Positions 1 to 64,000 of a DNA stretch of 64,000 nucleotides are shown in pieces. Under the pieces are notes generated by a model, which saw only the letters and a list, made by a program, of their open reading frames with translations, was not told the origin of the DNA and made no database searches. The number at the start of each line of letters is the position of its first letter. Position 1 is the first letter of the stretch. Source of the DNA: an uncultured Desulfospira sp. (GTDB lineage: Bacteria; Desulfobacterota; Desulfobacteria; Desulfobacterales; Desulfobacteraceae); assembly GCA_963663165.1 (NCBI GenBank), contig OY760175.1:6272001-6336000 (forward strand). The letters are read 5' to 3'. Made by a program: the position numbers and the translations under genes.

Positions 1-55
1 ACAAAAATTAGATATGGATTTTTCCGGTCACATGGTGTAAAAGATTAAATTCCAA

Positions 56-131
56 GCGCCCGTAGTGCAGGGGATAGCACGTCAGCCTCCGAAGCTGAAG
101 ATCGCTGGTTCGAATCCAGCCGGGCGCACCA
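56..131 (+). tRNA. tRNA-Arg(CCG)
   Basis: Acceptor stem GCGCCCG/CGGGCGC, anticodon arm TCAGC-CTCCGAA-GCTGA (CCG at 89-91), T-arm GCTGG-TTCGAAT-CCAGC, encoded 3' CCA. Confidence 0.97.
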
Positions 132-178
132 CCTCATCATTCCCCGGTTTCCATAAACATAAACTGCACTTTAAAGTT

Positions 179-1426
179 ATGAACCCAGGACATGAATCCC
201 GGCTGAGAATCGGCCTGATCTCCTACAGAAGCAACCCCCATTCCGGCGGTCAGGGGGTTTATGTCCGTCATTTAGGCCGTGCCCTGTCCGATCTCGGCCA
301 CCAGGTTGAGGTGATTGCAGGCCCCCCGGACCCTGAACTTGCCCCCAACACCCGGCTGACCATGCTTACTACCCTGGACCTTTACAACCCGGCCGACCTG
401 TTCCGGACCCCGGGTCTGGACGAACTCAAAGATCCGGTCAACCTCATTGAATGGCTTGATGTCTGCGCCATGGGATACCCCGAGCCCTTGACCTTTGGCA
501 TGCGGGCAAAGCGGTACCTTAGGGGAAAAGAAAGCCGATACGACATTATCCATGACAACCAGAGCCTGTCCTATGGGATTTTATCCCTTGCCCGCAGACT
601 GCCCGTAACGGCCACCATTCACCATCCCATGACCGTGGACCGGCGCCTGGCCGTTAAAAGCACCCGCTCTTTTTATAAAAAATTAAAGGCCCTGCGCTGG
701 TATTCCTTTATTGGCATGCAAAAACGGGTAGCCCGAAGGCTGCCCCGGCTGATCACGGTATCGGACAGTTCCAAAAAGGACATCTCCAGAGAATTTAAAA
801 TCAGAGAATCCCGGTTTGCCACCATTCCCATCGGCATTGATACCGACCACTTTTACCCCCTGGACCATATTAAACGAATCCCGGGCCGGATCATTGTCAC
901 CAACAGTGCGGATACCCCCTTAAAGGGGCTTTACCACCTGCTTTACGCCTTAAAAAATATTATCCGGAAAAGGAACGCCTTTCTGGTGGTCATCGGGTCG
1001 CCCAAGAAAAACGGCGGCATTGAAAAACTGATCAAAACCCTGGACCTTGGCCGTCACATTGAATTTACCGGCCGGATCGACCACGACCGGTTTGTCAAAG
1101 AATATGCAAAGGCCTCCATGGCCGTGGTTCCCTCCCTTTATGAAGGGTTCGGCCTGCCCGTAGGTGAGGCCATGGCCGCAAGGGTGCCGGTGATTTCCAC
1201 CACCGGCGGGGCCCTGCCTGAGGTGGCCGGGGATGCGGCGCTTCTGGTCCCTCCCGGAGATGCCAAAGCCCTTGAAAAAGCCATTATAAGGCTGATGGAT
1301 GATCCCAAACTCAGCGAAGATTTGGCCCAAAAGGGGTATGACCGGATTCTTTCAAGCTTCACCTGGGAACAGACCGCCATTAAAACCGCCCAGGTCTACA
1401 GGGAGGTCATCCGTGCTCACCTTTAA
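179..1426 (+). CDS. Glycosyltransferase family 4
   Basis: N-terminal GGQGVY and C-terminal PSLYEGFGLPVGEAMA GT-B motifs; start moved to ATG 179 because the ORF-track start lies inside the tRNA. Confidence 0.9.
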   Translation: MNPGHESRLRIGLISYRSNPHSGGQGVYVRHLGRALSDLGHQVEVIAGPPDPELAPNTRLTMLTTLDLYNPADLFRTPGLDELKDPVNLIEWLDVCAMGYPEPLTFGMRAKRYLRGKESRYDIIHDNQSLSYGILSLARRLPVTATIHHPMTVDRRLAVKSTRSFYKKLKALRWYSFIGMQKRVARRLPRLITVSDSSKKDISREFKIRESRFATIPIGIDTDHFYPLDHIKRIPGRIIVTNSADTPLKGLYHLLYALKNIIRKRNAFLVVIGSPKKNGGIEKLIKTLDLGRHIEFTGRIDHDRFVKEYAKASMAVVPSLYEGFGLPVGEAMAARVPVISTTGGALPEVAGDAALLVPPGDAKALEKAIIRLMDDPKLSEDLAQKGYDRILSSFTWEQTAIKTAQVYREVIRAHL

Positions 1427-2123
1427 CTTTAACCGGTTTGGCCTGGAGCCGGGCCATCGGTTTCTGGATATCGGCTGCGGGGAAGGGCGGCACATTGTCC
1501 GGGCCTGTCAGGAACAGGGGACCATCTGCACCGGTGCGGATTATGTGTTTGACAATCTTTTGACAAGCCGGAACAAGCTTAACTTTCACCAGGCCGTCAA
1601 CGATCTCAAATGCCGGGACTGGAACCTGTCGGCCATGGATGTGACCCGGCTGCCCTTTGGTGACCACACCTTTGATCTGGTTATCTGCTCCGAGGTTTTG
1701 GAACATATCCCGGATCATGAAACCGCCGTGGCGGAACTGATCCGGATTGTCAAACCCGGCAAAATCCTGGCGGTCAGCGTGCCCAGCTTCTGGCCGGAAA
1801 AAATCTGCTGGTTGCTGTCAAAAGAATATACCCGGGCCGACATGGGCCATGTCAGGATTTACAAAAAAAACCAACTTATTAAACAGTTCACCTCAAGGGG
1901 GCTGATATTCACCGGCGCCCACCGCTCCCATGCCATCCATGCCCCGTACTGGTGGCTCAAATGCCTGGTGGGGGTCAACCGGCCCGATTCGGTTTTGGTC
2001 AACCTTTACCACCGCTTTCTGGTCTGGGATTTAATGAAAAGGCCCTGGATATCCGGTTTTGCCGACCGGCTGCTTAACCCCCTGCTGGGCAAAAGCCTGG
2101 TCCTCTACTTTCGCTGCCCCTGA
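1413..2123 (+). CDS. Class I SAM-dependent methyltransferase
   Basis: LDIGCGEG motif I; LPFGDHTFDLVICSEVLEHI; probable GTG start overlapping the GT4 3' end. Confidence 0.88.
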   Translation: MLTFNFNRFGLEPGHRFLDIGCGEGRHIVRACQEQGTICTGADYVFDNLLTSRNKLNFHQAVNDLKCRDWNLSAMDVTRLPFGDHTFDLVICSEVLEHIPDHETAVAELIRIVKPGKILAVSVPSFWPEKICWLLSKEYTRADMGHVRIYKKNQLIKQFTSRGLIFTGAHRSHAIHAPYWWLKCLVGVNRPDSVLVNLYHRFLVWDLMKRPWISGFADRLLNPLLGKSLVLYFRCP

Positions 2124-2246
2124 CCGGGACACCATCACAGAAATGATGACCGGTATCCAGAGATTATGCCGGATAATAAATACGGTCACCCTGATCTCCC
2201 CGGGGCCGGTCAGTGGGGGGTAATTCCAGAATATCTGATTCACCGG

Positions 2247-2450
2247 TCATTGTCTGATATAATGTCCCCGTTCCTGAACGGACCACTCCTTTTCATGCCT
2301 TGTCCTTGGGGGTATATGTTTTGTCTGTCTGAATTGCTTAACCCAGAGAGCCATGAGCAGTACAATAACGGGGTCCGTGATTTCCGGCGTTCTGCCGTCC
2401 AGGAATATCTGCATGATTTCAATGGCAAAAACAGAGGACGTCGTAATCAT
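2247..2450 (-). pseudogene. Possible VanZ-like membrane protein fragment
   Basis: IEIMQIFLDGRTPEITD resembles the VanZ E-x-x-Q...GR...D motif; short and apparently lacking an N-terminus. Confidence 0.35.
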
Positions 2451-2569
2451 GGCTAAACGGGAATAATCTTTCCATAAGAATACCTGTGTTAATCCATGGT
2501 TGATCTGATGGTAAGGCTCTGCTTTTGCCGATGTTTATTCCAACTATAAATGGGGCGGCCCGATCCGGG

Positions 2570-5500
2570 TCACTGGGGCTGATGTTCCCTATGCTGTTTG
2601 ATCTCGTCTAAGGCCTCGTTGAACCGGTATTTGCCGATAAGGAAATTGACCGTTTCCATGAGCTTTCGCTCTTCCGTGTTCAGGGCAGTGGATTTGAGCC
2701 GGGCAAGTACCGGCTGGATCTGCTTGGGGCGCCGTTTTTCAACCGCCTGGATCAATTGTTCCCATAAATCGCCCTGGGGCTCCTCTAAAACAGCAGGGGC
2801 AGGGGGGGGGGCATCCTGGGTTTTAAGGAGGCTGCTGGCGTTGACCTCGTCAATCATCCGGGTCATTTCTTTTTCAAGATCCGGCAGCAAAGACTCGTCC
2901 AGGGTGTCTTCTATTTTTCCGGCAACCTCCTGCAGGGCAGATGCCCCGATATTGCCTGACAGCCCTTTAATGGTATGGGCAATTCTTACGGCCTCTTTTT
3001 TGTTTTCCGTTATCAGGGCTTTCAGCCTGGGGGAGATGTTCTGGTAATCGGCAATAAAATTTTTGATGATTTTGGCGTAAAGCGCCTTGTCTCCCATCAT
3101 GCGGCTCAGTCCGGTTTCGGCGTCAATGGTGGTGAAATCCGGCAGGCCTTGGGGTTCTGAAGCTGTGTCTTCAGGGGCTTTCGCCATATCCGGATCAAAG
3201 GCCGCGCATTTTTTAGGAATGAGCCGGAGCAGGGCGGCAAAAAGCTGGTCCACGTTGATGGGCTTGACAATATGTTCGGTGGCCCCGTGATCCAGGGCCT
3301 TTTGCACATCACTGGCCATGGCATTGGCCGTCAGCGCAATAATGGGAACATCCGGATCAAATTCCCGGATTTGCCCGGTGGCCTCATACCCGTCCATGAC
3401 GGGCATCTGGATGTCCATGAGAATCAGTTCGTATTTTTCCGGGGCCTGCCGGTAGGTATCCAGGGCAATTTGCCCGTTTTCCGCCTCGGTGATGATGATC
3501 CCGCTGTGGGACAGCATGCCCAGAACAATTTCACGGTTCAGCTTGTTGTCCTCCACGAGCAGGACAGAGCTGCCCTTGAGGGTGGTCAGCTCTTTTTTGA
3601 GCTGTGCGGCATTGGTATTTTGCTGATATTCGCGTTTAACGGCCTCACCGGTAAAGGTTTCTAAAATAACCTCGTAAAGGTGGGATGGGTTGATGGGCTT
3701 AAATAAAAATGTTTTGATGCCTTCTTGTTCTGCCTCTTCAACCACGGATTCCTGGTGGTAGGCTGAAACCATCATGATGACTTTGCCGGTGGATCTGCCG
3801 CATTCTTTGATCTGCCGCACCGTTTCAATACCGCTCATCTCGGGCATGTGCCAGTCCATCAGGATCAGGTCAAATTCTGTTTCCCTCTCGCAGATAATGG
3901 AAAGGGCTTCCCGGCCGCTGACCGCCGTCCGGGTATCGATATGGTAATGGCTGAGCATTTTTTCAAGGATTTCCCGCCAAGAGGAAGTATCATCCACAAC
4001 AAGGGCTTTTTTATCCTTGAACTGTTTTAACCCCACCGGTTTCTCCGGCTGTTCAAGAATGGTCACCTCAAAGGCAAAGGTACTGCCTTTCTCGTATTCG
4101 CTTTCCACCCATATGTGGCCGCCCATCATTTCCACTAAGCGTTTGGAAATGGTCAAGCCAAGGCCCGTGCCCCCGTATTTGCGGGTGGTGGATACGTCGG
4201 CCTGGGAAAAGGATTGAAACAGCTTGCCCTGCTGCTCCGGCGTCAGGCCGATACCGGTATCTTTGACCTCAAACAGGAACCGGTTTTTTTCAAGTTTTTG
4301 AACGTATACCCCGACTTCCCCGTTTTCAGTGAACTTGACGGCGTTGTTGACCAGGTTGGTTAAGACCTGGCCTAACCTTAAGGGGTCTCCGTGCAGGTTC
4401 ATGGCAGTGATGTTGTCGTAGGATACAATAAAATCAATATTTCTTTCAGCGGCCTTGGCTTCCACGATGGTGGCCACATTGCCGATTACAGTACTCAAGT
4501 CAAAATCAATGTTTTCCAGCTGAAGCTTGCCGGCCTCGATTTTTGAGATGTCGAGAATATCGTTGATAATGCCCAGAAGGGCGTTGGCTGATACCTCTAT
4601 TTTTTCGATAAACCCTTGCTGGGCCGGGGTGAATTCGGTTTCCTTCAACAGGTAAAGCATGCCGGTAATGGCGTTCATGGGGGTTCTGATTTCATGGCTC
4701 ATGTTGGCCAGGAATGCGCTTTTGGCCTTATTGGCGGCTTCGGCGGCCTGGCGCTGCCGTTCTGCCTGGGCCCGTTTCATCCGGGCGGTAATGTCCATGA
4801 GGTGGCCGGTGATGCCGTACATTCGGCCGCTCGGGCTCACCAGAGCCCGACCGGACAGGGAAACCCAGAGCAGGGTTCCGTTCTTATGCTTCATGCGGGC
4901 CCTGAAGTCGGTCACGGTGCCGTTCTCAATGATTTTGTCCACAAACCGCTGCCGGTCCTTGATATCTTCGAAGAGCTCTGCGCTGATGTCCGGGCTGATC
5001 TCCAGCAGTTCCTGGGTTGACCCGTATCCGAATATCCTGGCCATGGCCGGGTTTATCTCTAAATAGGCCCCTTTCTCGGTGACCTGGAAAACCCCTTCAA
5101 TCGCGTTTTCAAACAAAGACCGGTATTTTTCTTCCGCCCGCCGGGACTGGGTCAACGCCTTTTCCTGGAATTCGACCATATCAAAGAATGATTTGTACAG
5201 CAGCCGGATTTCCTGGCCCACATTGGTGCCGGGCCCGCCGGCATTTTTATCCACCGCCGGGTTATTGCGGATTTCGTTGGCCACCTGGGCCAGTCTGAGA
5301 ATGGGTTGAACCAGGCCGGTGTTTACATGGCGGGCAAAGATCAGGGTGGCCAGAATGCAGAAGGTGATACCGGTGACAAAGACCATCAGGAAAAATTGGA
5401 AAGGCTTTTTGGCTGCGGCAAGGCTTGACAGCACAAGGCAGTTGAACCGGTTTCGTTCCAAAGCCCTTGGCAGGCTGATGTCGGCGGCAATGAATACTTC

Positions 5501-6211
5501 TTCTTTGCCCTGGTGCGCAATGGTCATTTCTTCAATGGCCTGGCTCTGGTGTAGATGGTGTGAATATTCAACCTGTGAAAGCCATTCCGATTCAGCCACA
5601 GGGCCGTCAGCATTGTAGATGGTCAGGCCGGTGAGGCCGGTTTTGCTCATTTCCTCTATGGTGCCGGCCGGCGGAAAGGCGGCAAGGGTGATCAGGGTCC
5701 CGATTCTGGCCGTTTTGTCCATTATGGGAACGGCATTGACCACGGCCAGCCGCCCCTGGTAGGTGGTGTACATGGTATGGTTTCTTTCAGCGGCCAGGGC
5801 AGGGGGGTAAAGGGTCTCATCCTTGGGAATATGGGTTACGATATTTCCCTTTGCATTCAACAGCCAGATCCGGTCAAACCCGCCCTCATAGCCCATGTTT
5901 TTTCTTAAGATCCGGTTGGCCTGGGCCGGCAGATCCAGGTGGATGACCACCCGCAGGGCGTTCTGCTCCGCCAGGTTCCGGGTCTGGTGCTGGAGGAAAA
6001 GCAGGTCCCGGGTCATCATGCTTTCCATGAGCCTGGCGGTCTGGCGCAGGTTGTTGAGCATGGCATGGCGGATCATGTGGGTGCCGGTAAAATAGACAAT
6101 GATCAGTCCGAGGGCGCCCACACATACGGCTAGCCCCAGACTGGCCATCAGCTTAAATTTCAGTGACCGGTGCCGCATCCCTTCAGATGGAGACTGTTGG
6201 AAAAGGTTCAT
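2570..6211 (-). CDS. Hybrid sensor histidine kinase (periplasmic sensor-HAMP-PAS-HisKA-HATPase-2xREC-HPt)
   Basis: [15 protein letters not shown]-box, [11 protein letters not shown]-box, DTGIG and GGTGLGL G-boxes, receivers LMDWHMP and LMDIQMP, HPt AHTIKG; two TM segments; start at ATG 6211 avoids overlap with the upstream gene. Confidence 0.93.
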
Positions 6212-6224
6212 TGTGCTTAAGTTA

Positions 6225-7316
6225 TTATTTTTCGGGTTCGCCCTTGAGTTCAATGTGCTTGAACACGGAATCCGATGCCAGAAGGATATTTTCCGGGATA
6301 AAGAGTCCCAGTTCATTGGCGCGTTCAAGGTTGAAGACAATGGCATAATCAGGGGCCTCTATAATGGCCAAATCACCGGGCTGTGCCCCTTCCAGGATGG
6401 CAGCGGCCTGAACCCCGGCATGTTTGCCCATACTCTTGAAGTCCACCGAGGCGCCGCCAAACAGCCCTAACTTGCAGAAAAAGTAATTGAGCGGGATTTC
6501 AGGTTTTCTGGAGTTCGCCAGGGTCCACCGGAAAATGCCCGGTGCCGTTACCCGTGTTCCGTCGGATGTGGGCAGGGTTAAGGCCACCGGGTACAGGGCC
6601 TGGACGGCGTTATCCTGGTTCAGCGCCTTAATCAGGGTTTTATACTCATCAAAGGTCTTGACCCGTCGCACCTCCCAGTCCACGGGCAGCCCTTCGGCGG
6701 CTTCAAGCTCGAACTGTTTGGTAATGGCGTTGCCCGTTGGCGAATAATCCGTGATCCCCACGACTTTTTTGATACCGGACAGGGCATTGTGCAGGACGGT
6801 CAGGGCCCGTTTCAGGTGAAGCTTTTCATACACCCCGGTGACATTGCCCCCCGGGTGTTCCCGGGTGTCCATGAACTCTTTTTTCCGGTCATAGTCCTCG
6901 GGCTGGCCGTTCAGGCCGCAGAAAACCACCGCGATCCCCGGCCGGTTGATAAGTTCCATGCCGACTTCGCGAAAGGCGTTATCGTCGAGGGCAACGACTA
7001 TCCGGGGGTGGCGCTTTTCCACTTCTTTTAATGCCAATCGGCCCCGTTCAGCCACGGCTTTGGGGGTGGTATAGGTTTTCTTGGTGTCCATGTAAAATTC
7101 TTTAACATTTACCCTTCCCGGATACAGGCCGGATTCCGTCAGGGCCTCGATAACCCCGTCAGCCTGGGGCTGGCCGCAGACATGGTCTTTTTCGTAACTG
7201 TGGACGATCAGAACCAGGGGCGTTTGGGCACAGGCCAAGGGCAGGGCAAATACCGGCATAAAAATCGCCGGCGTCACGGCAACGAATAATTTAAACCGAC
7301 TTATCAATCGAACCAT
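6225..7316 (-). CDS. ABC-type periplasmic substrate-binding protein, likely sensory partner of the kinase
   Basis: Signal peptide; VHSY, DDNA, NVTGVYE motifs and [12 protein letters not shown]-terminus; directly upstream of the kinase with no permease nearby. Confidence 0.8.
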
Positions 7317-7585
7317 CTGTTACCTCCGTAATTTACAACAAATTGGCGGCAGGCGAAATGTACGATCCCGGTCAAAAAAACCACCGGCCCGCCCTGGAGG
7401 GCAGCATGGGGGGGCTGGGCTTGTTGAATGGGCCATGACCGGTAATTTTAAATAAGGGTAAAAAGCCGCGGTTCTTATAGATATAAACAAATGGCGGGAT
7501 CGTGTCAAGGGACGGCAACAGGGTGATCAGGGGGATCGCATGTAACTTGCATCCTGGTGATGTCGATTTTGATGATAATAAATGT

Positions 7586-7689
7586 AAAAAACGGAAACCG
7601 GGAAAAAGGAGACCGGAGACCGGATCGCGCATCCTTAGGGGTTTCGCATCCCGGTCTGCGGTCTCCTTTCCTCCGGTCTCCCTGCGTTT
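7586..7689. repeat. REP-like palindromic element, family A (GGAGACCGG/CCGGTCTCC arms)
   Basis: Self-complementary arms; near-identical to 12413-12519. Confidence 0.8.
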
Positions 7690-7772
7690 GAAGATAGTCC
7701 TTATTTTCCATTTTGGAATGGATTGCTTTTTTACCTGCGATTGCCTTGGGGACTGGAAATAGAAACAGGCCC

Positions 7773-9053
7773 TTAAAATTTCAAGTCTCCTGAGTTCGTA
7801 AATTCAAGTTCGCCGAAAAGTTGAATCCGGGCATGGGGGATTTTTTTTATTTCGCCGGCCAGGGCCTGGCTGACCAGAAAACGGGTGGTGTGCATGGTGT
7901 CTTTGATGATCACGGCCCTGGCCCGGGACGGATCAAGGGGGCCAATGGTCTGAAAGGCCGCCTGGATCGCCTTTTCCTCGGAGGGAAGCCTCACCGGAAT
8001 AAAGGCTTTGCGCAGGGACATGGAGGTGAGTGCGTTCATCAGGGTGGCCTCGTAATCCATGGATTGAAAGACCTTTTCCGTAATGATGTCGGCATTGCCA
8101 AGCCCAATAGCGTTGCCGGCGGTTTGCTTCGACAGGTTCAGCACCGCCACCCGTTTGGCGTCAAGGCTCTGGGAAAAATCGTCCTCCATTAAATCGTAAG
8201 TCCGGCCCGTGACATTGGGGTCCATGCCGGAACCGCTGATTTCCTTGCCGATCTGCCTGATGACCAGGACATCAATTTCGTCAAAGGGTAGGGCAGGGAA
8301 TTCCTTTTTGGCCTGTTCAAGGAGCCGGGCCTCGCCTTTGGCCATGTCCCGGGCTGAAAGGATCTCCACGGCCATGGTCCGGTCATGGGCGTTTTCCACT
8401 ATCCCGATGCCCAAACACAGATTGGTCTTTTCCAGGATAGTGTCGCCCATGGGCTTTAACAGTTTGTAAAATCCGTATTTTAAAGCCATGTGGTGATAGG
8501 CCAGTGCCCCCTCATGCTTGCCCATGCCCACCACCATCATTTTATAAAGGCCGCTTTCCATGGGCCCTTTGAATTTGGTATGGGGTTTGATCCGGTTGAT
8601 GCACAGGGCATGGTCGGCTTTAAGTGCCCTTGAAGAGAAAAAGACCGGTACATCCCCAAAGACCTGCCCGACCTTTACCGCCTCCATTTCCGGGCAAATG
8701 GGGGCATCACAGGTGCCAGGGGTAATGTTGAGCTTTTCAAGAACGTTCACCTGGCCTTCCGGGGTAGCGCTGCCATGGCTGCCCATGGCCGGGATGATAA
8801 AGGGGCGGGCCCCTTTTTGTTTAATGCACCGGCAGATACAGGCAACAAATTCGTCAATATGGGCAATCCCCCGGGAACCCACGCCTATGGCCACGGTCTG
8901 GCCGGCCCGGATGCCCGCCCGGTCAAGGGCCGGGCAAAGTTTGGCTTCGAGCTCTCCCACCGGATCGGAAAGGGCGTTGTCCGGCGGGTTGAGGTCAACC
9001 TGGTAAAACGGGGGAAAATAAAATTTTTGCTCCAGGTATTCAGGGTACCGCAT
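7773..9053 (-). CDS. Lactate racemase-like (LarA N-terminal/DUF2088-type) protein
   Basis: GVGSRGI, PAMGSHG, NRIKPHT, GKEISGSGMDPNVTGR motifs. Confidence 0.75.
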   Translation of the reverse strand: MRYPEYLEQKFYFPPFYQVDLNPPDNALSDPVGELEAKLCPALDRAGIRAGQTVAIGVGSRGIAHIDEFVACICRCIKQKGARPFIIPAMGSHGSATPEGQVNVLEKLNITPGTCDAPICPEMEAVKVGQVFGDVPVFFSSRALKADHALCINRIKPHTKFKGPMESGLYKMMVVGMGKHEGALAYHHMALKYGFYKLLKPMGDTILEKTNLCLGIGIVENAHDRTMAVEILSARDMAKGEARLLEQAKKEFPALPFDEIDVLVIRQIGKEISGSGMDPNVTGRTYDLMEDDFSQSLDAKRVAVLNLSKQTAGNAIGLGNADIITEKVFQSMDYEATLMNALTSMSLRKAFIPVRLPSEEKAIQAAFQTIGPLDPSRARAVIIKDTMHTTRFLVSQALAGEIKKIPHARIQLFGELEFTNSGDLKF

Positions 9054-9194
9054 GGGGGTTCCTTAACGTTGTTCTGATTCCGGCTGTCTCCACCATTAAA
9101 AAAGAGGATTACACCAGAATCTATAAAATATCGGCAGAAGATGTTTGACATCTGACGGCCTTTGGGGTTCTATACCACAGGCGGCCGGACCAGG

Positions 9195-9327
9195 ACAAGA
9201 AACAAGAAACAAGAAACAAGAGACAAGAGACAAGAGACAAGAAACAAGAAACAAGAGACAAGAAACAAGAAACAAGAAACAAGAGACAAGAGACAAGAAA
9301 CAAGAGACAAGAGACAGGAAACAGGAA
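9195..9327. repeat. Heptamer tandem repeat, 19 units of ACA(A/G)GA(A/G)
   Basis: 17 ACAAGAA/ACAAGAG units plus 2 ACAGGAA units, read directly. Confidence 0.97.
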
Positions 9328-9465
9328 AGAAGGTGGTAGGCTGAAGGGATGCGTAACCCTAAACGCCTTCAGTCTTCAGCCTAAGCCCCTGCATTTCATT
9401 GAAGGTTAAAAAAATTATATGAACTTTAAATCGGGTTCATTCAGGATAGACACCGGGCTTTTGCC

Positions 9466-12339
9466 ATGATTCCATTTGATGAGTTAAAGAACGGCCTTAA
9501 GGGAGACCTTTACCTGGACCTTTACAGGCGAAGGCTTCTGGCCACGGACGGCAGTATTTTTGAACAGATTCCGGCGGCCGTGGCATACCCTAAAAGTACC
9601 CAAGATGTTCAGGCCATTGTTCTGTTTGCCAAAGACCACGGCCTTGCCGTCCATGCCAGGGGGGCAGGATCCGGGGTGTGCGGGGCATCCCTGGGCCGGG
9701 GGATTGTGGTTGATTTTACCAAATACATGAACCGGCTCAACCACCTGGATGTGGAAAACCGCTGGTTTGAATGCGAGCCCGGGTACCGCATGGGCGAGCT
9801 TCTGGCCGCCTTAAATGGAACAGACCTGTTTTTTCCGCCGGATCCGTCATCCGGGGAGTATGCCTCTTTTGGGGGGATGTTTGCCACCAACGCCTCAGGG
9901 GCCCATTCGGTGAAGTACGGGAATGTGGGCGATTACTGCCTGGATGCCACCATTGTGACGGCAGACGGGCAGGCGGTGACCCTGTCCCAAGTGAAGGCCG
10001 TTGAACGGGCGGACCTGTCCCCTAAGTTTCAGGCCCTTTATGATCTGTATGTTGAAAATGCTGAAAAAATTCAGTCGGCCTACCCCCCGGTAAGGCACAA
10101 TTCAACCGGGTATAACCTGCGGCACATGGTGGATGAAAAAGGCCACCTGGACCTTTCCCTGCTTTTCAGCGGTGCCGAGGGAACCCTTGGGATCGTCACG
10201 GGCCTTAAGTTTGCCCTTAAACAAAAAAACAAGCATGACATCCTGATCGTGGCCTATTTTAAGGACATTGTCCCTTCGGCCCGGGCCACCCAGCAGATCC
10301 TTCCCCTGGGCCCGTGCGGGATCGAGATCATGGACCGGTCGCTGCTGGATCTGGCCCGGCAGCGGGACCATAACCTGGACCGGCTGCTGCCCGACGGGGT
10401 TGAGAACCTGCTGCTCATTGCCTTTGACGAACCCCTTCAGGAGACCTGCCGGGACAAGGCCCATGCCGTTAAACAGATTTTAGACAACGAGCAGACCCTC
10501 GGGGATATCCATATTGCCTTTTCAGAGCAGGAAAAGGCTGGATTCTGGAGCATCCGAAAGGCCGCCGTTCCCATCCTTTATAAGATGAAGGGGGGAAAAA
10601 AGGTCCTGCCCCTGATTGAAGATGCCGTGGTGCCCACGGACCGGCTGGTTCCTTATTTTGAGGGGATCTATCGGATTTTAGGGGAGCTCAAGGTTCAGTT
10701 TGTGGTGTTTGGCCATATTGCCAAGGGACTGCTTCATACAAGGCCTCTGCTGAATTTGAAAACCCGGGAAGATACGCTTTTATTAAAGACCATTTCAGAC
10801 CGGATATTTGAGCTGGTCTATTCCCTTGGCGGGGCCATATCCGGGGAACACGGGGACGGAAGGATCAGAAGCGTTTATATCCGGGACCAGTATCCGGATA
10901 TTTTCCCTTTGTTTGAACGGGTAAAAGATACCCTGGACCCGCTAGGACGGTTCAACCCGGACATTATCACTGGTGCTGAACCGGACCCCCCGGCCGGGGA
11001 GAAATCAGAAAATTATCGGTTTTTGCCCTTAAGGTACGGGGACGCATACCGGGCCCAGAACCCTTACGGGCAGGCGTTGTTTCCCCCCGGGGACCTGGTT
11101 CTGGAAATTGAAAAATGCCATGGCTGTTCCAAATGTACCACCGTCACCCATGCCACGCGAATGTGCCCGGTATATAAAGTGTTAAGGGATGAGTCCGCCG
11201 CCCCCAAGGCCAAGGCCAATATCCTGCGAAGCCTTATTTCCGGAAGAATGGGGGCCATGGACCGGCATGTGTATGCCCGGGCACTGTTCCATGTGCTGGA
11301 CCACTGCATCAACTGCGGCTCATGCAGCCATGAATGCCCTTCAGAGGTGGACATCCCCAAAATGGTCCTGGAGGCCAGGGCGGCCTACAAAAAACGGTTC
11401 GGCGTAACCCTTGCCGACCGGATACTGACATCGGCCAGGCAGGGGGCAAGGCTTTCCCGGCCCTTTTCCGGTCTTGCTGCCATTGCCATGGAGAATCCTG
11501 GCTTAAGGCGTCTGGGCGAGAAGGTGGCCGGCATCAGTGCCCGGCGAATCATCAATCCCTTTGACCCAAAGCCCTTGGAAAAAAGACTGCCCTTGAATGA
11601 TGGTAAACCAGGCCCCCGGGTTCTCTACTTTGCCGGATGTTATGCATCCCTGATCCGGCCGGAAATCGGGGAAGCTGCGGCCAAGGTGCTCAATGCCGCA
11701 GGATTCAGCCTGGTGTTTCCCCAGCAGCACTGCTGCGGCCTGCCCATGATCTCCAAAGGCATGGGAAACAAAGCCCTTAAGACCATTGAAAAGAACCTGT
11801 CCCTTTGGCTGGACCAGGCATTGGCCGTGGACCACATCGTCACCACCTGTTCGTCCTGCCTGCTGTCATTAACCCGGTACTGGCCCTGGTTTATGGATTC
11901 AGGGCAGATTCATCCGGATAGCCGAAAAGCCAGAGCCCTGAAGGTTATTCAGGAAAAGACCGTTCACATCTCAACCCTGCTGCTGGATCACAACGCCTCC
12001 CTGAACCTGAACCCCATCACCCTGTCTGTGGCCTACCACACCCCCTGCCATCTTAAGGCCGGCCCCCATGTCGCATCCTCTGTCCGGCTCCTTGAGGCCA
12101 TCCCGGGACTTGTCCTGGACAACATGACCTGCCATTGCTGCGGCATGGCCGGCACCTGGGGCATGATGGCCGAAAACTATGATTTGAGCAGCCGGATCGG
12201 GTCAGACCTGAAAGAATGCCTGAACAATTCCGAAGCCTTGGCCGGGGCTACGGACTGTCCCACCTGCCGCATGCAGATGGAGTCCTTTTCAGATAAACCT
12301 GTTTTTCATCCGGTTGAAATCCTGGCCAGGGGTCTTTGA
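9466..12339 (+). CDS. FAD-linked, Fe-S-containing 2-hydroxyacid dehydrogenase (GlcD+GlcF/YdiJ-like fusion)
   Basis: RGAGSG FAD motif, GAEGTLG, SGEHGDG, CHGCSKC and CINCGSCSHECP, CCG domains. Confidence 0.88.
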   Translation: MIPFDELKNGLKGDLYLDLYRRRLLATDGSIFEQIPAAVAYPKSTQDVQAIVLFAKDHGLAVHARGAGSGVCGASLGRGIVVDFTKYMNRLNHLDVENRWFECEPGYRMGELLAALNGTDLFFPPDPSSGEYASFGGMFATNASGAHSVKYGNVGDYCLDATIVTADGQAVTLSQVKAVERADLSPKFQALYDLYVENAEKIQSAYPPVRHNSTGYNLRHMVDEKGHLDLSLLFSGAEGTLGIVTGLKFALKQKNKHDILIVAYFKDIVPSARATQQILPLGPCGIEIMDRSLLDLARQRDHNLDRLLPDGVENLLLIAFDEPLQETCRDKAHAVKQILDNEQTLGDIHIAFSEQEKAGFWSIRKAAVPILYKMKGGKKVLPLIEDAVVPTDRLVPYFEGIYRILGELKVQFVVFGHIAKGLLHTRPLLNLKTREDTLLLKTISDRIFELVYSLGGAISGEHGDGRIRSVYIRDQYPDIFPLFERVKDTLDPLGRFNPDIITGAEPDPPAGEKSENYRFLPLRYGDAYRAQNPYGQALFPPGDLVLEIEKCHGCSKCTTVTHATRMCPVYKVLRDESAAPKAKANILRSLISGRMGAMDRHVYARALFHVLDHCINCGSCSHECPSEVDIPKMVLEARAAYKKRFGVTLADRILTSARQGARLSRPFSGLAAIAMENPGLRRLGEKVAGISARRIINPFDPKPLEKRLPLNDGKPGPRVLYFAGCYASLIRPEIGEAAAKVLNAAGFSLVFPQQHCCGLPMISKGMGNKALKTIEKNLSLWLDQALAVDHIVTTCSSCLLSLTRYWPWFMDSGQIHPDSRKARALKVIQEKTVHISTLLLDHNASLNLNPITLSVAYHTPCHLKAGPHVASSVRLLEAIPGLVLDNMTCHCCGMAGTWGMMAENYDLSSRIGSDLKECLNNSEALAGATDCPTCRMQMESFSDKPVFHPVEILARGL

Positions 12340-12412
12340 TCCGGGGCCGCCGCCCTAAGGAAACCCTGTTGATAATCCGGCACAGTAATTGGTTATCGGT
12401 TGTAAATTAAAT

Positions 12413-12519
12413 AAAAAACGCAGACCGGAGGAAGGGAGGCGGGAGACCGGATCGCTCATCTTTAGGGGCTTCGCATTCCGGTCTGCGGTCTCCTTTCCTC
12501 CGGTCTCCCTATGTTTTTT
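12413..12519. repeat. REP-like palindromic element, family A
   Basis: Shares GGAGACCGGATCGC...CCGGTCTGCGGTCTCCTTTCCTCCGGTCTCCCT with 7586-7689. Confidence 0.8.
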
Positions 12520-12672
12520 GGAGATCAAATATATTAGCATAAATGAGATTAACCTGGCAGCCAATTTTGTCTTGAATTTTTTTTACGACCTTCTAATATT
12601 TATGTCACATTCTTTTGGTAGAGTATCCTCAATGGTATGACATATTTTTAAAAAAGGGGCATTTCAAAAACC

Positions 12673-13440
12673 ATGGACATCCATGCTGACCTTCACACGC
12701 ACACCCGGTTTTCCGACGGTTCGTCTTCTGTTGATGAGATGGTGCAGGCCTCAATCAAAAAGGGCCTTGCCACGGTTGCCATCACCGACCATATGCCCTT
12801 GCCCTATTCAACCCGGTACGCCATGGACATCAATCAGGTCGCTGAATACAAAAAAGAAATCCGTGATGCCAAAGAAAAATACAGGGACCGGATTCAGGTC
12901 CTTGCCGGGATGGAAATTGAATTTTCCCCTGAGCTTAAAGCCTGGGTTAAATCCATTGTGGACATGGGCTGGGAGTATCTGATAGTATCGGTTCACAGCC
13001 TGTTTAAGCGCGGCAAACCCTGCCTTGTCAACGGCAACCGTCAGGAGTTTGCCAAATCCCTTCATGGCCCCTTCAACAATGATATCAGGGCGGTATGCCG
13101 GCAGTATTTTTTTTATCTTCACCAGGCGTTTGAAACCGGGTGGTTCCAGACCGCCGCCCACCTGGATGTCGTTAAAAAGCACACCAACGGCCTGTTTGCC
13201 GAAAACGAGCCCTGGTACCGGGACCAGGTGCTGGAGACCCTCAAGGTGCTGCAGCGGCAGGACATGAAAATGGAGATCAATACGTCGGGCCTGGACCAGT
13301 CTCCTGAAGCCGCTTACCCAAGCCCCTGGATTATCCGCCAGGCGGAACAGATGGGCATCCCCATGGTGTTAGGATCAGATTCCCACTCCCCGGACACCCT
13401 TGGCCGGTATTTTGACGGGGCGGTGAAAGACCTTGGCTGA
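12673..13440 (+). CDS. PHP-family histidinol-phosphatase (HisJ type)
   Basis: DLHTHT, ITDH, AHLD, EINTSG, GSDSH metal-binding motifs. Confidence 0.85.
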   Translation: MDIHADLHTHTRFSDGSSSVDEMVQASIKKGLATVAITDHMPLPYSTRYAMDINQVAEYKKEIRDAKEKYRDRIQVLAGMEIEFSPELKAWVKSIVDMGWEYLIVSVHSLFKRGKPCLVNGNRQEFAKSLHGPFNNDIRAVCRQYFFYLHQAFETGWFQTAAHLDVVKKHTNGLFAENEPWYRDQVLETLKVLQRQDMKMEINTSGLDQSPEAAYPSPWIIRQAEQMGIPMVLGSDSHSPDTLGRYFDGAVKDLG

Positions 13441-13622
13441 AATCCGGTCCAACGTTCCTTTTCCCCGCTGTTTGATGCGATTGGGATACTGTTTTTTCAT
13501 AATGTTTACGGTTGGGCCACGCTAATGGTTTGAAATGTCTGGGAAAATGGTGATTAGACGGGGTGTGCCGCCTTAATGCCCCTTTTTATGAAAGTCTCAC
13601 TAACGGCCCATGGCCGTTTCCC

Positions 13623-16600
13623 TTAATCTGTTTTGAAACATTTCACGGCATTCATCTGCCGGTCTTTTTTGAGCTGGGTTGCCATTTCATCAGCGGCAAG
13701 GGGTTTGGAATAGTAGTAGCCCTGGATCAGGCCGCAGTTCATGGATTTGAGAACTTCAAGCTGCTCGGCGGTTTCAATGCCTTCGGCAATGACGTTAAGG
13801 TCCAGGTGACGGGCTAAGGTGATAATGGTTCTGGCAATTTCAAAATTCTCATGTTCGTCATTGATGCCGTTAACAAAGGATTTATCCATTTTCAGGTTAT
13901 CTAAAGGAAAATTCTTCAGATAGGCCAGTGAAAAATATCCGGTTCCAAAATCATCAATGGAGATCTTGATGCCGATTTTTTTAAGCCGGTTCAGGTGGCC
14001 AATCACCGACTCGGGTTTTTCAATGACCGCACTTTCCGTGAGTTCAGCCGTCAGGTACTGGGGATCAAGCCCGGATTCTTTCAGGGCATTTTCAATGGTA
14101 TTTTCAAGGTTGTTATAGGTGGCAAACTGCTGGACGGAGATATTGACGCTTACACTCAGCTGCTCCGCGCCCGGGATTTGTGTCTGCCATTGTTTTAATT
14201 TTCGGCAGGCGGTCTCGATTACCCACTGGCCAATGGGCAGGATCATGCCCGTGTCTTCGGCTATGGGAATAAATTCAGACGGCGGGATCAGTCCCTTTAC
14301 GGGATGTTCCCACCGGATCAGGGCTTCAAAACTTTTAATAATCTGGGTTTTGGCGCAGACAACGGGCTGGTAATAGAGGGTAAACTGGTCCCGTTCCAGG
14401 GCCGATTTCAGATCGTTTTCCAGCAGCAGGGCATCCCGGGTCATCTGGTCGAGTTTTTTACTGAACACTTTATACCGGGATTTGCCCGTGGTTTTGGCCC
14501 GGTACATGGCGATGTCCGCATCCCTGAGAATATCCTGGGACCGGCTGTATCTGGAGGTGTTCATCACAATGCCGATACTGGCGCTGACCTTGACCTCATT
14601 GCCTTCAAGGGTAAAGGCCCTGGCGGTTTCGTCCCGGATCCGCCTGGCAATGGTCACAATCTCCTTGGCACTGTCAATATCCTCTAAAAGAACGGCAAAC
14701 TCGTCCCCGCCAAGCCTGGCCACCGTGTCCACCGACCGGACGCAGCCAAGGAACCGCTGGGCCGCTTTGATCAGAAGGTCGTCGCCTGCCGGATGCCCTA
14801 AGGTATCATTGACCCACTTGAACCGGTCAAGGTCAATGAGAAATACAGACGACTGGAGCGTCTCATTTCGCCGCTGCCGTTTAAGGGTGTGCCGGAGCCG
14901 GTCCAGAAAAAGGATCCGGTTGGGAAGTCCGGTCATGCTGTCGTAAAAAGCCTTTCGGTAGAGCTGATTTTCAAGGGCCTTTCGCTTGGTCACGTCCTGA
15001 TACACATAAAAAATGCCCTCAATCAGGTTGTTGACAAAAATCGGGAACGCCAACAGGGAAACCGGGATCAGTTTCCCGGATTTGTGTTGACGCCGGGTTT
15101 CTTTTTCCACTGTCTGGCCTGAGAGAATGGCCTCTTTTATGGTGGCTGTTTCAAAGCTGAGGTTGTCCGGCACAATGATGTCCTCAGGACAGATTCCGGT
15201 TGCGTCTTCGGCGCAATAGCCGAACAGGGTTTCAAACCCCTTGTTGGCCCGGGTGATCAGGCCGTCACCGTCCGTTAGAATCACGGCCTGGGGAGAGCCG
15301 TCAAACAGTTGCTGGAACCGTCCCCCCATTTGCTGTAAGGCCTCCATCATTTTGTTGTACCGGGCCGCGATGACCCCGGTTTCCGTAAACGGATCCACCG
15401 GTACCCGCAGGGAAAGGTCCCCGGTTTTTTCCTGAAGCTGCATGACATGAAAAAAGTCAGCAGATTCCGTTCTGGCACCGTGCTCGGAAATGTTCAGCCC
15501 GATCTCCTCCTCCTCGCTGGATACCCGTAATGGGGTCATCCGGTTGATCTGCCGGATAATGAAAAAGGGAATGACAAAGGCCGTCACAAAGGCGGCAAAA
15601 ATACCGGTGGCCTGGATGGTCAGCTGACCGGTAAAGGTCAGGCCGGTTCCCAGGACCTTGGGATCGCCAAACAGGGCAACGGCCAGGGTGCCCCAGATGC
15701 CGCAGGCCAGATGCACCGGAACGGCACTGACCGCGTCATCAATTTTAAAGTAAAGGAGCAGTTCGTCCACGGCCAGGCAGATGCCGCCGGCAACCATGCC
15801 GATCAATGCGGCCTCAAAGGTGGTTACACAGTGGCAGCAGGCCGTGATGGCCACAAGGCCGCCCAGGGTCCCGTTAATCAGAAATGATATTCTGAATATC
15901 CGGAATATCAGGTATCCCAGCAAAAGGCATAGGGCTGCCCCAAAGGCTGACGCGATGATGGTATTGATAATAATGGCCGGCACCTGTTCGTTCATGGCCA
16001 GGGTGGAGCCTCCGTTAAACCCGATCCAGCCGATCCAGAGCAGCAGGGTCCCGAGAACCGAAAGGGGCAGGTTGCTCCCGCAGATATCAATGGGCTTGCC
16101 GTCAGGCAGGAACCGCCCCTGTCTCGGGCCAATGACAATCAGCACGGCCAGGGCGGTCCAGCCCCCCACACTGTGGACCACCGTGGAACCGGCAAAATCA
16201 ATAAACCCGGCAGCCCCCAGCCAGCCGGCCGGATTCCCGGTCTCAATGCCGTTCCAGGCCCAGTGGCCGAAAAAGGGATAGATAAAGAAGGAGAGCAGAA
16301 CAGCCACCTGCAGATAAGATGAAAATTTGATCCGCTCAGCAACGGCCCCGGAAAAAATGGTGGTGGCGGTGCCGCAGAACATGGTCTGGAACAGAAAAAA
16401 CGAGATGAGGTGAAAATTATGGCCGAATTCCGGCAGAAAATGGGTAGTGCCGACAATGCCTGAGTTTGAAAGGCCGAACATGATGCCGAATCCCACCAGC
16501 CAGAACCCAATGACGGAGAGAACAAAGTCCGCCAAGTTTTTAATGGCCACGTTGATGCTGTTTTTGGGCCTTGTCAGGCCGGATTCAAGGCACATGAACC

Positions 16601-16670
16601 CGGGCTGCATCAAAAAAACCAGAACGGCCGAAACAATGACCCAGAGATTGTCCAGAAGAGAGCTTCCCAT
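13623..16670 (-). CDS. Ammonium transporter (Amt) fused to PAS-GGDEF-EAL
   Basis: Amt motifs MQPGF, DFAGSTVVH, GWIGFNGGS, DDAVSAVPVH; then HAMP-like linker, PAS, RLGGDEF, FEALIRW and DDFGTG. Confidence 0.93.
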   Translation of the reverse strand: MGSSLLDNLWVIVSAVLVFLMQPGFMCLESGLTRPKNSINVAIKNLADFVLSVIGFWLVGFGIMFGLSNSGIVGTTHFLPEFGHNFHLISFFLFQTMFCGTATTIFSGAVAERIKFSSYLQVAVLLSFFIYPFFGHWAWNGIETGNPAGWLGAAGFIDFAGSTVVHSVGGWTALAVLIVIGPRQGRFLPDGKPIDICGSNLPLSVLGTLLLWIGWIGFNGGSTLAMNEQVPAIIINTIIASAFGAALCLLLGYLIFRIFRISFLINGTLGGLVAITACCHCVTTFEAALIGMVAGGICLAVDELLLYFKIDDAVSAVPVHLACGIWGTLAVALFGDPKVLGTGLTFTGQLTIQATGIFAAFVTAFVIPFFIIRQINRMTPLRVSSEEEEIGLNISEHGARTESADFFHVMQLQEKTGDLSLRVPVDPFTETGVIAARYNKMMEALQQMGGRFQQLFDGSPQAVILTDGDGLITRANKGFETLFGYCAEDATGICPEDIIVPDNLSFETATIKEAILSGQTVEKETRRQHKSGKLIPVSLLAFPIFVNNLIEGIFYVYQDVTKRKALENQLYRKAFYDSMTGLPNRILFLDRLRHTLKRQRRNETLQSSVFLIDLDRFKWVNDTLGHPAGDDLLIKAAQRFLGCVRSVDTVARLGGDEFAVLLEDIDSAKEIVTIARRIRDETARAFTLEGNEVKVSASIGIVMNTSRYSRSQDILRDADIAMYRAKTTGKSRYKVFSKKLDQMTRDALLLENDLKSALERDQFTLYYQPVVCAKTQIIKSFEALIRWEHPVKGLIPPSEFIPIAEDTGMILPIGQWVIETACRKLKQWQTQIPGAEQLSVSVNISVQQFATYNNLENTIENALKESGLDPQYLTAELTESAVIEKPESVIGHLNRLKKIGIKISIDDFGTGYFSLAYLKNFPLDNLKMDKSFVNGINDEHENFEIARTIITLARHLDLNVIAEGIETAEQLEVLKSMNCGLIQGYYYSKPLAADEMATQLKKDRQMNAVKCFKTD

Positions 16671-17192
16671 AATTATTTATCCGTCAGGGATTTGGGATAT
16701 GAGATGGGGGACTTGAGGCGGCCTGACCGCTTTTTTAAAAATATCAAGTGCCAGATCAATGCCATTAACTAAAGAAACTTGACAACGCATACAGGGGTAT
16801 AAAATGGGCGCCAACGGCGCTTCCCCCTCTTGTTTCCAGTTTCTCGTATTACCGCTTAAGTTTATGACATTGGGTGCCAGATCCCAGATCCCGTTTCCTT
16901 AAATTTATTGCAGACAGCCTTTAATGAGTTTTTTTTTAAACACTGTCCTTGGTTCCTATGTTAAAACAGGGCCTGTTAACAATACGGAATCCTGTTTCCA
17001 TCTTCTAATAAGCGTGAAGATATATCAGTAATTTAAATAAGAAACAAGGGACCGAGGGCGGAAAACCAGGGCAATCGGATGTAAAAAAACAATCCATCCT
17101 GGAATGGGAAATATTGAATCTCCCGACTGCCGGTTCAAACAGGCGGACCGCTCGCTATCGCTATCGCTATCGGGATCGCTATCGGAAAATAT

Positions 17193-17285
17193 TTATATGA
17201 AAGTCTCACTAACATCCTGAGAAGACATTCATTATTTGTTGTGGCCCCATGCTCGGTTGGATAACCAAGACGGCCCGTGGCCGCT
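17193..17285 (+). repeat. MITE-like dispersed repeat, family B
   Basis: TTATATGAAAG.CTCA...ATTTGTTGTGG...GGTTGGATAACCAAGA...TGGCCG; inverted copy at 24490-24578, internally deleted copy at 13584-13616. Confidence 0.7.
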
Positions 17286-17569
17286 AGTGATGTCCTAAAC
17301 AAAATTTTTGATTTTTACCGCCTTGCCATAAGCTATGGAAATGCCCCGTATTCAGGGATCAGATTTTGAACCCTATTTTTTGGGGCTCTGCCATTTAGGG
17401 CCAAAGGTAATGACGTGCAAACCGAAATCGAAATCGACCTCAAGTCCCCTTCGATAGCGATTCCGATAGCGATAGCGAGGGGCAGGGCAAAACAGTAAGG
17501 ATTCTACATTATCCTTATCATCATAATTGACATCACCGGCAGGCGAGTTACATGCGATCACCCTGGGCG

Positions 17570-17653
17570 GAAAACGGGAAACAGGAGACGGAAATGTGTA
17601 CCCCTTAGGGATGCGTAATATCCGGTCTGCGGTCTCCTTTTTTCCGTTTCCGT
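17570..17653. repeat. REP-like element, family A (core inverted), just after the RND operon
   Basis: CCGGTCTGCGGTCTCCTTT arm; core CCCCTTAGGGATGCG is the approximate reverse complement of the core in 7586-7689. Confidence 0.65.
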
Positions 17654-19117
17654 CTATTTACTGATCTGGCCTCCGCCCATGGTTTTGTACAGGTTGATCA
17701 GGTTGCTTGAAAACGCCTGCTTTAAAACGATCTCCCCTTGCTGGGCGGAGAACAGGGACCGCTGGGCATCAAGGACCGCTAAAAAATCATCCACCCCGTT
17801 GTCGTACCGGGCCCTGGACAGGGTGTAGGCCTTTCGGGCGGCATCCACCAGGGCCTTCTGGGCATTGAGCTGATCCTTGTAGGTCTTGCGGGCTGCCAGT
17901 TCATCGGCCACCTCCTTAAAGGCGGTCTGGAGGGTGCCTTCATACTGGGCCGCAGCGATTTTTTCATCCACGGTGGCGGCATCCAGGGCGGCATTGAGCC
18001 CTTCCCGGTTGAAAATGGGAATGGACAGGGCCGGGGAAAAGGCCCAGGAGCGGCTCTCGGACACATTGAACAAACCCGAAAGACTCTGGCTGGCAAGCCC
18101 TAGGGAGCCGGTCAGGCTGATGGTGGGATACAGGGCTGCCCGGGCCGCCCCGATATCGGCATTGGCGGCCTTGAGACGGTGTTCGGCAGCCATGACATCG
18201 GGCCTGGCCAGAAGAATCCGGGAGGGCAGGCCTGCGGGCAGGTCTTCCAGAAAAGCAATGTCTTCAATGGTGGCCGGTGAATGGATCAGATCCCGGACCT
18301 GTGATCCGGCCAGGAGGACCAGGGCGTTTTCCGCCTGGGCCGCCAGCCGTTTGTACTGATAGATGGATGCCAAAGCGCTCTGGGTGGAGGTGGCGGCCTG
18401 GGCCAGGGAGATCTGGTCCGAGGTGCCGGCCTCGACCTCCCGCTGCACCATATCATAGGTCTTTTTCTGGGCCTCGTAGGTGTCCTTTGCCAGTTCCAGC
18501 AGTTTTTGCTGGGTCAAAAGGGCCACATAGGCATCAGCGGTCTGGGCGATGAGGGCGATGCGGGTGCTTGCTGCGGCATCCCGGGTGGCCAGATAGGTTT
18601 CTAGAGCACTCTGGCTCAAGCTTTTGATCCGGCCGAAAAAATCCAGTTCATAGGCGGTGATGCCAAGGCCCACGCTCATGATGGCGTCCGTGGTATAAGC
18701 CGTCCCCATGCTGCTGTTGTCCTTGGCAATCCCCTGGCGGTTGACACCGGCGCTGCCGGTGACCACCGGCAGTTTACCGGCCTCCTGGATCCGGTAAGCG
18801 GCCTTTGCCCGTTCAATATTGAGCAGGGCCACCCGAAGATCCCGGTTGTTTTCAAGGGCAAGGCCGATGATGCGGCAGAGGGTCTCGGACAAAAAATAGT
18901 CCTGCCATGCCGTATCCGCGGCATTTTGACCGGAAGCCGCTGTGGCGCTTCCTTGGGCATTTGAAGGCCAGGCCTCCTCAACGGGCAGTTCCGGCCGCTG
19001 ATATTCCGGGATAAAGGAGCAGCCGGCGGTAAAGAGAAGCATACCGGCAAAAACAGTCGAAAGGACCCTGATGGGAAGCACCGGCAGGTGCCGGGGCCTG
19101 TAATGGTTATTGGACAT
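17654..19117 (-). CDS. RND efflux outer-membrane lipoprotein (OprM/NodT family)
   Basis: Lipobox [42 protein letters not shown]. Confidence 0.93.
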
Positions 19118-22100
19118 TGATTAATTCTCCTTGACTGGTTGGGGCCTGTTTTTTCTTTTCACTGCGCCGTTCGATGAGGACAAAGAACAGGGGGACGTAA
19201 ATAATGGCCAGGGATGTGGCCGCCACCATCCCGCCGATGACCCCGATGCCGATGGCGTTCTGGGAGGCGGAGCCTGCCCCGTCGGATATGGCCAGGGGCG
19301 TTACCCCCAGGATAAATGCAAAGGAAGTCATCAAAATGGGGCGAAGCCTCAGCTCTGCCGCCATGACCGCCGACTGCACCAGTTCAGTCCCGCTTTCGTA
19401 AAGGCTTTTGGCAAATTCGACAATCAGGATGGCATTTTTGGATGCCAGGCCCACCGTGGTGAGCAGGGCGATCTGAAAATAGACGTCATTGCTTAATCCC
19501 GCCCATTTGGTGGCCGCAACCGAGCCGATAATGCCCAAGGGCACAATCAGCATGACCGAAAACGGGATGGACCAGGATTCGTAAAGGGCGGCCAGGCACA
19601 GGAACACAAATAAAAGGGAGATGGCATACAGCATGCCGCTCTGGGAGCCGGCCATGCGCTCTTCATAGGAGAGCCCGGTCCACTCCAGGGAGATTCCCCG
19701 GGGCAGCTTCTGGGCCAGATCCTCGATAATGGCCATGGCCTCGCCCGAGGAGACCCCCGGGGCCGGCGCGCCCAGGATCTCCACCGAGGAAGAGCCGTTA
19801 TACCGTTCCAGCCGGGGAGAGCCATAGGACCACTGCCCATAGGAGAATGAGGAAAACGGCACCATATCGCCTTGGGTGTTGCGCACATGCCACCGGTTAA
19901 TGTCTTCGGGCAGCATGCGCGATCCGGCATCGCCCTGGATATAGACCTTTTTTAGGCGGTTCCCGTCCATGAAGTCATTGACATAGGAGGAGCCCCAGGC
20001 GGTTTGCAGGACACTGGAAATGTTGGCCGTGGTGACGCCCAACGCCTCGGCTTTTTCATAGTCGATGGTCAGTTTGTACTGGGGCACATCGGACAGCCCG
20101 TTGGGCCGGACCCCCACCAGTTTGGGGTTCTGGGTGGCCATGCCCAGCATCTGGTTTCTGGCGTTCATCAGGGCGGTATGGCCCAAACCCGCCTGGTCCA
20201 CCAGCTCAAAGTCAAACCCGGTGGCGTCTCCCAAGGCCAGAATGGCCGGCGGGATAAAGGCATAGACCGAGGCATCCTTGATGCCGTACATGCGGGCCAT
20301 GGCGCGGCCGGCAACGGCGGCGGCCTTTTGATCGGGCCGATGGCGTTCGTCCCAGTCCGTGAGGTTGAGAAAGCCCATGGCCACATTCTGGCCCCGGCCC
20401 GAATGGCTGTATCCCACAACCGTGAACAGGCTTTGGACATTCTCTTTTTCCTGTTCCAGAAAATAGTCTTCCACCTGGTTGACGGATTTCTGGGTCCGTT
20501 CCATGGTGGCGCCCGGGGGGGCTGAAATCATGGTCATCATCATGCCCTGGTCTTCGTCGGGCAGGAACCCTGTGGGTATTCCCTTGAAAATATAGACCAG
20601 GCCCGCAATGATCAGGGCATAGATCAACAGAAACCGCAAGGCCCGGGTGGCCGCATACCGGACACTGGACTTATAGGCGGTTTTGGTTAAATTAAAGCCT
20701 TTGTTGAACCAGGCGAAAAAACCGCGCTTGTTTTCATGGTGTCCCTTTTGAACCGGTTTGAGCAGGGTGGCGCACAGGGCCGGGGTCAGGATCAGGGCCA
20801 CGAGAACGGACAGGGCCATGGCCGATACCAGGGTCAAGGAGAACTGCCGGTAAATGGCCCCGGTGGACCCGGAGAAAAAGGCCATGGGGATGAATACCGC
20901 CGACAGCACCATGGCAATGCCCACCAGGGCGCCGGTAATCTGGTCCATGGATTCCCGGGTGGCTTCCTTGGGCGGCTTGCCGGTTTCAGACATTACCCGT
21001 TCCACATTTTCCACCACAACAATGGCGTCATCCACCAAAAGACCGATGGCCAGGACCATGGCAAACATGGACAGGGTGTTGATACTGAATCCAAATGCCG
21101 ACAGCACCCCGAAGGTCCCGAGAAGGACCACAGGTACCGCAATGGTGGGGATCAGTGTGGCCCGAAAGCTTTGCAGGAACAGGTACATGACCAAAAAGAC
21201 CAGGACAATGGCCTCGATCAGGGTTTTGAGCACCTCTTCAATGGAGAGCCGGACAAAGGGGGTGGTATCGTAGGGGAAGATCACTTTGAGCCCCTCGGGC
21301 AGAAATTCGCTGAGCTCCCCGACTTTATCTTTGACCCGTTTGGCGGTATCCAGGGCGTTGGCGCCGGTGGCCAGGCTGATGGCCATGGCCGCGGCAGGCT
21401 TGCGGTTATACCGGGTGTTGAACCCATAGGTCTCCGGTCCCTTTTCCACTTGGGCCACATCCTTGACCCGGATCTGGGAACCGTCCGGGTTGACCTTGAC
21501 CAGGATTTTTTCAAAGTCTTCAACGGTCTGGAGTTTGGACTGGGCCGTCACAACGGCATTGAGCTGCTGGCCTTCAATGGCCGGGGCGCCGCCGAGCTGG
21601 CCTGATGAGACATCGGCGTTCCGGGCCTTGACGGCGGTCATGACATCCGAGGGCATGAGGTTAAAGGCGTTGAGTTTTTCCGGGTTGACCCAGATTCTCA
21701 TGGCGTACTGGGAACCGAACACCGTCAGGTCCCCCACCCCCTGGACCCGGGAGACCGGGTCGGCCATGTTGGATTTAAGATAATCGGAGATATCATCATC
21801 GCTCATGGTACCGTTATCGGAGTAGAGCCCTACCAGCAGCAGGAAACTGTCAGAGGCTTTCTGGACGGTCAGGCCCTGCTGTTGCACTTCCTGGGGCAGA
21901 AGGCTTTCAATTTTTGATATCTTGTTCTGCACCTGGACCTGGGCAATATCCGGGTCTGCTTCGGGCTCAAAGGTCAGGGTGATGGACAGCGAACCGCTGG
22001 AGTCGCTGGCCGAGCTGAAATACCGCAAATAATCAATACCGGTCAAAGACTGTTCAATGACCTGTGCCACACTGTCTTCCACCACCTGGGCCGAGGCCCC

Positions 22101-22250
22101 GGGATACATGGTGGAGATGGTAATGCTGGGCGGGGCGATTTCCGGATATTGTTCCACCGGGAGAGTGAGAACGGCAAAGAGCCCGGACAGCATGATGACA
22201 ATGGCGATAACCCATGCAAATATGGGACGATCTATAAAAAAACGTGACAT
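19107..22250 (-). CDS. acrB: RND efflux permease (AcrB/MexB HAE1 family)
   Basis: [14 protein letters not shown] start, [35 protein letters not shown]. Confidence 0.95.
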
Positions 22251-22265
22251 GGTTCTATCCTGGTA

Positions 22266-23480
22266 TCATGAGTTGGCGGAAGGGGCGAATTCCACGGGGG
22301 TGACCTTGGCCTGGGGGCTGATTTTCAGATGGCCTTCCACCACCACCCGGTCGCCGGGGGCAAGGCCCGAAGAGATTACCCACTGGTCCTTGACGGCCTG
22401 GGCAACGGTTACCGGTTTGGTGTTGACCGTATTGGCATCGTCCACCACCCATACCGATGTGGAGCCGTCGGCCTTTCGGGTGATGCATTGCTGGGGGATC
22501 ACAATGGCCTGATCCTGGCGGGACTGTTCCACCCGGGCCCTGACAAACAGGCCGGGTAAAAGGTCGTTGTCCGGATTGGGAAACAGGATGCGCAGCTGGA
22601 CCATGCCGGTGCTCTGGTCCACGGTGGCATCGGAGAACAGCAGTTTGCCCGGAAGGTCATAGGGGGTCCCCTCTTTGCCCACAAACAGGCTGACCATGGA
22701 CTGTTCTTCAGGGTTGTTCAGCCCTTTTTTCAGGGCCATCAGCTCTTCGCTGGACTGGTTGACATCCACATAAATCTGATCCAGGTTCTGGACTACCGCT
22801 AAGGCCGTTATCTGGTTGGCCGTCACCAGGGCCCCTTCGGTGACCGAGGATTTACCGATCCTGCCGGAAATAGGGGAGAACACCTTGGTATAGTCCAGAT
22901 TGATTTTCGCGGCTGCCAGATTCGCCTTTGCCACGGCCACATCGGCCCTGGCCTGGGCCAGGGCGGCCACGGTATCGTCGTAGACCTGGCGGCTGACCCC
23001 GCCGATTTTTACCAGGTTTTCGTACCGTTTTAATTTGGGTTCCACGGCCGTTACATCGGCTTTGGCCCTTTCAAGACCGGCCGCAGCCGAATCATAGGCC
23101 GCCTTGTAAGTGGCCGGATCAATCTGGTAAAGCTGCTGTCCTTTTTTAACCAGGCTTCCCTGGGTAAACAGCCGCTCAAGGATAATGCCCGAGACCTGGG
23201 GCCTGATCTCCGCCACCTGGTATGCTGCGGTCCTTCCGGCAAGGTCTTTGGTGAAAATCGCCTCCTGGGGAACAACCGTGTAGACGGACACCTCTACCGG
23301 GGGACGGGCAGGGGCGGCTGCCTGCGCGGGGGCTTGGTTCCCGGGCTCGGCCTTTTGATCGCCGGCTGTGGCTGATTTTTGAACCAGCTGAATGTCAGGC
23401 AGTTCACCTGCATAATGCAAATAAGCACCGCCCACAAGCAGGGCTGCGGCAAATCCAAGCAAAAAACGCTTCATCTTCAT
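22266..23480 (-). CDS. acrA: RND membrane-fusion protein (AcrA/MexA family)
   Basis: AEIRPQVSGI, LYQIDPATY, SPISGRIGKS, LLPGLFVRA. Confidence 0.92.
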   Translation of the reverse strand: MKMKRFLLGFAAALLVGGAYLHYAGELPDIQLVQKSATAGDQKAEPGNQAPAQAAAPARPPVEVSVYTVVPQEAIFTKDLAGRTAAYQVAEIRPQVSGIILERLFTQGSLVKKGQQLYQIDPATYKAAYDSAAAGLERAKADVTAVEPKLKRYENLVKIGGVSRQVYDDTVAALAQARADVAVAKANLAAAKINLDYTKVFSPISGRIGKSSVTEGALVTANQITALAVVQNLDQIYVDVNQSSEELMALKKGLNNPEEQSMVSLFVGKEGTPYDLPGKLLFSDATVDQSTGMVQLRILFPNPDNDLLPGLFVRARVEQSRQDQAIVIPQQCITRKADGSTSVWVVDDANTVNTKPVTVAQAVKDQWVISSGLAPGDRVVVEGHLKISPQAKVTPVEFAPSANS

Positions 23481-24079
23481 TTCTCCTGTTTCTTGAGTAT
23501 GCTCCTGTCTAAAAGACAGATGATATCTTTTTTAAAGGCTTCGATGTCCGTAATGGGTTCCTCCCGGTACCCTAAGGACTCCATGGGGCCGATCACGGCG
23601 CCAAAGATCATGGCCGCCATGACATAGGGGTCCATATTGACGAAATCGCCTGAAACCATGCCTTTTTTGCAGACCTTTACCAAAGGCAGGATGGTCAGCG
23701 ACATCTTTTCATCGGTGGCTTCGGCTGCAGACCGCTGGCTTTGGATAAATTTAAAATAAAGGGGGTACTCCTTATGGAAGTTAAACACATTCTCCACAAA
23801 GGTGTAAAGTTTTTCCATGGGACGGATGGATTGTCCGAACAACTGGTCGGCCCCGTTTTTGATGGGAAAGATCACCGCTTCATGGACAAAGGAGAGCAGG
23901 GCTTTTTTATTCTTAAAATAGTTGTACAATGTGCCTTTTGATACCCCGCACTGTGCGGCGACGTCATCCATGGTCAAGGGCTGGTCCTCATGGATCATGG
24001 ACAAAACGGTTTTCACCACTTCCTCTTTGATCAGCCGGTCCATCAGTTCTTTTCTTTTTGTGGGCGTTTTCATGGCCAC
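23477..24079 (-). CDS. TetR/AcrR family transcriptional regulator
   Basis: TMDDVAAQCGVSKGTLYNYFKNK helix-turn-helix; first gene of the pump operon. Confidence 0.92.
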   Translation of the reverse strand: MAMKTPTKRKELMDRLIKEEVVKTVLSMIHEDQPLTMDDVAAQCGVSKGTLYNYFKNKKALLSFVHEAVIFPIKNGADQLFGQSIRPMEKLYTFVENVFNFHKEYPLYFKFIQSQRSAAEATDEKMSLTILPLVKVCKKGMVSGDFVNMDPYVMAAMIFGAVIGPMESLGYREEPITDIEAFKKDIICLLDRSILKKQEK

Positions 24080-24170
24080 TCCCTTTTTGTTTAACCCGTC
24101 GTAAATGTCTTGGCCGTTTTAACTGGAAACCCCAATAAAAAAAAATTTTTTGACCATTGAAACTAAAAAA

Positions 24171-24186
24171 TTGACTCAACGGTCAA
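24171..24186. promoter_or_regulatory. Candidate TetR operator TTGAC-N6-GTCAA
   Basis: Palindrome TTGACTCAACGGTCAA about 90 bp upstream of tetR, with further TTGAC half-sites at ~24150 and 24191. Confidence 0.55.
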
Positions 24187-24380
24187 AAAATTGACTTTCA
24201 AGTATAATAATTGCTGCAGGGCCTTTTGTCAAGGTGTTTTTAAGGGGCTGCTTGGGCAACCGTTATTTATAATTCGGTATGGTACTGGGGGGCGTAAAAT
24301 TTATAATATTCCGGCCTGGATAGTCGAAATCGAAATCGTTATCGAAATCGAGGGAATCTTGAAACCAACTTTGATTTTGG

Positions 24381-24427
24381 GTTGGAGCGGGCCATGCCCG
24401 CGATTCGCGGACATGGCCCGCTCCAAC
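24381..24427. repeat. REP hairpin, family C
   Basis: GTTGGAGCGGGCCATG.CCGCGA/TCGCGG.CATGGCCCGCTCCAAC stem; second copy at ~40849-40899. Confidence 0.75.
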
Positions 24428-24489
24428 ACGGCGATGTTTCATACCCCTGTTTAAACCGGCACCCGGCGAATTCAATTATATTCGATTAA

Positions 24490-24578
24490 CGGCCATGGGC
24501 GGTTCTTGGTTATCCAACCAAGAACCGCCCACAACAAATATTGAAAGAACTCAAAAGGTTGCTGAGTCTTTCATATAA
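24490..24578 (-). repeat. MITE-like dispersed repeat, family B (inverted copy)
   Basis: Reverse complement aligns with 17193-17285; internal hairpin GGGCGGTTCTTGGTT/AACCAAGAACCGCCC. Confidence 0.7.
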
Positions 24579-25170
24579 AAGATTATTATAAATTCAGGTA
24601 TTCCAGAGATCCCCCGTTAAAAATCATCGGACAATCTTCAAATTGTCATTGGGTTTGGAAAAAACCAGTTTCACCCAGCGGTTGATACACCGGGGTTCTT
24701 CCCCCTAGTATGGAGGATAATGGCCTTTTTATCCAGCAGCCCGCTTTGTATGGCCTGGCCGGTTAGGAAAATGTTTTCATAACATTAGGAAAAAGTTTTC
24801 CAAAAATTATAACATTAATTACCCAATGAACCATGGGAAATGCCACGCCAAATGATATTCAGTCAATGATTTGGGATTATTTTTATCGGAAAATGTTTTA
24901 ATACCAGTATGATCAAAAAATATCTATGAGAAACACAATCGCCCATAAAGTATCAGGAATAAATTTTGCTTGCTCTATTATACCGGAACAGGCGTGCCTG
25001 TTCCAACCGGTTTGCAATGTATCCGCACGGACGACCGGACTGTCATTCATGGTTTGGCCCATCTGAACCCGGAAAGTTGTGTAAAAATTGAAACGTTGAA
25101 TAAGTCATTTATGATCATGGAGGACATGCCGGGTGCGGCCATGCCCTCAAAGCTCAAGGAGGGACATGGA

Positions 25171-28100
25171 ATGAAACCCCATCTGTTATTATTTAATTTT
25201 TTGCGCACCCTGCCGGCGGTGGTCGCCGCAGGGCTGTTGATGATTTCTACCGCACAGGCAGGTATAACAACCAGCGGAGGCATATCTCCGAGCAATCTCG
25301 CTGATTGGAACGCTTCAACTGATGCTTATATCGGTTGGTATGGCAGCGGGTCACTGTCCATTACCGGGGACGATTCGTTAGCTGCCTGTAACCTTAATGT
25401 GGGATACGACTCAGAAGGAACCGTGACCGTTGACGGCGCTGGCTCAATTTTGAGTGTCAGTGAATATCTTGAAGTGATTAAAGGAACGTTATCCATCACA
25501 GGCGGGGCTTCATTGGAAAGTCAATATGCCAGTATCAGAAAAGCCACCAGCAGCTATGCCGCAACGGTAACCGTCAGCGGCACCGGTTCCTCCTGGACCA
25601 ACACCAGTTATCTTACAATAGACGGCGGAATACTCAATATATGGGACAACGCAACAGTTGAAGTTTCAGGTTCTACAACGGTCTATGAAGATGGCAGTAT
25701 CAATTTCGGGGACTCTGAGGGCGGCACATTAACCACCGGCACCCTGTACGCCGGCGCATCCCAATTGTCAGGCAGCGGAACCATCAATGCCGCCGGCATC
25801 CTTACCGACGCTGCCCTTGTTTTTGACAGGGACCATGGCACGACACAAACCTTCACGATAGGTGATGTGACCATCAACTTGAGTCTGGTTGATTCCGGTG
25901 ATTCTGTTGAGTTAGGTGATTTAGTAAATTCCATTGCCCTTGGGGTCGGTTACCTTGGAGATGGCAGCCTGACCATTTCGGAGGGCGTGGCCGTGACTTC
26001 GGATTATGGCTACCTGGGATATGGTGAAGGCGCCAACGGTGTGGCTGTAATTACGGGTGAAGGTTCGAGCTGGACCGTTGGGTATGAACTGACGGTGGGG
26101 TCAAACGGCACCGGATCCCTGACCGTTCAAAATGGCGGGTCACTAACGAGTGGATATGCTTATGTCGATTGGTCAGCCGATGACCAAGTCAGCAGTGTCA
26201 CCGTCACGGGTGATAATTCTTCCTGGGTCAGCGATTACATCTATCTGGGCAATGAAGGCGGCACGGGAACCCTTGACATTCGTGACAGTGGCTCGGTGAC
26301 AACTGACTATATGTATGTCGGCAATGGCTCTACCGGAATACTGACAGTCGATGATGCAACATTGGAGAGCTTTTATCTTGCCGCGGGCTTCAACGACGGC
26401 ACCGGCACGCTGACCATTCAAAATGGCGGGTATGTGTCAAGCATGTATGTTTCCATAGGCGATGAATATGAAGAATATGAGAATACCAGCGGAGCCGTGA
26501 CGGTTAAAGATGCCGGATCTAAATTGAAGGCCACCAATCTTGATGTCGGCAATTACGGAACCCTTAATATTCTCAGTGGTGCAGAGGTCTCGGTCTCCGA
26601 GGAAACCATGGTGTCTGAGAAAGGAAACATCAATTTTGGGGACAGCGGCGGTACGTTGACCACCGGTACCCTGTACGCCGGAACATCCCAGTTGTCGGGC
26701 ACCGGCACAATCAATACTTCAGGAATTGTTTCCGATATTGACCTCACCTTTGACAGTACTCATGGCACGACACAGTCCTTCAAGTCTGATGACGTAACCA
26801 TCAACCTTACCCAGGACGCTTCCGGCGATCTCGGGGCTGGCTATTTGGGGAATGCCACCCTTACTATAGACGGCTTGGACATTGTTTCGGACAACGGCTA
26901 TCTTGGCTATTTTAGCGGTTCAAGCGGTACGGCTGATGTTGACGGGGAGGATTCCTCCTGGACTACCAATTACCTTTATGTGGGTTATGAGGGTGAAGGG
27001 GTCCTGAATATTTTAAATGGCGCAATGGTAACGGTTTCCAAGGAAACCGTCCTGGGCGATCAGGGAAGTATCAATTTCGGGGAAAACGGGGGAACGTTGA
27101 CCACCGGCACCCTGTACGCCGCGACATCCCAGTTGTCAGGCACCGGCACAATCAATACGTCAGGGATCATTTCCGATATAGACCTTGTTTTTGACAGCAG
27201 CTATGACGGTATCACCCAGTCTTTTACCTCAGATGGCATCACCATCAACTTGAGCCTGGATGATTCCAGCATCCTTGGTGTCGGATACAAGGGAGAGGGC
27301 TCGCTTACCGTTACGGGCGGCGTGTCTGTTGCTTCGGATGACGTTTATCTGGGGTACTCTTCCGGGTCAAAGGGGATGGCCTCTGTTAACGGGGCCGGTT
27401 CCATCCTGGTCAACAGCGACTATTTTTTTGTAGGCTACGCAGGTGAAGGAAGCCTTTCCATCACAAATGGCGGGTCGGTCGTATCCGGATTATCCCAATA
27501 TGATATTTCTGCGATCGGGTACCAATACGGTTCCAAGGGTGCGGCTACCGTTAACGGCGCTGGTTCTACCTGGGTTAACAGCGGCTACCTGAATTTGTAC
27601 AGCGGCACCCTTTCCATCAGCGACGGCGGTCAGGTGAGTGCCAACAGAGTCTATATCTATAGCGGATCGACCGCAACCGTGGATGTGAACAGCTCTCTTA
27701 AAGCGGGGACAGCGGATAATGACTGGAGCGGCACCCTTTATAACAGAGGAACCATCCGCCTGGTGGCGGGGGCAGGCGCAGCGGCTTCCGATACCTATAC
27801 CCCTTTGTCCTATGGGACGTTAAGTAACTACGGCAGTTTTGAGGTTCTGGGCGGTGTATGGGATGCTGGTACAAAGACCGTCAAGGTCTCTGATGCGGTT
27901 GCGGCAGGCAATGGTGAAGAAGCCTCCGTGACGCTGTCCGAATCCCAGCGGGTTCTGGTTACCGACACCAGTACCGGGAAATCTGCCGGTGCCGCTTTCC
28001 TGGCCGCTGACACAACCATCAGCCTGACCGCCACCCTTCTGGGCGAAGCTGATCTTGACTCCCTTGAGACCCTTGTTGCTGAAACTGACGAAGCCGCAAC

Positions 28101-28428
28101 GGTTCTGTCAGCCTGGCAATTTTCATTGGGAGAAGGGGATGATTATGACGATGCGGTTTATCTGTCCCTGTTTGCTGAAGGGGCAACCGACGTCCTTGAT
28201 CTGATCATCTGGTATCTTTCCGATGAGGATGGATGGGTTGAATACGACGCTGCAGACCTGGCTTTTGACAACACCTATGCCAGCTTCGCCGTCACTGAAC
28301 TTGGCACTTACGCGGTAAGCGCCGTCACATCCGCCGTGCCCGTTCCGGGAGCTGTCTTTCTCTTAGGCTCAGGCATTCTGGCGCTGGCGGGCCTGAAAAG
28401 ACGGAAAAACAGACATGAAAATTGCTGA
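25171..28428 (+). CDS. Large acidic Gly/Ser/Thr-rich secreted repeat protein with VPxP-CTERM (PEP-CTERM-like) sorting signal
   Basis: RBS AAGGAGG before ATG 25171; signal peptide ending AQA; repeated VGxxGxGxLxIxxGG-type units and 3x INFG..GGTLTTGTLYA; C-terminal VPVPGAVFLLGSGILALAGLKRRK. Confidence 0.85.
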   Translation: MKPHLLLFNFLRTLPAVVAAGLLMISTAQAGITTSGGISPSNLADWNASTDAYIGWYGSGSLSITGDDSLAACNLNVGYDSEGTVTVDGAGSILSVSEYLEVIKGTLSITGGASLESQYASIRKATSSYAATVTVSGTGSSWTNTSYLTIDGGILNIWDNATVEVSGSTTVYEDGSINFGDSEGGTLTTGTLYAGASQLSGSGTINAAGILTDAALVFDRDHGTTQTFTIGDVTINLSLVDSGDSVELGDLVNSIALGVGYLGDGSLTISEGVAVTSDYGYLGYGEGANGVAVITGEGSSWTVGYELTVGSNGTGSLTVQNGGSLTSGYAYVDWSADDQVSSVTVTGDNSSWVSDYIYLGNEGGTGTLDIRDSGSVTTDYMYVGNGSTGILTVDDATLESFYLAAGFNDGTGTLTIQNGGYVSSMYVSIGDEYEEYENTSGAVTVKDAGSKLKATNLDVGNYGTLNILSGAEVSVSEETMVSEKGNINFGDSGGTLTTGTLYAGTSQLSGTGTINTSGIVSDIDLTFDSTHGTTQSFKSDDVTINLTQDASGDLGAGYLGNATLTIDGLDIVSDNGYLGYFSGSSGTADVDGEDSSWTTNYLYVGYEGEGVLNILNGAMVTVSKETVLGDQGSINFGENGGTLTTGTLYAATSQLSGTGTINTSGIISDIDLVFDSSYDGITQSFTSDGITINLSLDDSSILGVGYKGEGSLTVTGGVSVASDDVYLGYSSGSKGMASVNGAGSILVNSDYFFVGYAGEGSLSITNGGSVVSGLSQYDISAIGYQYGSKGAATVNGAGSTWVNSGYLNLYSGTLSISDGGQVSANRVYIYSGSTATVDVNSSLKAGTADNDWSGTLYNRGTIRLVAGAGAAASDTYTPLSYGTLSNYGSFEVLGGVWDAGTKTVKVSDAVAAGNGEEASVTLSESQRVLVTDTSTGKSAGAAFLAADTTISLTATLLGEADLDSLETLVAETDEAATVLSAWQFSLGEGDDYDDAVYLSLFAEGATDVLDLIIWYLSDEDGWVEYDAADLAFDNTYASFAVTELGTYAVSAVTSAVPVPGAVFLLGSGILALAGLKRRKNRHENC

Positions 28429-28552
28429 GCATATAACAAACAGCGGCTTAAGTTCGTGTACCCTTAAGCCGCCGGTGTTGTTCAGCCTGGTAAAACAATG
28501 AATGGCTGTTGAGCCATATAAACGAAAGAAACGAATAAGATTTAAGGAGATT

Positions 28553-29188
28553 ATGAAAATGAAAACAATTAAGGTTTTTCTACTGGCGTCTATTCTGCTG
28601 TTAGGGGCGTGCATGACATCGGCATATGCCATAATGGCTGCTGATTATATCAGTGTCACTGAAGACTGGAGTGGCCTGTATGATGTCAATTTTACAATAA
28701 CAAGCAGTTACGATGATATAACCGCTTTTGCAGTGGGGACGAACTATTCTTATAATTTCGGTGCCAAAATTGAAATTGTAGACGGGTGCGAAATTCCATC
28801 TGACTGGCAAGCCCTGGCGGTTGTTAAAGATCAAAATAACGGGTGGCAGAGTGTTGAATACGTTTACAATTTTGAAACATTGGGAATTGAGGTTGTCACA
28901 ACCCAGCTGACCGGCACCATTCTGGATCTTATGAATGCTTTAGACAGCGAATATACCAGCGCATTTTTATATTACGGCACCACGGCACTTAAGGCTGATG
29001 TTACTTTTTCCGGGTTTGTTGGTAAAGTTTACGGTGAAGATTCTGCCTATGTTGCCCTGCGGTCACTTTCAGACGGGACCACCAGTATCCTGACCGGGGA
29101 AACCACTACCACTGTCCCTGTGCCAGGCGCGGCCGTTCTGCTTCTCAGCGGCATGATCGCACTTGCCGGCACCTGCCGTACGCGTTAA
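28553..29188 (+). CDS. Secreted protein with VPxP-CTERM sorting signal
   Basis: RBS AAGGAG; signal peptide ending AYA; C-terminal VPVPGAAVLLLSGMIALAGTCRTR. Confidence 0.85.
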   Translation: MKMKTIKVFLLASILLLGACMTSAYAIMAADYISVTEDWSGLYDVNFTITSSYDDITAFAVGTNYSYNFGAKIEIVDGCEIPSDWQALAVVKDQNNGWQSVEYVYNFETLGIEVVTTQLTGTILDLMNALDSEYTSAFLYYGTTALKADVTFSGFVGKVYGEDSAYVALRSLSDGTTSILTGETTTTVPVPGAAVLLLSGMIALAGTCRTR

Positions 29189-29218
29189 TTTCTTCGGCGT
29201 CATTTTATAATTATTAAA

Positions 29219-29256
29219 AAAAGGGGGCGTATGCTTTTGCAGCATACGCCCCCTTT
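29219..29256. terminator. Intrinsic terminator hairpin
   Basis: AAAGGGGGCGTATGCT-loop-AGCATACGCCCCCTTT downstream of the CTERM gene pair. Confidence 0.8.
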
Positions 29257-29318
29257 GCTGTTTTGTATGATGGTCTGACCTTACTGTCAGTCGGGTATCT
29301 AACCAAAATCTAATCCCC

Positions 29319-29348
29319 TTGACAAGAAGCGGCGGGCAGGGCTATAGC
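29319..29348 (+). promoter_or_regulatory. Possible sigma70 promoter for usp
   Basis: TTGACA-N18-TATAGC. Confidence 0.45.
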
Positions 29349-29404
29349 ACCAGGACATGAATTAAGGAAGACCTGATAACGCAACCCATAAAAAGGATGC
29401 AAGC

Positions 29405-29863
29405 ATGGAAGAGTTTAAACAGATTTTATACCCGGTGTCACTCACGGAAATTTCGCCCAAGGTGGCCCCCTATGTGGTGACCCTTGCCCGGCAGCTGGAT
29501 GCAACGGTTCATTTGCTGCATGTGCTGCGGCCGTTGGATATGCTGGTGGACACCTATGTCCTGGACCCGCCAAAGCCTGACTTCAAACAGATTGCCAGCG
29601 ATTTTGACAGCCACATATCTGCCCAGGCCCGGGCCAGGCTGTCGGCCTTTGAGAAAAAATATTTAAGCGGGACACCCGTGGCCCGGTCCACGGTGGTCTC
29701 CGGCACCCATTATAAAGAAATTTTAAGTTATGCCGAGGCCAATGGCGTGGACCTTATTGTCATGGGAACCGGCACCCGCATACAGAACATGGTCTTTGGC
29801 TCGGTGGCCGACAAAGTGTCCAAGCTCTCACCGGTCCCGGTGATGCTGATCAAATGTTCGTAA
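29405..29863 (+). CDS. Universal stress protein (UspA family)
   Basis: ILYPVSL, LLHV, DLIVMGT, FGSVADKV...PVMLI. Confidence 0.9.
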   Translation: MEEFKQILYPVSLTEISPKVAPYVVTLARQLDATVHLLHVLRPLDMLVDTYVLDPPKPDFKQIASDFDSHISAQARARLSAFEKKYLSGTPVARSTVVSGTHYKEILSYAEANGVDLIVMGTGTRIQNMVFGSVADKVSKLSPVPVMLIKCS

Positions 29864-29908
29864 GTTTAAAATGACCCAACGGTAAATTGTATTCTTTGGA
29901 GAGATGAT

Positions 29909-31318
29909 ATGGAAAACCAGAACAAAAAACGAGACCCTTATCTATGGGAAGCGCTGATATCCATCCTTGGTCTGATTGTCTTTATCAGCCTTGCGGTGCT
30001 GCGCTATGAAACCGACCCCCAGGTGCCCATTCTGCTTGGGGTCTTTGTGGCTGCCATGGTGGGGCTGCGGGCCGGGTATACCTGGAAGGATATTGAAACC
30101 GGGATGCTCAACGGCATCACCAATTCGCTGCAGGCCATTGTGATCCTGGCCGTCATCGGTATTCTCATCGGTGTCTGGATCACCGCCGGCGTGGTGCCTA
30201 CATTGCTGACTTACGGCCTTAAAATCCTGCACCCCATGATCTTTTTGCCGGCCACCTTGATTATCTGTTCCATCGCCTCCCTTGCCACCGGGTCTTCCTG
30301 GGGCACCTCGGGCACCATTGGTATCGCCCTGATCGGTATCGGCAACGGGCTGGGGTTCCCTTTGCCAGTGGTGGCCGGGGCCGTGCTTTCCGGGGCCTAT
30401 TTCGGCGATAAAATGTCGCCGCTGTCCGACACCACCAACCTGGCGCCGGCCATGGTGGGCACCGATCTTTACACCCATATCAAACACATGATGTATACCA
30501 CCGGTGTCAGTTACCTGCTCACCCTTGTGATTGAAATTGTGCTGGGCTTTTGTTACGGGGGCGGACAGGCCGACATGGAGAGCGTGACTCAGATCCTGTC
30601 CGGTATTGAGTCCCAGTTCAGCATCAACCCGCTGCTGCTGCTGCCCCCGGCCATTGTCATGGCCCTGGCCTTTAAGAAGGTGGCGGCCATTCCGGGGATC
30701 ACCTTCGGCATTTTGTCCGCCGGTCTTTTAGGGTGGATTTTCCAGGGCAGCTCCTTCGGGGATCTGCTGTCCGCTGCCTATGGCGGGTATACCAGCAATA
30801 CCGGTGTGGAAGCCGTGGACAACCTTCTGACCAAAGGCGGGTTTGAATCCATGATGTACACCGTGTCCCTGGTCATCTGCGCCATGATGTACGGCGGCAT
30901 CATGGAAAAAACCAACCAGCTGCGGGTGGTGGTGGGGGTTATTCTCAAAAAAGCCCGGTCCACCGGGTCTCTGGTTACGGCCACCATCCTCACCGCCATT
31001 GGGTCCAACCTGATCCTGTGCGACCAGTACATGTCCATTGTGATGACGGGAAAAATGTATGCCCAGTCCTACCGGGACATGGGGCTTGCCCCGAAAAATC
31101 TGTCCCGGGCCATTGAGGACAGCGCCACGGTAACGGCCAACCTGGTGCCCTGGAACTCCGGCGGAGCCTATCAGGCAGCTACTCTGGGGGTGCCCACCCT
31201 GGCCTATCTGCCCTTTAATTTTTTTTGCTGGATTTCACCCCTGGTCTCCATGGCTTACGGCTGGTTCAACATCACCATTCATCCTCTGGACGATGACCTG
31301 GAAACGCCGGAGGACTGA
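29909..31318 (+). CDS. nhaC: NhaC-family antiporter
   Basis: ATGSSWGTSGTIG, SGAYFGDKMSPLSDTTNLA, NLSRAIED, LVPWN. Confidence 0.88.
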   Translation: MENQNKKRDPYLWEALISILGLIVFISLAVLRYETDPQVPILLGVFVAAMVGLRAGYTWKDIETGMLNGITNSLQAIVILAVIGILIGVWITAGVVPTLLTYGLKILHPMIFLPATLIICSIASLATGSSWGTSGTIGIALIGIGNGLGFPLPVVAGAVLSGAYFGDKMSPLSDTTNLAPAMVGTDLYTHIKHMMYTTGVSYLLTLVIEIVLGFCYGGGQADMESVTQILSGIESQFSINPLLLLPPAIVMALAFKKVAAIPGITFGILSAGLLGWIFQGSSFGDLLSAAYGGYTSNTGVEAVDNLLTKGGFESMMYTVSLVICAMMYGGIMEKTNQLRVVVGVILKKARSTGSLVTATILTAIGSNLILCDQYMSIVMTGKMYAQSYRDMGLAPKNLSRAIEDSATVTANLVPWNSGGAYQAATLGVPTLAYLPFNFFCWISPLVSMAYGWFNITIHPLDDDLETPED

Positions 31319-31380
31319 TCCGGACGAATTGTCCTGTTTTGGCCCTGGATGAACGGCGTTAACGCTAAGGAGAAAACAAC

Positions 31381-32271
31381 ATGGGTTACCATAATTTTAT
31401 AACCACACTGGCAAGATGCCTGTTGATCGGGGTTCTTTCGGGCCTGAGCCTTGCCCCGGTATGGGCGGCGGGCAGCAACACCCCGTCTGTTCTCGATGAG
31501 ATTAAAGCGCGCAAAGAGCTTCGGATCGGCGTGGAAGCCGGTTACATGCCCTTTGAGATGATCGACAAACGAAGCGGTGTCCGCCAGATGGACATCCGCC
31601 ACGGGGGAACCCGGCGCAAGGGCCGCCAGCTCAGCCTCATGGGCTTTGACATTGATATGGGCATTGAAATGGCAAAGGCCTTAGGGGTCAAGGCGGTTTT
31701 TTTTGACACCCTCTGGCCCAGTATTATCCCGGCCCTTAACCTGGAACAGTTTGATGTGATTTTCGGCGGCATGTCGGTGACTGAAGAGCGCAAGGCCAAG
31801 GTCGATTTTGCCGACCCCTTCATGGTGATCGGCCAGACCGTGCTGGTCAATGGGAAACACAAGGATAATGTAAAATCTTACCTGGATTTAAATGATCTGT
31901 CCTTTACAGTGGTGTCCAAGCCCGGAACAACCGGCGAAGCCGCTGTCAAGGCCTATCTGCCCAAAGCCGTCTATGTGACGGCCGGAACCGAGATGGACGG
32001 TGCCTCCCGCGTGGCCGAAGGCCTGGCCGATGCCTTTGTCTATGACTTTCCCTTTAATGCGGTCTTCAAAGCCATGAACCCGTCAGCCAACCTGATCTTT
32101 CTGGACAAGCCCTTTACCACAGAGCCCCTGGCCTGGGCCATCCGGAAAAATGACCCTCAGTTTCTGGCCTGGTTGAATCATTTTCTCAAGGAGATCAAAC
32201 AGGACGGGCGGTTTGATCAACTGGTCCGGAAATGGTTTAACAATACAGACTGGTTTAACCACGCGCGATAA
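31381..32271 (+). CDS. Polar amino-acid ABC substrate-binding protein (family 3)
   Basis: Signal peptide; YMPFE, GFDIDM, GGMSVTEER; no adjacent permease. Confidence 0.87.
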   Translation: MGYHNFITTLARCLLIGVLSGLSLAPVWAAGSNTPSVLDEIKARKELRIGVEAGYMPFEMIDKRSGVRQMDIRHGGTRRKGRQLSLMGFDIDMGIEMAKALGVKAVFFDTLWPSIIPALNLEQFDVIFGGMSVTEERKAKVDFADPFMVIGQTVLVNGKHKDNVKSYLDLNDLSFTVVSKPGTTGEAAVKAYLPKAVYVTAGTEMDGASRVAEGLADAFVYDFPFNAVFKAMNPSANLIFLDKPFTTEPLAWAIRKNDPQFLAWLNHFLKEIKQDGRFDQLVRKWFNNTDWFNHAR

Positions 32272-32292
32272 TAAAGGCTTGGGCTTTGTTCT

Positions 32293-33903
32293 TCAGGCTT
32301 CATAAACGATTTTCCCGTTCACCAGGGTAAGGATCACCCTGGATTTTGGGATATCATCAGGGTCAACCGTGAAGATGTTCCGGTCCAACACGATCAAATC
32401 GGCTAATTTGCCGGGGCTGACAGACCCTAAATCGTGGGCCTGACCCGATACCTCAACCGGGGTCCGGGTATAGCCTCTGACCACCTCCGTCACCCCAAGG
32501 CCCTGGTCCGGGTACCACCCCTGTTCCGGAGTCTGGTCCATCCGTTTCCGGGTCACTGCCGTGTAGATGCCCACCAGGGGGTTGGGGTCGGTCACCGGTG
32601 CATCGGAACTGAACAGGACGGGCAGCCCCTGTTCGAGAATGCGTTTAAAGGTATAGGCATGTTTTGCTCTTTGTCCCACGCACTGGTCAATCATTTCAAT
32701 GTCCAGCCCTAAGTTGGCGGGCTGAAGGGATACCGCCAGGTTTTTCAGCCGGCCAAGCTGTTTTAAGTCTTCAGGCAGAATCATCTGGACATGCTCGATC
32801 CTGTGGGGAATCCGGCATTGGCTCTGACCTCTGTTTTCCACCCGGGCAAACATGGCAATCACCTCCCGGCAGGCCCGGTCGCCGATGGCATGGACCATAC
32901 AGGACAGCCCGGCCCGGTCGGCGTTGGTCACGGCCGCCTCTATGTCTGCCATGGGGGTTAAGGGCATGCCGCAGCCCCCGTCCAGATACGCCTGGGTCAT
33001 CCAGGCGGTCCTTGCCCCCATGCCGCCGTCGGCAAAAAATTTGAGATGGCCGATCCTGAGCATGTCATCCCCGAATCCGGTCTGCAATCCCAGGGCCACG
33101 GCCTGATCCGTGCGTTCCCCGGCCAGGGCCACATGGGTCCGCAGCTTCAACCGGCCTTTTTGGTGAAAAGCCTGAAAGGTTTTCAGGGCATGGGCGCCTT
33201 CTATGCCCCCCATGAGCCGGATATCATGAATTCCGGTCAGCCCCAGGCTGTGGGCCGCCGCCTGGGCCTTTTCCATCTGCGCCATGAGGCCGGATTCCGA
33301 CAAGGGGGGAATGACCTTTCGGACCAGGTTAAGGGCCAGCTCCTTGAGGATCCCGGTGGGGGTTCCGGCCCCGTCTTTTTCAATCACCCCCTCTTTGGGG
33401 TCAGGGGTGTGCTGATAAATTCCGGCCATCTCCAGGGCCCGGGAATTGGCAACGCCCAGGTGGCAGTCGGTCCTTATGATAAACACCGGGTTGTCCGGTG
33501 CCGCCCGGTCCAGGTCATGCCGGTCCGGGATGCGGTTCTCCGGCCATTGGGTCTCGTTAAAGCCCTGGCCCGTTACCCAGCACCCCGGCCCAAGGGCCAG
33601 GGCGTTCTTCCGGACAGCCCCTTCCATGGCCCCGAAATCGGTCAGGCCCGAAAGATCAATGCCCCCTAAGTTCAGGGCCCATTCGTAAAAATGAAAATGG
33701 GTATCCCAGAATCCCGGCAGCACCAGATGGTTTTCAAGGTCAATCTTCCGGGTGGCAACGCCCCCAAGGTTTAACACCTCTTTGTCACTGCCTACGGCCA
33801 GGATCCGGCTGCCTGCAACGGCTGCTGCCGTGGCCTGGGGAATCCGGTCGTCCAGGGTATAAAACCAACCGTTATAAAAAATTAGATCCGGTGCCTGGGG
33901 CAT
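32293..33903 (-). CDS. Metal-dependent amidohydrolase (YtcJ/Amidohydro_3 type)
   Basis: PGFWDTHFH, KFFADG, HAIGD, RIEHVQ, SSDAP, GKLADLIVLD; start ATG 33903 inferred. Confidence 0.9.
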   Translation of the reverse strand: MPQAPDLIFYNGWFYTLDDRIPQATAAAVAGSRILAVGSDKEVLNLGGVATRKIDLENHLVLPGFWDTHFHFYEWALNLGGIDLSGLTDFGAMEGAVRKNALALGPGCWVTGQGFNETQWPENRIPDRHDLDRAAPDNPVFIIRTDCHLGVANSRALEMAGIYQHTPDPKEGVIEKDGAGTPTGILKELALNLVRKVIPPLSESGLMAQMEKAQAAAHSLGLTGIHDIRLMGGIEGAHALKTFQAFHQKGRLKLRTHVALAGERTDQAVALGLQTGFGDDMLRIGHLKFFADGGMGARTAWMTQAYLDGGCGMPLTPMADIEAAVTNADRAGLSCMVHAIGDRACREVIAMFARVENRGQSQCRIPHRIEHVQMILPEDLKQLGRLKNLAVSLQPANLGLDIEMIDQCVGQRAKHAYTFKRILEQGLPVLFSSDAPVTDPNPLVGIYTAVTRKRMDQTPEQGWYPDQGLGVTEVVRGYTRTPVEVSGQAHDLGSVSPGKLADLIVLDRNIFTVDPDDIPKSRVILTLVNGKIVYEA

Positions 33904-34028
33904 GATGGCGTTCAATCCTTTTGCTTTGTATTCTGCTTTAACCAAATTGTTAGCACCGAAACGCCTCAGGGATCAATACCGAAGTTTGCGGATACCGGAA
34001 ACAGGAGACCGGGGCTTACGGTTGTCCG

Positions 34029-34057
34029 TTGACACGTATCGGCTTTGCCTTTACACT
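34029..34057 (+). promoter_or_regulatory. sigma70-type promoter upstream of hicB
   Basis: TTGACA-N17-TACACT. Confidence 0.6.
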
Positions 34058-34084
34058 GATAGAAAATTAATGGAGACAACAGAC

Positions 34085-34246
34085 ATGAAATTTACATTGG
34101 TGTACGGCAAAGATGACGGCTGGTTTGTCGGGCGGCTGTTGGAAGTCCCTGGTGTCATCAGCCAAGGGGAAACCCTCGAAGAACTCAAAGCTAATATTGC
34201 TGATGCATATAAACTTTTGATGGAAGATTCCCTGGACCTCCCGTAA
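34085..34246 (+). CDS. Short HicB-family antitoxin (orphan, possibly truncated)
   Basis: DDGWFVGRLLEVPGVISQGETLEELKANIADA; RBS GGAG; no hicA adjacent. Confidence 0.75.
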   Translation: MKFTLVYGKDDGWFVGRLLEVPGVISQGETLEELKANIADAYKLLMEDSLDLP

Positions 34247-34523
34247 TTAAAAAGGAAACGCCTTTATGTGCATTCCCATAGCCGTAGCAACCGGTGGCCT
34301 GGTATCGGGTTGCTTTATGGGCGATGAAATCTCAAGCCATGCCCGCTGGTCTCTGCTGGCATCCATGCTGCCCATGTACGCGCTGGTGATCTGGAACTTT
34401 AGGCGCAGTATCCCCCACCGGTTTCAGCAACTGCGAGGCTGGCTTGCCCGTAAACGGTCTGTTTCATCATAAATTTTACCGAATTATGGCTTTGATTACA
34501 TTTGCCTGGTTGAGGCGGGATAA

Positions 34524-35363
34524 ATGACCCGGATTTCTGGATTTACGGCCCTGCAGGTTGAAGTGGTCTGCGCCTGTAACCTTTCGTGCCCCATTTGCCT
34601 GAGGTCCCATGTCGGTTTTGAGGAAGGATTCATGTCTCTTGAGGATTTCAAACGGATTCTCGTCTCGGGCCGTTTTGATTTTGTAAGCCTTCACGGCTGG
34701 GGGGAACCCCTTTTGCACCCCCAAATCAAAGAGATGATCGGCCTGGCCCATGACCAAAAGTTGATCACCCAGCTGACCACCAATGCCACCTTGCTTAAGG
34801 CAAAACAAGAAGAACTTCTGGCAAGTCCCCTCAATGAAATTGCCTTTGGCGTATACGAGCTGGACCGGCTCAAAAGCCTGTCCTCTTCCATTAATGATTT
34901 CCTGTCGGCACGGGGCCGCGCTAAAAGACCCAAGGCGTATCTGGACGTAACCCTCACCAGCCAAAACCAGGACCAGATGGATGCCCTGCTGGACCTTGCC
35001 GCAAGCCTTGGGATAGAGGCGGTGATCCTGCACCGCCTTTTTGACCGGCATTTAACCCACAGCCCTTATAAACGGCTTCCGGATAAGGCAGAAGCGGCCG
35101 TTCTTTCCCGGGCCAAAGACCGGGCCGCCCGGCTGGGCCTGGCATTTTATCCGCCCTTAGCCCGGCAGCGGCCCTGCCTGGTCAGCCGGCACAGCCGGTT
35201 TGTCAACGTGAAAGGAGACGTCTGCCCCTGCTGTTTCCAGCCCCGGGTCCCCCTGGGCAGCGCTCTTTCATCCGGCGTTCCGGCGGCAATGAAATCCCCC
35301 ATGGCCAAACAGTTTATGACCGGCGTGGCGCAACATCCGGTCTGCAGGGCGTGTCCTTTTTAA
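34524..35363 (+). CDS. Radical SAM protein with SPASM/twitch domain
   Basis: CNLSCPIC, GWGEPLLHP, TTNATLL; C-terminal C...GDVCPCC...CRAC. Confidence 0.88.
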   Translation: MTRISGFTALQVEVVCACNLSCPICLRSHVGFEEGFMSLEDFKRILVSGRFDFVSLHGWGEPLLHPQIKEMIGLAHDQKLITQLTTNATLLKAKQEELLASPLNEIAFGVYELDRLKSLSSSINDFLSARGRAKRPKAYLDVTLTSQNQDQMDALLDLAASLGIEAVILHRLFDRHLTHSPYKRLPDKAEAAVLSRAKDRAARLGLAFYPPLARQRPCLVSRHSRFVNVKGDVCPCCFQPRVPLGSALSSGVPAAMKSPMAKQFMTGVAQHPVCRACPF

Positions 35364-35364
35364 C

Positions 35365-35970
35365 ATGGCACCCCCATCTTATTTTTCCTGGCAGCAGATG
35401 CTTTTAATGATGGCCATGGGTGTGGCCGGCGCTTGCCTCAGGGCTTATACGCCTTTTGAGGATATCCTGGTTAACCAGGCCCATCTGCCGGCCAGCGCCT
35501 TTGCTTTTAAGGGCTGGCTGGTGATTATTCTCTGGCTGCGGCTGGCCCGGGTTTTTGTAACGCTGCCTTACAGTGAACTGGCCCAGGGCATATTCCTGGC
35601 CTCTATGGGCTGGATTCTGGCCCCTGGCTACGGGGTGATGATCTACGGCATTGTTTCGCCCATCGGGTTCAACCTGTGGCTCTACCTTTCCATCATGACG
35701 GCGGCATTTTTAATGGGCCGGGGCGGCCAGGAAAGCGGGTGGCGGCCGGTTCTCTGGGGGGCTGGGGCCAACATGGCTTTGGTGGTCATGATCTGGGCTG
35801 CCCCGGGCTGTTATCTGTACCGGTGGGTGATGTATTTTCCGGCGGCGTCTTCGGGCTGCCTGGTGGCGGCCGGCGTGCTGGGCGGCTTTGGCGTCCTTCT
35901 GGCTGAGATGCTGGCCGCCTGGACAGGTACGGTACTGGCGTGGATTAAGCAGGGGTTAAAGTCCAGGTAG
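35365..35970 (+). CDS. Multi-pass membrane protein, unknown function
   Basis: Several hydrophobic segments; starts 1 bp after the radical SAM stop. Confidence 0.65.
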   Translation: MAPPSYFSWQQMLLMMAMGVAGACLRAYTPFEDILVNQAHLPASAFAFKGWLVIILWLRLARVFVTLPYSELAQGIFLASMGWILAPGYGVMIYGIVSPIGFNLWLYLSIMTAAFLMGRGGQESGWRPVLWGAGANMALVVMIWAAPGCYLYRWVMYFPAASSGCLVAAGVLGGFGVLLAEMLAAWTGTVLAWIKQGLKSR

Positions 35971-36033
35971 GCTGAAAAAACGTTTATAGCCCGGCATTGA
36001 AATGACACATAACCAATTAAATACGGCCAACCC

Positions 36034-36894
36034 ATGATGAACCGGCGCAGATTTTTAAAATACATCTTATTGGGGGGCAGCCTTGGGATGCTGCATTTGG
36101 GTGCTGCGGCGTCAGACCGGCCGCTTCTTCGCATCGCCTTGCTGCACATGGCCCCGGTTCCCGGGGACCTTGCCGGTAACCGGTTGATGATCGAAAATGC
36201 CATTGACGCCGCATGGGTTCATAAGGCCCGGTGGATCGTTACCCCGGAATTGTGTGTCAGCGGATATGATTTTACCGGCCGCATCGGGACAGACTGGATT
36301 GAACCCTTGCCGGACCAGTGGGTTCAACGGCTCTCAAAACAAATAGCAGATTTGGGGGTCACGCTGTTTTTAGGGACACCGGAAAAAGATCCCGTGACCG
36401 GCAGATTGCACAATACGGTTCTGGTCATCGGGCCCGATGGCCGTATACAGGGAAAACACCGTAAGATCAGGACCATTAAAAAAGGGGCAGAGTCCTGGTC
36501 CAGCCCAGGGGTAGTACCGGCTTCTTTCCCGGTTGCCCCGGTGGGCAATGTCGGGCTTTTGATCTGTGCTGATGCGTATCCGGCCTGGATTGCTCAACAG
36601 CTAAAAAAGGATGGGGCCGATATTCTGATTTCATCGGCTTCATGGTGCAAGGCCCCCTTTGGCCCTGCCGGCGAATGGGAGCGGTGCAGCAAAGATACGG
36701 GCTTGACAATGATTGTCTGCAATCGTACCGGCATGGATAAAACCCTTGATTTTAAAGACGCAGAAAGCGTTGTTATCTGCCATGGAAAAAGAATCCATAC
36801 CATGACATCCCATGCGCCGGCAATTTTTATGATTGAGGTGGATCCCGTTACCAAACGCCCGGTTTCCACCCCGCCGGTTAAAATAGGCTTGTGA
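36034..36894 (+). CDS. Carbon-nitrogen hydrolase (nitrilase family) with Tat signal
   Basis: NRRRFLK Tat motif; catalytic TPEL (Glu), HRKI (Lys), ICAD (Cys). Confidence 0.88.
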   Translation: MMNRRRFLKYILLGGSLGMLHLGAAASDRPLLRIALLHMAPVPGDLAGNRLMIENAIDAAWVHKARWIVTPELCVSGYDFTGRIGTDWIEPLPDQWVQRLSKQIADLGVTLFLGTPEKDPVTGRLHNTVLVIGPDGRIQGKHRKIRTIKKGAESWSSPGVVPASFPVAPVGNVGLLICADAYPAWIAQQLKKDGADILISSASWCKAPFGPAGEWERCSKDTGLTMIVCNRTGMDKTLDFKDAESVVICHGKRIHTMTSHAPAIFMIEVDPVTKRPVSTPPVKIGL

Positions 36895-36966
36895 CTTAAT
36901 TTTTTTACCCTGTAAAATAACCTGACACTTTTTTAAGACGGCCAGGGGCATTGACCTTATCCATCC

Positions 36967-37584
36967 TCAGGATAATTTTTTTAATGTGGCGGCCAGGGCC
37001 GCACCGGTCATGGCCAGGGATTCCGGGTCCAGGTAGAATTCCGAATGCCGGTGAAAAAGGACCTTGCACTGGGCATCAAACTCTTCATCCTTGTCATTGA
37101 ACAGCAGGCGCAGGCCGATCCGGGGCAGGGCTTGAAAAGAAACGGCCAGGTCATAGGAAACTTCAGTGGTATCCGGGTGGCCGTAGGCTTTTTCACAGGC
37201 CTGGGAAAGTAGCGGCAAATTTTCGGAAAAATGCTTTACAATGGCCTGTTCCGTGTCACTGGCAAAATAATTGACATTGGTAAAGTGGGAGGTCTGCTTG
37301 AAATCCCGGAATGCCGTCCACTGGGGATCGGTGTAAACCTTTGGGGGACAGTTCAGGACATACCGGGCCAGGATCACGCAAAGACCATAGCTTGGCCGTT
37401 GCCCTTCAGGGTCAGTGATTCCCTTTTGCGATACGCGGTAGACCGTGTCCAGGAACGGGACCAGATACCGGTCCTGTTCAACTTGTATCCCTAAAATATC
37501 CGTGACGGCAGCCGGGGTTACCCTGCCGATTTGATTCAGGTAATCCTGATAATGCTGTTTGAAAATTTCAGATGGTTGAGACAA
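36967..37584 (-). CDS. DUF3786-like conserved protein
   Basis: WTAFRDF and ALPRI...DEEFDAQCKVLF...YLDPESL pattern recalled for this family. Confidence 0.65.
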   Translation of the reverse strand: MSQPSEIFKQHYQDYLNQIGRVTPAAVTDILGIQVEQDRYLVPFLDTVYRVSQKGITDPEGQRPSYGLCVILARYVLNCPPKVYTDPQWTAFRDFKQTSHFTNVNYFASDTEQAIVKHFSENLPLLSQACEKAYGHPDTTEVSYDLAVSFQALPRIGLRLLFNDKDEEFDAQCKVLFHRHSEFYLDPESLAMTGAALAATLKKLS

Positions 37585-37844
37585 TTGTTAACTCCTTATT
37601 CAAAGCGGAAAAATACGATGTGCCACTGCACCATATGATGCCGATTAAACAAAAACATCCCCCAAACGGGGGAGGTTTTGAATTTTTTAGGACATTTTTT
37701 GTTACACCCTGCAAAATAACCGGACACTTTTTTGATAACTACCAGGGCTTCATTGCGGTTTCAATCCCGTTCAAATTAACGTCAGGCACCGCCAGATCAG
37801 GGCTGACGGGCCCTGACGGAATTTGTTTTGTCTTACAAGAACGG

Positions 37845-37861
37845 TTGGTATATTTCTTGCT
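37845..37861 (+). promoter_or_regulatory. sigma54 (-24/-12) promoter
   Basis: TTGGTATATTTCTTGCT, GG-N10-GC spacing, upstream of the glycogen-binding gene. Confidence 0.6.
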
Positions 37862-37983
37862 ATTTCATATGGTTAACTTAGGCCGGGTTGTCAACTGGCC
37901 GGTTTCCCATGAAGGGAACGGTTTTTTTCCAATGCACAAGGTCGTCTTTTTTAAAACTGTATTTTTGAAAGGAGGTCTGCGTC

Positions 37984-38274
37984 ATGAGCAAAAAAAATAC
38001 CACCGCCAAAGAAACCAAACAAAAAATTGAACTTTCCATTCTCGCCCCTGATGCTGAGAGTGTCCAGGTATCAGGCGATTTTAACAACTGGGATCCCCAT
38101 AAAGACAAAATGAAGAAAACCCAAATGGGGGTCTGGCAAAAGGATCTCATGCTGTCCCCCGGGACCTATGAGTATAAATTCATTGTTGACGGCCAATGGA
38201 TTGAACAACCCAAAGACAAGTCCTGCCTGAATGTATTTGGCACCTACAACAACCTGCTACAGGTGTCCGAGTAA
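37984..38274 (+). CDS. Stand-alone glycogen-binding (CBM48/AMPK-beta-like) protein
   Basis: VSGDFNNWD, GVW...LSPGTYEYKFIVDGQW. Confidence 0.88.
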   Translation: MSKKNTTAKETKQKIELSILAPDAESVQVSGDFNNWDPHKDKMKKTQMGVWQKDLMLSPGTYEYKFIVDGQWIEQPKDKSCLNVFGTYNNLLQVSE

Positions 38275-38313
38275 TCTTAAATCAAATATCCGGCCGGCCC
38301 TCAGGGCAGGTAA

Positions 38314-40755
38314 TCATCCGCCGGGGATTTCCCCGGCCGTCTGGGCCAGCCGGATCCGGTAGGCCGTATACCGGGCCACCAGGGCCATGGCCTGGTTGCA
38401 TGACCGGAATACCGGAATCCCCTGATCCCGGAGCCGGTTGTTGATGGCCTCGTGGGCCCGGCCCGCATCATTGAACACGATGACAGGCTTTGGGGCCGCC
38501 GATACAAGGTCCGGCAGCTGCGATACCAGACTCTCCTCATGGGTGGTATACCCGTTGGGATCATCAGGGCAGGGGCTGTCCAATCTGGCCGGGGCAAGGG
38601 TTCCCAAAGAAGTCACCACGGCATCAATATTTTCGTCGGCCAGCATGGCCCGGATGCTGCCAAGGTAGACCTGGTCCGGGGCCGCCGGGGTCAGGTCCAG
38701 GGGGTTTTTAACATCCATGATCTGGGACAACCCGGCCTGTTCAAACAACAGGGCAATGGCTTGCCGGGTTGGTTTAGAGAATCCGGGAAGGGTTAACAGA
38801 CTGTCCCTGGACTCCAGGGAGTCGGCAATGCCCACGGTTTCAAAACCGGCCGGACTTAAGGCACCGATCCGGTATCCGGAAACGGATTTGCCGTGAAGAT
38901 AAGCGGCCAGGGTCATCAGCCCTTCAAATTCATCCAGGGTATCGGCCACCAGTGCCCCGGCCTGATCCAGGCATGAGGTGCAGACCATATAGTCTCCGGC
39001 CACCGATGCCGTGTGCCCGGAGCTGGCCTTTTTGCCCTCCGGGGTGCGGCCGGCCTTGTAGACAATGACCTGTTTGCCGTTTTTCACGGCTTTTCTGATC
39101 CCGGCACAGGCGTTCAGCCCGTCCAGGTCCTTGAACCCTTCGGCATAAACACAGATAATCCCAATTTTGCCATCATCGGCCAGATAGGTGATAAAGTCCC
39201 CGATGGTCAGGTCCACCTGGTTGCCCACGGTGATGTTATAGGTGGGATCACCGGAAACGATCCCTTCCATGCGGACCAGGGCAAAGCCGCCGCTCTGGCT
39301 GACCAGGGCCAGGGGAGAGGGGGGAAGGTCCCGGCGTTTGGGAGAGGCGGTGCCGGAATCAAAAAAGGTGTCCAGGCGTCCGGGCCGGCTGATCATGCCC
39401 ATGCAGTTCCCGCCTAAAAATACCGGGCCGCCCTCAGGCCTTTCATGGGCGGCCTTGATTTTGTCCGTCACTTTTCGGGCCCGTTCCCGGGAGCTTTGGG
39501 TTTCTCCCATGGCCCCGGGGATGAGAATTACCGCTTTGGCAAGGCCGCGGTCAATGACCTGATCCACAATGGCCGGCACTGCGGCCGCCCCCACGGCCAC
39601 GATGAGCAGATCTACGCAGCCGATATCAAGGATGTCGGGCACACAGGCCACCCCGTCTATTTCCATGGCGCTGGGCGATACCAGGCAGATATCTGTTTTG
39701 GGAAAGCCCGCGGTGATGACGTTTTGCAGAATATTTCGGCCAAAATTGATCTTGGTGGCGCTGACCCCGAGAATGGCAATGCTTTGGGGGAGAAGCAGGC
39801 TGGTGATGGGGGCAATCTGCCGGGCAACCGGCGGACCAAAGGGTTTTGAAAAGCGGCAGAGCCCGTCTAAGGGGACCATTTCATAATCCACCAGGGCAAA
39901 GGGGTTGACCTCGAATTCCTCAATTACATAAGGGGCTTTGGGATTTAAAGGGGAGAAGTAGTTGCCCACGGCAATGAAAGAGCCAAAGCACTCCATGAGC
40001 TGCTCGTCAGAGACCAGCCGTTCCTGGCCCCGGGTCTGGCCGGAAAGTTTTTGATAGGCAATGGTCTGCCGGAACAGGTCAAAAAAGGCCTCTCCCGACA
40101 CATGGGCCGTGGAGGCTGACACTACGGCCTGGCCTAAGTGGAAGCGTTCGGCATACAGCTCGGTGTCAATGCCGCCAAGCCCTGCTGTAATCACCATGCC
40201 AAACTCCCTTGTCCACCGGAGGCTGACCAGAAGCTCGTTGCCCAAAGCGTCTGAATCCGGGGGCAGGTACTGGGTGACCAGCACCCCCTGGATGCGCCGG
40301 TTCACGGCCTCCTGAAGCGCCTGACCCGACAGGCCCTGGTAAGGGGGAAGGCAAAGGTCCGGGGTCTGTTCAACCATGAGGGCAAACCGTCTGGATACCG
40401 TGTCCACCATGCGGCGGCTTTCGCTTCTGACTTTGCCGGCCATTCTTGGCACCACTTTGACCCCGCCCACATCGGATTTATGGACCACATCCGGGCTGAC
40501 CACCTTGATGACCACCTTTTCCCCGAGAAAGTTGACCAGCATATCCGAGGTCAGGCGGGTCCCCCGTGAAAACAGCAGGTATTCAGGAACGGACTCGCTG
40601 CCGATGGCCGACAGCAGTTCATAGGTCTCATGTTCAAAAAGCTGGGTCCGGTTTTCTTCATTAGCCCGGGCAAATACCCGGGTCATCTTTTCAAAATCGG
40701 TAAATAGCTGCATTTTTTTGGTTCCCGGCAAAGGGTTATTAAGATGTGTTACCAT
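38314..40755 (-). CDS. ADP-forming acyl-CoA synthetase, ATP-grasp domain N-terminal to CoA-binding domain
   Basis: KVVSPDVVHKSDVGGV; GGNCMG; SQSGG; phospho-His motif SSGHTAS; NPLDLT. Confidence 0.88.
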   Translation of the reverse strand: MVTHLNNPLPGTKKMQLFTDFEKMTRVFARANEENRTQLFEHETYELLSAIGSESVPEYLLFSRGTRLTSDMLVNFLGEKVVIKVVSPDVVHKSDVGGVKVVPRMAGKVRSESRRMVDTVSRRFALMVEQTPDLCLPPYQGLSGQALQEAVNRRIQGVLVTQYLPPDSDALGNELLVSLRWTREFGMVITAGLGGIDTELYAERFHLGQAVVSASTAHVSGEAFFDLFRQTIAYQKLSGQTRGQERLVSDEQLMECFGSFIAVGNYFSPLNPKAPYVIEEFEVNPFALVDYEMVPLDGLCRFSKPFGPPVARQIAPITSLLLPQSIAILGVSATKINFGRNILQNVITAGFPKTDICLVSPSAMEIDGVACVPDILDIGCVDLLIVAVGAAAVPAIVDQVIDRGLAKAVILIPGAMGETQSSRERARKVTDKIKAAHERPEGGPVFLGGNCMGMISRPGRLDTFFDSGTASPKRRDLPPSPLALVSQSGGFALVRMEGIVSGDPTYNITVGNQVDLTIGDFITYLADDGKIGIICVYAEGFKDLDGLNACAGIRKAVKNGKQVIVYKAGRTPEGKKASSGHTASVAGDYMVCTSCLDQAGALVADTLDEFEGLMTLAAYLHGKSVSGYRIGALSPAGFETVGIADSLESRDSLLTLPGFSKPTRQAIALLFEQAGLSQIMDVKNPLDLTPAAPDQVYLGSIRAMLADENIDAVVTSLGTLAPARLDSPCPDDPNGYTTHEESLVSQLPDLVSAAPKPVIVFNDAGRAHEAINNRLRDQGIPVFRSCNQAMALVARYTAYRIRLAQTAGEIPGG

Positions 40756-40780
40756 ATCAATTTGGGGGAAAACTTACAAT

Positions 40781-40990
40781 AAAACAGGAGACCGGAGGAA
40801 GGGAGACGGGAGACCGAAACCGTCAAGTTCCCTGGTTTGAGCGGTAGGGTAGGAACGGGCCATGCCCGCGATTCGATCGCGGGCATGGCCCGCTTCTACC
40901 TTGCATTGACCCCAAATGGAGCGATAGATGCCGGATGCCGGGTTTTCTTGGAGGGCGCATCCGGTCTCCTTTCTTTCGGTCTCCCTTCCT
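40781..40990. repeat. Composite REP: family A arms enclosing a family C hairpin
   Basis: GGAGACCGGAGGAAGGGAGACGGGAGACC left arm; inner GTAGGAACGGGCCATGCCCGCGA/TCGCGGGCATGGCCCGCTTCTAC; right arm CCGGTCTCCTT...GGTCTCCCTTCC. Confidence 0.7.
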
Positions 40991-41112
40991 TTGGCCCCTA
41001 TTTTTTCTGAAGCGCCATTCACAAATGCATTGATTTTTGTTCGATTTTTTGGCATGTTACTGTGCGCAGAAACAAAAGATGACCCTAAATTGTAAGGTTG
41101 CAGATAAATAAA

Positions 41113-42927
41113 ATGAATTTAAAACGACTGATGCTGGGAAACGAGGCTCTGGCTTACGGCCTGCTTAAGAACGGCTGCCAGATGGCAACGGCTTACCCGG
41201 GCACCCCTTCTTCGGAAATACTGCCCGCCATGGTTTCCCTTAAAAAAGAGATGAATCTTCCCGTTCACGTCCAATGGGCCGTGAACGAAAAAGTGGCCTT
41301 TGAAACCGCTTATGCCGGGGCCCAGGCCGGTCTTAGAACCGCCGTGACCATGAAACAGGTTGGATTGAACGTGGCGGCAGACCCGCTGATGAGTTCGGTC
41401 TACCTCGGGGTCAAGGGCGGTTTTGTGGTGATCAGCGCCGATGATCCCGGCCCCCATTCCTCCCAGACCGAGCAGGACTCCAGGCTCATGGCCGTCATGG
41501 CCAAACTGCCCGTCCTGGATCCGGACTCTCCGGGCCAGGCCGCCGAATTGGCCGGAACCGCCTTTGAGCTGTCTGAAACCTTTGAGATTCCCGTGATGAT
41601 AAGGCCCACCACCCGGGTCTGCCACTCCCGCCAGAGCATGGCCCTGTCCGTCATCAAAACAGACCAGCGAAAGGCCGATTTTGAAAAAAATCCGGGAAGA
41701 TGGGCGGCCACCCCGAAATTCCGGCTTGAGCTTCACCGGCAGCTGGAAGACAAACTTTCCAAAATTGCCGATTATGAGCCCACCCGTCCCCGGCTGGTGT
41801 CGGGCACGGCCAAAGGCGCGGGAAAGGCCATTGTGGTCTCCGGCGTGGCCGCGGCCAATGCCCGGGACATTGTTGCCGAGCTTGCGCTTGATATGCCGGT
41901 GTACCAGGTGGTCCAGCCCTTTCCCCTTCACCGGGAATTTATAACAGAAATGGACGCATACGAGGATGTCCTGGTACTCGAAGAGACCTGGGGCGTCATT
42001 GAAATGCAGCTCGGGGAAAGGCACCGGGTCAAGGGAAAAAATTCAGGATTTATTTCGCCCACAGGAGAGCTGCTGCCCGAAAATGTGGAGGAACGGATCT
42101 GTGCCTTTGCAGGGATTTCCTACGATGAGCCCCAGGTCACCAGCCTGCCGGGCCGCCGTCCCACCCTGTGCGCCGGCTGTCCCCACAGGGCCAGCTTCTT
42201 TGCCATAAAAAAAGCCGCACCCAAAGGGATCTTTACCAGTGATATCGGCTGCTATACTTTGGGCGCCAACCTCGGGGCCGTGGACACGGTCACTTGTATG
42301 GGGGCCGGGATCAGCCAGGCCGCAGGCTTCAGTATTGCCTATGCCAAAAATGAAAAACCGCCGGCCATTTTTTCCACCATCGGGGATTCCACCTTTTTCC
42401 ATTCCGGCATTCCCGGGCTGATTGAGACCGTGGTCAAGAAGATTCCCTATGTGCTGGTGATCCTGGATAACCGGACCACGGCCATGACCGGCCACCAGCC
42501 CACCCCTGCTTCAGGGCGGGATGCGGCAGGCGAGGCTTGTGTTGCCGTGGATATCCCGGCCATTGTTAAAGGCTGCGGGGTTGAATTTATCAAAACCGCG
42601 GACCCCTATGATCTGCCCGGATTTATTGCCCTGCTCAAGGAGGCTCAAACCTACTGCAAAGAGAACGGCCCTGCCGTGGTCATTGCCGAGCATCCCTGTC
42701 TGCTGGATATGGATAAGGCGGCTTTAAAGGCGTCGTTTAAGAAGGTGGTTGTGGATACGGATGTCTGTGACGGCTGCGGCTACTGCATGAGCCACTTTGA
42801 ATGCCCGGCCATCGGCCTGAATGAGGAACAAAGCCAGGCGGCCATTGATCCGGGCCTTTGCACCGGATGCGCGGTCTGTTCGTTTGTCTGCCCCAAAGGC
42901 GCACTTGTACTTGAAAACCAGGAGTAA
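41113..42927 (+). CDS. iorA: Indolepyruvate/arylpyruvate:ferredoxin oxidoreductase alpha subunit
   Basis: LGNEA, YPGTPSSE, MKQVGLNVAAD, LCAGCPHR, SDIGCY, IGDSTFFHSG; C-terminal ferredoxin Cys motifs. Confidence 0.92.
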   Translation: MNLKRLMLGNEALAYGLLKNGCQMATAYPGTPSSEILPAMVSLKKEMNLPVHVQWAVNEKVAFETAYAGAQAGLRTAVTMKQVGLNVAADPLMSSVYLGVKGGFVVISADDPGPHSSQTEQDSRLMAVMAKLPVLDPDSPGQAAELAGTAFELSETFEIPVMIRPTTRVCHSRQSMALSVIKTDQRKADFEKNPGRWAATPKFRLELHRQLEDKLSKIADYEPTRPRLVSGTAKGAGKAIVVSGVAAANARDIVAELALDMPVYQVVQPFPLHREFITEMDAYEDVLVLEETWGVIEMQLGERHRVKGKNSGFISPTGELLPENVEERICAFAGISYDEPQVTSLPGRRPTLCAGCPHRASFFAIKKAAPKGIFTSDIGCYTLGANLGAVDTVTCMGAGISQAAGFSIAYAKNEKPPAIFSTIGDSTFFHSGIPGLIETVVKKIPYVLVILDNRTTAMTGHQPTPASGRDAAGEACVAVDIPAIVKGCGVEFIKTADPYDLPGFIALLKEAQTYCKENGPAVVIAEHPCLLDMDKAALKASFKKVVVDTDVCDGCGYCMSHFECPAIGLNEEQSQAAIDPGLCTGCAVCSFVCPKGALVLENQE

Positions 42928-42933
42928 ATCATC

Positions 42934-43479
42934 ATGTCCATCAATCAGCAGATTATTATCTCAGGCTTAGGAGGGCAGGGCGTCCTGTTTATCACCAAAC
43001 TTCTGGCCGGTGCGGCCATGGCCGACAACCTTGAGGTTTTGACGTCGGAAACCCACGGCATGGCCCAGCGGGGCGGCAATGTGATCTCCTATCTTAAAAT
43101 AGGACAGTTTTCAGGCCCCCTGATCCGCCCGGCCCGGGCCGATGCTCTCATTGCCCTGAAAGCGGAAAGTTTTGACCATCACTCGTATTTTTTAAAACCC
43201 GGCGGCCTTGCCGTGGTGAACAGCCCCAAACCGGTGGCATCTTCATCCTACCGGGTTTTTTCAGCCGATGCCCAGGCCCTGGCCGAAAAAGCGGGCAACG
43301 TTAAATCTGAGAATGTGGCGATGCTGGGGTTTTTCCTGGCCGCCATTGCCGATACCGTGCCGGAACTGAGCCTGGAAAGCTTAAGCCGCGCGGTTAATGA
43401 AAAATTTAAGGCAAAGCCCGAAGTGGCTGCCGGTATTATTACCCTGCTTAAGGCCGGATATGAGATTAAGAGCCATTAG
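42934..43479 (+). CDS. iorB: Indolepyruvate oxidoreductase beta subunit
   Basis: GLGGQG, SETHGMAQRGG. Confidence 0.9.
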   Translation: MSINQQIIISGLGGQGVLFITKLLAGAAMADNLEVLTSETHGMAQRGGNVISYLKIGQFSGPLIRPARADALIALKAESFDHHSYFLKPGGLAVVNSPKPVASSSYRVFSADAQALAEKAGNVKSENVAMLGFFLAAIADTVPELSLESLSRAVNEKFKAKPEVAAGIITLLKAGYEIKSH

Positions 43480-43566
43480 CCGTTAGCCATTAGCCTTTGG
43501 GCTGATGCTTTGTACTGACTGCTAACAGCTAAGAGCTAACAGCTAATAGCTAAAAGCCAATAGCTA
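43471..43566. repeat. Inverted heptamer arrays (AGCC.TT)n ... (AA.AGCT)n
   Basis: 4 left units and about 6 right units, approximate reverse complements of each other. Confidence 0.8.
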
Positions 43567-43581
43567 AAAAAAGGAAAAGTA

Positions 43582-44871
43582 ATGCGTTTCATCCCAAAAG
43601 AGTTAACCCCTGAAAAGATTACCGATATTCAGGAAAAAGGCCTTGAGTGGACGGTTTCCCACGCCTTCGGCAACAGCCCCTATTACCGGGAAAAACTGTT
43701 GAAGGCCGGCTGTACGCCCGATGATATCAACAGCCTTGACGACCTTGAAAAACTGCCCTTTACCGATAAAGAAGATTTTTTGAACGACTATCCCTTTCCC
43801 CTCCGGTCGGTTCCCATGTCCGAGATTGTCCGGATTCACGGATCATCAGGCACCACGGGAAAACGAAAGATCCTGTGCTATACCAGAGAGGACGTGGACA
43901 ACTGGGCCAATATTTTTGCCCGGTGTTATGAACTGGCCGGGGTCACGGCGGAGGACCGGGTCCAGATCGCGGTAGGATACGGACTCTGGACCGCCGGCGT
44001 GGGATTCCAGAACGGGTGCGAGCGGCTCGGGGCCATGGCGGTTCCTCTTGGCCCTGCCAATGTGGACATGCATATTGATATGCTCCTGGACCTTGAATCC
44101 ACGGTGTTCTGTGCCACGGCTTCCATGGCCCTGCTCATGGCCGAGGAGCTTGAAAAACGCAAGTTGTCATCCAAGGTCAAGCTAAAGACCATTATCCTGG
44201 GCGCGGAACGGCACAGCCAGGCCATGCGCGAAAGAATCCAGCAGATCACCGGCGTGGATCATATCCATGACATTTACGGCATGACCGAGCTTTACGGCCC
44301 GGGCACCGGCCTGGATTGTGCCGAACATGCCGGCCTTCATTACTGGGCTGACCATTTCATATTTGAGGTCATTGATCCGGTTTCCTTAAAACCCGTTCCG
44401 GCCGGCCAGGAAGGCGAACTGGTGGTCACCACCTTGAAAAAACAAGGCACCCCCCTGATCCGGTACCGGACCCATGATGTGACAAGGCTGATCCCGGAAC
44501 CCTGTGCCTGCGGCAATCCCTTTCCCCGGCATGCAAGGATTTCCGGCAGGACCGACGACATGTTTATTTTCAGGGCCGTCAATATTTATCCCAGCCAGAT
44601 TGACCATATCTTAAGCGCGGTTCCAGGTGTGGGCAGCGAGTACCAGATTCTCCTGGACCAGGACCCCGACGGCAGGGACTACATGACCATCCGGGTGGAG
44701 CGCGGCCTGGATGCCGGGTCTGACGATGACCAGGGCTTAGGCGATCAAGTCTCCGGCCTTATCCGTAAAAAACTGCTGGTCAGATCCCGGGTGAAAATTG
44801 AGGATTACAAGACCCTGCCCCGGACCGAAAAAAAGAGCCGGCGGGTGTTTGACAGCCGCACCGGAAATTAA
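43582..44871 (+). CDS. paaK: Phenylacetate-CoA ligase
   Basis: IHGSSGTTGK, YGLWTAG, DIYGMTE, RYRTHD, GRTDDM. Confidence 0.88.
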   Translation: MRFIPKELTPEKITDIQEKGLEWTVSHAFGNSPYYREKLLKAGCTPDDINSLDDLEKLPFTDKEDFLNDYPFPLRSVPMSEIVRIHGSSGTTGKRKILCYTREDVDNWANIFARCYELAGVTAEDRVQIAVGYGLWTAGVGFQNGCERLGAMAVPLGPANVDMHIDMLLDLESTVFCATASMALLMAEELEKRKLSSKVKLKTIILGAERHSQAMRERIQQITGVDHIHDIYGMTELYGPGTGLDCAEHAGLHYWADHFIFEVIDPVSLKPVPAGQEGELVVTTLKKQGTPLIRYRTHDVTRLIPEPCACGNPFPRHARISGRTDDMFIFRAVNIYPSQIDHILSAVPGVGSEYQILLDQDPDGRDYMTIRVERGLDAGSDDDQGLGDQVSGLIRKKLLVRSRVKIEDYKTLPRTEKKSRRVFDSRTGN

Positions 44872-44876
44872 AGAAA

Positions 44877-44939
44877 GACTGAAGACTGAAGGTAGATAGA
44901 CTGAAGGAAGCAATCTCCTTCAGTCTATCTACCTTCAGC
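44877..44939. repeat. CTGAAG/CTTCAG hairpin repeat, family D
   Basis: CTGAAGGTAGATAGACTGAAGGA...TCCTTCAGTCTATCTACCTTCAG stem; related sequences at ~9338-9382 and ~47786-47812. Confidence 0.7.
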
Positions 44940-44968
44940 CCAAACCCCTATACTAAAAAGGAGTTCAA

Positions 44969-45988
44969 ATGAAACGACTTGGTTTACTTGTTTGCTTACT
45001 GGCAGTTGCCGCTGTTGTCTTCGGCGCATCCGTCCTTCCGGTTCAGGCCAAAACCGTGAGCCTGAACTATGCCAACTTCCCCCCGGCCCCCACCTTCCCC
45101 TGTGTGCAGATGGAACGCTGGAAAACGGAAATTGAAAAACGGACCAACGGGGCTGTGGCCATTAACACCTTTCCCGGCGGCACCCTTTTGGGACCCAAAG
45201 ACATGATGGACGGGGTTATCAACGGTCAGGCCGATATCGGCTGCCTGTGCATGGCCTACCAGCCCGGCCGGTTTACCCTGACCAATGCCACCAGTCTGCC
45301 CTTGAACATCCCGGATGCCAGAACCGGCAGCCTGGTTCTGCTGGACCTTTACAACAAGTACCAGCCCAAAACCTTTGACAAGGTCAAGGTGCTGACCATG
45401 TTTGTTACGGCCCCGGCCAATATCATGTCCAAGTCTCCGGTGGCCGATCTCTCCGATCTGAAAGGGATGGATTTGAGGGCATCGGGCGGTGCGGCACAGA
45501 TTCTCAAGGCCTGGGGGGCCAACCAGGTGGGCATGCCCATGTCCGCCACTCCGGAAGCCCTTCAAAAAGGTGTGGTCAAGGGGGTTTTCTCCTCCCTTGA
45601 GGTCATGAAAGATTTTACTTTTGCTGAAACCTGCAAGTACATCACCCTGACCAATACCGTGATCTATCCCTTTGCCGTTGTTATGAACAAAAAATCCTGG
45701 GACAAACTGCCCGAAGAGGTCAAAACCGTCATGGACGGTATGATCGAAGAACAGGCGGCCTGGACCGGTGAATACATGGACAACCATGTAAAGGAATCCA
45801 TTGCCTGGTCAAAAGAGAACCATCAGGTTGAGGTGATTGAAATCACCGGTGAGAAAAAGGCCCAGTGGGATGCCAAGACCGCCCCCATTACGGAAAACTG
45901 GATCAAGGATGCCACTGAAAAAGGACTGCCCGGCGAACAGATTGTCCAGGATATCAAAACGTTTATCGCCCAGCGGGCCGGGAACTGA
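44969..45988 (+). CDS. dctP: TRAP transporter substrate-binding protein
   Basis: Signal peptide; FPGGTLL, DLKGMDLR, EALQKGVV, MNKKSWDKLP. Confidence 0.88.
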   Translation: MKRLGLLVCLLAVAAVVFGASVLPVQAKTVSLNYANFPPAPTFPCVQMERWKTEIEKRTNGAVAINTFPGGTLLGPKDMMDGVINGQADIGCLCMAYQPGRFTLTNATSLPLNIPDARTGSLVLLDLYNKYQPKTFDKVKVLTMFVTAPANIMSKSPVADLSDLKGMDLRASGGAAQILKAWGANQVGMPMSATPEALQKGVVKGVFSSLEVMKDFTFAETCKYITLTNTVIYPFAVVMNKKSWDKLPEEVKTVMDGMIEEQAAWTGEYMDNHVKESIAWSKENHQVEVIEITGEKKAQWDAKTAPITENWIKDATEKGLPGEQIVQDIKTFIAQRAGN

Positions 45989-45997
45989 TGGATACCT

Positions 45998-46483
45998 ATG
46001 GAAGCCATTGAGAAAACCATTGAACGGCTCAACCGGTGGGCCGGCATGATCGCCGGGGCCATCCTGGTGTTTATGATCCTGCTGACCATGGGCAATATTG
46101 TCCTAAGGCGGGTCTTTGTGCCCATCCGGGGGACCTACGAAATCATGGGATTTGCCGGGGCCGTGATCACGGCCCTGGCCATGGGGATCACCCAGAAAAA
46201 AAGGGAACACCTTTATGTGGATATCCTTTTTAACCGGTTCCCGGCCGCTGTCAAGCGGGTGCTGTCCGTCATCAATAACGGCCTGTGCGGGGCCTTTTTT
46301 CTTGTGGCCGCCTGGTTTGTGGGACAGCGGGCAATGACGTTGTTTGAAACCGGGGAGGTGTCTGAAACCCTGAGAATAGTCTACTACCCCTTTGCCGTTG
46401 TGGTGGCCCTGGGCTGTTTACTGCTGGCGGCCATGCTTGTTTTGGATATGATCAAACTGTTTATAAAGGATAGCGATTCATGA
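45998..46483 (+). CDS. dctQ: TRAP small permease
   Basis: 4 TM segments, HLYVDIL; lies between dctP and dctM. Confidence 0.88.
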   Translation: MEAIEKTIERLNRWAGMIAGAILVFMILLTMGNIVLRRVFVPIRGTYEIMGFAGAVITALAMGITQKKREHLYVDILFNRFPAAVKRVLSVINNGLCGAFFLVAAWFVGQRAMTLFETGEVSETLRIVYYPFAVVVALGCLLLAAMLVLDMIKLFIKDSDS

Positions 46484-47781
46484 GTTTGACCCTGGTGGGT
46501 ATCCTGGGGATTGTTGCCCTGATGCTGCTGCTGTTCGTATTTGGTATGCCCGTAAGCTTTGCCATGGCCCTGGTGGGGTTTGCCGGTTTCTCCTATATTC
46601 TTAATTTTAACGCCGGGGTCAACATGGTGAGCCAGGAACTCTGGTCCGTGTTTTCCAGTTACGGCCTTACCGTTATCCCCTTGTTTGTGTTCATGGGCCA
46701 GATCGCCTTTTATTCCGGGGTTAACGAGCGGCTCTACAAGGCCGCCTATAAGTGGGTGGGCCATATCCGGGGCGGGATCGCCATGGCCACCATCATGGCC
46801 TGCGCCGCCTTTGCCGCCATCTGCGGCTCCAACACGGCCACGGCCGCCACCATGACCACGGTGGCCTTTCCTCAGATGACCGGGTTCCGGTACAAGCCCT
46901 CCCTTTCCACCGGGGCCATCTCCTGCGGGTCAACCTTGGGCGTTGTTATCCCGCCGTCGGTAGTGCTGATCATTATCGGCCTTTCCACGGAACAGTCCAT
47001 TGCCCGCCTTTTTTACGGCGGCATCGGGGCCGGGCTTCTCTTGTGCATCCTGCTGCTGCTCACGGTTTACGTGGCCTGCCGGCTGAACCCTGAATGGGGG
47101 CCTGCAGGACCCAAAGCCGGTATGGCCGAACGGTTCCGCTCCCTTTCCGGCGGTATTGAGATGCTGGTCCTCTTCTTTTTGATCATGACCGGCCTTTATG
47201 CCGGATATTTTACCCCCTCAGAGGCCGGCGGGGCCGGGGCATTTTTTGCCGTGGTCATCAGTCTGGTCCAGCGCTCCCTGTCCTGGAAGAATTTTGTCAA
47301 CGCTATACAAGATACCCTGCGGGTCTCCTGCATGGTAATCTTGCTGGTGGCCGGGGCCATGATTCTGGGCAAATTCTTAACCCTCACAAGGATCCCTTAT
47401 GACATCGCCTCCTGGGTGGCGGGACTGTCGGTTCCCGGACCCGTGGTCCTCACGGTGATTTTTGCCATCTACGCCTTTGGCGGGGCCATCATGGATGCCT
47501 TGGCCCTGCTGCTGATCACCATTCCCATCTTTTTTCCCGTGGCCAGGGAGATGGGCTGCGATCCGGTCTGGTTCGCTGTTCTGATCACCGTGGTCACCAC
47601 AGCCGGGGCCGTCACCCCGCCGGTGGGGGCAACCACCTATGTGGTGGCCGGCATGGCCAAGGGAAGCTCCTTAGAAGAGGTGTTTAAAGGGGTGAGCTAT
47701 TTTCTGCCCGCCTATGTGATCTGCATCGCCCTGCTCATGGCTTTCCCCTGGATCATTACCTTTTTGCCCGGGTTGTTGTAA
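46480..47781 (+). CDS. dctM: TRAP large permease
   Basis: IPLFVFMG, CGSNTATA, TLGVVIPPS, TPPVG. Confidence 0.92.
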   Translation: MSLTLVGILGIVALMLLLFVFGMPVSFAMALVGFAGFSYILNFNAGVNMVSQELWSVFSSYGLTVIPLFVFMGQIAFYSGVNERLYKAAYKWVGHIRGGIAMATIMACAAFAAICGSNTATAATMTTVAFPQMTGFRYKPSLSTGAISCGSTLGVVIPPSVVLIIIGLSTEQSIARLFYGGIGAGLLLCILLLLTVYVACRLNPEWGPAGPKAGMAERFRSLSGGIEMLVLFFLIMTGLYAGYFTPSEAGGAGAFFAVVISLVQRSLSWKNFVNAIQDTLRVSCMVILLVAGAMILGKFLTLTRIPYDIASWVAGLSVPGPVVLTVIFAIYAFGGAIMDALALLLITIPIFFPVAREMGCDPVWFAVLITVVTTAGAVTPPVGATTYVVAGMAKGSSLEEVFKGVSYFLPAYVICIALLMAFPWIITFLPGLL

Positions 47782-48052
47782 GAGAGGCTGAAGGGGTTTA
47801 GGCTGAAGACTGTCAGGTCCTGTATCAAGTGATTCTATTTTTTTTGCGTTTGTTCTTAATTTTGCTCTTGCTCAAACCATTATTTAGAGCAGGAGCAGAA
47901 ATTAAGAGCAAGATCAGGTATTGATGTATTTGCGCTGAATTATTGGGCCGGCCATTCTGTTAATCTTCCATAAAGAAAAATATTGTTTGTATTAGGCGAA
48001 ATATGCGAGTATTATATAAAAGATAATTTATATTAACGCTTGATATGAACCC

Positions 48053-48376
48053 ATGATATTTGACGAAGAAAAGCAGGCTTTGATTTCCCTGGGATTGAGA
48101 CTTAAAGCCGCCCGGATGGCAAGGAACGAAACCCAGAAAGAGTTTTCAGCCCGGATGTTTGTCTCTATCCCCACCCTTCAAAAGATGGAAAAAGGTCACC
48201 CGAGCATTGCCGTGGGCACCTGGGTAAAGGCCTTGTTCATCTTAAGCCGGCTGGATGACCTGGAAAAGCTGCTTGCCCCTTCAGGCTCCCTGGCCGAACA
48301 ATATGAAACCGAGCAAAAATTAAAAGGCCGCCGGCGGGTCCGCAAAAAAAATCAAGGGGAAAAAGGCCGCCCATGA
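48053..48376 (+). CDS. XRE-family HTH antitoxin (HipB-like)
   Basis: LKAARMARNETQKEFSARMFVSIPTLQKMEKG; ATGA overlap with the hipA remnant. Confidence 0.85.
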   Translation: MIFDEEKQALISLGLRLKAARMARNETQKEFSARMFVSIPTLQKMEKGHPSIAVGTWVKALFILSRLDDLEKLLAPSGSLAEQYETEQKLKGRRRVRKKNQGEKGRP

Positions 48377-49025
48377 TTAAGCTTGACGTCACCATCACCT
48401 TTCCTGACGGAAAGTTATGTCCATGCGGCGAGTTGATCACTACCCGGCCGGATAAACGGGGAAAAATTCAAGGAACGTTTCAGTATGCCAAACCATTTCT
48501 GGAGCATCCTCTGGCATTTGCCCTGGATCCTGAAAATTTGCCGTTAACCCTTCAGGTCAATTCGGCGGACCGTCCCCAAGGGGTTCATGCCGTGTTTGAA
48601 GACGCCCTTCCCGACGATTGGGGCAGAAAGCTTCTGGCCGGAAAAGCGGCCCTGACAAGATCGGAGCAAACCGTTCCAAGACTTCTTGAAGCCTTAGGGG
48701 CAAACGGCTTAGGGGCATTGTCTTTTACAGCCCAAAAACAGAATGCCAAAAGTGATCCGTGGTATACGACCTGCTGCCGGATATTTTTTCCAACCGGGAA
48801 CACCAATTGTCCTTTCCCTACTCCGGCACCCTGCAGCCGGACCGGCAACTTTATGAAAAAATCGGGCAGGAATTGCATATCCCTGATCCGGGAGAGGTCC
48901 TTGACCAGGTGTATAACGCCGCATCTGAATGGGAGACCGTTTTCCAGGAAATAGGTGTTCCTGAAACCGATATCCTGAGGCTTGAACCGGATATCTCAAG
49001 ACGGCTGGCAAAGATTAAATCTTAG
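48373..49025 (+). pseudogene. hipA: hipA copy 1: N-terminal domain joined out of frame to the C-terminal tail; kinase core deleted
   Basis: FALDP, FEDALPDDWGR, GALSF N-domain; at ~48760 the sequence jumps to VYDLLP... tail matching 61072 onward. Confidence 0.85.
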
Positions 49026-49209
49026 GGTCTGATACAGCGTTCACAGCGGGGCAACGCCTCAACATAATAAATAATAGTCCGGGGTTTTGAATCAAGCCTC
49101 ACTGCATTTTTTTAACGTAGTCCCCCATCAGGAATTTTTAATACCCCCCTGCAATGCTTCTGTCATTGAACGCTGATTCTAAATCGGCTCGGGCGACTAT
49201 AAATACCAT
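48761..49209 (+). repeat. ~450-bp direct repeat, copy 1
   Basis: Aligns with 61072-61519; scattered mismatches in the first ~170 bp, almost identical afterwards. Confidence 0.93.
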
Positions 49210-49399
49210 CATTGTGGTCCCTGGTATTACTTGATCGTATTATGGATATCCTTCCCAATATCTGAGTGCCCGGGGAATTTGGGTTGATGCAAGTGTTATT
49301 GAGTTTTCGGTATCAACATTCTCATGAAGTTCATCCTTGTTCAATCATGGTTTAACCGGTATATTTTGCACCATAAGTTGGCTGAAATCAGAAGAGATC

Positions 49400-49927
49400 A
49401 TGATGTTGGGACATAAAAGCTTAAAATGCTACATTATTGCAGGACCTAACGGGGCGGGAAAAACTACGTTTGCAGAGAACTATCTCCCAGGGGAAGCTGA
49501 GTGCTTAAATTTTATAAACGCTGATATGATTGCAAAAGGGCTTTCTCCTTTCAACCCGGAAAGCGTTGCTATAGAAGCGGGAAAAATATTTTTAAAACGG
49601 ATCGAAACATTGACCTTAAACAAAGTTTCATTTGCATTTGAGACAACGCTAAGTGGATTGAATTTCATTGGTCGGATTAAAAAATGGCGGGCAGTTGGTT
49701 ATGAAGTCATATTGTATTTTTTATATTTGCCTGATGCCGAACTGGCGGTGAGACGTGTAAGACTCCGAGTAGCCCAAGGAGGGCATAGTGTGCCGGAAGA
49801 TGTGATTATCCGAAGGTATAGCAGAGGCTGGGATAATTTTCAAAAGCATTATAAACAGCTCGTCGATGACTGGATTGTTTTCGATAATTCCGGAGATCAG
49901 CCTTTGATCATGGAGGAAAAACAATGA
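49400..49927 (+). CDS. Zeta-toxin-like P-loop kinase/ATPase
   Basis: IAGPNGAGKTT, FINAD, FAFETTLSG, RVAQGGHSVP, FDNSG. Confidence 0.85.
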   Translation: MMLGHKSLKCYIIAGPNGAGKTTFAENYLPGEAECLNFINADMIAKGLSPFNPESVAIEAGKIFLKRIETLTLNKVSFAFETTLSGLNFIGRIKKWRAVGYEVILYFLYLPDAELAVRRVRLRVAQGGHSVPEDVIIRRYSRGWDNFQKHYKQLVDDWIVFDNSGDQPLIMEEKQ

Positions 49928-50091
49928 AAAATGAATCTAATTCAAAATCTGCACTTGACGCAATGCGCAGAGCCGCAATCAAAGCAATTGAAAAAGCAGC
50001 AGATCTGGACTTGGAAATACCTGAGTGGCAAAATGGAAAAATCGTTTATGTAAATGCAAAGAAAAAGCTGAAAAGGCTTCGTTGTTCTTGA
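49924..50091 (+). CDS. 55-aa partner protein (not in ORF track)
   Basis: ATGA overlap, RBS GGAGG; MKNESNSKSALDAMRRAAIKAIEKAADLDLEIPEWQNGKIVYVNAKKKLKRLRCS. Confidence 0.7.
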   Translation: MKNESNSKSALDAMRRAAIKAIEKAADLDLEIPEWQNGKIVYVNAKKKLKRLRCS

Positions 50092-50268
50092 TTTTAAGTT
50101 CTGGTGACAGCCCCTTTAAACGGATATTTTCGGTGTCGAAAATGACGGGCTAAGGCTGAAAGCATCTATGATTTTGATGCTTTATAGTATGTTAACAGGC
50201 AATTACGTGAGTCCGACCCAGATCCACAGATCTAATATGACATCTACCATTAAATGAGGAATAAATTT

Positions 50269-50811
50269 ATGGCCGGATCAACCTTTCAGACTAATCCTTA
50301 TGATCTATATAAATTATTGGAGGATTGCCATCGCGGGGAGTTGCAACTGCCAGATTTTCAGAGAAGCTGGGTGTGGGAAGAAGATCGGATCAAAAGTCTG
50401 ATTTCCTCAGTGTCACGCGCTTTTCCTGTGGGTGCACTGATGTCGCTTGACTCGGGTGGGGAGGTAAACTTCAAACCACGTCCGGTTGAGGGCGCGCCTA
50501 CTGAGGCAAATCACGTTTCACCGCATTCGCTGTTGCTGGATGGTCAGCAGCGTATGACTTCGCTGTATCAAGTGACACTACGCGGAAAGGTAGTCGAGAC
50601 GGTGACGCCGAAAAAAAAGAAGGTGAAACGCTAGTTTTATATCGATATCCGTAAGGCTATAGACCCGGGTATAGACCGCGAAGAGGCAATTTTGGGCGTG
50701 CCGGAGGATCGGATAATTCGTACCGATTTCGGTCGTGAGGTGGTGACCAACCTGTCCACACCCGAACAGGAATATGCTTTGCTGGCGTACCCCGTAACTC
50801 AGGTTTTCTAA
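50269..50811 (+). pseudogene. DUF262 (GmrSD-like) protein, nonsense codon and 3' truncation
   Basis: LPDFQRSWVW and LLDGQQRMTSL; in-frame TAG at 50632-50634, frame then continues FYIDIRKA... to TAA 50811. Confidence 0.85.
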
Positions 50812-50915
50812 TTCCGGGGACACGAAATAAAAATATTGGCAAGCCAATTTTAATTTTGTCTCTTGTCCCCGGTATTGACCAGAATGGAATTCAGATAAGT
50901 TGATCCGTGGTATGC

Positions 50916-51710
50916 CTAAAACAACCTTTTTTTGCGGAATACCGCCAGGCTTGCCAGGCCGGTCGATAGAAACCAGAATGCGCCGGGGATGGGGACGGCG
51001 GCAAGGCCAGTAACGTCAACAACATAATAAACGTCATAAACCCCATAATCTTTCAGGTGCCAGTTATCATCATCTGAAAGGAAAACCTCATAATAGTCCA
51101 AACTGTCCGATCCCGAATAATCATCGGAATCCGTGATATAGATACCCGTAATCTCACCTTGATCATCCGTTTCAAACCCCCAACACGTAATCGCATGGCC
51201 GAACCAATTTTCACCAAGATAAAATCCTATACTAAGGACGGTACCATAACCATGTGTCAGGGAATATTCAATACTGTTCAACGCATCAGTGCCCCCGGAA
51301 CCGTCGTAAAAGGATGAAGAAAAATCGTTATAGGTATAAAAATCTCCACCGGATAAACCCGCTTCAAGTTGGGACCACCCATCTACTCCCTGTGCCTGAT
51401 TCACTCCATAAAACCACCATTCCCATCCGTATTGTGATTTTCCTCCCTCATCAGTCCAGTAGTCTTGAAAATAGGAGAATATTTGATCGGCGTCGCCAAT
51501 ATTGTTTCCCCAGCCGCTCCAGGCAAGAATATTAGCGGCTGCCGCTGCCCAGCACATTGAATCATCGTCTTCGTTTAACTTGGTTTTGTCTGCATCAGAC
51601 CAGGTGCCGCCGTAGTTCTCCCATAAATAGTAGGTTGAGGCGCCGGCTGAACCAGCCGAAACCGTAAAAAAAGCACTTAACACTGCAACAAAAAGGCATA
51701 TTTTCTTCAT
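50916..51710 (-). CDS. Secreted IdeS/Mac-like papain-fold cysteine peptidase with VPxP-CTERM signal
   Basis: RBS GAGGAG, signal peptide; DDSMCWAAAAANIL, GHAITCWG, IYITDSDD; C-terminal VPIPGAFWFLSTGLASLAVFRKKR. Confidence 0.78.
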   Translation of the reverse strand: MKKICLFVAVLSAFFTVSAGSAGASTYYLWENYGGTWSDADKTKLNEDDDSMCWAAAAANILAWSGWGNNIGDADQIFSYFQDYWTDEGGKSQYGWEWWFYGVNQAQGVDGWSQLEAGLSGGDFYTYNDFSSSFYDGSGGTDALNSIEYSLTHGYGTVLSIGFYLGENWFGHAITCWGFETDDQGEITGIYITDSDDYSGSDSLDYYEVFLSDDDNWHLKDYGVYDVYYVVDVTGLAAVPIPGAFWFLSTGLASLAVFRKKRLF

Positions 51711-52241
51711 AGGGCTCCTCCAAAACAAAGGGTTCGGTTTATTGGGCTGCAAAATATTGCCACCCGTCCGGGCATAGCTGGAAATCAGGTGCCTTTTAAG
51801 ACTCAATTTTTTTATATTATACAACAGTTTTTTGCAAACAATATTTCAAAAAAAATATAAAAAAAGTTAGCCTCATTGATTTTTGCCGCAACGACGCATA
51901 CGGCTTTCAGCAAGCTCTCTTAATCGCCTTTTCCGGTGTAAGAGACAGGCCTGGTGATTTCTTGCCTGCCCTTTTATCCGGATCCTTTGTCGGGGCAAAG
52001 CTGCTACAGTCCGTTATGTGCGCATGGCCCCGCCTTGAATCCGATGGCCAGCTTTTAAAAGTGTAACGCCTATCCCCTATATTCATAACGAAATAATGTA
52101 ACGACCAGATACCCCGCTGCCACACCCTGCTAAAAAATTATAAAAATCATACCCCGCATGCCGACCCCGCCGGTAGACCCCGCCGCTGACTTATTCAAAA
52201 TTTGCTACATATAATCTCCGTGATTCGAATCTTGGAGAAAA

Positions 52242-52592
52242 ATGATGGCAAAGAATTCTCGTGGAAAACGCCCTTGCTCTATTTGCCGAAAATGGTTTGC
52301 TCCTGATGTAAGACAAAAAGGCCGACAGAGAACATGCAGTCCGGTTTGCCAAAATGAGCTTCATCGAAGGCAATGTGAAAACTGGAACAGGAAAAACAAA
52401 GCGGTCTCCATAAATAATTACCTGGCAAAGAAAATTGAAAAGGCTCAAAACCTTCAAACATCCGGGAAATTGCCTGTTTTGCCGCTGGAAGTTATTGAAA
52501 CAGAATACGGTATCAAGCCGGCAATTATCGTCGAATATCTGGTTGCCCAGGTTATCTGTCATACCAAAGAAAAAATTCGAGAATTCCCATAA
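52242..52592 (+). CDS. Small basic Cys4 zinc-finger protein (element 1, gene 1)
   Basis: CSIC...CSPVC followed by an Arg/Lys-rich helix; RBS GGAG. Confidence 0.75.
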   Translation: MMAKNSRGKRPCSICRKWFAPDVRQKGRQRTCSPVCQNELHRRQCENWNRKNKAVSINNYLAKKIEKAQNLQTSGKLPVLPLEVIETEYGIKPAIIVEYLVAQVICHTKEKIREFP

Positions 52593-52768
52593 ACACCTCT
52601 GACTAATCGAATATTGATTTCAAGAGACAAGGTTATGTTAACCTCTTGTAATATTAAGATATACAAACAGAGTAATCGAATTTTGATTCTAAGAGACATC
52701 ATGCGCATAAGTTGTTGATAATATATATAGATACAAACAGAGTAATCAGTATTCCAGTTCAAGAGGCA
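52592..52768. repeat. Three degenerate ~38-bp direct repeats, 69-70-bp period
   Basis: Units ~52592-52629, 52661-52698, 52731-52768; consensus ATACAAACAGAGTAATC...TTC(T)AAGAG(A/G)CA; spacers 31 and 32 bp. Confidence 0.8.
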
Positions 52769-52835
52769 ACTGACAGCCGACCCTGGCCGGTGATATAAAA
52801 AGGCATCTGAAATTCTAAAAATAAGGAGATGTCTC

Positions 52836-53192
52836 ATGGCAAACAGGTTTTCATCCCGGGAATTATTTGAACTGAGGAACAATATCCCTGTGGATATGCT
52901 GATCAGGGATCATTTACAGATTCCATCCAAGATCAGGGATGGCTACTTTCGTTTTCTATGCCCTTTGTGCAATGAATTTCAAACCGCTGTAAATCCAGCC
53001 ACGAACCTGGCCAGGTGCTTCAGATGCGAAAAGAATTTTAATACCATCGACCTTGTCATGAAAATCAAGGGTTATGGCTTCCGGGATAGTGTTTTGTTTT
53101 TGAAACAAATAAATACGGCCCCCCAGGTTCAGACCGCAAAATTGACGGCTCTTGCTGCTATGGTCGGCAGACCCATGCCGGCAGGGCAGTGA
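52836..53192 (+). CDS. Primase-type (CHC2-like) zinc-ribbon protein
   Basis: FLCPLC...RCFRC...TIDLVM...F.D.V resembles the DnaG zinc-binding domain, no TOPRIM; RBS AAGGAG. Confidence 0.75.
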   Translation: MANRFSSRELFELRNNIPVDMLIRDHLQIPSKIRDGYFRFLCPLCNEFQTAVNPATNLARCFRCEKNFNTIDLVMKIKGYGFRDSVLFLKQINTAPQVQTAKLTALAAMVGRPMPAGQ

Positions 53193-53752
53193 ATATGGAA
53201 CGGTTGCTTGAGCTTGAAACCCTGATTGGTCGCAACCAGGAATGTTTTTACAAAATCGGCCGGGCCTTGAAGGAAATTCGAGATAACCGTTTGTACAAAC
53301 AGGCTTTGTTTGAGTCATTTGAAACATATACCAGGCAGCGATGGGATATGGGCAAGGCTTATGCCTACCGCCTGATCAGAGCCTATGAAGTGATCTACAA
53401 TTTGTCGCCAATTGGCGACAAGCTACCTGCCAACGAATCCCAGGTCCGTCCCCTGACTCAAATGGACTCCATAGAACAACGCCGTATCTGGAGGGAGATT
53501 ATAAACAGCGGCATGGAACTGACCGCACAAAATATCAAAAAATTTATTGAGGCCCGGAAAACGGCTCCGGCAAGTAGACCGGATCTGACAAATAAAATTT
53601 CAAATGAATACATGGCTGTTGTAAAGGCAATGCTTGAGCAGGTCCGTGTGGCACAACATGATCATTGGCAGCAGACCTCCCGCCAAGCCGCATTGTTGTG
53701 GCACCGGGTCATATACGAAAAGATCATATCAAAGGGGGCAGATAATGGATGA
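53189..53752 (+). CDS. Putative helical DNA-binding protein (ParB/KorB-like HTH region)
   Basis: FYKIGRALKEIRDNRLY...FETY...RWDM...AYRLI...NESQVRPL; GTGA overlap; close paralog at 57468. Confidence 0.65.
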   Translation: MNMERLLELETLIGRNQECFYKIGRALKEIRDNRLYKQALFESFETYTRQRWDMGKAYAYRLIRAYEVIYNLSPIGDKLPANESQVRPLTQMDSIEQRRIWREIINSGMELTAQNIKKFIEARKTAPASRPDLTNKISNEYMAVVKAMLEQVRVAQHDHWQQTSRQAALLWHRVIYEKIISKGADNG

Positions 53753-55409
53753 CCTAAGCATTGACGACCGCTTCCACTTACTGCTGCACAAAAAAATCAT
53801 GAACAAAACTGGATCTGCCAAGAGAAGATCCAAAAAATATTACAAGGACCAGTACAAAAAAAACGGGATTATCCCGCCTCCCCTTTTACTGGTTGAAAAA
53901 GGAATTATGGATGGCCGCAAGTGCAGCGGGCGGCCCAGAGTCATAGACGAACAAACCCAAAGGCGGTTTATTGAAATGGTCAAGGCGTCATGCGACCCCT
54001 CATCCCAGGGGTTCATTTTTATCACCCGGAGAGCCAGGACCATTAAAAATTACCACTGCTGGCTTGAGGAAGAGCTGGGGAAAAAAATCAGTCTCCCTGC
54101 ACTTTGGCGATGCGCCAAAAGGGAGAATCTCAAATTTTACCTGGAAAAAGAGGACGATCAGGAGCCGTCACCGGCACGTTATACCTTCAAATCGGTTACG
54201 GTGTTTACCTTGATCCAGGTTGACGGTTGCAAGTTCCAATATTTAAGAATCAGAGATGAACATGGCAACTGGCAGAAACCACGGGTAATTGAAATATTCG
54301 ATACCGGCTCCAGGAAACTGTTTATTATGGAATTCTATTTTACCGAAAGCAATCTGAATTCTGTGGATCTTTTTACCCGTTTTTTGTTGTGCACACCTTT
54401 TCCTTTGATAACAATCGGTATCAGGCCTGATCGGGCAAAGGGATTTTTAAATCTCAAGCGTCCCATTAATGCGATTAACCTTGCGCATTCTACGCCGGGC
54501 GGTTTTTATTTGGCACCGGATTTTTCAAGGGCGCATTCCCCCAAAGATAAGGCGCATCTGGAATCTTCACACCGAAGCCTGCATAATTTTGAAATACGAA
54601 TTATCAAAGCGTTTGAGAGCAGGATTGTGAAAACCGTTACCGAATATGACTTCAAGCGGGGAAGAAAGGAAAAAGTTACTGTAACCCTTCTTGATATCAC
54701 CCTTGATGAATTGAGGAACAGCACTGTGCTCAGCCAATACCGCAACGAACACAATCATACACAACATTATTTTACCGAAGACGGCGTAGTCAGTGCCTGG
54801 GTGCCGGCACAAAAGTTTGATGATTTTTTATCAAATCAGACAGACACCCTGAATTTTACCCCGGAGCAGGTTCAGGAATATATGAAATACGGTTACAGGA
54901 AAATCAAAGCCACGGTATCCAAAAATAGAACCATCCGCCATGACAAAAGGGATTATTATGTGACCAGTGGTGCAGACCGGTTCAGCAGGCATAAAAGTAC
55001 ACCGGTAAAAATATCCAGATACAGGGACAAACTTTTTATCTTTGAGCCCAGTGAAGACGGCATCCTGATAGGCGAAGCCATTGCAAAAAAGCCGTTTGAC
55101 AGCCCGCCGTCTCCAGCGACCGCTCCTGTACCCGACGAACTCGACACCATTATCGCTCTTTTGGAAAAGCACAATATGGCCGTTGACCGGCCTATTTTAA
55201 TCGAAGTTTACCATAAAGGCCTCACCTTGTCCCTGGCGGAGCAAGTGCTTCACCATAATCAATCAAGGTACGCAGATTACATGAAAAAAATGAACCAGCC
55301 TGAGGAACGTAAAAATCAAGCCTTATTTAATGCTTTTATGCTTGATTGCCAAAAATCGTTAAATACGAATCAGGTGGCCACTTATGCATCCCACGGAGAT
55401 ATGCCATGA
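53745..55409 (+). CDS. DDE transposase/integrase (Mu/TnsB/IstA-like)
   Basis: N-terminal SGRPR; candidate triad IQVDG, IRPD, KAHLESSHR; paralog at 58019. Confidence 0.8.
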   Translation: MDDLSIDDRFHLLLHKKIMNKTGSAKRRSKKYYKDQYKKNGIIPPPLLLVEKGIMDGRKCSGRPRVIDEQTQRRFIEMVKASCDPSSQGFIFITRRARTIKNYHCWLEEELGKKISLPALWRCAKRENLKFYLEKEDDQEPSPARYTFKSVTVFTLIQVDGCKFQYLRIRDEHGNWQKPRVIEIFDTGSRKLFIMEFYFTESNLNSVDLFTRFLLCTPFPLITIGIRPDRAKGFLNLKRPINAINLAHSTPGGFYLAPDFSRAHSPKDKAHLESSHRSLHNFEIRIIKAFESRIVKTVTEYDFKRGRKEKVTVTLLDITLDELRNSTVLSQYRNEHNHTQHYFTEDGVVSAWVPAQKFDDFLSNQTDTLNFTPEQVQEYMKYGYRKIKATVSKNRTIRHDKRDYYVTSGADRFSRHKSTPVKISRYRDKLFIFEPSEDGILIGEAIAKKPFDSPPSPATAPVPDELDTIIALLEKHNMAVDRPILIEVYHKGLTLSLAEQVLHHNQSRYADYMKKMNQPEERKNQALFNAFMLDCQKSLNTNQVATYASHGDMP

Positions 55410-56068
55410 AAGAGGATTTTATCAGTGATAAACGAAGGGTCTCATACCTGTCTGCTACTTATAACAGGATATACAGGGGTCAAAGCGTACTCATTGAAGG
55501 GGATTTTGGCGCAGGCAAAACTCGTTTTTTAAGACTGCTGCGGCCTAAAAAGCTCCATGCCGTATGGGTCGAGTCTCTGTTCAACATCCATGAAACCCTG
55601 GCATCCATACTTAAAGAACTGAATTATGAGACCTCCGCCACTTACCGCCGGACTCCCCAGTACCTGAAAACGATCTGCAACCTATCCAATTGTTTTATCA
55701 TCATAGATGAAGCCAACGACCTGGACTCCCGGGTTTGGCCATATCTCAAACGAATTATTGATGCCGGTGTCCCCATCGTATTTGCAGGGCTCCCCAAGGT
55801 CAGAACCTATTTGAGCCGGAATCATCCCGATATACTCAGCCGGCTCAAAACTCTGATTTTATATCCCATAGAGGTCGAGGACTTCATTGAAAAATACAAA
55901 GATATCCAGCATGAAGCAGTTGAACAGATATATATGGCCGTCAAAGGCGACATGAGAAAATTTAAAGAAATCTGTACAGACTGTCAGGACAGGGCAAAGG
56001 AGTTGAACCACAACTTTGTTGATATCAATCTTGCCCTGGAATTTATATCCGACCTTCCTCCCCAGTAA
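55406..56068 (+). CDS. AAA+ ATPase (MuB/TnsC/ExeA-like)
   Basis: Walker A GDFGAGKT, Walker B IIIDEA, LSR, GDMR; ATGA overlap with the transposase. Confidence 0.85.
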   Translation: MKEDFISDKRRVSYLSATYNRIYRGQSVLIEGDFGAGKTRFLRLLRPKKLHAVWVESLFNIHETLASILKELNYETSATYRRTPQYLKTICNLSNCFIIIDEANDLDSRVWPYLKRIIDAGVPIVFAGLPKVRTYLSRNHPDILSRLKTLILYPIEVEDFIEKYKDIQHEAVEQIYMAVKGDMRKFKEICTDCQDRAKELNHNFVDINLALEFISDLPPQ

Positions 56069-56661
56069 TCCTTATCACAATTTATCTGCACTAACAGGCC
56101 ACCTTGTGTTAGCACCAAGGGCGGCCTTGTTGTATCTGTTCATTATATAATGGTGCCGATGCCTGCTTGATCTATTGTTAATGTCTTGAAACCACAGACC
56201 ATTTTTGAGTTCTTTTTGGACCGTTACATTATTTTGCAATTATTCTTTTGATGACGATTTCACTCAACACTTTTAAATCACAATAAAAACATTGATTTTT
56301 ATCGGTAGCATCAAGCCTCAACACCGTTACAGTATTTGAAGCTCGTCACATGCTAAGATTCAAAAAATGTAACGCGGATACGCCAAATCAGCTACAAAAT
56401 AATATAACGGGAAGATATCCCGCCGCTTTACCCCGCCAATAAAATATATAAACCTTACCTCGCTTACCCCGCAGTTATCCCGCCGCGAATTTTTTCGAAA
56501 AAAGCTTTGCCAATCTATTTGGAAGAAGTCAATACTTCCTTGATAAAAAAGGCTCGAAGCTGCAACTTCGAGCCTTCAATGTAGACATCCGAGTAGGTTA
56601 CGGAAGCCACACCACCGTTTTTATCTAACCACGGCTTCCGTAATTTAGCAAGAGCGGAAGC

Positions 56662-57051
56662 ATGGAAATCGTTTTATTAAAACGTATCGAGTGTAAGCGA
56701 TGTTTCCAAATTTTCTATGTGTGCCGCAGTTGCTGGCGGGGGCAGGCATATTGCTGTCAAGAATGCCGCCAGGAGGCCCGCAAAGAAGCGCACTGCAAAG
56801 CTCAAAAAAAATATCGACAAACGCCAAAAGGTAAAGAGGCCCACCGTCGTCAAGAAAAAAACAAAAGATTACGTCAAGCTGAAAAAACCATGGATGATAC
56901 ATCTACTATACCCGGTGTAACCCATGATAGTGTCTCTCCCAAGCCATTATGTTCCGGCCCCTGTTGCCATTTTTGTGGGAAAATTGGTTGGGTTGTAGAG
57001 CATTTTCCCTGGCGCGGATATGCAAAACGACCTGTAAGGGCCAATCAATGA
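56662..57051 (+). CDS. Cys-rich zinc-finger protein (element 2, gene 1)
   Basis: CKRC...CRSC...YCCQEC, basic helix, C-terminal CHFC; not visibly homologous to 52242-52592. Confidence 0.75.
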   Translation: MEIVLLKRIECKRCFQIFYVCRSCWRGQAYCCQECRQEARKEAHCKAQKKYRQTPKGKEAHRRQEKNKRLRQAEKTMDDTSTIPGVTHDSVSPKPLCSGPCCHFCGKIGWVVEHFPWRGYAKRPVRANQ

Positions 57052-57075
57052 AACATCTTAATGGAGGATAAGACA

Positions 57076-57465
57076 ATGAAAAAAGAAATATTGACAGGCC
57101 ATTGCAACAAAATGAAAAACAGATTTTCATCCCGGGAGCTATTTAAACTGAGAAACGATATCCCTGTGGATATGCTGATCCGTGACCATTTACAGATTCC
57201 ATCCAAAATCAGGGATGGTGTTTTCCGGTTTTTATGTCCTTTGTGCAATGAGTTTCAAACCGCTGTAAATCCAGCCACCAATCTGGCCAGGTGTTTTCGG
57301 TGTGAGAAGAATTTCAACACCATTGATCTGGTCATGGAAGTCAAGGGATATGGATTCAGGGACAGTGTATTTTTTTTGAAAGAACTGGATGCGGTCTCCT
57401 ATGTCCCGGCAAATGTGTTGACGTCTCTTGCCACCGGTATCGGTCAACCCTGGCCTGGGAAGTAA
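57076..57465 (+). CDS. Primase-type (CHC2-like) zinc-ribbon protein
   Basis: Core nearly identical to 52836-53192; RBS GGAGGA before 57076 (alternative start 57112). Confidence 0.75.
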   Translation: MKKEILTGHCNKMKNRFSSRELFKLRNDIPVDMLIRDHLQIPSKIRDGVFRFLCPLCNEFQTAVNPATNLARCFRCEKNFNTIDLVMEVKGYGFRDSVFFLKELDAVSYVPANVLTSLATGIGQPWPGK

Positions 57466-57467
57466 AG

Positions 57468-58022
57468 ATGAAACGGCTGCTTCAACTGGAGACCCTTATT
57501 GCCCGTAATCAGGAGAGTTTCTATAAGATCGGTCAGGCGTTAAAAGAAATCCGTGACAGCCGCCTGTACAAACTGGCCCTGTTTGAGACATTTGAAGCAT
57601 ATACCAGGGAACGGTGGGATATGGGCAAGTCCCATGCATACCGCCTGATCAAATCTTATGAAGTGATCTATAATTTGTCCCCAATTGGGGACAAAACACC
57701 TGCCAATGAATCCCAGGTCCGGCCTCTTGCTCAATTGGACCCCCTGGACCAGCGCAACACCTGGAAGGCAATCATAGACAACGGTATTGAGTTAACCGCA
57801 CGGAACATCAAAAAATTTGTAGAGGCCCAAAAAATACCCCCGGAGAACAAACCGGATTTGGCGGAACGGATTTCGGCTGAATACATGGCAGCCGTACATG
57901 CAATGATTGAACAGGTGCGGGTGGCCCAGCATGATCATTGGCAGCAAACGTCCCGGCAGGCTGCATTGTTGTGGCACAGGGTGATCCGCGAAAAAATTTT
58001 ATCAAAAGGGGCAAGACAATGA
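57468..58022 (+). CDS. Putative helical DNA-binding protein
   Basis: Full-length paralog of 53189-53752. Confidence 0.65.
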   Translation: MKRLLQLETLIARNQESFYKIGQALKEIRDSRLYKLALFETFEAYTRERWDMGKSHAYRLIKSYEVIYNLSPIGDKTPANESQVRPLAQLDPLDQRNTWKAIIDNGIELTARNIKKFVEAQKIPPENKPDLAERISAEYMAAVHAMIEQVRVAQHDHWQQTSRQAALLWHRVIREKILSKGARQ

Positions 58023-59686
58023 AGAACCTGAGCCTTGATGACCGTTTTTATTTGCTGCTCCATAAAAAAATCATGAATAAAACCGGATCAGCCAAAAGAA
58101 GGTCCAAAAAATATTACAAAGACCAGTACAGGAAAACCGGCATTATCCCGACGCCCCTTCTACTGGTTGAAAAAGGGATTATGGACGGCCGCAAATGCAG
58201 CGGCCGGCCCCGGTCCATAGATGAACAAACCAAAAGGCGGTTTATCGAAATGGTCAAGGCCTCCTGTGACCCGTCATCCCAGGGGTTTATTTTTATTACC
58301 CGAAAAGCCAGAACCATTAAAAATTACCACTATTGGCTTGAAAGAGAATTGGGAAAAACCATCAGCCTTCCGGCACTCAGGCGATGTGCCCAAAGGGAAG
58401 GCCTTAAATTTTACCTGGAAAAAGAAGATTTTGAAGAAAATGCCCCGGTGAAAAACGCATTCAAGCCTGTTCCGGTGTTTGGCCTGATACAGGTAGACGG
58501 TTGCAACTTTCGATATTTAAAAATCAAAAATGAGGCTGGCCACTGGCAAAAACCCCAAGTCATTGAAACGTTTGATACCGGTTCCCGGTACATGTTTGAA
58601 CTTGATGCCTATTTCGATGAAAGCAGCTTAAGCTCAGTGGATTTGTTTAACCGGTTTTTGCTTTCCACCCCATTTCCCCAGAAGAAAGTCCGGTTCAGGC
58701 CGGATAACGCCACAGGATTTGTAAATCTCAAAAGAGTCATCAACGCCTTGAATATAAAACATTCCGTTCCCGGAGGATTTTATCTGGCGCCGGATTTTTC
58801 AAGGGTAAGTGCCCCCAGGGACAAGGCCCATCTTGAGTCCTCCCATCGCAGTCTTCATAATTTTGAAATCCGAATCATCAAGGCGTTTGAAGACAGGATT
58901 GTAAAGACCGTTCCAGGGGTTATCTTCAATAATAAGAAAAAAGAAAAAATCACTGTGACACTCCTTGATATTACACTCCGGGATTTAAGACACAGCCCCC
59001 TGATAAAAGAATACCGCCACGAACATAACCACACCAAACATTATTTTAGCGAAAATGGAAAGATCAGTGCATGGGTTCCGGCACAAAAGCTGGAAGAATT
59101 TTTATCAAGGCAAGCCGATATCCTTACCTTTTCACCGGATGAGGTGCAGGAATATATGAAGTATGGCTACAGGAAAATAAAAGCCACTGTATCTAACAAA
59201 AGAACCATTCGCCATGACAACCGGATCTATTGTGTAACCAGTGGTACAGACCGGTTCAGCAGGCATAAAAGTACACCGGTGCAAATATCAGTATATAAGG
59301 GCAAGCTGTTTATTTTTGAACGGGGGGAAGACGGCATACTATTGGGCGAAGCCCTTGCCACAAAGCCGTTTGACAAACCACCTGACCCAAAATCTGTACC
59401 AGTGGCCCCGGATGAACTCGACATGATGATCATTTTTCTGGAAAAGCACAACATGGCCGTCGACCGGCGAGTCTTAATTGAAGCTTATCATAGCGGCCTC
59501 ACTCTGGCCCGGGCTCAACAAGTGCTTCATCATAATCAATCCAGGTACAAGAATTATATGAAAAAGATGCGGCAACCTGAAACACAGAAAAAGCAGGCGG
59601 TATTCAATGCCTTTATGCTTGACTGCCGGAAATTGATCAATACAAACCATGTGGCCACGTATGCATCCTGCGGAGATTTAACATGA
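58019..59686 (+). CDS. DDE transposase/integrase
   Basis: IQVDG, FRPDN, KAHLESSHR; ATGA overlap; paralog of 53745-55409. Confidence 0.8.
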   Translation: MKNLSLDDRFYLLLHKKIMNKTGSAKRRSKKYYKDQYRKTGIIPTPLLLVEKGIMDGRKCSGRPRSIDEQTKRRFIEMVKASCDPSSQGFIFITRKARTIKNYHYWLERELGKTISLPALRRCAQREGLKFYLEKEDFEENAPVKNAFKPVPVFGLIQVDGCNFRYLKIKNEAGHWQKPQVIETFDTGSRYMFELDAYFDESSLSSVDLFNRFLLSTPFPQKKVRFRPDNATGFVNLKRVINALNIKHSVPGGFYLAPDFSRVSAPRDKAHLESSHRSLHNFEIRIIKAFEDRIVKTVPGVIFNNKKKEKITVTLLDITLRDLRHSPLIKEYRHEHNHTKHYFSENGKISAWVPAQKLEEFLSRQADILTFSPDEVQEYMKYGYRKIKATVSNKRTIRHDNRIYCVTSGTDRFSRHKSTPVQISVYKGKLFIFERGEDGILLGEALATKPFDKPPDPKSVPVAPDELDMMIIFLEKHNMAVDRRVLIEAYHSGLTLARAQQVLHHNQSRYKNYMKKMRQPETQKKQAVFNAFMLDCRKLINTNHVATYASCGDLT

Positions 59687-60345
59687 AGGCAGATTTTATC
59701 AGTGACAAACGAAGGGTATCATACCTGAGCGCCACTTATAGCCGGATCTACCGGGGCCGGAGCGTACTCATTGAGGGAGATTTTGGAGCGGGAAAAACCA
59801 GGTTTTTAAAACTGCTTCGTCCCAAAAAACTTCATGCCGTATGGGTAGAGTCCCTGTTCAACATACACGAAACCCTGGCATCCATACTCAAAGAATTGAA
59901 CTATGACACCACAGCCACATATCGCAGAACTCCCCAGTACCTGAAAATGATCTGCAACCTGTCCAACTGCTTTATTATTATTGATGAGGCCAATGATCTG
60001 GATACCAGGGTCTGGCCATATCTTAAGCGGATCATTGATGCCGGTGTTCCTATTGTTTTTGCAGGGCTTCCAAAGGTCAGGACCTATTTGATTCGCAATC
60101 ACCCTGATATCCTCAGCCGGTTGAAAACCCTGATTTTATATCCCATAGAGGTTGAGGGCTTTATCGAACAATATAAAGATATCCAGCAGGAAGCCGTTGA
60201 GCAAATTTATATGGCGGTCAAAGGCGACATGCGTAAATTTAAAGAAATCTGTACTGACTGCCGGGACAAGGCAAAGGAATTGAACCACCAATTTGTTGAC
60301 ATTAATCTTGCCCTGGAGTTTATATCTGACCTTCCTCCCCAGTAA
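59683..60345 (+). CDS. AAA+ ATPase (MuB/TnsC/ExeA-like)
   Basis: GDFGAGKT, IIIDEA; highly similar to 55406-56068. Confidence 0.85.
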   Translation: MKADFISDKRRVSYLSATYSRIYRGRSVLIEGDFGAGKTRFLKLLRPKKLHAVWVESLFNIHETLASILKELNYDTTATYRRTPQYLKMICNLSNCFIIIDEANDLDTRVWPYLKRIIDAGVPIVFAGLPKVRTYLIRNHPDILSRLKTLILYPIEVEGFIEQYKDIQQEAVEQIYMAVKGDMRKFKEICTDCRDKAKELNHQFVDINLALEFISDLPPQ

Positions 60346-60368
60346 TCCCTGAAAAGTAGATCCGTAAA

Positions 60369-60407
60369 AACAGGCCACTTCTGATTTAACCGGAAGATGG
60401 CCTGTTT
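60369..60407 (+). terminator. Hairpin after the ATPase gene
   Basis: AACAGGCCA-CTTC...GAAG-ATGGCCTGTT; counterpart in element 1 at ~56094-56130. Confidence 0.55.
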
Positions 60408-60628
60408 ATATTTTGACCTTAATTGATTAACGCAATTTTTCGCCTGGATATACCTGTGAAAATCAGGGAACCACAGATTGTTTTTGAATCTTTTTTGAAC
60501 CGTTACATTAATTTGCAACTTTCAATATTTTTGACTGCCAACCTAACCTACTAAATTTATATGAAAAACCATTTCTTTTTTGAAATAATGAACGAAAAAA
60601 AATCCGTTACATTATTTGAATGTGAGCA

Positions 60629-61336
60629 GGCGCACGGCCAAAGGCCCTGGTGCAAAAAGATGACGGGTCCTGCTGGATTGCAAAATTCCCCCGGCTGAGG
60701 GATCAGTTTTCCGTTGAATCCCTTGAAGCTGCCTGTCTTGAGCTTGCCCGTTCCGCAGGCCTGCCTGTCCCTGATTTTCAGATTTATGAGGCCGGGGAAC
60801 GTAAGATTCTACTGGTAAAACGCTTTGACGTTACAGCCCGTGGCGGCCGGAACCACATGATCAGCATGCAAACCCTGCTGAATGCCGACGGGTACTATCA
60901 TTTGTCATATTCCGACGTTTTCAGCCGGATTGCCAAACACAGCTCTCAGGTTTCCCGGGATATGGCACTGATGTTCAGACAGATGGTGTTTAATACGGCC
61001 ATGGGCAACACCGACGATCATTTAAAAAACTTTTTCATGCTGCACACCGGACAGGGTTTTGAAATGTCCCCGGTATACGACCTGCTGCCGGACATTTTTT
61101 TTAACCGGGAACACCAGTTATCCTTTCCATACTCCGGCACCCTGCCGCCGGATCGGCAAATTTATGAAAAAATCGGGAAAGAATTGCATATCCCTGATCC
61201 GGGGAAGGTTCTTGACCAGGTGTATAACGCCGTATCTGAATGGAAGACCGTTTTCCAGGAAATAGGTGTTCCTGAAACCGATATCCTGAGGCTTGAACCG
61301 GATATCTCAAGACGGCTGGCAAAGATTAAATCTTAG
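60629..61336 (+). pseudogene. hipA: hipA copy 2: kinase core and tail, 5' part removed at the transposon end
   Basis: GARPKA, IAKFP, LLVKRFD, GNTDDHLKNF, SPVYDL; begins at the first base after the element 2 right end. Confidence 0.88.
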
Positions 61337-61519
61337 GGTCTGATACAGCGTTCACAGCGGGGCAACGCCTCAACATAATAAATAATAGTCCGGGGTTTTG
61401 AATCAGGCCTCACTGCATTTTTTTAACGTAGTCCCCCATCAGGAATTTTTAATACCCCCCTGCAATGCTTCTGTCATTGAACGCTGATTCTAAATCGGCT
61501 CGGGCAACATAAATACCAT
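61072..61519 (+). repeat. ~450-bp direct repeat, copy 2
   Basis: Aligns with 48761-49209. Confidence 0.93.
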
Positions 61520-61727
61520 AACCGTCAATTAAATCGACATCTTCTGCTTTGATTCCTAATTCTTGATAGATTTCAACTACATTTTTATTCATTTCACCAT
61601 CAGCAGAGTAAGTTACATTAAATAAGTCTTTATCATAACTACTTGTAATTGTATATGCATCTGCTGATTTTGCTATAATTGCAGGAGCAATAAGTGATAA
61701 TGCTGCAGCTGCAATTTTTGTTTTTAA

Positions 61728-63266
61728 CCCTACAACGTAACTTAGGGTGTATTCTTTCTATCAAGAAGCCTCCTTTTTCGATGCGATAGATATGCAGCGT
61801 GATTGCGCCTTTGGTAATACAAAACCGATTGTATAACGGTATGAAAATGACAAGGTCTCAATGGCAAAACCACCTCCATTAGTATTCTAAGCTGCGACAC
61901 TGTAATAGATGGAGCTTTTTTTTCCCATCCTGATTTTCAGGTGCCACAAGAAAAAATGTGCAAGCATGCACGTTATTATATGATGATTCCAGCCTGGGTA
62001 TTTACGGACCTCATAATGATCCATGCCGAGTTCAGTCTTGGTTTCCTCAAAACACTGTTCAATTGCCCAACGAATACCACTAAGCCATACAAAAAGCTTT
62101 AATCTGGCACTAACCCCGGCATTGCTAAGGAAAAATTTATAATCCGGGGATTTCCCAAGGGTTCGCCTCATGATCAGCCACACCGATTTTGTAGGCGTGT
62201 TTCCTTTGGAAAGTACCACTCGTCTTTTGGTAAATTCATATTCAATAGGTCCTTTGGTACCTTCAGATACTTTCCGGCGGTACCAGAAAAAATCATTTAT
62301 ATTTTTTGCGATAGTTTTGACATCGACCGGCTTTTTGGAGGATTTTTCAACAACTATTTTTGTACGCTGCTCTCCTTTGTATTTGTAAGTTTTTTCAACG
62401 GTAATAGGTCTGTTAAACCAGCATTGAGTATTACAAGGAACTTCTACAAAATAGGTCAAATCCGGATGTTGCTCAACAGCTTCAATAAAATCATCACTGT
62501 TGCCATACAATGAATCCGCGGTAACATACTTAAACGGCACGATGGCTTCTTCTGCGAGTTCGTTCAACATTTCGGAAGCCAATTGCGGTTTTGTCTTAAA
62601 CGAAACAGACTCAGGCAGTTTGCACTTTTTTCTTCCCTGTTTGTGATCGTCTTTAAACCATAGTTCAGGTATAAACAGTCGTTTATCAATCAATCCGTAG
62701 CCCTTTGGGGAAGCATAGGCTGCAAAAACACCCACTTGGCTGTTTTCAACCTTGCCGACATTCCCGCAATATTGTCTGGCAACACCGATGGATTCATTGC
62801 CTTTTTTAACAAAACCGCTTTCATCAAAAATAAGAACGCCGTCAGGTGTCCCCATATCTTCATTTATGAGATTACGATACTTGGCCATAATATTGGCGTC
62901 ATTCCATTCAGTATCGCTAATAAAACGCTGCATTGCCCTAACATTGCCATCTTCAACGGCCAGAGCAATGGGTTCAATTGATTTTCTTTCCAGGTCACTA
63001 AATTGCCCAGCCATATACCTGAAAAAATGTTCCCTTGACTCAGAACGATGAAAACAGTCGTGGAAAATTTCATGAAACCCTTTAAGTTCATTGAAAAAAT
63101 TTTTTACATCCCCTTCACAGATATCAAATTTGGGGATAGGATAAAGGTACTCATCTTTTCGGATTTCAGGCAACATACTCTACCTCCTATATAAAAGTTA
63201 TATTGCGGAGTGTAGCAGATTATGTTACCTAAAACAATAATATTAAATATAAGTCACGTTGTAGGG
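61728..63266 (-). mobile_element. IS701-family insertion sequence (1539 bp)
   Basis: 17-bp inverted repeats CCCTACAACGT(A/G)ACTTA; TTAA duplicated at 61724-61727 and 63267-63270. Confidence 0.93.
61887..63176 (-). CDS. IS701-family transposase
   Basis: LIFDESGFVKKG, GVARQYCG...NSQ, ADSLYG, RWAIEQCFEETKTELGMDHYEVR. Confidence 0.93.
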   Translation of the reverse strand: MLPEIRKDEYLYPIPKFDICEGDVKNFFNELKGFHEIFHDCFHRSESREHFFRYMAGQFSDLERKSIEPIALAVEDGNVRAMQRFISDTEWNDANIMAKYRNLINEDMGTPDGVLIFDESGFVKKGNESIGVARQYCGNVGKVENSQVGVFAAYASPKGYGLIDKRLFIPELWFKDDHKQGRKKCKLPESVSFKTKPQLASEMLNELAEEAIVPFKYVTADSLYGNSDDFIEAVEQHPDLTYFVEVPCNTQCWFNRPITVEKTYKYKGEQRTKIVVEKSSKKPVDVKTIAKNINDFFWYRRKVSEGTKGPIEYEFTKRRVVLSKGNTPTKSVWLIMRRTLGKSPDYKFFLSNAGVSARLKLFVWLSGIRWAIEQCFEETKTELGMDHYEVRKYPGWNHHIITCMLAHFFLWHLKIRMGKKSSIYYSVAA

Positions 63267-63746
63267 TTAATCCCTTTACCATTTTTAATTAGCAATAAAT
63301 ATTTTTAAAATGAAAAATTTAATTTTTTAAAACAAAAAGTCATCTTCGTCTTTCAACGGTGCGTTTCCTGCCAACCATGCACTCTATCCTTCTTCCGGTC
63401 AGGGTTGATGTTTACTTTCTGTCTCAGGAACAGAATGCAATTAGTATGCCATGCTTTGTCTTCCCATCATACAAGGCGATTGTTTGCCATAACATATTGT
63501 TTTCTATATTCTTAGCGCATAAGGCCGGTCCTGGTGCCCTTTCTTCCCTTATCGAAGGTAATATAGCCAATTGAGAAAAAAAAGTAACACATTGGGTAAA
63601 AAAATTCCCATAGGGCGAAAAAATATTCACACTTTATTCTAACGTTAATGCTGGGCGTTGTGGGGTAGGGTCGGGCCAAGCTAACCAGCTGTTATTCTAA
63701 AGATTTCATTTAAAAATCTATCCATAACCAGGCTTAATTGAAGGTT

Positions 63747-63771
63747 CCCCCCCCCCCCCCCCCCCCCCCCC
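63747..63771. repeat. C25 homopolymer
   Basis: 25 consecutive C read directly. Confidence 0.9.
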
Positions 63772-64000
63772 AAAGCCCAAAAGCCCTTTTATGGATGAAG
63801 ACCCAAATGAGATTGCCTTAATCAACCCTTTTTTGGCCCAAATTGGCCCAAAAAGGATCGATTAAGACAAAAAAACAGCGCTGTTTTTAGCCTATTTCTT
63901 AGAATATTGGATAGATAGAGTGGCCCGACCCCAAATGCGCCAAATGCAAATGCCGCGGTAACAAAAGCTATTAAAGCTTAGTAATCATTGTACAGACCAT

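Follow-up and report, generated by a model that had tools for sequence, protein, structure and literature searches.

A conserved, IHF-spaced array linked to a zinc-finger gene: a candidate promoter control region in bacterial mobile elements

Background

A short array of three direct repeats, close to CRISPR arrays in the size of its repeats and spacers, lies inside a five-gene DDE transposon of an uncultured Desulfospira sp., and the question is what such an array may do there. The DNA analysed, hereafter the window, is a stretch of 64,000 bp from contig OY760175.1 (assembly GCA_963663165.1, positions 6,272,001 to 6,336,000), which holds two elements with the same core genes. An earlier note on this sequence had offered several options for the array: a Mu-like enhancer or an operator with IHF bends, sites for a zinc-finger protein, or a small guide-RNA array for target choice. 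These options, and others, were evaluated by comparing the locus with its relatives.

Results and discussion

Layout of the array and of the elements in the window

The three 38-bp units and the two spacers of 31 and 32 bp were found as originally placed (Table 1), between gene 1 and the CHC2 gene which opens the core operon. Units 2 and 3 do share the 17-mer ATACAAACAGAGTAATC, and all three units end in AAGAG(A/G)CA. The array extends from the gene 1 stop codon to a point 67 bp 5' of the CHC2 gene. An IHF-like match had been reported for spacer 2, and a weaker one for spacer 1: the former, TAAGTTGTTGATA, fits 9/9 informative positions of the consensus WATCARnnnnTTR on the other strand, and the latter, TAACCTCTTGTAA, fits 7/9. 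Judged from the window only, the repeat is modest, at 72% over 50 nt; the array is beyond chance because the same three-unit arrangement is shared by 33 distinct relatives and by 63 of 71 metagenome loci found by pattern, among the matches listed. As to the extent of the feature, the repeat units stand as described, but the 'spacers' are not free sequence, since they contain conserved motifs, and the feature continues to a predicted promoter at 52770-52799. This promoter, adjoining unit 3, and the in-frame form taken by the array in relatives were both absent from the earlier note. TG-A precedes its -10 hexamer and the transcription start is predicted near 52806; the promoter is not listed by the promoter scanner, which requires a final T.

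Table 1. Features of element 1, element 2 and the array, in window coordinates.
Feature	Position	Strand	Remarks
Element 1 (type A)	52045..56348	+	4304-bp five-gene DDE transposon, TG...CA ends; 6-bp target duplications in other copies
Left end of element 1	52045..52102	+	two TGTAAC motifs (52062, 52097), presumed to be transposase sites and differing from the array boxes
Four CCCGC repeats	52113..52183	+	before the gene 1 promoter; go with CHC2 as second gene; putative role
Predicted sigma70 promoter of gene 1	52186..52215	+	CTGACT-18-TATAAT, consensus 10/12
Gene 1	52242..52592	+	CxxC-x16-CxxxC zinc finger, basic helices, C-terminal helical hairpin; candidate array binder
Unit 1	52592..52629	+	box 1 GACTAATC 52601-52608, box 2 TTCAAGAGACA 52619-52629
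Spacer 1	52630..52660		IHF-type core 52639-52651 (7/9)
Unit 2	52661..52698	+	box 1 52670-52677, box 2 52688-52698
Spacer 2	52699..52730		IHF-type core 52708-52720 (9/9), centre about -92 from predicted start
Unit 3	52731..52768	+	box 1 52740-52747, box 2 52758-52768, centre about -43 (-48 to -38) from predicted start
Predicted sigma70-type promoter of the mobility operon	52770..52799	+	-35 CTGACA 52770-52775, 18-bp spacer, -10 TATAAA 52794-52799
Stand-alone CHC2 (DnaG-type) zinc-binding domain	52836..53192	+	PF01807 over cut-off; RBS AGGAG 52824-52828
ORF3, conserved helical protein	53189..53752	+	weak NF033725 match below cut-off; alignment
DDE transposase, TnsB/MuA-like	53745..55409	+	invariant D160, D229, E273; phrog_310 weak
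AAA+ ATPase, MuB/TnsC-like	55406..56068	+	PF13401; phrog_296 DNA transposition protein, E 7e-13
Element 2 (type C)	56351..60628	+	same four core genes (74-93% aa), different gene 1, without array

The lack of the array in element 2, already pointed out, was verified by a profile of the units, whose best score there is -1.1 as compared with a median of 33 for the training units; judged by its sequence, element 2 is a natural negative control for the array. The statement that no cas genes are present in the window was upheld for cas1, all four genomic matches of which fall outside it. For the transposase, the profile found no PDB sequence, and a low-confidence model of the protein gave ShCAST TnsB as best Foldseek hits (E 4e-6). 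Element 1 is found in the genome in three near-identical copies, plus two at 80-85%, and element 2 in six copies, four of them flanked by 6-bp duplications. A transposase match was detected in 33 of the 151 genomes of the family. Both ends and the array are present in 47 of 120 loci examined, representing 34 distinct insertion sites, 25 with a 6-bp duplication; over the 34 sites the target preference is weak (NNCGNN).

Other features of the two elements and of their surroundings were recorded. CCCGC repeats are also present near 56415-56490, in element 2, and at 580-660 of locus L071, where CHC2 is again the second gene, and in several elements with a winged-HTH second gene TTCTT-rich tracts take their place; the repeats (52113-52215) and the second gene are suggestive of a second pair of protein and sites. 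The leader of element 2 (56530-56664) contains a strong hairpin and, next to the start codon of its different gene 1, the complementary segments ACGGAAGC and GCTTCCG, all kept in relatives L020 and L074; it may possibly provide control at the RNA level, as an alternative to the array. At 56348-56351 the two elements meet, the left end of element 2 following the right end of element 1 after a 2-bp gap; no target duplication is shared, and the arrangement resembles the junction of a circle or of a tandem. In two RNA-labelled runs, 6% of the words were present, in the form of contigs from relatives, and a circle junction was absent from the joints listed in them. Both elements are flanked by the parts of a broken hipBA-like locus, with about 360 bp of the hipA 3' end duplicated 12.3 kb apart (48053-49114 and 60650-61425). 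Further away, 50916-51824 on the minus strand encodes a protein of 302 aa that looks secreted, has a weak Mac-1 protease-like match and bears at its C-terminus a VPIP motif, which we take to resemble a PEP-CTERM sorting tail, and 61724-63270 is another insertion sequence, distinct from the two elements, that has inverted repeats of 21 bp and a DDE_5 transposase. In locus L074, a type A copy carries a five-gene IS21 element inserted in its CHC2 gene and a further element near its ATPase end.

Conservation of boxes, IHF-type cores and predicted promoter

Searches with gene 1 led to 104 loci with a gene 1 match, reduced to 76 non-redundant ones. The non-redundant loci in which the box 2 pattern finds three units at 69-71 bp make up a set of 33 elements, within which the conservation of box 2 is circular, because the set was picked by box 2; the tests on IHF cores, promoter and phasing are free of this circularity, and the relatives compared are kin, not independent samples. 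Across relatives, the unit spans 69-70 bp and contains box 1 GACTAATC, box 2 TTTAAGAGGCA and, always at the same offset, a core that matches the IHF consensus. Its consensus in the 33 elements is GAT-N4-AC-N-A(C/G)TAATC-N10-TTTAAGA(G/C)(G/A)CA-T-N8-TAAC-N3-YTG(T/A)(A/T), with conserved blocks every 20-21 bp, about two helical turns.

At the fixed offset, an IHF score of at least 7/9 is reached by 32/33 first spacers and 27/33 second spacers, by none of the 33 sequences following unit 3 and by 3.5% of the shuffles. Genes for IHF-alpha-like and IHF-beta-like proteins are present in the host as best hits, under cut-off, and the IHF sites of D. vulgaris are close to the E. coli consensus (PMC3897727).

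The promoter was evaluated in 44 elements, i.e. the set of 33 plus 11 of other classes. In all 44, a -35-like hexamer lies one base 3' of the third box 2 and is followed, after 16-18 bp (18 bp in 30/44), by a -10 hexamer starting with TA. A sigma70-type score of at least 8/12 is reached after unit 3 in 40/44 elements, facing the transposition operon, as compared to 1/44 after unit 1 or 2 and to 1.4% of the shuffles. The -35 hexamer is TTGACA in none of the 44.

As an independent sample, a scan of metagenomes by the DNA pattern alone detected at least 119 stretches, 80 of which were fetched, resulting in 71 non-redundant loci. Besides those with three units, two units were detected in 8/71 and more in none; an IHF score of at least 7 was found for 120/134 spacers, the promoter in 59/71 loci, and gene 1 upstream of the array in 57 of the 62 loci with room for it, all among the matches listed. 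The five listed loci lacking gene 1 comprise two chance matches and three arrays with unrelated upstream DNA. One locus from the pattern scan, L217, is a coding region and was discarded as a chance match. The two-unit pattern had no match in viral contigs. Decayed copies, with gene 1 broken and the array collapsed to one unit, were seen in L109 (and L023) and in L149.

Linkage of the array to gene 1

Gene 1 has no significant Pfam or NCBIfam family, and an Atlas search returned unnamed clusters only; its family numbers 3710 representatives at 50% clustering. The predicted model of the protein (pLDDT 71, pTM 0.37) features a zinc knuckle, basic helices and a C-terminal hairpin. It has no Foldseek match at E <=0.001 and no VIA match at Z >=5; the weak fold matches are treble-clef-type fingers, L24e-type RNA-binding fingers included, all with E > 1. 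Treble-clef-type fingers can read DNA via a following helix.

A motif-free autocorrelation test was used to look at the period of the array. The top period is 68-71 in 52 of 56 operons led by gene 1 and in 1 of 15 loci without a following operon, five further loci being too short, while the five elements led by the other gene 1 have scores at background level. The operons behind gene 1 and the array vary: CHC2-ORF3-transposase-ATPase, ParB-IstA-IstB, HTH-IstA, and an HTH or CHC2 gene followed by a RIT trio. As far as sequences tell, the array thus goes with the zinc-finger gene 1 whatever recombinase comes next, be it TnsB/Mu-like, IS21 or a tyrosine-recombinase trio. Named relatives belong mostly to Desulfobacterales and Desulfobulbales, with one IS21-linked copy in Caballeronia. 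The tree of gene 1 is poorly resolved, so that the five changes of recombinase type it needs are reduced to only 1-2 per group when just the starred branches are trusted; since the tree is too weak, no order of events is claimed. A distant relative of gene 1 is found in locus L190 (4489-8417), with repeated GCAAAGATG motifs at its 3' end, before a serine recombinase and two ParB genes; this is possibly a fourth recombinase type behind gene 1.

Members of two known groups of elements were encountered among these operons. IS21 elements are bounded by TG...CA, have repeated motifs at their ends and a helper ATPase, and leave a gap of 2 bp between abutting elements. Element 1 resembles IS21 (IstA + IstB) in all these respects, and true IS21 members bear the cassette formed by gene 1 and the array; however, the transposase and ATPase of element 1 do not match NF033546 or NF038214, both of which are matched over cut-off by the genome's own IS21-type element. 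As for RIT elements, a RIT-type element present in four copies in this genome (G000; L071:545-4620) carries gene 1 with an in-frame array and CHC2, followed by three tyrosine recombinases. The description of RIT elements, in the portion available, covers the three recombinase genes only (PMC2864759). The right end of the L071 element holds a perfect IHF consensus, and in genome G090 (loci L035, L038 and L075) a RIT-type gene 1-CHC2 head directly abuts a type A left end, in two copies. Tn6048 and Tn6049 of C. metallidurans were considered as known relatives and set aside, no link being found in the available parts of the sources.

In-frame form of the array

Many relatives have the array within the 3' end of gene 1, in frame, the 69 bp of a unit corresponding to 23 codons. 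Pairs of [LIVF]Q[DEA] exactly 23 residues apart are found in 127, and triplets in 65, of the best 150 of the 3710 family representatives, with 0.18 expected from shuffles; the share is biased upward, because the query held the motif. In the Caballeronia in-frame copy TTA is used for 6 of 17 leucines, as compared with 3 of 99 in its three neighboring genes, an excess which points to a constraint on DNA. An open forward frame is found in none of the 33 arrays located downstream of gene 1, although in these the boxes, the spacing, the IHF cores and the promoter are all conserved. In the RIT element of this genome, whose array is in frame, period and promoter are present and the IHF cores are weak.

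Of nine in-frame arrays tested, six align, when translated, with the C-terminal segment of gene 1 from the window (0/300 shuffles each); the three that do not are of the LQD type. We infer from these alignments that an overlapped array was duplicated in this lineage, one copy being kept as protein and the other as DNA site.

A probable control region of the mobility operon

Conservation, fixed spacing, matches to the IHF and promoter consensuses and linkage to gene 1 are established for the sequences compared, and they support the option of an operator with IHF bends, or of sites for the zinc-finger protein, as a DNA-site reading. A role of the array on the promoter at the DNA level, whatever its sign, appears quite likely. 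Within it, we regard as probable, by a modest measure, that the array is an IHF-bent upstream control region through which the product of gene 1 activates the promoter of the mobility operon. Three bipartite sites, each made of box 1 and box 2, would alternate with two putative IHF sites, all acting as double-stranded DNA. IHF would bend each spacer, folding the three sites together, and the zinc-finger protein would bind them cooperatively, as the co-occurrence of gene 1 and array suggests. The proximal site, centred about -43 and ending one base before a non-consensus -35, has the geometry for class II-type activation of the sigma70 RNA polymerase, and transposase and ATPase would be made only if the gene 1 protein and IHF are both sufficient.

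Activation is favoured over repression because the proximal site sits where class II activators bind, beside a poor -35. The sites of such activators overlap the -35 region, as that of CRP at -41.5 (PMC1874639). Class II sigma70 promoters (lambda pM with CI at OR2, CRP at -41.5, Mu Mor) are similar in having a proximal site near -43 beside the -35 and further sites upstream; the present array differs in its unannotated protein family, in its sites placed every 69-70 bp with IHF between them, and in that activation is predicted from geometry. Some points weigh against activation by gene 1. Plain physical linkage would also keep the array with gene 1, most of all in the overlapping form; the sites could be bound by a host protein; and with the extended -10 TG found in the closest relatives the promoter could do without an activator. 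The site at -48 to -38 could equally be that of a repressor.

The same architecture with the opposite sign is an alternative to which we assign a minor probability: the IHF-bent array would be wrapped by the gene 1 protein, or by a host factor, and the promoter repressed, as it is by the Mu repressor at O1-O3. All the conservation evidence applies to it as well, basal activity may come from the extended -10 TG, and in Mu the early promoter is silenced by an operator that overlaps an IHF-containing element (PMC3145075). The sites, however, end one base before the -35, leaving -35, -10 and start free, and a -35 which is non-consensus in 44/44 elements fits activation better.

The likeness to Mu extends to a further function, as its enhancer, some 1 kb from the left end, is formed by two clusters of sites with an IHF site between them (PMC3145075). 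The nearest known layout is indeed, by analogy, that of the Mu operator O1-O3/enhancer (E, IAS) with Pe, where a DDE element that has a MuB-like ATPase bears in its left portion repeated sites split by IHF, beside the promoter of the transposition genes (PMC3145075). Two Mu features are found in the array, judging from consensus matches: an IHF site between clusters of protein sites, and a position adjoining the promoter of the transposition genes. It might thus be supposed that the IHF-bent array helps to pair the element ends, with or without a promoter role, the more so as transposase and ATPase are TnsB/MuA- and MuB-like and the array lies about 0.6 kb inside the left end. We consider this improbable, and as the main role an enhancer of Mu type read by the transposase is unlikely: the array keeps to gene 1 across unrelated recombinases, IS21 and tyrosine-recombinase elements included, while element 2, which has a 74%-identical transposase and has moved repeatedly, does without it. 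Moreover, the boxes are unlike the end motifs, and the enhancer of Mu is read by the transposase itself. The layouts differ, too, in that two putative IHF sites and three evenly spaced bipartite sites are present here; the presumed binder is a separate zinc-finger protein, in place of the repressor and transposase of Mu; and the array is exchanged between DDE and tyrosine-recombinase elements, may lie across its own gene and is missing in a sister element.

Iterated sites combined with IHF bring to mind plasmid origins and P1 parS. An iteron-type origin or parS-type centromere, serving the element as an excised circle and recognized by its accessory protein (CHC2, HTH or ParB-like), would agree with this and with the replication- or partition-related look of the accessory genes. 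It is very unlikely, as CHC2, HTH, ORF3 and ParB are all found without the array and arrays are found without each of them, no helicase or primase catalytic domain occurs among the five genes, and the fixed promoter is left unexplained.

Action at the RNA level, as repeated protein or antitermination sites or as a type III-like antitoxin in a read-through transcript of gene 1, would suit the sense-strand position right behind gene 1, the L24e-type fingers among the weak fold matches (E > 1) and the small hairpin possible in units 1 and 2. Conserved pseudoknot-free structure was looked for and not found: RNAalifold gave 0 pairs in 26 sequences, the top mutual-information pairs are without Watson-Crick covariation, and the folding z is 0.20 in the window, with means of +0.78 and -0.26 for the two strands over 33 arrays. 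In type III toxin-antitoxin systems, structured RNA repeats lie upstream of the toxin; here neither a conserved RNA structure of that kind nor, among the downstream operon genes, a toxin family was found, and little credit can be given to this reading.

A CRISPR- or TIGR-like guide array, picking insertion targets, is suggested by the CRISPR-like sizes and, as in TIGR, by the alternation of two short conserved boxes. Comparison of the spacers across homologous elements, one of the checks originally proposed, largely refuted guides: over 528 element pairs, spacer identity falls gradually with gene 1 divergence, from 0.78 to 0.52, nearly in step with that of the repeats, from 0.86 to 0.59, and spacers were therefore inherited by point mutation, not acquired. 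Another check, a search of the spacers against insertion flanks, revealed no excess at the 25 sites with a duplication, where the longest match averages 6.92 nt, as compared to 6.82 for shuffled flanks and 6.98 for non-cognate arrays. In addition, identical single arrays sit at 8, 7 and 4 unrelated sites, none of the loci listed has more than three units, and, with up to 6 mismatches allowed, the spacers have no further match in the genome. Differently from CRISPR, spacers are homologous between elements, both share motifs, and the number of units does not vary beyond three; Rfam gave no CRISPR match for the array, only two chance hits (E >=3). TIGR units are of 36 nt, with two 8-12-nt repeats and 9-nt spacers, mostly in 5-15 copies, and TIGR-Tas needs an adjacent Nop-domain Tas protein (PMC12045711). 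The array, in contrast, has three copies of 69-70-bp units and no target match in the flanks or elsewhere in the genome, the element encodes no Nop or Cas protein, and no Nop (PF01798) match was found in the 96.7%-complete genome. Three observations on the other side were treated as due to chance: the presence of host cas1 genes elsewhere in the genome; the similarity of unit 1 to one host CRISPR repeat family (13/15 aligned bases, P about 0.03-0.06, uncorrected); and a true CRISPR array (L269) caught in the pattern scan, whose repeat, containing TTCAAGAGGCA, begins with the same 11 bases as box 2. The guide reading is thus hardly credible.

Equally implausible is the view that the array is left over from a protein repeat of 23 residues, or from a tandem duplication now decayed, and does nothing as DNA. 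In many relatives it is translated as the tail of gene 1, with the [LIVF]Q[DEA] spacing reported above, but the idea is refuted by the conservation of the non-coding copies, none of which has an open frame, and is opposed by the TTA leucine excess in Caballeronia.

Meaning of the array

Neither the array nor the cassette, its occurrence in IS21 included, was found described in the main texts of CC-licensed PMC and bioRxiv papers. The array is real and conserved, and as a putative IHF-spaced promoter array, within a portable regulatory cassette, it is apparently undescribed. A false CRISPR-like lead is thereby removed, and a compact, testable promoter gained. The in-frame form carries a warning, as DNA sites can give rise, by the way, to a conserved 'LQD' repeat of 23 residues in a protein.

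Going further, gene 1 and the array might form a portable transcription switch not described so far, a proposal that we regard as tentative and somewhat doubtful. In it, a zinc-finger activator would bind an array within its own coding sequence, ahead of TnsB/Mu-like, IS21 and tyrosine-recombinase elements, with mobility gated on IHF. A second accessory protein (CHC2 or winged HTH) would read the other repeats, at the promoter of gene 1, closing a feedback loop that may result in pulses or on/off transposition, and the overlap would have been resolved in this lineage by duplication into a protein copy and a DNA-site copy.

IS-sized elements are generally held to be controlled by repression and poor expression. 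If the activator reading is true, an IHF-gated activator cassette common to three recombinase types would be a new way of timing transposition, and a function would be provided for the large, unannotated protein family to which gene 1 belongs.
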